Below the pieces are notes generated by a model, which searched no databases, had not been told where the DNA came from, and saw nothing but the letters and a program-made list of their open reading frames with translations. Both the position numbers and the translations under genes were made by a program. Source: a candidate division WWE3 bacterium RIFCSPLOWO2_01_FULL_39_13 (GTDB taxonomy: Bacteria; Patescibacteriota; WWE3; 2-01-FULL-39-13). Taken from it: a DNA stretch of 51,843 nt. The stretch spans positions 1 through 51,843 of the forward strand of contig MEVH01000022.1 of assembly GCA_001772665.1 (NCBI GenBank). Direction: 5' to 3'. Shown here piece by piece: positions 1 through 51,843 of the stretch (position 1 is its first letter; each line of letters opens with the position of its first letter).

Positions 1-87
1 CAAAACCACACCAGCCAGAATTCCTATAATTACTATAACAATCAAAAGCTCAATTAATGTAAAACCTTTTTTATTTCTCGAAAACAT
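1..87 (-). CDS. Type IV pilin-like protein, N-terminal part only (ORF runs off the window edge)
   Basis: The reverse complement of 1-87 reads MFSRNKKGFTLIELLIVIVIIGILAGVVL. This is the prepilin cleavage/N-methylation motif (G|FTLIE) followed by a hydrophobic helix. The ATG is at 85-87. Confidence 0.8.
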   Translation of the reverse strand, partial: MFSRNKKGFTLIELLIVIVIIGILAGVVL

Positions 88-170
88 AATTCTTTAACAC
101 CCCCTCAAAACCAAATCCTAAAAAATAATATAAAGCCAGACTTGCTAACCTAAACCTACTAGCACTAAAC

Positions 171-653
171 TCACATATCCAACACACAGTCATAGACTGC
201 AGGATTTCCAGTATACTCCTGCAAGTTATTTGTTTGCCCAGTATTATAATAGTACCAGCAACGCAAATAACAGGACTTGTCATCAGAACCATTGCCAGGG
301 CGTAACAATCCAAACAAAAGATTATACGAACCATAATCCCGGTAATAATAATAAGAATTTTTTGGAGTGGGATTTGTACTAAAATTGTCTTCGACATAAT
401 CTCCATTGATGTCAACAAATCCTAAATCAGCCCAGGTTTTACATTTATCAGGGGTTGATGATGCAAAACACGAAAACATTGATAGGCACAGTTTTTCTGT
501 AGTTGCCTTAAGAACAGACTCAGCAGCCTTTCTCTGTGCTTTGGCTGGGTTTAAAACCGAAAGGACTACACCTGCCAAGATTCCTATGATAACAATAACA
601 ATAAGAAGCTCAATTAAAGTAAACGAGGATTTTTGGGCAGAAGTAAATTTCAT
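171..653 (-). CDS. Type IV pilin-like (prepilin-type N-terminal cleavage/methylation domain) protein
   Basis: ORF 171-671 was trimmed to the ATG at 651-653. It reads MKFTSAQKSSFTLIELLIVIVIIGILAGVV, followed by a Cys/Tyr-rich globular part. It lies next to the prepilin peptidase gene. Confidence 0.85.
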   Translation of the reverse strand: MKFTSAQKSSFTLIELLIVIVIIGILAGVVLSVLNPAKAQRKAAESVLKATTEKLCLSMFSCFASSTPDKCKTWADLGFVDINGDYVEDNFSTNPTPKNSYYYYRDYGSYNLLFGLLRPGNGSDDKSCYLRCWYYYNTGQTNNLQEYTGNPAVYDCVLDM

Positions 654-687
654 GATATATATTAAAACCAAACAAACTAAATCGATT

Positions 688-1545
688 CTAAATTAATCTT
701 AAATACAAGTCAAATAAAACTGATCCAAATAGAAATGAGACGACAAATCCAATTATCAAAAACGGCCCGAAGGGTATTTTGCTTTTAAGTTTTTTGCGAT
801 GGACGAGAACCAAAGCAACCCCGGTTACCGCGCCGGTAAAAAATGAAACAAACCACATAACAATAGAAAGCACAGAACCGAGAAACAATGCAAGGATTGC
901 CGACAGATATATATCACCCTCTCCCATTGCCTTTTTGTTCGATCCAAAATGCAAAATCGCAAAAAATAATCCCATTACAAGCGCAGAGATCAAATGCCCT
1001 TTTATAGAAACATAAAAAGAAACAAGACTAAGAAACTGAATCCCGATAGTCCCTAAGACTCCGCCGTGTGAGATCGAAACGTAATATACTAATCCGCCGA
1101 CTAAATATATTCCCGCAAGAAAATACAAATAAATATTTGGAATAACATAATATTTCAAATCAGTAAAAAATATAAGAAGCAAAGTTATCAAAAACAGAAA
1201 ATAGAAAATACCTGCAGGGATTAATTGGACAGAGAAGGATGCCATCCCCGGAAGGTTCGCCAGATAATACACCAGCCCCGCAAAAGCCAAACCCGTGGTC
1301 AATTCAACAACAGACAGCATCAAAGGAATCTTGCCATTGCAGTAACGGCACTTCCCTTTAAGACGCAGGTACGAGAAAACAGGAACAAGATCTTTTGGTT
1401 CAAGTGTATGTTTGCATAATTCACAATAAGACCTGCCTCTAAAAAACTGCTCGCCACGGTAAACCCTGTCAATAACAACATTTAAAAAAGACCCGATAAA
1501 AAGACCGAGAATAAATATCAACAAAAGAACTAACCATAGAATCAT
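688..1545 (-). CDS. pilD: Prepilin peptidase (A24 family, PilD-like)
   Basis: 285-aa polytopic membrane ORF. It has N-terminal paired CxxC motifs (CELCKHT...CRYCNGK) and a GEGD Asp motif typical of PilD/A24 peptidases. It sits in a pilin neighbourhood. Confidence 0.9.
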   Translation of the reverse strand: MILWLVLLLIFILGLFIGSFLNVVIDRVYRGEQFFRGRSYCELCKHTLEPKDLVPVFSYLRLKGKCRYCNGKIPLMLSVVELTTGLAFAGLVYYLANLPGMASFSVQLIPAGIFYFLFLITLLLIFFTDLKYYVIPNIYLYFLAGIYLVGGLVYYVSISHGGVLGTIGIQFLSLVSFYVSIKGHLISALVMGLFFAILHFGSNKKAMGEGDIYLSAILALFLGSVLSIVMWFVSFFTGAVTGVALVLVHRKKLKSKIPFGPFLIIGFVVSFLFGSVLFDLYLRLI

Positions 1546-1559
1546 GTGTTAAGTATATC

Positions 1560-2279
1560 CTAAAGGAGATTAGGAAGATTAACCAAAAAACTTTCGATTC
1601 CCAAAAGCGGGTTTGCATAACGAGATTTAATAGACTCTTTTACATACTGCAAATACCTTATCTGACCAGCAAAAGAAACCACATTTCGAAAATCTTCGGA
1701 CTTTGATACAGACGACTCTACCATAAGATCCCGCAAAGCAAGCTCCCAGACATTAAGAATTTCACAGGCACTATTTCGGTCTTTTATCAAGTCTTTATTT
1801 TTCACTGTCCAATCTATTCTCTTGCCAATTGAAGATTTTAAAAGAGACATAAAAATATCGCGGTATGCTTTTAACTCTTTAGCGTCTATACTCACGTCAT
1901 CTTTAAGTTCGTATATTCTGCAGCGCGACCTTAATGTCTGAATCAGGCTCAAATGATGATCAACACTGAATGCTACTAAAGCATAATCAGGAAGCTCCTC
2001 GATAGATTTTAAAAGAGAGTTCTGCGCCTCGATCGTAAGATACTGGGCATCTCTCACAAGAACCATTCGAAAACCAGAATAATCGGGCTTCAGATTAATA
2101 AAAGAGATAATCCGTTTTGCTTCATTGATAGAAATGGACTTTGCCGATTCGTCAAGACCTATAGAAAAGAAATCGGAATTAGCAGATAAAGACAAATCAG
2201 AAACATATTTTTTGAAAAAAGCGAGCGCCTTTGCCTCGCGCATTGACGTGTTTCCTTTAGATACTATAATTGCCTGCAT
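1560..2279 (-). CDS. holB: DNA polymerase III delta-prime (HolB)-like clamp-loader subunit with a degenerate P-loop
   Basis: The motif block SLLKSIEELPDYALVAFSVDHHLSLIQTLRSRCRIYEL matches the clamp-loader LLKTLEEP...TIxSRC signature. No GxxGxGK P-loop is visible in the N-terminus. Confidence 0.65.
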   Translation of the reverse strand: MQAIIVSKGNTSMREAKALAFFKKYVSDLSLSANSDFFSIGLDESAKSISINEAKRIISFINLKPDYSGFRMVLVRDAQYLTIEAQNSLLKSIEELPDYALVAFSVDHHLSLIQTLRSRCRIYELKDDVSIDAKELKAYRDIFMSLLKSSIGKRIDWTVKNKDLIKDRNSACEILNVWELALRDLMVESSVSKSEDFRNVVSFAGQIRYLQYVKESIKSRYANPLLGIESFLVNLPNLL

Positions 2280-2310
2280 TATCCTCTATGATATACTAAA
2301 ATTTGAAATA

Positions 2311-4098
2311 ATGACGACTAAATCTGCCCAAAAAATAGAGGAGCTTCTCCTTCAAAAGGGGCTGTTAACCCCCAACCAATATAGACAAATTCAAGATGAA
2401 CAGCTAAAAAACGGATTAAGCCCCGAAGAAATAATAAAACGCGACAAACTTGTAAACGATATTGATATAGCAAAGGCGATTTCAGAATTATCATCAATAG
2501 AATTTGTAGACCTTTCGCAAAAAATAATTCATGCACAAACAACAAAACTGATACAAGAAAGCATTGCAAGACAGTATGTATTAATGCCTTTCGAATATGA
2601 TAAAGCCTCAATAAGCATTGCAATGACAGATCCCTTCGATCTGCAAACCATAGAATTTCTTGAAAGAAGCACAGGATTAAAGGTTAAAACATATATAAGC
2701 ACTGAGGATATAATAAATACCGTAATAGAGCGGGAATACAGCAAAAGCCTTGGTAAAGACGTATCTGAGGCTATAGAACAGGCCACCGCAACTTCAACCA
2801 AAAAAATAAAAGAATCTCTCAAAAATATTGAGGAAGTCAACCAGGTAATAAAAGTCTCGCCCGTAGCGCAGATCGTAAGCGTCGTTCTTGAATATGCAGT
2901 AAAATCAGGAGCTTCTGATATCCACATAGAGCCTATGGAAGAAGGCACCAGACTAAGGTATAGAATTGACGGAGTTCTGCAGGAAAAATTTCCGCTCCCC
3001 AAGACCATACACAATTCAATAATCGCCCGAATAAAAATACTTGCCAACATGCCGATAGACGAAAGAAGAAAACCTCTTGACGGAAAATTCAAAGTAATTT
3101 TCGGAGAGACAAAAACCGATTTAAGGGTTTCTACTATGCCGACAGTATTTGGGGAGAAGGCTGTAATCAGACTTCTTAAAGATCAGAAAACCACATTCAC
3201 TCTTAACCAGCTTGGCATGTGGGGAGAAGGGCTCAAAAAAGTAGATGAGGCACTCAAACAGACCACAGGAATAATGCTGGTCACAGGTCCCACAGGTTCA
3301 GGAAAAACAGTTACGCTAGCCACATCACTCGATAAACTCAATACAATCCGGGTAAATATAATAACTCTAGAAGATCCAGTAGAAATAAGCATCTCCGGAG
3401 TAAACCAAGTGCAGATCAACCCTCAGGCAGGACTCACGTTTGCATCGGGCTTAAGATCAATCCTAAGGCAGGATCCTAATATTATAATGGTAGGAGAAAT
3501 TCGCGATGTAGAAACAGCCCGCCTGGCAATACAGGCAGCATTAACGGGTCACCTAGTTCTTGCAACACTCCATACCAACTCAGCTTCAGGGGCAATCCCG
3601 CGTTTAATTGACATGGGAGTTGAAACATTTTTGATAGCCTCAACTGTAAATGTAATTATGGCACAAAGGCTGACACGCCGAATATGCATCAACTGCATTG
3701 AATCATTTTCTCCTGAAGAAAAATTAAAAGAAGACATTAAAAACGTTCTAGGTGAAAGACTAATGAGAGCAGGTCTCGGACCATCTCCATTTGCCAAAAA
3801 CCAGTATGCTGACAAAACCGCTAAACCTGCAGAAAACTCTAATAATGAAATTAAACTTTATAGAGGAAAGGGATGTGACAGGTGCAACAATACCGGATAT
3901 AAAGGAAGAATAGGTATATACGAAGTGATGTCCGTAAATTCTGAAATTCAAAAGTTAGCCGAGAATAATGCCCCTTCTGACGAGATACAAAAAAAGGCTG
4001 TAGAAAATGGTATGATCACATTAGTTCAGGACGGCTACTTGAAGGCGTTGTGGGGAGTTACTACAATAGAAGAGGTACTGTCCGTTGCGGATGAATAA
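2311..4098 (+). CDS. pilB: Type IV pilus assembly ATPase PilB (GspE family)
   Basis: Walker A is GPTGSGKT. The tetracysteine motif is CINC...CDRC. The protein is GspE-like throughout. ORF 2125-4098 was trimmed to the ATG at 2311 (MTTKSAQ) because the upstream extension overlaps holB. Confidence 0.9.
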   Translation: MTTKSAQKIEELLLQKGLLTPNQYRQIQDEQLKNGLSPEEIIKRDKLVNDIDIAKAISELSSIEFVDLSQKIIHAQTTKLIQESIARQYVLMPFEYDKASISIAMTDPFDLQTIEFLERSTGLKVKTYISTEDIINTVIEREYSKSLGKDVSEAIEQATATSTKKIKESLKNIEEVNQVIKVSPVAQIVSVVLEYAVKSGASDIHIEPMEEGTRLRYRIDGVLQEKFPLPKTIHNSIIARIKILANMPIDERRKPLDGKFKVIFGETKTDLRVSTMPTVFGEKAVIRLLKDQKTTFTLNQLGMWGEGLKKVDEALKQTTGIMLVTGPTGSGKTVTLATSLDKLNTIRVNIITLEDPVEISISGVNQVQINPQAGLTFASGLRSILRQDPNIIMVGEIRDVETARLAIQAALTGHLVLATLHTNSASGAIPRLIDMGVETFLIASTVNVIMAQRLTRRICINCIESFSPEEKLKEDIKNVLGERLMRAGLGPSPFAKNQYADKTAKPAENSNNEIKLYRGKGCDRCNNTGYKGRIGIYEVMSVNSEIQKLAENNAPSDEIQKKAVENGMITLVQDGYLKALWGVTTIEEVLSVADE

Positions 4099-4128
4099 AA
4101 GTGCTTAGTTTAATTTGCAAACCCAAAT

Positions 4129-5232
4129 ATGGATGACAACCAGAATAAAAATTCACAGATTGATGTTGATGAAATTTTCAGGCGCGGTATAAAAGAAGGC
4201 GCATCTGACGTTCATCTAAGCAACGGACTCCCGCCGACTATCCGCGTAACAGGAGTCCTTAAGCCTTTACCCGAGTTTGGGAAGATCCACGATTTCGATA
4301 TAGAATTTTTTGTTGCTAAAGTATTAAATGAAAAACAGCTTGGAAATCTGTATCAAAACAAAGAACTGGATACTTCGTATGAACTTGGAAATAAAGAAAG
4401 ATTTAGAATGAATGTATTTTTTGACAGGGGAAAGCTGGCACTTACCGCTAGGCTTATTCCCCCGAGAATTCCGACTTTAGAAGAACTTAACCTTCCGACA
4501 ACATTATATGAATTCTGCAAGCTTCCGCATGGGTTAGTTCTTGTAACGGGACCGGCCGGAGTGGGTAAATCATCAACGCTTGCTGCAATGATTAACTGGA
4601 TAAATAACAATAAAAATAAACACATACTCACAATAGAAGATCCAATTGAGTATGCATTCACATCCAATAAATCCCTTATGAGACAAAGAGAGCTGAATGT
4701 AGACACTTTGAGCTGGGCAGGAGCACTCCGCTCAGCTTTAAGAGAAAATGTTGATGTTATACTTGTCGGAGAAATCAGGGATTTTCCTACAATGGAGCTC
4801 GCGATAACAGCAACAGAAAAGGGACACCTGGTTTTTGCCACGATACATACTTATTCTGCTGCCCAGACCCTTGACCACATAATAGGGATGGCTCCCGAGC
4901 ATCAGCAGGCTCAAATCAGGATGCAGATAGCATCGGTTTTAGAAGGAGTTGTTACACAAACTCTTATAAGAGGCGTGGATCAGAGCAAAAGATTTCCGGC
5001 TCTAGAAATTCTTCTTTTGACTAACGCAGTAAGAAATACAATTAGAGAAGGAAACACTCACTTCATAAATAACATAATTAATACAAGCTACGATATTGGT
5101 ATGAATTCTATGGAAAGATCATTAGCATCACTCGTAAGCGAAGGGAAGATAGAGCTTGACGAAGCCTTGACGCATACACTTAATCAGGATGATGTCATAA
5201 GGTACCTAAAACCAAAGAAACAAAAACAATGA
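4129..5232 (+). CDS. pilT: Type IV pilus retraction ATPase PilT
   Basis: 367 aa. Walker A is GPAGVGKSS. The layout is PilT-like (ASDVHL..., ILVGEIRD, TGHLVFATIHT). Confidence 0.9.
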   Translation: MDDNQNKNSQIDVDEIFRRGIKEGASDVHLSNGLPPTIRVTGVLKPLPEFGKIHDFDIEFFVAKVLNEKQLGNLYQNKELDTSYELGNKERFRMNVFFDRGKLALTARLIPPRIPTLEELNLPTTLYEFCKLPHGLVLVTGPAGVGKSSTLAAMINWINNNKNKHILTIEDPIEYAFTSNKSLMRQRELNVDTLSWAGALRSALRENVDVILVGEIRDFPTMELAITATEKGHLVFATIHTYSAAQTLDHIIGMAPEHQQAQIRMQIASVLEGVVTQTLIRGVDQSKRFPALEILLLTNAVRNTIREGNTHFINNIINTSYDIGMNSMERSLASLVSEGKIELDEALTHTLNQDDVIRYLKPKKQKQ

Positions 5233-6437
5233 GGTATAAATATTCTGCCAAAACCAGAGACGGACTTCAAAACAAAACCGGAGAGATAGAGGCCACAAAT
5301 CAGAGAGTTGCCATAACAATGCTAAGAGAAAGCGGGCTGGTAATTTACTCGCTTGTTCCAATGGCTGATAATTCCGGGATTATAGGATTTTTAAACAGCA
5401 TTAGAGGTATATCGCTAAATGACAAAGTTGAATTCACCCAGCAGATCGCAAGCATGATATCGGCGGGGCTTCCTCTTCCAAAGGCTCTTGGAATACTTAC
5501 ACAACAGTCAGGCAACCCGCAAATGGGAAAAATAGTCCAGAACATCCTTTCAGATATTGAAGGAGGCAACACCCTCTCGGCAAGTCTTGAAAGGCAGGGC
5601 GAAGCTTTTTCTAGAAGCTACATCAGCCTTATCAAAGCCGGCGAAGCCTCGGGAAAACTTGACGATGTCATGAAAAGGCTGGCTCATACACTTGAAAAGC
5701 AAAGACAGTTCAGAGGTAAAGTTCAAGGCGCTTTAATTTATCCGGCAATAATTACAACAGCAATGATTCTGGTTTTTACGCTAATCGTCCTTTATGTTGT
5801 CCCGAAAATGACAGCGGTTTATGAATCATTTGATATAGACCTTCCCGCAAGCACGGTTTTTATGATAAACCTGTCAAAATTTTTAGGAACATATTGGTGG
5901 GCAGTGCTTGGCGGGACCGTGGCATTTGTTATCGGATTTAAATTTTTCTCAAGAACTGAGTTTGGGAGCTACCTGGTAAACCGCGTAACATTCAAACTGC
6001 CAATATTCGGAGCCCTCGTAAAAAACTCTGATATTGTTGAATTCACAAGAACACTCGGGCTTTTGACTAATGCTGGAGTCCCAATAATTGAAGCGCTTGA
6101 AATAGTACACAACTCTGTCAGCAGCATTATATTTAAAGATTCAATAGACAGGTTTGTTGATGATGTCAGACATGGATATCCGCTGTCTCAAACTGTTGCG
6201 AAAGAAGTTGAATTCCCAATGCTGGTTTCTCAAATGCTTTCAGTAGGCGAGGAAACCGGAACAGTAGGAGAACGCCTGAACAGCCTGTCTGCTTACTATG
6301 AAGAAGAAGTCGACAAGGTAGTAAAAAACCTTTCTACAGCAATCGAACCTGTAATAATGGTACTCCTTGGCGGAATGGTTCTCATGCTTATAATGGCAGT
6401 AATTCTTCCGATATATCAAATAACAAGCAGCTTTTAA
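5229..6437 (+). CDS. pilC: Type IV pilus platform protein PilC (GspF family)
   Basis: 402 aa with duplicated GspF-type domains and three TM segments. Its start overlaps the pilT stop (ATGA). Confidence 0.9.
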   Translation: MRYKYSAKTRDGLQNKTGEIEATNQRVAITMLRESGLVIYSLVPMADNSGIIGFLNSIRGISLNDKVEFTQQIASMISAGLPLPKALGILTQQSGNPQMGKIVQNILSDIEGGNTLSASLERQGEAFSRSYISLIKAGEASGKLDDVMKRLAHTLEKQRQFRGKVQGALIYPAIITTAMILVFTLIVLYVVPKMTAVYESFDIDLPASTVFMINLSKFLGTYWWAVLGGTVAFVIGFKFFSRTEFGSYLVNRVTFKLPIFGALVKNSDIVEFTRTLGLLTNAGVPIIEALEIVHNSVSSIIFKDSIDRFVDDVRHGYPLSQTVAKEVEFPMLVSQMLSVGEETGTVGERLNSLSAYYEEEVDKVVKNLSTAIEPVIMVLLGGMVLMLIMAVILPIYQITSSF

Positions 6438-6547
6438 ATTCGATAAACAATAATTAGTCCGCTTCTGTCTCTTAATTCCACTGATATGACGGCCTTTTTC
6501 TCTGTTTTCATCCCTGGACTTGGCTGTCTGCTCCTGATACACTATAA

Positions 6548-8530
<1,983 letters not shown>

Positions 8531-8533
8531 ATT

Positions 8534-9760
8534 ATGATTAAACTGATTAACTCAAAAGTACTGCAGTATTTAGTAATTATTGTTTTTATTCGTTTTCTGT
8601 TTGGATTCTCGCTTTTTATCTTAGCCGGATATCTCGCGGGACTACTTATTTTCAATTTATCATCGCGCATTAATTCAAAGAGTACAATCAACCAGAATAT
8701 ATTTTTAGTAATCTTTGGAATAGCAGTAGTTTTGCTGTTTAATAATAATCCCCTTATGACTGCATCCTTTTTGATAGGAGCAAATACAGCCAATTATTTT
8801 TTGCGCCTCGGTTCAACAAACAGCATGCACAATACGGCAGTAAATCTTTTAAACATAATATGCCTTTCTGGTATCACTCTTGTAAGCGGAATACAAAAGT
8901 TCAGAGGATTCAATAACCTAGATCCTTTTAATATAGAAATAAGTATTCCTCTTTTTATTTTGACAATTCTTGCCGGATATTTTTTGCTTAAGGCAATCTC
9001 AGGCTTTCTCAGCTTAAGAAAAATAAATCCAGTGCACTCGGCGGTAGTCACCACTGCTGTACTTGGATTATCTTCGTATTTCATATCCTACAGCTTTTTT
9101 AAAGAAATAGGCACAGAAACAATAGCTGTTCCATTAATCGGAGGTCTTTTGACCGCGCTTCTAAATGTAATTATCAAAGGCAAGAATATCGCCAAAGTTA
9201 TTTTAGAGATATTTTTTCTTCTGATAGTTCCATATCAGATGGCAGGGCTTACCGGAATACTTTTATCCATGCTCAGCTATGCTCTTTTGTCTGAAAGCTT
9301 TTCTTCTGCTATTTGGGAGAAAATTTCAATAGAGAAAATATCATATCTTGCGCTTGCTCCAATACTCTTTTTGTTTGCATCGTCTGAAATACGCGAAAAC
9401 GAGGGTCTTATTACACGGTTCAATTTAGCAAGCGGATACCAGACTGGATGGCTATTCGTATCGCTGGCAATTTATATATATTTCCCGAAAATGCTTGACA
9501 CTTTGAAAAATTTCTTTAAAAGCAACGAAATAGTGCAGTTCTTTCCATTAACGGCACTTTTAATCTGTCTTGCTGTACTGATTTTTATTTTCAGGACAGG
9601 AAGAGATGAAGCAGTATCATCTTTAATAATTGCAGGAGGTGTTTATTTATTTATAAATAGTTTGTCAGGCGAAAAAGGGGAAGGCGAAAGCCGATCTGTT
9701 ATCTCAGCGGTGGCTAACTTTGCCGGATCAATTGCTCTTTTTGCGCTTGCTAAAATTTAA
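8534..9760 (+). CDS. Polytopic membrane protein of unknown function
   Basis: 408-aa ORF with about 10 or more hydrophobic segments. It starts 3 nt after the gyrB stop and ends 2 nt before ppa. No family was recognised. Confidence 0.6.
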   Translation: MIKLINSKVLQYLVIIVFIRFLFGFSLFILAGYLAGLLIFNLSSRINSKSTINQNIFLVIFGIAVVLLFNNNPLMTASFLIGANTANYFLRLGSTNSMHNTAVNLLNIICLSGITLVSGIQKFRGFNNLDPFNIEISIPLFILTILAGYFLLKAISGFLSLRKINPVHSAVVTTAVLGLSSYFISYSFFKEIGTETIAVPLIGGLLTALLNVIIKGKNIAKVILEIFFLLIVPYQMAGLTGILLSMLSYALLSESFSSAIWEKISIEKISYLALAPILFLFASSEIRENEGLITRFNLASGYQTGWLFVSLAIYIYFPKMLDTLKNFFKSNEIVQFFPLTALLICLAVLIFIFRTGRDEAVSSLIIAGGVYLFINSLSGEKGEGESRSVISAVANFAGSIALFALAKI

Positions 9761-9762
9761 AA

Positions 9763-10341
9763 ATGAATCTTTTTCATGGAATAAAACAGGACAAAGCTCC
9801 TCAGGTGTTAAAATTAGTTTCTGAAATCGCTAAGGGAGATTTTGTAAAATATGAGTATAACAACGAGTATGGGGTACTTGAAGTAGATAGAATTCTGTAC
9901 GGTCCGGTTCATTACCCGGTTGTTTATGCAGATGTTCCGCGTACCTGGAATACACATGACGGCGATCCGCTTGATGCTGTTGTATATACTACAGGAAATA
10001 TTGTCCCCGGCGCCATAGTCCACGGAAGAGTTGTCGGCCTTATGGGAATGCTTGACAATAATGAAGAAGATTCAAAAATTATCTGTGTAAATGACCGCGA
10101 TCCAAGATATTCTCATGTTAATGGTGTTAAGGATCTCCCTGAATATGAATTAAAAGATCTGCAGACATTTATGGAGACTTACAAATACGCGCAGACCGGC
10201 CCAGGAACAGTTAAAATAACAGGCTTTAAGGACAAAGAGGAAGCTTACAAGCTTATCGAATGGTCCATGAAAGAGTACGAAAAAAAGTTTAAAGACCAGA
10301 AGAGGAGGTTTGAACCGCCGGCTGATCCAGCAGTTCTTTAA
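9763..10341 (+). CDS. ppa: Inorganic pyrophosphatase (family I)
   Basis: [12 protein letters not shown]...[11 protein letters not shown]...DGDPLDAVV...[10 protein letters not shown] matches the family I PPase active-site pattern. Confidence 0.85.
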
Positions 10342-10388
10342 TTAGAGACCTGCTTTCGAATCAGTTAACCGTACCGAGGATAAATACT

Positions 10389-13043
10389 ATGGCAGACGAC
10401 GACGAAAACAAACAAATAATGGGGCTGGCAGATGGCGGAACACAAAATCCTCGTCAAGCCGATAACGAGGAGCAGAATGTTGTTATCGACCCCAATAGAG
10501 GAAAAGTAATAATAACTCCAATATCCAAAGAGATGCAAAAGGCTTATCTGGACTATGCAATGAGTGTAATAGTTGCCAGAGCTCTCCCCGACGTAAGAGA
10601 CGGGCTGAAACCAGTGCAAAGAAGAATCGTTTTTGCTGCAAATGACATGCACCTTGATGCAGACGCAAGATATAGCAAATCTGCAAAGCTTGTCGGCGAG
10701 GTTATAGGAAAGTATCATCCTCATGCGGATACATCCATTTACGAAGCTCTTGTTCACATAGCGCAGGATTTCAAGTTAAGGTATCCGCTTATAGACGGAC
10801 AGGGCAACTTTGGAAATGTTGACGGCGATCCGGCAGCTGCCATGAGGTACACCGAGTGCAGGCTCGAAAGAATCGCCGATCACCTTTTAAAAGACATTGA
10901 TAAAGATACGGTAGACTTCGTTGATAACTATTCGGTGGAGTATAAAGAGCCGTTGGTTCTTCCTTCTGTAATTCCGAACCTTATGATGAATGGCGCCATT
11001 GGAATAGCGGTTGGGATGGCAACAAATATTCCTCCCCATAATCTAGGTGAGCTTATCGATGGAATAGTATTATCTCTTGATAAAGGTAAAGCCAATACGA
11101 CAGGAACAGAAACAAAGGTTATCAAGGCATATGATCTTATTGAAACCACAGTTGATATAAATCCATGGGACATCACAAACAGCCTAAGTTTAGAGGAGCT
11201 TGCAGAAGTAATAAAGGGGCCTGACTTTCCAACGGGATGTACTATTTATGACCGATCCGAGACTTTAAGCTACTTTGCAACAGGCCGGGGCAAAATTATC
11301 CAACAGGGAAAGGCAAAGATCGAAGAGCTGAAAAACGGCAGGTACGCAATTATTATTTCAGAGATCCCATTTCAGGTTAATAAATCGTCGCTTGTAGAAA
11401 AAATTGCTGAACTTGTAACTAACAAAAAAATCAAAGAAATAAGTGAGATAAGAGATGAAAGCAGCAAGAAGGATCTTAAGATAGTCGTTGAGCTCAAAAA
11501 AGAAGGCCGTCCTCAAAAGATTCTGAACTCGCTTTATAAATATACTCCTCTTCAATCTGCTTTTAATGTCAACATGCTGGCACTGGTCAACGGTGAACCT
11601 GAAACGCTCGGATTAAAGCAATACATAGAAGAATTTATCAAACACAGAAGAAATGTTGTAACCAGAAGAACTATTTACGATCTGAAAAAAGCCCGCGAGC
11701 GGGAGCACATTTTAGAGGGATTAAAAATAGCCCTTGATTTTATTGATGAGGTAATTGACCTTATCAGAAAATCCCAAGATTCTGATGAGGCGAAAGATAA
11801 ACTTGTAAAAAGATTCAATCTGACAGAAATTCAGGCGCAGGCGATTTTAGATATGCAGCTTAGAAGGCTCGCTGCTTTAGAAAGAGAAAAAATCGAAAAT
11901 GAACTTGCCGAAATTCAGAAAAACATCAATAGATTTATCTTGATACTCAAAAGTCCCGAAGAGATGATAAAAATCATTAAATCAGAGCTTCTTGAAATAA
12001 AGGATAAGTTTGCAGATCAAAGAAAAACCAAAGTTGTCAAAGGCCGGGTAGGCGAATTCGAAGAAGAGGATTTAATATCAAATGAAAGTACCCTGATTTC
12101 AATTACTGAGTCAGGATATATTAAAAGGATAAAACCGTCGACATATAAAATTCAAAGTCGTGGCGGAAAGGGCGTAATGGGAGCAAAAATCAAGTCAGAG
12201 GATGAGGTGTCTATGCTCAGGCATGCCGAAACACACGACAGAATATTATTTTTGTCAGACAAAGGGAAAATTTATGAAAAGCGCGTCTGGGATATACCCG
12301 AAGGATCACGCACAAGCAAAGGAACTGCAGTTGTGAATCTTCTTGAAATGGAATCAAGCGAAAGACTTGCCGAAGTAATAACTCTTGATAAAGAAGCAGA
12401 AAAGAAAAAGGATAAAATGTTCCTTTTGACAGCAACAAAACTTGGGCAGATCAAAAAGACAGAAATTTCACAGTTTGAAAACATAAGAAGAACGGGAATT
12501 GTTGCAATAAGCCTAAAGCCCAGCGATTTTGTTATAAGCACAAAACTGACAGACGGCAGCAATGATGTTATTCTCGTAAGCTCAAAAGGCAAATCTATAA
12601 GGTTTAAAGAAAAGGATGTGAGACCGATGGGAAGATCAGCTTCAGGAGTTCGGGGAATTAAGATAAAAGGAGACGACTATGTTGTCAGTATGGAGGTCAT
12701 CTCAAACAGAGATAAAGACAGCGGAAAGCTTTTCACCCTTACTTCACACGGATACGGCAAAATGAGCAGTTTATTAGACTTCTCTATACAAAACCGCGGG
12801 GGAAGCGGAATAATCGCACATAAAACTACTCCAAAAACAGGAAGTGTAGTGTGCGTTAAAATAATCGATATAGAGTCCAAATCCAATGATATATTGATTA
12901 CATCCGAGCAGGGGCAGATAATAAGAATCCCAGTCACATCAGTCCCAACTCTTACAAACCGCAGTACCCAGGGAGTAATACTTATGAGACTCAATTCAGG
13001 CGACATGGTATCTGCAGCAACGATATTCGAGAAAGAGGAATAA
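10389..13043 (+). CDS. gyrA: DNA gyrase subunit A
   Basis: The block [18 protein letters not shown]...[13 protein letters not shown]...[10 protein letters not shown] contains the catalytic Tyr region. C-terminal beta-pinwheel repeats are present. A GAGGA Shine-Dalgarno sequence lies upstream. Confidence 0.97.
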
Positions 13044-13066
13044 ACAAAGTCTGATATTATTAATAC

Positions 13067-20723: not shown

Positions 20724-21527
20724 CTAAAGGAAAAATATTAAAAAGAAAATTACTCCTAATAAAACAACAGATTCAATATATGTTCTGACAGTAACCCGGT
20801 GATTTAAATAGCTTAGAATAAAATTATTGCTTACATAATAAAACCCAGCCAGCAAAGCAGAACGCCCGATATCCTCATATGGGTATAAAGTCAAAACCCA
20901 TGCAAGCTGTGACAGCAAAAGAACCTCTAATAGGCCGAATGCACTCGCTGCATCTGAATCTTTTTTAGCATCCTCCCCTGCTCTACCGGCAAAAAAGAAC
21001 CATTTGCTTGTTTTTATAAGAAGAAAAAACAATCCTGAAAAAAGAAATATTTTAAATATTAAATCAGTCAAACCCGAGTTAATAAAGAAGATGCTTTTAT
21101 ATACAATCAAGGACATAAAAAACACAGTCACTACTTGGCTGATAGAAACCATAACTTTTGAAGGCTCAAGAAGGGGAATGTTTTCGTCCTGCCTTTCTGA
21201 CACCATATAGACGTTTATTGAAAGCATATACAGATATGAAATCAAAGAAAGAATAAAAATAAAAGCAAGCTTAGAAGACAACCCAAGATTCGGGAAAAAA
21301 TACAATACCATCAGACCTGATATCTCAAAAAGCAAAAAACTCACAAGCTTATGAAGAACTCTCGAGTCCTCGTATAGTTTAATAAATAGATAGGATGTAA
21401 TCGCCAAAGCTGCAATAAAAGTGCCGATTAATATAAAACCGAACTTATAAAAGTCTGTGGCATAAAGGTAAGATGCGCTAAAAGCAATCTTTATTGATAT
21501 AATCAAAAAACCTAGCTTTCTAGACAT
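20724..21527 (-). CDS. Polytopic membrane protein of unknown function
   Basis: 267-aa ORF with about 8 hydrophobic segments, ending 2 nt from ruvC. No family was recognised. Confidence 0.55.
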   Translation of the reverse strand: MSRKLGFLIISIKIAFSASYLYATDFYKFGFILIGTFIAALAITSYLFIKLYEDSRVLHKLVSFLLFEISGLMVLYFFPNLGLSSKLAFIFILSLISYLYMLSINVYMVSERQDENIPLLEPSKVMVSISQVVTVFFMSLIVYKSIFFINSGLTDLIFKIFLFSGLFFLLIKTSKWFFFAGRAGEDAKKDSDAASAFGLLEVLLLSQLAWVLTLYPYEDIGRSALLAGFYYVSNNFILSYLNHRVTVRTYIESVVLLGVIFFLIFFL

Positions 21528-21529
21528 AA

Positions 21530-22012
21530 TCAGCTCTTTGACAAAACTTTTATACCATGGCAGATCGCGATCGCGAGCGCATCAGAAGCATCTATGGGTT
21601 TTATTGTTGTTTTAATATTCAAAAACTCTGCAACCTTTGCCCTAACAACCTCTTTTTCTGATCTGCCATAGCCAGTCAAAACCATTTTAGCCTGCAGGGC
21701 AGTGTACTCAAAAACCGGGATCTTATGCTCCCCCGCTACAAGGAGGATAATTCCCCTCGATTGGCCTACAGTTATTGCAGTTTTTGTGTTTGTATTAAAG
21801 AAAATCTGTTCAACAATCATTACGTCCGGCTTGTGCTTTTGGACAAGGACTTTTGTACTGTTGTATATTCTCCAAAGCCTTTCTGTCATAAGAAGATCTT
21901 TAGAAGTCTTAATCTGTCCGTAATCTATAGAAGTCATTAAACCATCTGAGTCTGCCGAAACAACACCATATCCGGTTGTTGCCGTACCGGGGTCTACTCC
22001 GAAAAGAATCAT
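21530..22012 (-). CDS. ruvC: Holliday junction resolvase RuvC
   Basis: The N-terminus is ILFGVDPGTATTGYGVV. The length is 160 aa and the catalytic acidic residues are arranged as in RuvC. Confidence 0.9.
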   Translation of the reverse strand: MILFGVDPGTATTGYGVVSADSDGLMTSIDYGQIKTSKDLLMTERLWRIYNSTKVLVQKHKPDVMIVEQIFFNTNTKTAITVGQSRGIILLVAGEHKIPVFEYTALQAKMVLTGYGRSEKEVVRAKVAEFLNIKTTIKPIDASDALAIAICHGIKVLSKS

Positions 22013-22024
22013 ACAATGATATTA

Positions 22025-22558
22025 CTAGATTTGTGCGTTATGGTATATGACCACAATATCGTCAAGTTCTTCAAGCTGGTCTAAAAGGGATTCAAAATGA
22101 TATTTCGTTTTATCTTCGAGAGGTACTCTAAAAACAGGCCGGTCTGGAGATTTCGCAAAAATATAAGAAACGGCTCCTGCCTCTGCCAAGGAACCGCCGT
22201 TTTTCGTGAAAATGTTCCTGATTTCTGATACTGTACGGTTTTTGTTGTCTGTCAGGCAGTTTATCAAAAAGGCTACCCCTCCCGGACCGTATCCTTCGTA
22301 CTGCGACTCAACTATCTGGACACCCTCAAGCTTTCCAGCTCCGCGCTTAATCGCCCGTTCAATATTCTCCTTCGGCATATTCTGCTCTCTAGCTTTATCC
22401 ACGAAAGTTCTTAAAGTCGGGTTAGCTGAAATGTCATCCCCTCCTTCGCGTGTGGCGATTATAATTTCCCTTGCAAGTTTTGAAAACACCTTACCGCGCT
22501 GAGCATCCAGTGCTCCTTTTTTCCTTTTAATAGTGGACCATTTTGAGTGTCCTGACAT
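22025..22558 (-). CDS. yebC: YebC/PmpR-family protein (short form)
   Basis: The N-terminus is [32 protein letters not shown] and the C-terminus is [10 protein letters not shown]. At 177 aa it is shorter than the usual length of about 240 aa. Confidence 0.85.
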
Positions 22559-22570
22559 GAATCAATTATA

Positions 22571-23677
22571 TCAGAAACTGGTTAATACAATGGATACCGG
22601 TGTTCGAAAAAACTGCTGATTATAACCAAGATTCTGATCGAGGTCATTGACGTGTATTACTTTCTTAATTCTCAGCGTCTCGGCAAGACGGACTACAGTA
22701 ACCTGTTCAGGATCTTTCGCCACGACTGTGTTTTCTAAGAAATCTACAAAGGAGTTGTCTGTTTCAAGCACCGCGCCTCCGAGGTTTAGAACAACACGAG
22801 CCCCCCACTGGGCAAGGCCAGGCACTTTCGGATCCTTCGAGGCATTAACAATAAAAACCTTTACAGCTTCTTTCTTTACTTCTGAAATACTCAGCCTCTC
22901 GCGCCACAAATTATCCCATTTGCTGGGATCAAGAAGCTGATATTTTGTAAGATCCATCACATAAGAGGATGACTGAGACGTTCTTTTAACAAACTTTATT
23001 ATGTCAGCAATATCTGCTGCCTTCAGATTGGTCAGGGCAATTTCGCGAAAAGTAATTATCAGCTTTGGGATCTTAAATGTATTTCTCAAACGCAAAGCAG
23101 TTGAAAGGTCTGTTTCATCTATGTCTCTAATAATTTCATATATTTCCGCCATTCCAGTGTTGTCTGCAATTATGTATCCATCGACATCCACCGCCAAAAG
23201 CCGAAGGATCGTCTTTCTCATCAAATAAATCCCGCGGTCATCGTCAAGATTTCCGGTTTTATATATGTCAGACAGCGGTCCTTCTCCGTAATTCAATGCA
23301 TATTCTATCGGAACGTCAACCGGAATATGATATACCGCATATCTGTTTGTATCTGGGCTGAAGTTTATAAGTGAAAGTTTTACAATCCTAGATGATTTGT
23401 CATTAATATCGTCAACCTTTATAAGAAGGATATTTGTCTCATAAGATTTCCACACCCTTCCGGTGTCATCTATATCAACATTTGCTACACTGGAAAAAGG
23501 AGCTTTGACAAATTTATAAATTAAAACGGCAGATAAAATCAGGGAGGTAAATAAAATTGAAACGAGACTCAATGCCACTATCCTTGCTTTACGTTTGGTA
23601 TTAGGATATCTGCGCTTTATTTTTTTATTTACTTTTCTCTGTAGACGTGTATAGCCCGCCGTCCCTCTTTTAGGCAT
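22571..23677 (-). CDS. LytR-CpsA-Psr (LCP)-like envelope protein with a LytR_C-like C-terminus
   Basis: An N-terminal TM anchor is followed by NILLIKVDD...SLINFSPDTNRYAVYHIPVDV, which has an LCP-like layout. The C-terminal part KVFIVNASK...GLAQWGARVV resembles LytR_C. Conservation of the catalytic residues is uncertain. Confidence 0.55.
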   Translation of the reverse strand: MPKRGTAGYTRLQRKVNKKIKRRYPNTKRKARIVALSLVSILFTSLILSAVLIYKFVKAPFSSVANVDIDDTGRVWKSYETNILLIKVDDINDKSSRIVKLSLINFSPDTNRYAVYHIPVDVPIEYALNYGEGPLSDIYKTGNLDDDRGIYLMRKTILRLLAVDVDGYIIADNTGMAEIYEIIRDIDETDLSTALRLRNTFKIPKLIITFREIALTNLKAADIADIIKFVKRTSQSSSYVMDLTKYQLLDPSKWDNLWRERLSISEVKKEAVKVFIVNASKDPKVPGLAQWGARVVLNLGGAVLETDNSFVDFLENTVVAKDPEQVTVVRLAETLRIKKVIHVNDLDQNLGYNQQFFRTPVSIVLTSF

Positions 23678-23746
23678 TTTTATATAAAAGCCCTGCCCGT
23701 TTAACCTTTTCTAACATCATATCAGAATATAACTGATATGGACAAT

Positions 23747-23923
23747 ATCAACTACCGCGAGCTTACCATGCCAGAGGCAGGCACAGCGCACGCGGTATGC
23801 TGTAGCGTCGCTTCGTTCCTTGCATTCCCACCTTCGGTGGAAAAGTAGCGTCACTTCGTTCCTTGCATTCCCACCTTCGGTGGAAAAGTAATGCTCGCTT
23901 TGCGAGTTTTATGGCTCAAATCC
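23747..23923 (+). repeat. Modular hairpin element, copy R1 (scaffold plus two 43-nt tandem units plus a terminator-like hairpin)
   Basis: The scaffold ATCAACTACCGCGAGCTTAC...CGCGGTATGCTGTA is followed by 43-mers at 23805-23847 and 23848-23890. Then comes ATGCTCGCTTTGCGAGTTTTATGGCTCAAATCC. Near-identical modules occur at 34204-34273 and 38322-38490. Confidence 0.85.
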
Positions 23924-23980
23924 TCCTGAGGCGGACGAGGACGCAAGTTGGCAGAATCCATAAGAAAATCGTCTTCCCTA

Positions 23981-25684
23981 TCAACGATCTTTTCTAATAG
24001 CCGGATGCTCATGCCCCAAATATTCCCTTTCAGTCAAAGTTTTCAGCTGGTTCTCTTTCTCGTGTTCGAACTTCATTCGATCGAATTTATAGCGCATTAC
24101 CATATTAGAAGCATATTTTCCCCCGAGGAAATGAGGCATAATAACGTAATCAGCTCCACTTTTGTAAAGTCTCTTGGCGTCATATATATTGTGGGCAACA
24201 ACCAGAACAATTGCTTTTAACTTGTCCTTTCGTACAATTTCTAAAATAAAATCATTTGTCTCAAAGTCAGGGATTGTCGAAACAATCATTTTGACATCAA
24301 TCAAATTTAGTTCTTCAAGCAAGTCCACATCCCCTGCATCGCCATATCTGCATAATACTCCTTGATTTTCCAACTGCTCTATTACAACTGGGTTGAAATC
24401 CACGACTAGATATTCTACTTTTAATTCTTTAAATATAGAAACAAAATCGAATCCTATGCGGTTGTAGCCAAAGAGTATTACGTCGTAATTTCTGATACTC
24501 GGCACCCCATCCTCCTTCTTGTCTCTCAAAAATTTGAATACACCCGAAAGATAACGGTAAAGCCCATCTGAATATAAAATCATGTAAGAAGAAAGCGTGA
24601 TTGTAAATAACCCAACAAGAGTGATAATCGATATAATATCTCCGCTTATATGCCCCTGTTTGTGCCCCATCGCAATCATTAGCAGAGAAAATTCGCTGAT
24701 TTGAGCCATAGTTACCGCAGTAAGAAATGACACTCTCTTTTTATAACCAAGTTTTTTCATTACCAGCAGAACTATTACCGGCTTTGCAATCAAAATAAAT
24801 ATAGTAAATATCGTGGCAGCCAAAAGATATTTTTCAACATAACCGATATTTAACTGAAGCCCAAGAAGAATAAAAAACATAATCAAGAAGAAATCTCTGA
24901 GAGGCCTAAGTTTAGCGGACATTTCGTAATGGTATGGAAAAAGCGATAAAGTTACACCAGCAAAAAGTGCACCTATCTCAATTGAAAATCCTAAAACCGC
25001 GAAAAGAGAGGCAACCCCCATTCCCCAGGCTATTGAGAAAAGGAAAAGATATTCTTGAGATCTGGCAAAAAACAAAGCAACTTTAGGAAGGATAAATCTT
25101 GCAAAAATGTAAAAGACAGCAATCATAACTGCCCCGCGGACTATCATACCAAGAGCGATTTCAGATATACTTCCGTTTCGCGAGGTGGAAGTGATGCCAA
25201 TAAGAATTATTGTTACAATAACGTCCTGTACAAGGAGTATTCCCATTGAAATTTTCGCGTGGAGTTTTTCAATGTCTCCCTTGTCAGATAATAGTTTTAA
25301 AATAATGATAGTACTGCTGAATGTAAATGCTATACCGAGATAGATTGACTCAATCCACGAGAAATTAAAAACTCTAACAAGTACTATTCCAATAGCAGCA
25401 GTAAAAATTATCTGCAAGAACCCTGCGATAAGAGATACTTTGCCGACCTCTCGGACAACTTTAAGGCTTAGGCTCAAGCCAATGATAAACAGTAAAAGAG
25501 CAACTCCAAAATCAGAAAAAACCTGCAGAGACGACGGTGTTTTTATGATATTTAAAACTGACGGGCCGACCAAGAGTCCAGTTAATATATAGGCAATAAT
25601 AACCGGTTGTTTCGCTATTCGTATTGCTGCCGAAAAGACCGCTGCTACAGCAAGAACAAGACTTATTTCAACGAAAGTATCCAT
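23981..25684 (-). CDS. Monovalent cation:proton antiporter (CPA2, Kef-type) with a C-terminal RCK/TrkA-N domain
   Basis: 567 aa. About 12 TM segments form a Na+/H+ exchanger-like N-terminal part. A Rossmann motif (ILFGYNRIGFD) lies in the C-terminal part. Confidence 0.85.
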   Translation of the reverse strand: MDTFVEISLVLAVAAVFSAAIRIAKQPVIIAYILTGLLVGPSVLNIIKTPSSLQVFSDFGVALLLFIIGLSLSLKVVREVGKVSLIAGFLQIIFTAAIGIVLVRVFNFSWIESIYLGIAFTFSSTIIILKLLSDKGDIEKLHAKISMGILLVQDVIVTIILIGITSTSRNGSISEIALGMIVRGAVMIAVFYIFARFILPKVALFFARSQEYLFLFSIAWGMGVASLFAVLGFSIEIGALFAGVTLSLFPYHYEMSAKLRPLRDFFLIMFFILLGLQLNIGYVEKYLLAATIFTIFILIAKPVIVLLVMKKLGYKKRVSFLTAVTMAQISEFSLLMIAMGHKQGHISGDIISIITLVGLFTITLSSYMILYSDGLYRYLSGVFKFLRDKKEDGVPSIRNYDVILFGYNRIGFDFVSIFKELKVEYLVVDFNPVVIEQLENQGVLCRYGDAGDVDLLEELNLIDVKMIVSTIPDFETNDFILEIVRKDKLKAIVLVVAHNIYDAKRLYKSGADYVIMPHFLGGKYASNMVMRYKFDRMKFEHEKENQLKTLTEREYLGHEHPAIRKDR

Positions 25685-25706
25685 AATAAATCCTGTCCTT
25701 TAGAAA

Positions 25707-26552
25707 TCAGCGCTTTAAATTTCCAGCTTCAGTCGCCACAGGGCGACTTCTTAGGCCATCGCAGGTGGCCGATTTCTCTAAAAAGTCTAGCATATTTTGC
25801 ATATCTACGGGGATTTCAGATTTTATATCCATTCTTCTGCCGTCTGCTGGATGGTTGAATTTAAGCCTCATAGCGTGAAGATACTGCCTTTTGTACATTT
25901 CCTTGTTTTTTAAGGATCTTACTCTTCCAGAATATATTTTATCGCCTATCACAGGATGGCTAAGCGCTGTTAGATGAACTCTGATCTGATGAGTTCTGCC
26001 CGATTTAGGAATACATTCGACCAGCGCAAACTGGCTTGAGAAATCAATAAAATAATTATGTATTACTTTTATTTCAGTTACAGCGGTTCTTCCATTCTCT
26101 ACTACGGCAAATCTTTCGCGATTTTTAGGGTTGCGTCCGATAGGAGCATCTATCTCAATCACTCCCCCGTCTGGAACATCCACAAAAATTCCATAGACAA
26201 TCGCTGTGTAAGTTTTTTCTACTGTACGGGTTTTGAATTGCTCCTGCAGGGCTTTAAAAGTATTAGCGTCTTTGGCAATTAGAATTATTCCTGATGTTTC
26301 CTTATCAAGCCGGTGAACCAAACCAAGACGGCTCATAAATTCTTTCTCTTTGGTTTCTATTTTAATAACATTCGACTTTTCTATCCAGTCCTGAAGTGTA
26401 AATCCGTTATAAGTGTCTGAACGGTTTACCACCATCCCAGCAGGCTTCAGAACAGCAAGAAGAAAATCGTCCTCATAAAGGATTTTAACTGAAACAACTT
26501 CAGGGGATATATGCGGGCTCACCGCTTTCTCTTTTCGATGATTTCTTTGCAT
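25707..26552 (-). CDS. rluD: RluA-family pseudouridine synthase (RluD-like)
   Basis: The catalytic motif HRLDKETSGIILIAK is present, and GRTHQIRVH lies downstream. Confidence 0.9.
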   Translation of the reverse strand: MQRNHRKEKAVSPHISPEVVSVKILYEDDFLLAVLKPAGMVVNRSDTYNGFTLQDWIEKSNVIKIETKEKEFMSRLGLVHRLDKETSGIILIAKDANTFKALQEQFKTRTVEKTYTAIVYGIFVDVPDGGVIEIDAPIGRNPKNRERFAVVENGRTAVTEIKVIHNYFIDFSSQFALVECIPKSGRTHQIRVHLTALSHPVIGDKIYSGRVRSLKNKEMYKRQYLHAMRLKFNHPADGRRMDIKSEIPVDMQNMLDFLEKSATCDGLRSRPVATEAGNLKR

Positions 26553-27586
26553 TTAATGCAGTATCTTGCAGTTGGGTACGCAACAAGCCTTGGCACACTA
26601 ATCTTATTTCCACAGTTTTCACAAGTGCCGTATTTTTTGTTTTTTATACGCGACAGGGCACCTAATATTTCCTGCCTGGATTTTTTGAGTTCTGTCAAAA
26701 TAACACTGGTATTCTGGTGCTCAAGCAAATCGTCAGCTTCTTCTTCTGGCGAATCGACATTTCGAAACCCGTCATCTTTATATTCCTGAATAAATGGATC
26801 CTTTTCTGCCAGCCTTTCGGCTTCTTTTTCTACTTCCTTGCTGCTTTTAATTAACTTATCCTTTATTCTTTTAACAAAATTACTATCTAATGATGCTTTG
26901 AAATTCATATTGGATTTTTTTTGGCCTGTATGTCTTTTAATAAAAATAAAGGACCCGGCTAGAACAGACAAATAAAACACTAATTGAAAATACCAGAACC
27001 ATGAAGAAAGATTCACATAAACAAGCAGAAAAAGGATAGCAATTAGGCTCGAACCGGTCAAGTACACCGCAAGAAGGCCTCCTGTAAAAATCGGCCTGTT
27101 TGCCCGCTTTAAAATGAGAAACTGGGCACTGTTTCCCATATATTTTCTGTATTTCAGAAACCTTATTATAAGGTACAAAAGCGCAAATCCTGCAAATATA
27201 AGCAAATGGGAAAGCTGTCTCACCCAAAGCCAAAAGCCCAAAAAGAAAATACATTGAAAAATTGCGAGCCCGGGGGCAATCATATCACCTACTTTAAGAG
27301 CTTCCCATTTATTCCGCCTTATAAGCAAATATGCGAAGACAGCACCTCCAACAAGAACCCCTTCTAATATCAGCGAAGAGGACAAAATTTCATATCTGAA
27401 GTAATTGAGGCTTATTGGTCTGAACAAGAGCTTGCCTCCGAGGAGGCCTCCTAAAATAATAATCAAAAAAGAGTCTATAATTTTGTCGGTGCTGAAGCCT
27501 TCAGCTGTTGCATCCTTCCAGTACACGAAGGCAAAAGTAATAAATGCAAGTATAGTGAAGAAAATCGTAAGCTGGCCTAGATTCAT
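26519..27586 (-). CDS. Fusion protein: Lgt-like polytopic membrane domain plus a C-terminal DksA/TraR-type C4 zinc finger
   Basis: The N-terminal ~220 aa align by eye with prolipoprotein diacylglyceryl transferase (RRNKWEALKVGDMIAPGLAI versus [21 protein letters not shown]), but FFLGFW replaces GRLGNF. The C-terminus is a coiled coil followed by CENCGNKISVPRLVAYPTARYCIKC. Confidence 0.7.
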   Translation of the reverse strand: MNLGQLTIFFTILAFITFAFVYWKDATAEGFSTDKIIDSFLIIILGGLLGGKLLFRPISLNYFRYEILSSSLILEGVLVGGAVFAYLLIRRNKWEALKVGDMIAPGLAIFQCIFFLGFWLWVRQLSHLLIFAGFALLYLIIRFLKYRKYMGNSAQFLILKRANRPIFTGGLLAVYLTGSSLIAILFLLVYVNLSSWFWYFQLVFYLSVLAGSFIFIKRHTGQKKSNMNFKASLDSNFVKRIKDKLIKSSKEVEKEAERLAEKDPFIQEYKDDGFRNVDSPEEEADDLLEHQNTSVILTELKKSRQEILGALSRIKNKKYGTCENCGNKISVPRLVAYPTARYCIKCKEIIEKRKR

Positions 27587-27671
27587 ATGATTTCCGCTTT
27601 CTGGTAGACATTATACCCGTATTTTCGCTCATCCGCATTCGAAACTGGAGTCAAGTACACAAAGCGGACTT

Positions 27672-28997
27672 CTAGAATGGTCGGTTCACGGTAGTTGATC
27701 TATGGTCTGCATGCCTGGGTTTTACTACTGCATAGGCCATCAGCATAAGTAATGCTATCGCAAATATTATTTTGTTGATTCCAAAGACATCGGCTAGATG
27801 TCCGGCAAGAAGAATTGGCAGGAAAGCAGCAATTGTGACGCCGGTCTGCAGAACTCCGTATATCCTTCCCCTCATTTTTTCTTCTGTTTTAGACTGAAGG
27901 CGTGTATTGTTAACAATAATAATAAATGCATTAAACAATCCGGCGCATCCCATAAAAAGGATACTGAAAAATAAAAGATCTACCCCAAGAAATGTATTGT
28001 AAGCAAATGGGAGGTTTTTAGAAATCTGGATATTGCGAGAAAACATTTCAAACCCAACTCTATGTATAACAGATAGCATAGCAAGGGAGATAAAACCTCC
28101 TATGAAGCCGATGTTAACAATCTTGTCGCGGTTCAATTTTTTGCCGAAGCGATTAAGATATATTGATCCAATGACCATTCCCACTGCAACTGGGGCAACA
28201 AGATAGAGACTTGTCTGTTCAACTTTAAGTCCCAAAACCTCTACAGCGTATCCGGGCAGAAGGGTCAATAATGTACCCGTTAATACCTGAGAAAGCGCGA
28301 GATAATAAATCGGGAGTTTTACATTATTGTGTCTTTTTATATAAGAGATTCCTTTTTTAAACTCCAAGATTACCTGGTCAGAAAGCTTTGACAAATTGAG
28401 CTTGATTTTTTCGCTGGGCGGAAAATTAATAGTATATACTAGGTATGCCGAAATCAGAAATAGGATGGTCAAAAAAACGATTGTAAAATTAAATTGCAGC
28501 ATCTCAAGAAGAAATCCGGCCGAGACAAATCCAATAATCTGAGCAATGAAATAAGTCATAGAATAGATTGAATTTGCCGAAAGCAAATCTCCCCTTTTGA
28601 CTATCAGAGGAATTGCAGAAGCTTCTGCAGGGAAAAAAAACTGGGTAATAGAATTGAGAATAAAAGCCAGTGCAACGGTAACCAGTAGATTGTTTGTTGC
28701 AAACAAAAGAATCAGTATAAAAAGAGCCCTTAAAATTATTGACCATACCAGCGTTTTTTTGTTATCAAGATAATCAACAATTACACCAGCCGGAGCTCCA
28801 AATATCAGCGCGGCGACGCCAAAGCTTATAATTACATACGAAACTGCTCCATTGCTTTTGGTTGCGTTGTAAGCCGATATCGCTAAAACAAAAGTTAAAA
28901 TATTAACTGAAGACTGGGACAATATCTGGGCTAACCAAAGCTTTAGAAAATTTTTGTTGACAAAAACCGAAAGAAATATCTTTTTTACTGCGGTCAT
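27672..28997 (-). CDS. MFS transporter
   Basis: 441 aa with about 12 TM segments in a 6+6 layout. Its start overlaps the efp stop (ATGA). Confidence 0.8.
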   Translation of the reverse strand: MTAVKKIFLSVFVNKNFLKLWLAQILSQSSVNILTFVLAISAYNATKSNGAVSYVIISFGVAALIFGAPAGVIVDYLDNKKTLVWSIILRALFILILLFATNNLLVTVALAFILNSITQFFFPAEASAIPLIVKRGDLLSANSIYSMTYFIAQIIGFVSAGFLLEMLQFNFTIVFLTILFLISAYLVYTINFPPSEKIKLNLSKLSDQVILEFKKGISYIKRHNNVKLPIYYLALSQVLTGTLLTLLPGYAVEVLGLKVEQTSLYLVAPVAVGMVIGSIYLNRFGKKLNRDKIVNIGFIGGFISLAMLSVIHRVGFEMFSRNIQISKNLPFAYNTFLGVDLLFFSILFMGCAGLFNAFIIIVNNTRLQSKTEEKMRGRIYGVLQTGVTIAAFLPILLAGHLADVFGINKIIFAIALLMLMAYAVVKPRHADHRSTTVNRPF

Positions 28998-29560
28998 CTT
29001 TGGGTGCCTCTGCCTGAATAATCTCCTGTTGAGGTGTTTATTTTCACTATTTCTCCGGCTTTAATAAATGAAGGGACTTCAACTTTTAATCCATTTTCAA
29101 GGACTGCTGCTGCAGTAACCTGGCCGGAGGTGTTTCCCCGAACAGCAGGAGGAACCTCAGCAACCTTGAGAAAAATGCTAGCAGGAAGAATCAAAGAAAT
29201 GATATTCCCTTCAAAGTAAACGACCTGGTAGTCTTTCCCTTCTTGGAGAAATTTTGATTCGTGCTCAATGATAGAAACATTAACTTCAGTTTCGGTATAT
29301 TCTTGCATGTCCATAAAATGAAGCTTCTCGCCGTCGTTATAAAGGAACTGGAGATTGCGGTTTTCAAGGTCAGCTTCTTCGAGGCGGTCGCCGTTATTAA
29401 AAGACAGCTCTTTTATTGCCCCGCTTTCAAGATTCTGAACCTTTACTTTGATTGTCGCACCACCGCGGGCTGTTTTTATGTGCTCGTAATTTAAAACCTT
29501 ATATGGATTGTTGCTGTGGACAAAAAGAGTCCCGTTTCGAAGTTCATTTACGTTAATCAT
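28994..29560 (-). CDS. efp: Elongation factor P
   Basis: 188 aa. The N-terminal sequence is NELRNGTLFVHSNNPYKVLNYEHIKTARGGATIKVKVQNLESG. The three-domain length is typical of EF-P. Confidence 0.95.
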   Translation of the reverse strand: MINVNELRNGTLFVHSNNPYKVLNYEHIKTARGGATIKVKVQNLESGAIKELSFNNGDRLEEADLENRNLQFLYNDGEKLHFMDMQEYTETEVNVSIIEHESKFLQEGKDYQVVYFEGNIISLILPASIFLKVAEVPPAVRGNTSGQVTAAAVLENGLKVEVPSFIKAGEIVKINTSTGDYSGRGTQR

Positions 29561-29629
29561 ATTGTGGCAAAACTAAATATGCAGCCAGTGCCAGGTATTG
29601 TCAAGAAGATGGGAGGCTGTCCCCAGAGG

Positions 29630-30949
29630 CTATCCTCCTTTATCTTCTGATTTAGCCTGCTCATAAAATCTTGTTCTTTCGCCGATAAAATGGAGGGGGA
29701 TTGTTCCTGTTGGACCGTTTCGATGCTTAGCTATTGTCAGCATAACTTCACTGTGATTTTCTTCGTCGGGGCGGTAAAGAAAAATAACTACGTCGGCGTC
29801 CTGCTCAATGCTTCCACTTTCTCTTAGATCGCTTAGCTGGGGGACGCGTGTTCCCCTCTGCTCGACAGAACGGTTTAACTGCGCGGCAGCAACCACAGGG
29901 ATAGTCAATTCTTTTGCCAGAGCTTTTAAGCCCCACGAAATTTCTGTTACTTCCTGAACTCTATTTTCCTGGTTGCTGCCGCGCATAAGCTGCAAATAGT
30001 CAATGAGTATCATCTTTACTCCCTTTTCTGACTGAAGCCTTCGAGCTTTTGTCCTAAGCTCCATAATCGAAAGGCTTGGAGTATCGTCAATATAAACCGG
30101 AGCGTCTGCCAAAATCCCTGCAGCTTCACCATAGGCTGCAAGCTCACTGTCGCTTAGCCTCCCGCTTGTTATCTTAAAGCTGTCTATATTTGCCTGTGAG
30201 GCCACCATTCTAATGGCAAGTTCATCACTGCTCATTTCAAGAGAAAATATTCCAATAGGAACATTGTTATTAACAGCTGCAAATTGAGCCATGTTTAAAA
30301 GAAGTGACGATTTCCCGACAGATGGACGGGCAGCAATAATTATGAGGTTCGAAGGACGAAACCCGCTCAATTTAGAATCGAGCGACTTAAACCCGGTTGC
30401 AATTCCTCTAAGCTGGCCTTTATTCTTGTAAAGCTCATCAAGTACATCAAAGCTTTTTTCTAGGGTTTGTCTCAGAGAAACAAATTCTCCGCGCAGGTGC
30501 TGTTCAGAAATGCCGAAAAGCTTCTGCTCTGCACTGTCCAGTAAATTTTCTACCCGATCATTTTCCCGAAATCCCAGATCATTCAGCTCTGAGGCAACTC
30601 TTATAAGACTCCTTCGGATATATGCATCCCGAACAAGCTTTCCATGGCTCTCAACATTTCCGGCACTTGGGGTATCATTTATAAGATCACTGATATAGGA
30701 TACTCCTCCTACTTTCTCAAGAGTTTTTTTCTTCCGCAGACGATCTGGAAGAGTAACGACATCAATCGGCTCCCTGCCTTCGAAAAGCTCAAGCATTACT
30801 TCAAAAATCATGCCGTGCTTGTCTGCATAAAAATGCTCGGGCATCAAAAACTCGGCGATTTTTACAATTGCATCTTTATCTATTAAGATCGCTCCCAAAA
30901 CAGCTTTTTCTGCATCAACATTTTGAGGTTGAATTTTTACGTCTGCCAT
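29630..30949 (-). CDS. dnaB: Replicative DNA helicase DnaB
   Basis: The N-terminal domain begins PQNVDAEKAVLGAIL. Walker A is ARPSVGKSS. LIDYLQLM and the DnaB motifs H3/H4 are present. 439 aa, with no intein. Confidence 0.95.
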   Translation of the reverse strand: MADVKIQPQNVDAEKAVLGAILIDKDAIVKIAEFLMPEHFYADKHGMIFEVMLELFEGREPIDVVTLPDRLRKKKTLEKVGGVSYISDLINDTPSAGNVESHGKLVRDAYIRRSLIRVASELNDLGFRENDRVENLLDSAEQKLFGISEQHLRGEFVSLRQTLEKSFDVLDELYKNKGQLRGIATGFKSLDSKLSGFRPSNLIIIAARPSVGKSSLLLNMAQFAAVNNNVPIGIFSLEMSSDELAIRMVASQANIDSFKITSGRLSDSELAAYGEAAGILADAPVYIDDTPSLSIMELRTKARRLQSEKGVKMILIDYLQLMRGSNQENRVQEVTEISWGLKALAKELTIPVVAAAQLNRSVEQRGTRVPQLSDLRESGSIEQDADVVIFLYRPDEENHSEVMLTIAKHRNGPTGTIPLHFIGERTRFYEQAKSEDKGG

Positions 30950-31051
30950 AATTCTATCTGCATTATATCTTATTAGAGAAGTTAAAAAAGGACGAAACCG
31001 CTCCTATAGTCCAACTAATACAAACACTGGAGGATCCCTTTACTGCACAGC

Positions 31052-31159
31052 CATTTCAGTTAAGTGCAAATATTTATACTTTACTGAGGTGTTTAATTTG
31101 ACAAGCAGTTGATAGTCCAATATACTCATTTCAGTTAAGTGCAAATATGTACACTTTAC
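31052..31159 (+). promoter_or_regulatory. Two 33-bp direct repeats bracketing the abiEi promoter (operator-like)
   Basis: CATTTCAGTTAAGTGCAAATATTTATACTTTAC is at 31052-31084. CATTTCAGTTAAGTGCAAATATGTACACTTTAC is at 31127-31159. They match at 31 of 33 positions. The second copy covers the abiEi ATG. Confidence 0.6.
31098..31126 (+). promoter_or_regulatory. Sigma70-type promoter of the abiE operon
   Basis: TTGACA (31098-31103), a 17-nt spacer, then TATACT (31121-31126). This lies 20 nt upstream of the ATG. Confidence 0.5.
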
Positions 31160-31773
31160 CGAAACCGATTCAGGTGCGGGAAGAGTTACTTAAACGAAAA
31201 CTAAGGATCTTTAGCGCAGGTGAATTTATGGATGCCTTTAATACAACACCTTACCCAGCAAAGTACTTTTTAGAAACCCAAGTCCAACAGGGTCTTCTTG
31301 CGAGGTTAAAACGAGGAATCTATACTCTTAAAACTGACATGCCTTCTGAGGAGGAAATTGCCAATACAATCTATAAACCATCCTATATTTCATTTGAATA
31401 TGCACTTGCTCATTACCACCTGCTTCCTGAAATGCCATATGTTGTTACCTCGGCAACAACAAAACCCACACGACTGTTTACAACAACAAGCTCCTCGTTT
31501 TCTTATAGAACAATTAAAAGGGAAGCATATACCGGTTACGCTTTAGTAAGACAAGATCAAAAATCATTTCTAATAGCCGACAAAGAAAAGGCATTAATTG
31601 ATTATTTATATTTCTTTATACTTCAGAAATGTCCCGAAAATGAGCGCCTGTTTAAGAATTTGAGAAACAAAAGTTTTTATAAAACAGAGGATCTAAACAG
31701 GAGAAAAATCACTGCATACGCAAGATTATTTAAAAACGAGCGCCTATTAAATTTAATCAACCAATTCAGATGA
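31147..31773 (+). CDS. abiEi: AbiEi-family antitoxin (type IV toxin-antitoxin system)
   Basis: 208 aa. The N-terminal winged-HTH-like region contains GLLARLKRGIYTL. It overlaps the downstream nucleotidyltransferase gene by ATGA. Confidence 0.8.
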   Translation: MYTLPKPIQVREELLKRKLRIFSAGEFMDAFNTTPYPAKYFLETQVQQGLLARLKRGIYTLKTDMPSEEEIANTIYKPSYISFEYALAHYHLLPEMPYVVTSATTKPTRLFTTTSSSFSYRTIKREAYTGYALVRQDQKSFLIADKEKALIDYLYFFILQKCPENERLFKNLRNKSFYKTEDLNRRKITAYARLFKNERLLNLINQFR

Positions 31774-32489
31774 TTTCACAATCCGTAATCCAAAGTTTAG
31801 CACAGAAATTGCAATCAACAGAGTTAAATATTCAAAGAGAATATATTCAAAATCTCTTCCTTTCCTATTTCTACCAACAACCAGATTCAAACAAAATTTT
31901 CTTCAAGGGTGGAACCGCTTTACGAATTATTTACCAAAGCCCGCGCTTTTCAGAAGATTTAGATTTTAGTTCAACAAAAACAGCGATAAAGAAGATAGAA
32001 GACATAGTTATTCATACAATAGGTGAGATTGAACGTGAAGGAATTAATGTGGATATTAAAGAGTCAAAAAAGACAAGCGGGGGCTACTTAGCTATTATCC
32101 ATTTCTTTCTCAACAACCAAGAGATAGCTATTCAACTCGAGATTTCCCAGAGGGAAAGGGTTAACAAGGGAGAACTGACTACAGTTGTGAATGATTTTAT
32201 TCCCCCCTACACGCTTGTAACTCTTTCACAAGATCAACTTATTTCAGAGAAAGTTCAAGCTTTGTTAACACGGCAAAAAGCTAGGGACTTTTACGACTTG
32301 TACTACATACTAAGAGCCAATCTTTTGTCAACTAAGGACAAAGGAATACTTGAAAAAGTTTTAATCTTATTAAGTAAAACCAATATCCTATTTGAACAAG
32401 AATTGAAAATATTCCTTCCTAAGAGCCACTGGTCAATCGTTAGAAATTTTAAAAAAACACTTGAACAAGAAATCAAGCGCACGATATAA
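31770..32489 (+). CDS. abiEii: AbiEii/AbiGii-family nucleotidyltransferase toxin
   Basis: FFKGGTALRIIYQSPRFSEDLDFS is the NTase motif of DUF1814/AbiEii. RDFYDLYYI lies C-terminal. Confidence 0.85.
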   Translation: MISQSVIQSLAQKLQSTELNIQREYIQNLFLSYFYQQPDSNKIFFKGGTALRIIYQSPRFSEDLDFSSTKTAIKKIEDIVIHTIGEIEREGINVDIKESKKTSGGYLAIIHFFLNNQEIAIQLEISQRERVNKGELTTVVNDFIPPYTLVTLSQDQLISEKVQALLTRQKARDFYDLYYILRANLLSTKDKGILEKVLILLSKTNILFEQELKIFLPKSHWSIVRNFKKTLEQEIKRTI

Positions 32490-32573
32490 GTGAGGCTCTT
32501 CTACCCACCGAGGTTACTGCGTACTGTAGACAACAGGGCAAAACGCATAGATAATGATTGATGTACAAAACAT

Positions 32574-32661
32574 GCCGAGGTGGCGGAATGGCAGACGCGC
32601 GGGTCTCAAAAACCCGTCTTTAGCAATAAGGGTGAGGGTTCGACTCCCTCCCTCGGCACCA
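32574..32661 (+). tRNA. tRNA-Leu (anticodon CAA)
   Basis: The cloverleaf reads GCCGAGG/TG/GCG-GAATGGCAGA-CGC/G/CGGGT-CTCAAAA-ACCCG/long variable arm/GAGGG-TTCGACT-CCCTC/CCTCGGC/A/CCA. Confidence 0.95.
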
Positions 32662-32689
32662 AATCACAAATGCTATAATACCTATACAT

Positions 32690-33061
32690 ATGAAGCCACA
32701 ACGGGTTTTTGTATTGGTATGTACTTTTATCTTTGGAATATTTATTTTTTGGCAGTTTAATCTTTATCAACAATTCTTCAAAAAACCTTTGAGTTGTGGC
32801 GACGACTGGTCATATAACATTCAATGTCCAACAGGATCTTACTGTAAATCAGCAAGACTGGGATCGTTAGCCGGAGGTTCATGCAGACCCTTCATTTCAT
32901 TTTTTAATATATTTAAAAGCACAACATCGGTAGAGAATTTACCAACTCTAATACCTCCGACACAACTACCATCAGCTGAAGTTTCTATCCAATACAAGGT
33001 GAACAAAAAATTTGTATGCTTGCACCACCCGTTGAAACACTGTTGCCAAATGAAAGCATAA
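32690..33061 (+). CDS. Small secreted or membrane-anchored Cys-rich protein; the reading frame may continue in ORF 33016-33207 after a frameshift
   Basis: An N-terminal hydrophobic segment is followed by CGDDWSYNIQCPTGSYCKS...GGSC. A TGCTATAAT box (32671-32679) lies 10 nt upstream of the ATG. An overlapping downstream ORF is open in the -1 frame. Confidence 0.5.
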   Translation: MKPQRVFVLVCTFIFGIFIFWQFNLYQQFFKKPLSCGDDWSYNIQCPTGSYCKSARLGSLAGGSCRPFISFFNIFKSTTSVENLPTLIPPTQLPSAEVSIQYKVNKKFVCLHHPLKHCCQMKA

Positions 33062-33340
33062 CAAGTCAAATAACAGAAAAAGTACTTGCTAAATTGACTC
33101 AAGGCAGATATATGATCACATTTGAATATTCAACTGAAAAAGAAAGTGAGCATTCTATTAGAGAACGTTCCACCGTTTATTCAGAAATCTTTATAATAGC
33201 TGACTAGCATTTCACTAAACAGCCATAAGCGAACAACTCCAAAAGTTGTTTCTTAAATAAACTCATCACAACAACCAAAAAGTTGTTTGAGTTTGTCAAG
33301 GGAATTTCCACGTTTACAGATGTTATAATAACTCCATACT

Positions 33341-34021
33341 ATGAAAATCAATTATCTCGGGCATTCAAGTTTTAAAATTTCCACCAAATCTCTAACAGGC
33401 GAAGAAGTTACTATTATTATTGATCCTTTTGACCCAAAAATGGTTGGGCTTCCCTTCCCTGTGCAAAAAGCTGATATCGTTATTACTAGCCATCAGCATC
33501 CCGATCATAATTTTACTGCCGGTATAGAAGGGATATCTGGCGAAGATTATTTTCTTATAGACACTCCGGGAGAATATGAAGTCAAAGGGATACGATTCGA
33601 ATGCATTCAAAGCTTTCATGATGAATCAGACGGCAAAGAACGCGGATTAAATACGATAACAGCAATTGATGCCGAAAATATAAGGATTGCACATCTTGGC
33701 GATCTTGGAGCTCCCTTGTCAAAAGATCAGCTAGAATCGTTGGATACTGTTGACATCTTAATGATCCCAGTCGGCGGGTTTTACACCATCGGCGCTAAAG
33801 AAGCTATAGAAATAATTGAGTCAATAGAGCCGTCGGTAGTAATTCCAATGCATTACAAAATGCCAAATGCTCCCGAGCAGTTCAAAAATTTAGCAACACT
33901 AGAGGATTTCATTAAAGAATTCGGAGCAGAGGCAGAAACAAAGAAAGAATATAAAATTAACTCACGAAGTGATCTGCCACAGAATATTACGGTTGTTCCT
34001 CTTGAAGTCAATAAGACTTAA
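33341..34021 (+). CDS. MBL-fold metallo-hydrolase
   Basis: The HQHPDH (HxHxDH) motif is present. 226 aa with an L-ascorbate-lactonase/UlaG-like short MBL layout. Confidence 0.85.
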   Translation: MKINYLGHSSFKISTKSLTGEEVTIIIDPFDPKMVGLPFPVQKADIVITSHQHPDHNFTAGIEGISGEDYFLIDTPGEYEVKGIRFECIQSFHDESDGKERGLNTITAIDAENIRIAHLGDLGAPLSKDQLESLDTVDILMIPVGGFYTIGAKEAIEIIESIEPSVVIPMHYKMPNAPEQFKNLATLEDFIKEFGAEAETKKEYKINSRSDLPQNITVVPLEVNKT

Positions 34022-34078
34022 AGGACTTCAAATTACTATTAACGTCGTCAATTCTGTTAGTCTGATGGGTAAATCTAT

Positions 34079-34204
34079 ATGAAGAAGCAACTTAAACTGC
34101 CAAAATTTAAAAACGAAGACGAAGAAAGAGAATTCTGGGCAAATATTGATATACCTTATCAATCTTTAATTAAGAGCTATTTGAAAGAGGCGGTTTTTAA
34201 ATAA
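34079..34204 (+). CDS. 41-aa BrnA/CopG-like antitoxin remnant (internally deleted)
   Basis: It reads MKKQLKLPKFKNEDEEREFWANID joined directly to IPYQSLIKSYLKEAVFK. These are the N- and C-terminal signatures of BrnA-type antitoxins, without the middle part. No partner toxin is present. Confidence 0.4.
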   Translation: MKKQLKLPKFKNEDEEREFWANIDIPYQSLIKSYLKEAVFK

Positions 34205-34273
34205 TCAACTACCGCGAGCTTACGCACGCGGTATGCTGTAATGCTCGCTTCGCGAGTTTTATGGTTCAAATCC
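34204..34273 (+). repeat. Modular hairpin element, copy R2 (minimal 70-nt form)
   Basis: The sequence is ATCAACTACCGCGAGCTTACGCACGCGGTATGCTGTAATGCTCGCTTCGCGAGTTTTATGGTTCAAATCC. It has the same scaffold as R1 and R3, but lacks the 20-nt loop insert and the 43-nt units. Confidence 0.85.
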
Positions 34274-34322
34274 CTCGACATTACGGTCGGGGTATTTCGC
34301 TCGCATTATAAGAAGTCTGCTA

Positions 34323-35285
34323 TCAGCTAGAAGACTTTGACCTAAAAAATTGGAGTGATCCCAGTATCTCTTTTGCTGACTTTTTTCTTGCAACTAGCAC
34401 TTTGTCAGGATCAGGTTGATTAGCAACTGCTTGCGCATAAATTTCAGCCAAAAGGGGCATATCCTCTATTTTACAAAATTCTGCATATGCCAAAAGGATT
34501 CCAGTTGCCCAAACCCTCATTTTCATTCGACCTTGATCTTTATTTCTCATCTCTTCGTCATATCCCAATAGAAGGTTTTTTTGAGCTTCTGAAAGAGTAT
34601 CCAGCGATTCCTCTTTTCTACCTAAAAGATGTAAAATCTTTGTCTTGCCTAAAAGAGCCCATGATTTATGCGATTTTGACCCAGGCAGATCTTTCAATGC
34701 ATCTTCGACAAGCTTTAATGCTTCAAGCAGATCCCTTGTACACTTATCTGCTCCTATCAAACTTACCCGCTTTATAATAGTACCTACTAAGTGGACTTTT
34801 TGAATAGCAATTGACCCTGCGAGATCCTTTATTCCTTTCTTTTCGGCGGACTCAATTGCCTTTCTTGAAGCCTCCTCAGCCTGTTTTAGGAGTTCGAGTT
34901 TTTTCTTATTATCCACTTCTGCATCCGCCATCAATGAAAAGGCTATTCTTTTATGCCCCATCACATCTACAAGTCCGCGGATGTTATGATTTTTTTCATC
35001 CCAGTCAATCACTTTACTAAACATTTCAAGGGATATTTCAAGCTTTCCCGCTTCACGTAATTCAATTGCTGCATTTTTGTACTCTTCCCTGTCTTTTTTG
35101 AGAGAAGACAAAGTCAATTTGATCCCAAGACCTTTTTTCTTTAAATCATTAACAATAAACTGCACACGCTGAGGAGAAATATTGTACTTACGAGCCAATC
35201 TATTAAAGGAAGTATCAGAACTAACATATTCATTGTAAATTTGCTGATTGCGACCTGATTTAAAATCACTCCTGATAGATTTCAT
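34323..35285 (-). CDS. Hypothetical protein with an N-terminal HTH-like segment and a helical-repeat body
   Basis: 320-aa ORF. FNRLARKYNISPQRVQFIVNDLKK resembles a sigma70-region-4/HTH segment. The rest is predicted to be alpha-helical and TPR-like. Confidence 0.55.
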   Translation of the reverse strand: MKSIRSDFKSGRNQQIYNEYVSSDTSFNRLARKYNISPQRVQFIVNDLKKKGLGIKLTLSSLKKDREEYKNAAIELREAGKLEISLEMFSKVIDWDEKNHNIRGLVDVMGHKRIAFSLMADAEVDNKKKLELLKQAEEASRKAIESAEKKGIKDLAGSIAIQKVHLVGTIIKRVSLIGADKCTRDLLEALKLVEDALKDLPGSKSHKSWALLGKTKILHLLGRKEESLDTLSEAQKNLLLGYDEEMRNKDQGRMKMRVWATGILLAYAEFCKIEDMPLLAEIYAQAVANQPDPDKVLVARKKSAKEILGSLQFFRSKSSS

Positions 35286-35511
35286 AGGGTTTGGAAACTA
35301 ACCTATTGTGGATATTATTAGCACACAGGCAAGCCGTTGTCAATGGCTAGGAGTAGTAATTGCCAGTCATCAACTGATGGTATACAAAGAGTAATCAGAA
35401 TAAAAAAGATAATCTGCCATCAATAGATAGCTCCGGAACACTCTATCGCCTAGGTCAAACCTATTCGCAAACTGGTACTTGTGAAAGTGAATAGACCAAA
35501 AGAAATCGGTG

Positions 35512-36153
35512 CTAAGAGGCTGAAAGCTGCTTTGCATCAGAACATCTCGCTTCTATTTGTCTCCACTGTTCTGCTCTTACTGCTTTCAGATTATCAGAAA
35601 CCTCAATCTCAATGCCAATCTCAGGAGCCAACTCAATAATAAGATCCTCAAACCTTGATAAAGCATCGTGTGCTATCATAGCTCTTGCAGTTCGATTATT
35701 TTGACCACCATAAATCTCACCACATACCCACTTATCACTTTTTACTTCTGATCCATGTTCTTCATCCACTAGGAAGGTTCGGTAAGAAGCCGTACTTACT
35801 GTATTTCCTGAAAATCCCAATGACACGTGTTTGCCCGTATTATCAGGATTAACTTCTTCAGCTTCTAAATACATAAACATACGATCCTGAAAATTCGTAT
35901 TATAATATCTTAAACGTAGAAGTTGACGATTTTCTTCATTTGCCATTATATAAGCTTCTACATTTTCGCCGCATCCAAAAGTGTCTCTATCCGCTAAAAC
36001 TATCACCCCAGCTTCTTCAAGTAATCCCGGAGTAACGTCAGACAAACTTCTAACAAATGCGTTAATAGCGGTAAACCGATCAACAGGACCTAACTGCTCC
36101 CCTAATTTAAACGGTTCAACGACAGTTACAGGACAACCAGTTACAGTAGACAT
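35512..36153 (-). CDS. Hypothetical protein
   Basis: 213-aa ORF with no competing ORF. No family was recognised. Confidence 0.5.
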   Translation of the reverse strand: MSTVTGCPVTVVEPFKLGEQLGPVDRFTAINAFVRSLSDVTPGLLEEAGVIVLADRDTFGCGENVEAYIMANEENRQLLRLRYYNTNFQDRMFMYLEAEEVNPDNTGKHVSLGFSGNTVSTASYRTFLVDEEHGSEVKSDKWVCGEIYGGQNNRTARAMIAHDALSRFEDLIIELAPEIGIEIEVSDNLKAVRAEQWRQIEARCSDAKQLSAS

Positions 36154-36318
36154 ATGACAATTTTATACAAAAGCAGGCCTATAGTCAACAGTCAATATAG
36201 CAAAAGACACAAATTCTATTTGGAGATGAAATTAGTGGGACATTCTAAATCTTGCGCGAAACCATTTTGAAGTAAATTGATTGCCTCCATTTTATTTCAA
36301 AAGCGCGAAAGTATCTTA

Positions 36319-36394
36319 TGGTGGACTCGGGCGGACTTGAACCGCCTGCCTCCCAAATGCGAATCGGGTGTTCTACCAGATGAACTACGAGCCC
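36319..36394 (-). tRNA. tRNA-Ala (anticodon CGC)
   Basis: The minus sense reads GGGCTCG TA GTTC ATCTGGTA GAAC A CCCGA TTCGCAT TTGGG AGGCA GGCGG TTCAAGT CCGCC CGAGTCC A CCA. The G3:U70 pair is present. Confidence 0.95.
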
Positions 36395-36422
36395 ACGAAT
36401 ATGTATATAATTATATATGAAT

Positions 36423-37499
36423 CTACAAAATTGTCGGTATGGAAGATCCACGCCCCTTGTGAAAATCTGCTTGGAATGATCCTAATTCTGATTTAAGATA
36501 ATTTACCATTTCATTAGTTGCAGGATCAACTTTATGGCTAAGTGCCAACTGGTAGCTGACAACACATCCTAATATAATGATTTCCCAGATATCAAGCATT
36601 TTGTTTTTACCGGATGTTTTGATTACGGCTTCTGCATATCCACTTCTTTGGATAACACTTTTCGTAATTTCAAATCTTTTTTTATTTCGCGGATGGTACA
36701 AATTAGACTCAAGAAAAACAAATACAAAGTTTGAGGAGGCATCTGCCGGGTACTTTAATCCATCAAGAAAATGATGATTCATGTCGGGAATCTGAAGGTT
36801 AAAAGCTAGATTTTTCGAGGTTTCATTAAAAAAATTCCTAAAGATATGCCCCGCACAATTTGTGTGTTCACTAGATATAAAAACGGGGATCTTCCCTATA
36901 AATTTCGAACTTAAGGAGGAGGCTTTGGCCAGGTCATGCTTCAAAAACTCGACGTAAGACGAGATGTCCTCGGCCAAGGCTTTTATATCAGTGCCGGAAA
37001 ATTCTATTAATCCTAGCTTTGAAAAGATTCCTAAAACTGACCCTGCCGTGTATCCTATTCCTGTTCTTGGGACTTTTGAGTCAAAGTTATATTCCGGATC
37101 ATAAATGTACCCGGGGATTTGGTTATCTTTAATATAGTCTCCCAGCTTTCCGCCCGAAGAAATCGCCACTATTTTGCATCTCCTTCCACGAGCTTCCTTA
37201 AGAGCACCAAGTGTCTCCTCAGTATTCCCTGAGCAACTAGAGACTATAAATAAAGTGTTTTCATCAGCAAAGGCTGGAAGCAAATAATCGGAGATCAGGG
37301 CAAGAGGCTTTTTTAATTCAGACGAAAATGCTCCCTTAAGTATAAGACCTCCAAATATTGACCCACCCATTCCAGCTATGACTATATTGGAGACACCGGA
37401 ATACTCGCCCGGAAGTTTGATCTGTTTGGATTCTGTATACGACTGCCAAAGCTGTTTGTGAAATGAAAAAATAGACCGCAGGTAGGTATCTTCTGCCAT
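36423..37499 (-). CDS. SIS-domain bifunctional phosphoglucose/phosphomannose isomerase-like protein
   Basis: 358 aa. NIVIAGMGGSIFGG and SSCSGNTEET are SIS motifs. A second SIS-like half follows. Confidence 0.8.
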   Translation of the reverse strand: MAEDTYLRSIFSFHKQLWQSYTESKQIKLPGEYSGVSNIVIAGMGGSIFGGLILKGAFSSELKKPLALISDYLLPAFADENTLFIVSSCSGNTEETLGALKEARGRRCKIVAISSGGKLGDYIKDNQIPGYIYDPEYNFDSKVPRTGIGYTAGSVLGIFSKLGLIEFSGTDIKALAEDISSYVEFLKHDLAKASSLSSKFIGKIPVFISSEHTNCAGHIFRNFFNETSKNLAFNLQIPDMNHHFLDGLKYPADASSNFVFVFLESNLYHPRNKKRFEITKSVIQRSGYAEAVIKTSGKNKMLDIWEIIILGCVVSYQLALSHKVDPATNEMVNYLKSELGSFQADFHKGRGSSIPTIL

Positions 37500-37554
37500 G
37501 AAAACATTGTACCGTAATATAAAAGAAATTACAGAACAACTTTAAAGAATTTTT

Positions 37555-37951
37555 TAGAAAACTCGTAAGCCAGATTCTGTTTTATCCCTTAAAACACTGT
37601 CAGTTTTACCAACAGCAGAGGTAAGGGTGTGCATAATCTTTCTCAGCTCTGTCTTTTGCCGTGTTTGAGTCAGTTTAAAGCTGGCCAAACTTGACGAGCA
37701 GCCTGTGACGGCAGTTCGCAGATTGCAGCAGAGAGGATTGCTCGTTCCACCTTGCCTCCGCCTGCGGCGGGGGTTTTTCGTCTCTATAGCTCTCGGCTGG
37801 GTCGATTCCCTAGCCGTGCCTTCGGATTACTCCTTTGGCCACTGTCTCGCCTACGGCGAGCGACGCGCCTTCGCGCACCCATCCTTGCTCTATGCTGTCT
37901 GGACTTTCCTATCGTCCGCCTATGGCGGACGATCTATACACCGGTTTTCTA
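37555..37951 (-). ncRNA. rnpB: RNase P RNA (bacterial type A)
   Basis: In the minus sense, the P4 5' strand AGGAAAGTCC is the complement of 37901-37910. The P4 3' strand ACAGAATCTGGCTTA is the complement of 37566-37580. The terminal P1 pairing is TAGAAAAC/GTTTTCTA. The segment is a G+C-rich island of about 400 nt. Confidence 0.9.
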
Positions 37952-38032
37952 TGTGTAATTATACTAATTTTAACACTTTATCTCCAGTTTTCTGCTTGTG
38001 TAGAAACCTTATGAAGACATGGAGCACAAAAC

Positions 38033-38254
38033 TCACTCTATTCTTTTTATAATCGAGCCGAATATTAAATTTGTTCCTTCTCCACCGCCTGATAGTCTTA
38101 AAATAAGATTATATAAATATAACCCAGCGATAATTACCCCAATGATTATAAGGAAAAACGAAACCCATGTGTTTGCTTTTGCGAATAATCCGCTGTCATT
38201 TCTAAGACTGATTTTTTCTTGCAGTTTTTCAGTTTTGGTTTTAAACCAGAGCAT
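38033..38254 (-). CDS. Possible small single-pass membrane protein
   Basis: 73-aa ORF with one strong hydrophobic segment (WVSFFLIIIGVIIAGLYLYNLIL). The ribosome-binding site is weak and no homology was recognised. Confidence 0.3.
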   Translation of the reverse strand: MLWFKTKTEKLQEKISLRNDSGLFAKANTWVSFFLIIIGVIIAGLYLYNLILRLSGGGEGTNLIFGSIIKRIE

Positions 38255-38321
38255 TAGAGTAAATATATCACACCCCTTCTTTTCTGAGGCCTTTTATCGC
38301 CACGGATACAGCAAAAATACA

Positions 38322-38490
38322 ATCAACTACCGCGAGCTTACCATGCCAGAGGCAGGCACAGCACACGCGGTATGCTGTAGCGTCACTTCGTTCCTTGCAT
38401 TCCCACCTTCGGTGGAAAAGTAGCGTCACTTCGTTCCTTGCATTCCCACCTTCGGTGGAAAAGTAGCGTCACTTCGTTCCTTGCATTCCC
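38322..38490 (+). repeat. Modular hairpin element, copy R3 (scaffold plus 2.6 copies of the 43-nt unit; terminator module absent)
   Basis: The scaffold is 38322-38379. The 43-mers are at 38380-38422 and 38423-38465, with a partial unit at 38466-38490. The unit is GCGTCACTTCGTTCCTTGCATTCCCACCTTCGGTGGAAAAGTA. Confidence 0.85.
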
Positions 38491-38524
38491 TGTCACAAGG
38501 TTAAATTTATGATAACGTTTAAGT

Positions 38525-39205
38525 ATGAATAATTGGGATCTTATTTCCGACTTAGTAGACTCTGGTGTTCTTAAATCTTCTCAAATTATTGAAGCGTTCA
38601 AAAATGTAGATCGGGTTGACTTTGTCCCCGATTATTTCAAAGAATTTCCATATGTTGACGCACCTTTATCTATTGGGTACGGCCAGACTATATCCCAACC
38701 AACAACAGTTGCTATTATGCTGGAGCTTTTGCATCCCCAGAAAGGAGATCACGTACTTGATATCGGATCAGGATCAGGATGGACAACTACACTGCTGGCC
38801 TATATTGTTGGAGACAGCGGAAAAGTAGCAGGAAAAGAGATTATTCCAGAACTTGTTGAGTTTGGAAGCAAAAATCTGGCTAAATACAATTTCATAAATG
38901 CAACAATCTCCACAGCTGTTTCCACAACCCCCGAGATCAGTGATCCAGGGTCTAAGACTCTAGATATCAATAACTCACAAGTCCAACAACCCCTATGGTT
39001 AATTGGAACTCCCGGAGTTTTATACGACAGAATTCTAGTTTCTGCATCTGCAGAAAAATTCCCTTCAGAACTTTTAGGCCAGCTAAAAAACGATGGACGG
39101 CTTGTAATCCCTGTACAAAATTCGATATGGCTATATAAAAAGGATAAAAAAGGGGAAATAAGCAAAGAGGAATATCCAGGGTTTGTATTTGTACCATTGA
39201 AATAA
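38525..39205 (+). CDS. pcm: Protein-L-isoaspartate O-methyltransferase
   Basis: ISQPTTVAIMLELL...GDHVLDIGSGSGWTT carries the PCMT signature and SAM motif I. Confidence 0.9.
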   Translation: MNNWDLISDLVDSGVLKSSQIIEAFKNVDRVDFVPDYFKEFPYVDAPLSIGYGQTISQPTTVAIMLELLHPQKGDHVLDIGSGSGWTTTLLAYIVGDSGKVAGKEIIPELVEFGSKNLAKYNFINATISTAVSTTPEISDPGSKTLDINNSQVQQPLWLIGTPGVLYDRILVSASAEKFPSELLGQLKNDGRLVIPVQNSIWLYKKDKKGEISKEEYPGFVFVPLK

Positions 39206-39254
39206 GAAAGGCAGCGAACTAAATCCCGAGCCCACATAAGTCCAATGTGTTTTT

Positions 39255-39905
39255 CTATTTCTTCCACCCAACAAAGAGATGGTTGAGACCCCATTGTGTC
39301 CAAAAATACTTTTTCTTAATGTCTAGAAAATCAGCTTTTTTAAATCTTCTGATAATTTCTGAATCAGTGAGGTAAAATTCCTCTTCTTCGTGCATCCCAC
39401 GTTCAGAATCAATGTCATGCTTTGTTCCTAACAATTTATCATAGAGCATAACTACTTTATGCACTAAAATTTCAGCCAGCGGATTTCCCATTGTAGCAAT
39501 AATATTGCCACCAGGCTTCAAACATCTATATGCTTCTTTCAATTCAATGTCCCTAAGGGATTTTGGTATATGGTTGAGGTTTGCAATAAAGGTAACAGAC
39601 TTGAAAGTATTATTATTAAAAGGAAAGTGAAAAACATCTTTTATCAGATTCTCCTGTGAAAGCCCGTCATATGGATACACATCTATTCCTATTCCATGCC
39701 CTTTCAGATATTTGTCTATAAACCTGTTATGACGACCGCATCCGACATCCAGGCAGTATCCAATAACTTCCCTGCTCACATAGTCATAACGCTCCGAGGC
39801 AAGTGACGAAAGACCAAATTTATCATTTTCGAATAGCGTAAATGCACGTAATGGGAAAACCAAAAAATCTTTAATTTTTTGAAAAGACTTTCTTTTAGTG
39901 GACAT
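39255..39905 (-). CDS. Class I SAM-dependent methyltransferase
   Basis: CLDVGCGRHNRF is motif I, and LKPGGNIIAT lies after it. 216 aa. Confidence 0.8.
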   Translation of the reverse strand: MSTKRKSFQKIKDFLVFPLRAFTLFENDKFGLSSLASERYDYVSREVIGYCLDVGCGRHNRFIDKYLKGHGIGIDVYPYDGLSQENLIKDVFHFPFNNNTFKSVTFIANLNHIPKSLRDIELKEAYRCLKPGGNIIATMGNPLAEILVHKVVMLYDKLLGTKHDIDSERGMHEEEEFYLTDSEIIRRFKKADFLDIKKKYFWTQWGLNHLFVGWKK

Positions 39906-39926
39906 AAAGCACCTTCATTCACCATC

Positions 39927-40451
39927 TTAATTTAAGGCACCCTGATGAGCTGCCAATTGCTCTTTCAAAGTACTGTATAGTTCCTGAAAATCGCACTTTA
40001 ATGCAATTGATGATATCTGGACTGGAGACTTATATAAGTTCTTATTCAAACTCATAAGAACCTTTTTCGAGCCATTCTGTTTTTGGATTATTTCATCAGC
40101 ATTATTAAGCTCTATGGTCAAAATCTTTTGTGTATCTATTTCTGTTATGCTCACATTAGTAATGTTTTTCCACCTTATTAGGCCAACGCTTATATAACTG
40201 GAATTATCTATAATACCATCGTCATTAATAATTAATCCTGGCTTATTATCAAAAAGTTTCATCGACAGGTAAACAGCTCCAAAACCAAAAAATGTTATAC
40301 ACGCAACAGAAACTATTTTAGTTAATATTGAATAGATAAATATAGTATCAGCGATTTGAAACAACCATATTCCAAAAATCACAAAGCCAGCAGAACCTAT
40401 CAATAAAAGTATAATTTTCTGTTTATTTAATTGAAATGTAATCTCTTTCAT
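39927..40451 (-). CDS. Membrane protein with two N-terminal TM helices and a PH-like (bPH/STM3941-type) C-terminal domain
   Basis: 174-aa ORF. Two hydrophobic helices are followed by GLIINDDGIIDNSSYISVGLIRWKNI, which resembles bacterial PH-domain proteins. The family assignment is tentative. Confidence 0.5.
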   Translation of the reverse strand: MKEITFQLNKQKIILLLIGSAGFVIFGIWLFQIADTIFIYSILTKIVSVACITFFGFGAVYLSMKLFDNKPGLIINDDGIIDNSSYISVGLIRWKNITNVSITEIDTQKILTIELNNADEIIQKQNGSKKVLMSLNKNLYKSPVQISSIALKCDFQELYSTLKEQLAAHQGALN

Positions 40452-40515
40452 AGCAAATATGTATTAATAATAGATTTACTACTTTTTTATAGCAAGCGTT
40501 TCAACTAACATCTCT

Positions 40516-40605
40516 TGGCGGAGGGGGTGGGATTCGAACCCACGTTCCACGTAAGCAGAGCATGGTTTTCAAGACCAGCCGATTAGTCCACTCTCGCACC
40601 CCTCC
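40516..40605 (-). tRNA. tRNA-Ser (anticodon TGA)
   Basis: The minus sense reads GGAGGGG TG CGA-GAGTGGACTAA-TCG G CTGGT CTTGAAA ACCAT, then a long variable arm, then GTGGG TTCGAAT CCCAC CCCTCCG CCA. One C:U mismatch sits at the top of the anticodon stem. Confidence 0.9.
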
Positions 40606-40745
40606 ATTTTTTGTTTCCGAGGATAATTTTACCATTTATATGTGGATTATTATGATAATAATATTAAAGACCTACTTCTTGCTGATTAATCAACTTTTTA
40701 CAGAAAGAGGAGATATTTTGTCGCAACACCAGCATTTTTCAAAGG

Positions 40746-43700
40746 TTACCCTATTTTAGACCCGGCTTTCTTGGATCGGATCCGTTTGTGTAGAACTCTC
40801 GTAACAACCGATGCTACCAATACAGCACCTAGAAAATAACCAAAGTATTTAATTGCCCCCAAAATACCTTTGCTTTGTGATTCAGGCTCTTTTTTGACTC
40901 CAAATACCTTTCCATCAGAACCTACTGGCCTTTCCTGATTTACCTTTTCATCCGAAGCCTTCTTATCTTCAACAGTCTGATCTTTATCCACGCCTGAAGG
41001 TAAAACAGGTTTTTCTAATGTGCGTACTTCAATGTGTCCTGTATCTCCTTCTTTGCATTCATTTATCGCGTACACCTCAATTTTATATTTTGTTCCATCA
41101 ACTAAGTTTGATATTGTGTACTGATTATTATGGCCAACATTTGCAGTGCCATATCTAAGATTGTCCGTCATGCGTGTAAAAAACAGATTATAGTTAGTAA
41201 CAGGAGACACTTTTGACCATTTAACTGTTATAGAATTTTGTTCAGCTTTTACAACCTCTATTTTAGGAGCGGACTTCGGCTCGTCGCTTTCACAGTGTGA
41301 TTTCTTTTCATCATCATCGTTCTGATTAGAAGAACCATCTTCATCATTAGAATCCTCTCCACTATCATCATTAGGAATAACCCCTGGAGGATCATAATTA
41401 AAGGTGCCTTCTTCTTCATTTATTGTAATTATCCTGTTTACAGGAACATTTAATTGCTTTTGCGAAATTCCGGACGGCCACTTAATGATTAATTCATCAA
41501 TTTTAGAAACAGTACCAAGTCCAAAATGAGCTAAAAGGCTATCCTGGCCTCTGCCGGCGCCAGTCGAAGATATTTGCCTCATTTGCTGTTTGTCGGAGCC
41601 ATTAACACGGTACTTAACAAATATTTGTGCACCTATACCATTGTTATTAGACTTAATTCCATTCAACTTTACTTCTAGCCAGTTACCCGAAGCAGTATTC
41701 TTGTATAAAACGTTAAGACCTCTGTTTTTTATCAAAAGTAGATCCATAGTTCCATTTTGGTCATAATCACCAAAGTAGCCCCATTTTGAAATCAAATCAT
41801 TACTTCCTACACGCTGAGAAAAAATACCCACTTCAACTTTACTAAAGTTACCGCTATCATTCTTGAAAAGAATAATATTCCCCTTGGTATATATAAAAAG
41901 GTCTAAATCACCATCATTGTCATAATCAGCCCATGTGCTTCCTGTTGCAGAGGCTTTAGTTTGACTGATTGCATCCTGCTCATCTTTGTTAAATGATCCA
42001 TCACCATTGCTTTTATAAAGAAAACCAGGAAATATTTTGTCGTGGCTGTCTCCGAATATGCTTATAAACAAATCAAGACGGCCATCATTATTGTAATCTC
42101 CCCAGCTTGCACCAGTTGAATAACCTCTGTCTTCAACAACAACCCCAGTAGTTACTTCTTCGAATTCACCATTGCCTTTATTAAGATACAAATTATTATG
42201 TGGACTATAGTAATTAACAACAAGAAGATCCAAATCACCATCATTATCAATATCTGCCCAGCTTCCCTGTTGCGAATAACCACGATTTTTATTAAATAAC
42301 TCATTAGCATTTGCTGCAGGCTCGAAATTCATATTGCCAAGATTGTTATATAGAGTGCTTGGCCAGTTGTTATCATCAGCAATAAATATATCCAAATCTC
42401 CATCATTATCATAATCAGCCCAGCTAGCGTTTTGAGGACTATTTTGTTTATTATTCTTTGAAACCTTTACAAGTAAATGATCAGGTAACTTTTCAAAGCT
42501 GCCGTAACCATCATTCATAAGGAGAAGATTATTTCCATATGGGCTATAAGTTATTGAGAATAAGTCAAAATCTCCGTCATTATCTATATCTGCCCAGTTG
42601 CTGCTGTAGTAGCTGTCGGCTTTATTGACAATTTCTCCTTCTATCACATCTTCGAAAACCCCGTTTCCCATGTTTCTATACAAGCTATTTTTCTTTGCTG
42701 AGAAAATGCCCCCATTAGCAACAAAAAGATCTAAGTCACCATCATTATCAAAATCTACCCAAGAAGCTGCATGAGAATTAGCACTCTGTTTTGAAAATAA
42801 CTCTTCACTCACTAGTACAAATGGATCGTAAATGACCGAAATAAAGTCTTTCTTTGCTTTAGTTTCTTGGTAAAATTCGTTTTTCACAGTTAAACTAACT
42901 GTAAAATTCCCTTGGGTTTCAAAAATATATGTAGGATTTTGTTCTTTTGAATCTACTTTGCTGTCATTATTAAAATCCCATTCCCAGGAGAATAATCCAT
43001 CTTTTTGGTAATAAGTCGATGTATCAGTAAATTTAACAGTTAAAGGAAGCTTTCCGATTGTGCTATCTGCGCTAAAATCAACCACAACTGGGTTAATCAC
43101 CTTAATATAATTACTTTTAAGGTTATCACCACTAAATGAAGCCGACTTGCCAATAAGTTTCACTGAATAATTGCCTTTTTTAGAGTAGGTATAAACGGGA
43201 TTTTCTTCAGTCGAATCTATATTGCCGTCATTATCAAAATCCCAACTCCAAATAACAGTCTCGTCTGTTTGAATAGTACTTTTGTTAGTAAATTTGACCT
43301 CAAGCGGAAACGACCCGTCTTTAGGACTTGCCTCAAAATTTGGACTGATAGGAACTTTAACCTGAATATAAGCTGCCTTTTCTTTAGTATCAGAATAAGT
43401 TCCATCTGAAATTGTCAGCTTGACTGTATAATCTTTTTCTGCTGTATAAATATGCTTTGGATCTTTTTCTGTACTCGATGACCCATCTCCAAAATCCCAG
43501 GAATAAGAAAGCTCTTTATTAGAAAAGTTGGTCGATTTATCATAAAATTCTACTGTCTGGCCATTTAACAGTAATGTTTTATTAGAAGTAAAGTCAGCTT
43601 CTATTCTTGGTAGTTCACTTAAATCAAGCAAATATACTGAGGCATTTTCTCCAAAAGTCCCTAAAACAAGCGCGTTTTTATTTGGCCAAAATGAAAGTGA

Positions 43701-45302
43701 AGTAAAATTCTCATCACCTGAATATATTTTTGTCCAGTTTTCAAGATCAGATGTTCTTAAAACTTGGCCTTTCGATCCAATTACATATAAATACCTGCTT
43801 TCATTTTCTGTGGCTATCAAATTGAAATTACCAGCATAAGGAGTGTCTTTTCCCAGTGTAAAAGGAAGCTTATGTCTAGCTATATTATCATTTTTATCTA
43901 TAGAAAAAATCTCGTATTCACTTGCTATTAAAAGCTGATCATTAAATATTATCAATCTATAACGATCTGTATAAATAGGTACTGTAGTTTTATAATCAGG
44001 ATTATCATATTTTATTATCTGCCAGCTTTTGCCGTCATCATTACTTACCGAAAGCTTAGGATAATCACTCCAATCCCAAGGCACTGAATATAGCTTCTCA
44101 TTAAAGCCAATAATATCTGCATTCCTATAATCACCGATATGTGCTGAAGCATCAGGTCTCTTATCAAAATCAGGCTCGGAACCTGTTAAATCAGTCCAAA
44201 CATCTCCGCCGTCGGTACTTTTGAATATATCGCCCCAGCAGGTTATCCCAAGATCACAATAAGATTTGTACCTTTTTACATCTGCTGCAGAAACAGCACT
44301 ATAGACATCACCATTATCATTTACCCATATACCCCACATATGCAAAACATCGGTCAAACCTTTATCATGATCACGATGCTTCACAATACTACCAGGAAGA
44401 TCCTGATTAGTATCATAAGTATAGATATTACCTGCATCCCAGCCATCGCTATAGGCCGGATCTGACCCTGCTATATAAATCTTCTTATTTGGGGGATCAT
44501 AAGCAAAATCGTGTATTCCCTGCTCAGAAAGGGATGCTACCTCAAAATAATCTTTGCCATCGTACACACTAAAAATTGCACCATTATACTCGACCGGCCG
44601 AGCCTTGCCGATTCCTATATATAATCGATCATCAACCGGCTGAAAAACATAGGCTCCTAAATATTGGCCGGTTTCTTCCTTTGGATAACTATAATTTTCG
44701 TATGCGAAAGTAGTATCACCAGAATTTTTAGGGACAGCAACACATTGCTTCATCGTTTGATTCACAACGTTTTGACTTTTTTCGTCATACAAATTTATGC
44801 ACAGGTGGCTTGATTTATTAAATGGAGGGTTTTTCTCTATATTAATCTCAAACGGTGACTGTCCGTTATATATCAAATCATGAACTTTCTTAGGATCTTG
44901 CTTAATGTAAGTAAATAGTAATTTGTATCTATCATCTGGAGTAAAATTATAAGTTTCGTAATATACCTTATAACTGTCGTCGGTCTTTTCTATCTTATAT
45001 ATACTTGCATCTCTGATTTTAATCTCATCTATTTTCTCTAACCCAGCAGTACGTTCTTTTACGTCTGATACTTGAGAGTCTTGGGCTGATTTGGAGGCTT
45101 TTTCATCTTTAGCTTCATCCTTATCATCTTTCTTATTAGACTCTATTTCATTTGAATATACGTAATCTTCGTCATTTTCGGCTTTTATATCCTCTATCGG
45201 ACTGTTTTTATCTGATGAATACGCTACGCTGCTAGTCCAAATTAATGTCAAAAGTATTAGCGGATATCCTATTACATTAAAGATGAATCTCTTATTTAAC
45301 AT
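40746..45302 (-). CDS. Giant (1518-aa) cell-surface protein
   Basis: The domain order, read from the sequence, is as follows. A signal peptide comes first. Asp-box motifs follow (STDGGDVWTD, SNDDGKSWQ). Three PKD units follow (WDFGDGSSS..., WSWDFDNDGNIDS..., WEWDFNNDSKVDS...). Seven WADxDNDGDLDLF FG-GAP/VCBS repeats follow. An ASPIC/UnbV-like segment follows (GIGAQIFVKY...GRGQDSLLAHFGLG). Then come an acidic linker, one FN3-like domain, and a C-terminal TM helix with a basic tail. Confidence 0.9.
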   Translation of the reverse strand: MLNKRFIFNVIGYPLILLTLIWTSSVAYSSDKNSPIEDIKAENDEDYVYSNEIESNKKDDKDEAKDEKASKSAQDSQVSDVKERTAGLEKIDEIKIRDASIYKIEKTDDSYKVYYETYNFTPDDRYKLLFTYIKQDPKKVHDLIYNGQSPFEINIEKNPPFNKSSHLCINLYDEKSQNVVNQTMKQCVAVPKNSGDTTFAYENYSYPKEETGQYLGAYVFQPVDDRLYIGIGKARPVEYNGAIFSVYDGKDYFEVASLSEQGIHDFAYDPPNKKIYIAGSDPAYSDGWDAGNIYTYDTNQDLPGSIVKHRDHDKGLTDVLHMWGIWVNDNGDVYSAVSAADVKRYKSYCDLGITCWGDIFKSTDGGDVWTDLTGSEPDFDKRPDASAHIGDYRNADIIGFNEKLYSVPWDWSDYPKLSVSNDDGKSWQIIKYDNPDYKTTVPIYTDRYRLIIFNDQLLIASEYEIFSIDKNDNIARHKLPFTLGKDTPYAGNFNLIATENESRYLYVIGSKGQVLRTSDLENWTKIYSGDENFTSLSFWPNKNALVLGTFGENASVYLLDLSELPRIEADFTSNKTLLLNGQTVEFYDKSTNFSNKELSYSWDFGDGSSSTEKDPKHIYTAEKDYTVKLTISDGTYSDTKEKAAYIQVKVPISPNFEASPKDGSFPLEVKFTNKSTIQTDETVIWSWDFDNDGNIDSTEENPVYTYSKKGNYSVKLIGKSASFSGDNLKSNYIKVINPVVVDFSADSTIGKLPLTVKFTDTSTYYQKDGLFSWEWDFNNDSKVDSKEQNPTYIFETQGNFTVSLTVKNEFYQETKAKKDFISVIYDPFVLVSEELFSKQSANSHAASWVDFDNDGDLDLFVANGGIFSAKKNSLYRNMGNGVFEDVIEGEIVNKADSYYSSNWADIDNDGDFDLFSITYSPYGNNLLLMNDGYGSFEKLPDHLLVKVSKNNKQNSPQNASWADYDNDGDLDIFIADDNNWPSTLYNNLGNMNFEPAANANELFNKNRGYSQQGSWADIDNDGDLDLLVVNYYSPHNNLYLNKGNGEFEEVTTGVVVEDRGYSTGASWGDYNNDGRLDLFISIFGDSHDKIFPGFLYKSNGDGSFNKDEQDAISQTKASATGSTWADYDNDGDLDLFIYTKGNIILFKNDSGNFSKVEVGIFSQRVGSNDLISKWGYFGDYDQNGTMDLLLIKNRGLNVLYKNTASGNWLEVKLNGIKSNNNGIGAQIFVKYRVNGSDKQQMRQISSTGAGRGQDSLLAHFGLGTVSKIDELIIKWPSGISQKQLNVPVNRIITINEEEGTFNYDPPGVIPNDDSGEDSNDEDGSSNQNDDDEKKSHCESDEPKSAPKIEVVKAEQNSITVKWSKVSPVTNYNLFFTRMTDNLRYGTANVGHNNQYTISNLVDGTKYKIEVYAINECKEGDTGHIEVRTLEKPVLPSGVDKDQTVEDKKASDEKVNQERPVGSDGKVFGVKKEPESQSKGILGAIKYFGYFLGAVLVASVVTRVLHKRIRSKKAGSKIG

Positions 45303-45466
45303 GTCTATTTTGATAAATTCCGAGATTGTCGGAAATGGGCAGAACTAATATCTACATTATCTCAACTTATAAAATTATTCAAGTGAATGTTATTTTTGTT
45401 CCAGAAAGATATACAGAAATTTGTTTAACAGCCTGCCTTTACAGAGAACCGATTACTATAGGCCTG

Positions 45467-45495
45467 TAGGATAGCACGTGAACTATAGGTTGTCA
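45467..45495 (-). promoter_or_regulatory. Sigma70-type promoter candidate for the giant surface-protein gene
   Basis: The minus sense reads TTGACA (45495-45490), a 17-nt spacer, then TATCCT (45472-45467). This lies about 165 nt upstream of the ATG at 45302. Confidence 0.35.
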
Positions 45496-45556
45496 AGTAC
45501 ACTCACGGGTAAACGGATATATCTCCTTTTAAGATCGGCCCCACTTGATATGGACC

Positions 45557-47977
45557 CTAAAGATTACTTCGGCTGTTGATTTCTTGGTCAATGATAAACT
45601 TGTTTCTTCCGTACTTTTGTTTACTGAGCTCTCGAATCTGGCGCCCGAGCTGAAAATCGCGCGACGCTGCCTGCATCAGCTCCCAGTCAGATGTCATAGC
45701 AAATGGGGGTGACGGCTGGCTGTTTATCAAAAGCTTTGTGTACGACCTTCCCACCCTGTTATTAATCAAATCGGTCTGCGTAAATGTAGGCTCAAAATAT
45801 TTTTCAAGGTATTCTGCATCATCTGTACCAATTCTAAAAACAACAATGCTTCCAACATTGCCGAAAATTGAGTCCTTTATCTTTTCTGGCAGCTGTCCGA
45901 TAAACTGATTCGCAACGATAAGATTCAGCATATATTTTCTTGCCTCTGACAAAATCGTTTCTATATCTGGAGTTGTATAGTTTTGAAACTCATCAATGTA
46001 GAGATAAAAATCGTCGATCGCCTCTCCCCTTTCCATTTTTTCAATTCTCGCAAATGCAGCAGTTAAAAGCCGTGGAACTAGAAGCAGCCCTAAAAATTTC
46101 GAGTTTTCTGCCCCTAATTTACCTTTAGATAAATCGGCAAGCAAAATCTTTTTGTTATCCATAATATCCTGAAATTCAAAAGAGGACGTGGATTGTCCTA
46201 AAAGATACCTCATTGTCTTTTCCGTTACGAATCGGTCTAATTTAGAAACAAAATAACCCATCACCTCGCCTTTGCGGGACTTTGTCGTATTAGCCTGCTC
46301 ATCGGTCCAGTATCTTTTGACAAGAGGATCAGTAATTACATCAAGATACGACTTGTGGAAGTTTTCGTCAGTTAAAAGGCGCATGACCTCAACTAAAGTG
46401 CCACCGGGTTTGCTCATTGCAGTAAGCATGCAGTTTCTTAAAGCACGCTCTAATTGTGGCCCCATAATACCCTGGCGGTTTGGATCATAAAGCTCATAAA
46501 GCATGTCGATAAACTTGTTTATAATCATGTCCTTTGCCTTCTCGGTTTTTACATCAAGAATGTTAAGACCCATTGGGCGGTCGCTTCCGGGATCAAAATA
46601 TATAACATCGTCAATGCGTTCTTTTGGAATCTGCTGGACAATATCATTAACGGCAGAACCGTGAGGATCTATAAAAGCGACACCCTTGCCGGCTTTAATA
46701 TCTTGAATAGCCATAAATTTCATTAATTCTGATTTTCCTGTTCCGGTTGTTCCTAGAATATACATGTGGCGGCGCCGATCTTCGTCCTGCATGAAGATTT
46801 TCATTTCTTCACCCCTAAAGATAGACTTGCCAAGATATAAGCCATCGGCAGGCAGTTCGATCGGCGCCGCCGACCCTTTGCTCCTCAGCCAGTTGATTCG
46901 AGGAGTTTTCACATTCTCATTCGGAAGGTGCCACATAGACGCAAGCTCCTCTGTGTTGAAAATTGAATATCCTTTAAACCAGTGCTTATCTAAAAATTTG
47001 GGAATACCAAATGGCAGGTCGACCTTTTTCACCACCGGGAACATTCGGGCGATAAAGCTTAAAACAAAGTATTTATCAAAACGGTTTTTTGTCTTTTTAA
47101 ATTGATTAAAAGATGGATTATTATACTGCCCGAACGCTCTCTCTAAATTGCTTAAATTTGCCTTTGCTGACACCTCATCATCTGATACTGACACAAGCCG
47201 GATTACGGTTTCAAAACCGACTTTAGATATTTTCTCCTGAACCTTCTGAAGATAATCCTCGTCAATACGAGACATTTTAGGTCCGCTTGGCTTTCCTTCT
47301 TTATCGCTTTGGTTGTGTTTGTCAAGATAATCTTTTATGTAAGCCTTCCCGTCCTTCTGCCAGACATCATCTGCCGGTCTTATTATTATCTGCAGTGCAA
47401 CCCCTTCGCCTTCGTGAAGCTTGCTTAACGCAGCAGTCATAGTTGCCATTGAATCAGACTTCATATCATCATATGTATTTACGGGGAGATAATCTTTATC
47501 CTTTAAAACCAGTGAGGCAAATTCAACGGATCCTCCTTTATCCCATATATTCCAGGGGTCGACTTTTGTCAGCTCTGCCTCTGGATAAGCTCCGTTTATC
47601 TGCTTTTCGACAAGATTTTCAAGATGTTTCGGACATACTGCATAGAATTCGATTGATTCATGGTCAGCTACAATTTCAAAAGATATCGCATCCTGTTCTT
47701 TGAGTGAATTTAGAAATCCGGATTTTTTTATTCCGTACATACTGCTGTACATATTTTCTGCAGCAGCTGGTTCTATCTCGCTGCCTTCAGGAATTTGAAT
47801 TTTGAAAAAGGCTTTGTCTTTCAGCGATCTGCTGCGGTTTTTAAAGCGCAGAAACCACAAATATGCCTTTATACCGAAAAAAAGGAGAGCAACAAGCAGT
47901 CCTCCTGCAATAATTGCGATTAAAAGGATTTCTAAAAAGCCAAATAGCTGTTCAAAACCCGTAATTTCAGGTTCCAT
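45557..47977 (-). CDS. TraD/VirD4/TrwB-like P-loop ATPase, paralog 2, with an N-terminal TM anchor
   Basis: 806 aa. The TM segment is LLIAIIAGGLLVALLFFGI. Walker A is LGTTGTGKSEL and Walker B is FYLYIDEFQNY. ASMWHLPN and VANQF...GNVGS are present, in the same order as in the 715-aa paralog. Confidence 0.85.
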   Translation of the reverse strand: MEPEITGFEQLFGFLEILLIAIIAGGLLVALLFFGIKAYLWFLRFKNRSRSLKDKAFFKIQIPEGSEIEPAAAENMYSSMYGIKKSGFLNSLKEQDAISFEIVADHESIEFYAVCPKHLENLVEKQINGAYPEAELTKVDPWNIWDKGGSVEFASLVLKDKDYLPVNTYDDMKSDSMATMTAALSKLHEGEGVALQIIIRPADDVWQKDGKAYIKDYLDKHNQSDKEGKPSGPKMSRIDEDYLQKVQEKISKVGFETVIRLVSVSDDEVSAKANLSNLERAFGQYNNPSFNQFKKTKNRFDKYFVLSFIARMFPVVKKVDLPFGIPKFLDKHWFKGYSIFNTEELASMWHLPNENVKTPRINWLRSKGSAAPIELPADGLYLGKSIFRGEEMKIFMQDEDRRRHMYILGTTGTGKSELMKFMAIQDIKAGKGVAFIDPHGSAVNDIVQQIPKERIDDVIYFDPGSDRPMGLNILDVKTEKAKDMIINKFIDMLYELYDPNRQGIMGPQLERALRNCMLTAMSKPGGTLVEVMRLLTDENFHKSYLDVITDPLVKRYWTDEQANTTKSRKGEVMGYFVSKLDRFVTEKTMRYLLGQSTSSFEFQDIMDNKKILLADLSKGKLGAENSKFLGLLLVPRLLTAAFARIEKMERGEAIDDFYLYIDEFQNYTTPDIETILSEARKYMLNLIVANQFIGQLPEKIKDSIFGNVGSIVVFRIGTDDAEYLEKYFEPTFTQTDLINNRVGRSYTKLLINSQPSPPFAMTSDWELMQAASRDFQLGRQIRELSKQKYGRNKFIIDQEINSRSNL

Positions 47978-47986
47978 TCTATATGA

Positions 47987-47995
47987 ATTCTAGCA
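47987..47995 (-). promoter_or_regulatory. Extended -10 box (TGCTAGAAT) 9 nt upstream of the ATPase ATG
   Basis: The minus sense reads ATGTGCTAGAATTCATATAGAATG. The same 13-mer ATGTGCTAGAATT recurs at 49893-49905. Confidence 0.4.

Positions 47996-51843: not shown

Follow-up and report, generated by a model that had tools for sequence, protein, structure and literature searches.

Insertion sequences of the IS200/IS605 family move by single-strand 'peel and paste', with their top strand biased to the lagging-strand template (PMC5027513). PATEs are ends-only derivatives of such elements that are moved by a trans-acting TnpA (PMC7290912); they have been described in Haloquadratum walsbyi (PMC3119063), and a PATE-like element is known from Halanaerobium (PMC7290912). 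A search of a paper collection for Patescibacteria combined with IS200 or MITEs returned no report. Here we analyse a 51,843-nt stretch of DNA (the window; part of contig C22) from a WWE3 bacterium, a CPR member whose genome assembly (G000) has a size of 801 kb, 39% GC, 31 contigs and 93% completeness. The repeats found in this window very probably represent a non-autonomous IS200/IS605-family element, that is, a PATE or MITE without inverted repeats.

An earlier reading of the window made from the sequence alone had described three modular, hairpin-built, intergenic copies in one orientation, and all three were located where it had placed them and with the modules it had named. The copies (R1 to R3) and their parts are as follows.

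23747..23923, active strand is the window minus strand: R1, truncated copy (motif and BLAST scans, alignment, covariance model)
23747-23752 of the plus strand: right end (RE) of R1 with its GTTGAT tip
23767-23787: 21-nt loop insert in the RE hairpin of R1
23805-23847 and 23848-23890: the two 43-nt units of R1
23891-23923: internal hairpin module (HP2) of R1
34204..34307, minus strand: R2, complete minimal element of 104 nt (covariance model, 126 bits, E 2e-26)
34204-34240: RE tip and RE hairpin of R2
34241-34273: HP2 of R2
34274-34307: left-end (LE) hairpin CCTCGACATTACGGTCGGGG and LE tip ...GCTCGCATT of R2
34308..34311, minus strand: target-site bases of R2, ATAA on the plus strand and TTAT on the top strand
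38322..38490, minus strand: R3, truncated copy (motif and BLAST scans, alignment), beginning with RE tip and RE hairpin
38342-38362: 21-nt loop insert in the RE hairpin of R3
38380-38465: the two full 43-nt units of R3
38466-38490: partial third 43-nt unit of R3

The head module (ATCAACTACCGCGAGCTTAC in the orientation of the earlier reading) is as described, as is GCACGCGGTATGCTGTA followed by the 43-nt unit in 0, 2 or 2.6 copies, the unit occurring five times within the window. The optional insert CATGCCAGAGGCAGGCACAGC is present but has a length of 21 nt rather than 20, and the ATGCTCGCTTYGCGAGTTTTATGGYTCAAATCC module is indeed restricted to R1 and R2 but is internal, not terminal. Complete copies do not end at ...CAAATCC, as had been thought, but go on with CTCGACCTTACGGTCGGGGTATTTCGCTCGCATT and then ATAA; R2 therefore extends to 34307, with its ATAA target at 34308-34311, and placing its end at 34273 had missed the last 38 nt. 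The target of R2 lies directly 5' of its left end and has a C as the fifth base (CTTAT). R1 is without the LE hairpin and the TTTAT target, and R3 is without HP2, the LE hairpin and the target; with the left end gone, both are probably immobile. R1 and R3 share 99% identity over 144 nt, a similarity far above chance, and chance most likely accounts for a further, weak match found in the window (8344-8364, 76%).

Several neighbouring features of the window are recorded here in their own right. A short ORF resembling a BrnA/CopG antitoxin (34079-34203) adjoins R2, its TAA stop ending one base ahead of the right-end tip. At R1, the right-end tip (GTTGAT plus A) forms an outward-facing -35-like TTGATA (window 23716-23751, minus strand) that is 16 nt from TATTCT and points toward a 368-aa gene (22571-23677); hybrid promoters often arise at IS ends. 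Furthermore, a 36-nt direct repeat (31052-31087 and 31127-31162; 92% identity, 75 nt apart) is situated just upstream of the ORF at 31147-31773 and overlaps its start, and the repeat may represent an operator or other regulatory site that is present twice.

Counting genome-wide, as the earlier reading had proposed, motif and BLAST scans recovered 17 loci on 11 contigs and both strands, all of them intergenic with ordinary housekeeping genes as neighbours, and the near identity of copies with unrelated flanks seen in the window was borne out within the genome. One copy contains a run of N (C25:6098-6135), so that the repeat is found at an assembly gap. With a covariance model seeded with copies of this genome and of Woesebacteria and WWE3 MAGs, the family was detected in 16 of 134 genomes of the same class, with a patchy distribution and usually in multiple copies. 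The near-complete 885-kb genome G101 has 68 copies by BLAST (~0.9% of its DNA), which are 74-93% identical to the query copy, compared with 94-100% among the copies of the 801-kb genome, and G010 has 15 copies compared with none in its congener G006; the copies in G101 and G010 may be relics. Synteny between G010 and G006 is kept at two loci, where the intergenic divergence is too great for a clean empty site or exact borders. An exact-pattern scan of reference genomes matched Woesebacteria and WWE3 MAGs only, plus one Balneolaceae match that has no further features of the element and is read as chance. In G011 (C24, ~32.28 kb; L002/L049), a short form of the element lies ~12 nt past the apparent 3' end of a 23S rRNA, as judged by eye, and adjoins a strong 39-nt hairpin.

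In the tnpA-carrying relatives discussed below, the hairpin loops read GTAA on the tnpA-coding strand, so that the top strand of the element corresponds to the reverse complement of the orientation used in the earlier reading. On this top strand, the element starts after the target TTTAT with AATGCGAGCGAAATA, the LE hairpin (CCCCGACC GTAA GGTCGAGG) and HP2, and continues with 0 to 3 tandem 43-nt units, GCATTACAGCATA, the RE hairpin (CCGCGTGC GTAA GCTCGCGG, with a T.T mismatch and, in some copies, the 21-nt loop insert) and TAGTTGAT. Read in the opposite direction, the order begins with ATCAAC and hairpin HP1, which has a TTAC loop and, at the third position from it, an A.A mismatch. After TTGCTG come the 5' arm of a long-range stem (P2), the small hairpin HP2 and HP3, a hairpin that resembles HP1 and shares its TTAC loop; the last parts are TTTTAAG, the 3' arm of P2 and ATTATAA. 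Family-wide, both subterminal hairpins (LE and RE) have GTAA loops on the top strand and are thus in direct orientation, and both helices covary. As internal cargo, the 43-nt units and the 21-nt RE-loop insert are specific to the lineage and vary from copy to copy; in G123, another insert occupies this position of the RE loop.

The borders of the element could be drawn from its insertion sites. In 61 copies of G101, the five bases 5' of LE read T(58/61)-T-T-A-T, and the flank beyond RE is unconserved. Four head-to-tail dimers in the same genome show a direct junction of GTTGAT with AATTTC, at which the GTTGAT of the preceding copy serves as the target, and contig C31 of the 801-kb genome has the same kind of junction. 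Therefore, the element proper is AAT...GTTGAT, with TTTAT as the sequence 3' of which it inserts and a right tip (TTGAT) that itself mimics this target. Neither terminal inverted repeats nor a target duplication were found in the flanks of the 17 copies here and the 61 in G101, and the sole remainder in the duplication check is a 2-nt AT ambiguity at an ORF insertion in G047. In that genome, a 56-nt minimal copy is located inside an ORF, and deleting these 56 nt restores a 112-aa frame, across whose junction weak ASCH/DUF3850 matches extend; judged at the sequence level, this ORF-interrupting copy is direct evidence of an insertion event. MITE-like mobility, which the earlier reading had named as an outcome that would speak against its own proposal, was essentially found, although without the target-site duplications it had expected to accompany it. 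The surrounding locus (L060, G047:C12, ~17.2-18.6 kb) has, within 1.5 kb, two adjacent but different IS200 copies as well as the mini-element in the ASCH-like ORF, and looks like a small insertion hot spot.

The ends of the element are homologous to those of tnpA-carrying IS200 elements. The IS200-type tnpA at L060 (147 aa, full PF01797 match) is bounded by the hairpins CCACGTAC GTAA GTGCGTGG, a close match to the mini-element hairpins of G010, and the LE of the second IS in G047 closely matches the G010 mini-element LE. Similarly, the RE of an IS in G081 (L130) is almost identical to the G010 mini-element RE. The RE of an IS in G103 (L120; ACCGGCTGCGTAAGCTGCCGGTAGTTCAT) agrees with the element RE (ACCGCGTGCGTAAGCTCGCGGTAGTTGAT) at 32 of 41 aligned positions by our own count (alignment A3), and four of the differences are compensatory stem changes. 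When metagenome contigs were scanned with GCGTAAGCTNNCGGTAGTTSAT, the matches fell into two groups: those ending in GAT are mini-elements, and those ending in CAT are mostly full IS with tnpA directly upstream and several per contig. The full IS have the layout TTTAT^AGTTCC..AAAAA-CCACCAGC GTAA GCTGGTGG...tnpA...CCGGCTGC GTAA GCTGCCGG TAGTTCAT^ (carets mark the cut sites). Their left ends read TTTAT^AGTTCCTAACTAAAAA-CCACCAGC GTAA GCTGGTGG or begin with TTCAT^, compared with TTAT^AATGCGAGCGAAATA-CCCCGACC GTAA GGTCGAGG in the mini-element. In both IS and mini-element, the cut site is ~15-17 nt from the hairpin at LE and 6-8 nt at RE, and a long left and short right distance is also the arrangement in IS608. 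In addition, three metagenome contigs (L136, L155, L171) contain solo, perfectly palindromic IS right ends (ATGAACTACCGGC..GCCGGTAGTTCAT) without tnpA, possibly a second type of derivative from this IS clade that consists of the hairpin alone.

A transposase of the related IS200 clade co-occurs with the mini-element in five genomes (Fisher p = 0.013), a modest class-wide association. The right ends of the relatives with tnpA are TTCAT or TTCAC, a full-length IS ending in GTTGAT was not recovered, and neither a cognate autonomous copy nor a matching transposase was found in the 93%-complete 801-kb genome. Its sole Y1 gene is a truncated IS200-type tnpA at a contig end (C14:40300-40748; ~95 aa, with the reading frame lost ahead of the catalytic Tyr region) with the preceding hairpin CCTCCAGC TTCA GCTGGAGG. 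This gene was rejected as the parent, as its hairpin differs and it reached only E = 0.6-0.7 with the covariance model; the IS200 copies of G113 and G011, whose hairpins are unrelated, were also rejected. No PF01797 match at all was found in G101 and G010, the genomes with 68 and 15 copies.

Small, numerous, intergenic and palindromic copies could also be REP-like palindromes that are spread and maintained by a domesticated single-copy Y1 (RAYT) instead of a true IS, and many genomes of the class have possible RAYT-like genes, open frames of 180-260 aa that match PF01797 in part. However, with at least 104 nt, distinct LE and RE, and loops pointing the same way, the element is neither a single 20-40-nt palindrome nor an inverted REPIN doublet, and it has a defined one-sided TTTAT target. 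The low number of related tnpA genes in G047 and G103 would fit a RAYT, but the related TnpA are of ordinary IS200 size (147 aa, full PF01797) and their IS are multi-copy in metagenome contigs. Moreover, no Y1 gene flanked by inverted copies was found, and the copy-rich genomes G101 and G010 are those that lack a PF01797 match, which makes a REP/RAYT system very unlikely.

The sequence-only reading had instead proposed a family of small RNA genes, each with its own promoter and encoding a two- to four-hairpin RNA that ends at a CTCGC/GCGAG hairpin and a T-run. The copies do fold far better than shuffled sequences on both strands (z = -5.6 for plus, -6.0 for minus), and all helices covary. The covariance model and compensatory-change test, which had been suggested as a check, gave compensatory changes at all 28 modelled base pairs, with 93% of cells paired compared with 30-49% in slid controls and the observed covariation values reached by 0 of 500 shuffles; these counts lean toward the model because the alignment was fitted to it. 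P2, in which the LE tip pairs with the segment 5' of the RE hairpin, also covaries, and its variants are plain in the raw sequences (TAATGC/GCATTA, TAATTCCTTGC/GCAAGGAATTA and TTATCGCCAA/TTGGCGATAA). One conserved P2 pair is G.T on the bottom strand and hence C.A on the proposed top strand, which counts against the IS200/IS605 explanation. Paired stems are expected equally for single-stranded DNA substrates and for RNA, and hairpin covariation does not favour a transcript.

The orientation of the copies follows the replication strand rather than transcription. In G101, the copies switch strand with the GC skew, with the top strand on the G-rich strand in 56 of 68 copies (p = 6e-8) and the orientation of the earlier reading correspondingly on the C-rich strand; where gene direction and GC skew are discordant, 11 of 12 copies follow the skew. 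The 801-kb genome has the top strand on the G-rich strand in 15 of 17 copies (p = 0.002), the two exceptions being one degenerate copy and one at near-zero skew, and 10 of the 12 copies between co-directional genes are antisense to those genes. A negative skew in their region of the window accounts for the common orientation of R1 to R3. The G-rich strand is taken here as the lagging-strand template, and an orientation that tracks replication argues for a replication-linked DNA mechanism over a transcription-linked one.

The signals that had suggested transcription did not hold either. The '-10-like hexamers' are part of the unconserved flank, and none scored promoter-like ahead of the copies on the plus strand. 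HP2 in R2 was flagged as terminator-like, but such sites are no commoner than in shuffled sequences, and the claimed terminal terminator is an internal hairpin. Rfam returned only tRNAs and noise, both at gathering score for the whole window and at a relaxed E-value for R1, and a tRNA-like reading of GGTTCAAATCC was discarded as no matching T-stem was seen by eye. Small RNAs are known from IS200 ends in Salmonella. Yet with ends homologous to transposon ends, one copy disrupting an ORF, and near-identical copies within the genome between unrelated flanks, a small RNA gene family is highly improbable. The least credible explanation is a BOX-, Correia- or ERIC-like MITE for which a DDE transposase provides mobility, or else a repeat with a function for the host only (e.g. 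an mRNA stabiliser). The copies are intergenic and their head-variable tandem unit-tail layout recalls the A-Bn-C arrangement of pneumococcal BOX, but terminal inverted repeats and target-site duplication are absent and neither replication-strand bias nor IS200-end homology is expected for DDE-mobilised MITEs.

For the non-autonomous IS200/IS605-family element, four independent features (the strand of tnpA, the geometry of the ends, the one-sided target, and the position of the top strand on the G-rich strand) agree with 'peel and paste'. While the anatomy, end homology, target site, orientation bias and covariation are results of the analysis, the enzymatic steps and the identity of the TnpA responsible are inferred. 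A Y1/HUH TnpA, supplied in trans, would bind both subterminal hairpins on the single-stranded lagging-strand template and would cleave on the 3' side of TTTAT (left) and of GTTGAT (right). The top strand would then leave as a circle and be pasted 3' of another TTTAT. Such a mechanism would account for the absence of inverted repeats and duplications, the one-sided flank, the head-to-tail dimers, and the replication-linked orientation.

A more far-reaching possibility combines two proposals and is, taken jointly, rather unlikely: in genomes with many copies and no detectable Y1 (G101), the element may be spread or kept up by something other than a resident IS200, and P2 may hold both cleavage sites together. 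For the former, a TnpA may be delivered by a phage, by a plasmid or by the organism that hosts the episymbionts, or the strand-oriented ssDNA hairpins may be put to use by the bacterium itself. Concerning the latter, the covarying P2 links the LE tip, together with the final bases of the target, to the stretch just 5' of the RE hairpin, which may represent an undescribed bridging of cleavage sites in a minimal substrate.

Identifying the element removes a false small RNA lead and explains the shared orientation in the window by the replication strand. It also reveals an IS200-derived mini-transposon with a wide but patchy distribution among CPR genomes of <1 Mb, of whose DNA it can make up as much as ~1%. 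Repeats of this type interrupt assemblies and are able to disrupt genes; in fragmented MAGs, they can mark the direction of replication. Furthermore, a 104-nt, strongly covarying element would be a convenient minimal substrate for studies of single-strand 'peel and paste'.

Among the known systems, pneumococcal BOX elements have a modular A-Bn-C structure with variable internal units of ~45 nt and a strong predicted secondary structure, and their ends are mutually complementary (TIR-like). The modular layout with variable internal units and the strong predicted folding are shared with the element described here, but there is no sequence similarity, and no link of BOX to IS200 ends or the replication strand is known. 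Like the element, REP/BIME sequences and their RAYTs comprise small, abundant extragenic palindromes linked to Y1/HUH enzymes (PMC3733652). In contrast to the element, with its distinct LE and RE in direct orientation and its defined target, each REP is one palindrome of 20-40 nt tagged with GTAG or CGTC, and an arrangement as inverted doublets is frequent.

The resemblance to IS608 and ISDra2 is closer, and their targets are TTAC and TTGAT, respectively, compared with TTTAT here. Shared features are the one-sided tetra- or pentanucleotide target 5' of LE, the hairpins on one strand only, the longer distance between cut and hairpin at LE than at RE, and the bias of the top strand to the lagging-strand template (PMC5027513, PMC3597680). 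The element differs from both in being without tnpA or tnpB and in its hairpins (GTAA loop, T.T or A.A mismatch third from the loop), and its cleavage sites are deduced from the sequence. Finally, PATEs resemble it in being short and non-coding, with subterminal palindromes only, no inverted repeats or duplication, and a TnpA presumed to act in trans. Compared with PATEs, the element resides in a CPR (Microgenomatia-type) host, is very compact (104 nt in its minimal form), is abundant in genomes without detectable tnpA, and has a covarying P2, a variable array of 43-nt units, and an RE-loop insert. The element represents a family that is new within an already known type of mobile DNA; it is selfish DNA with an ordinary mechanism and is useful for annotation.
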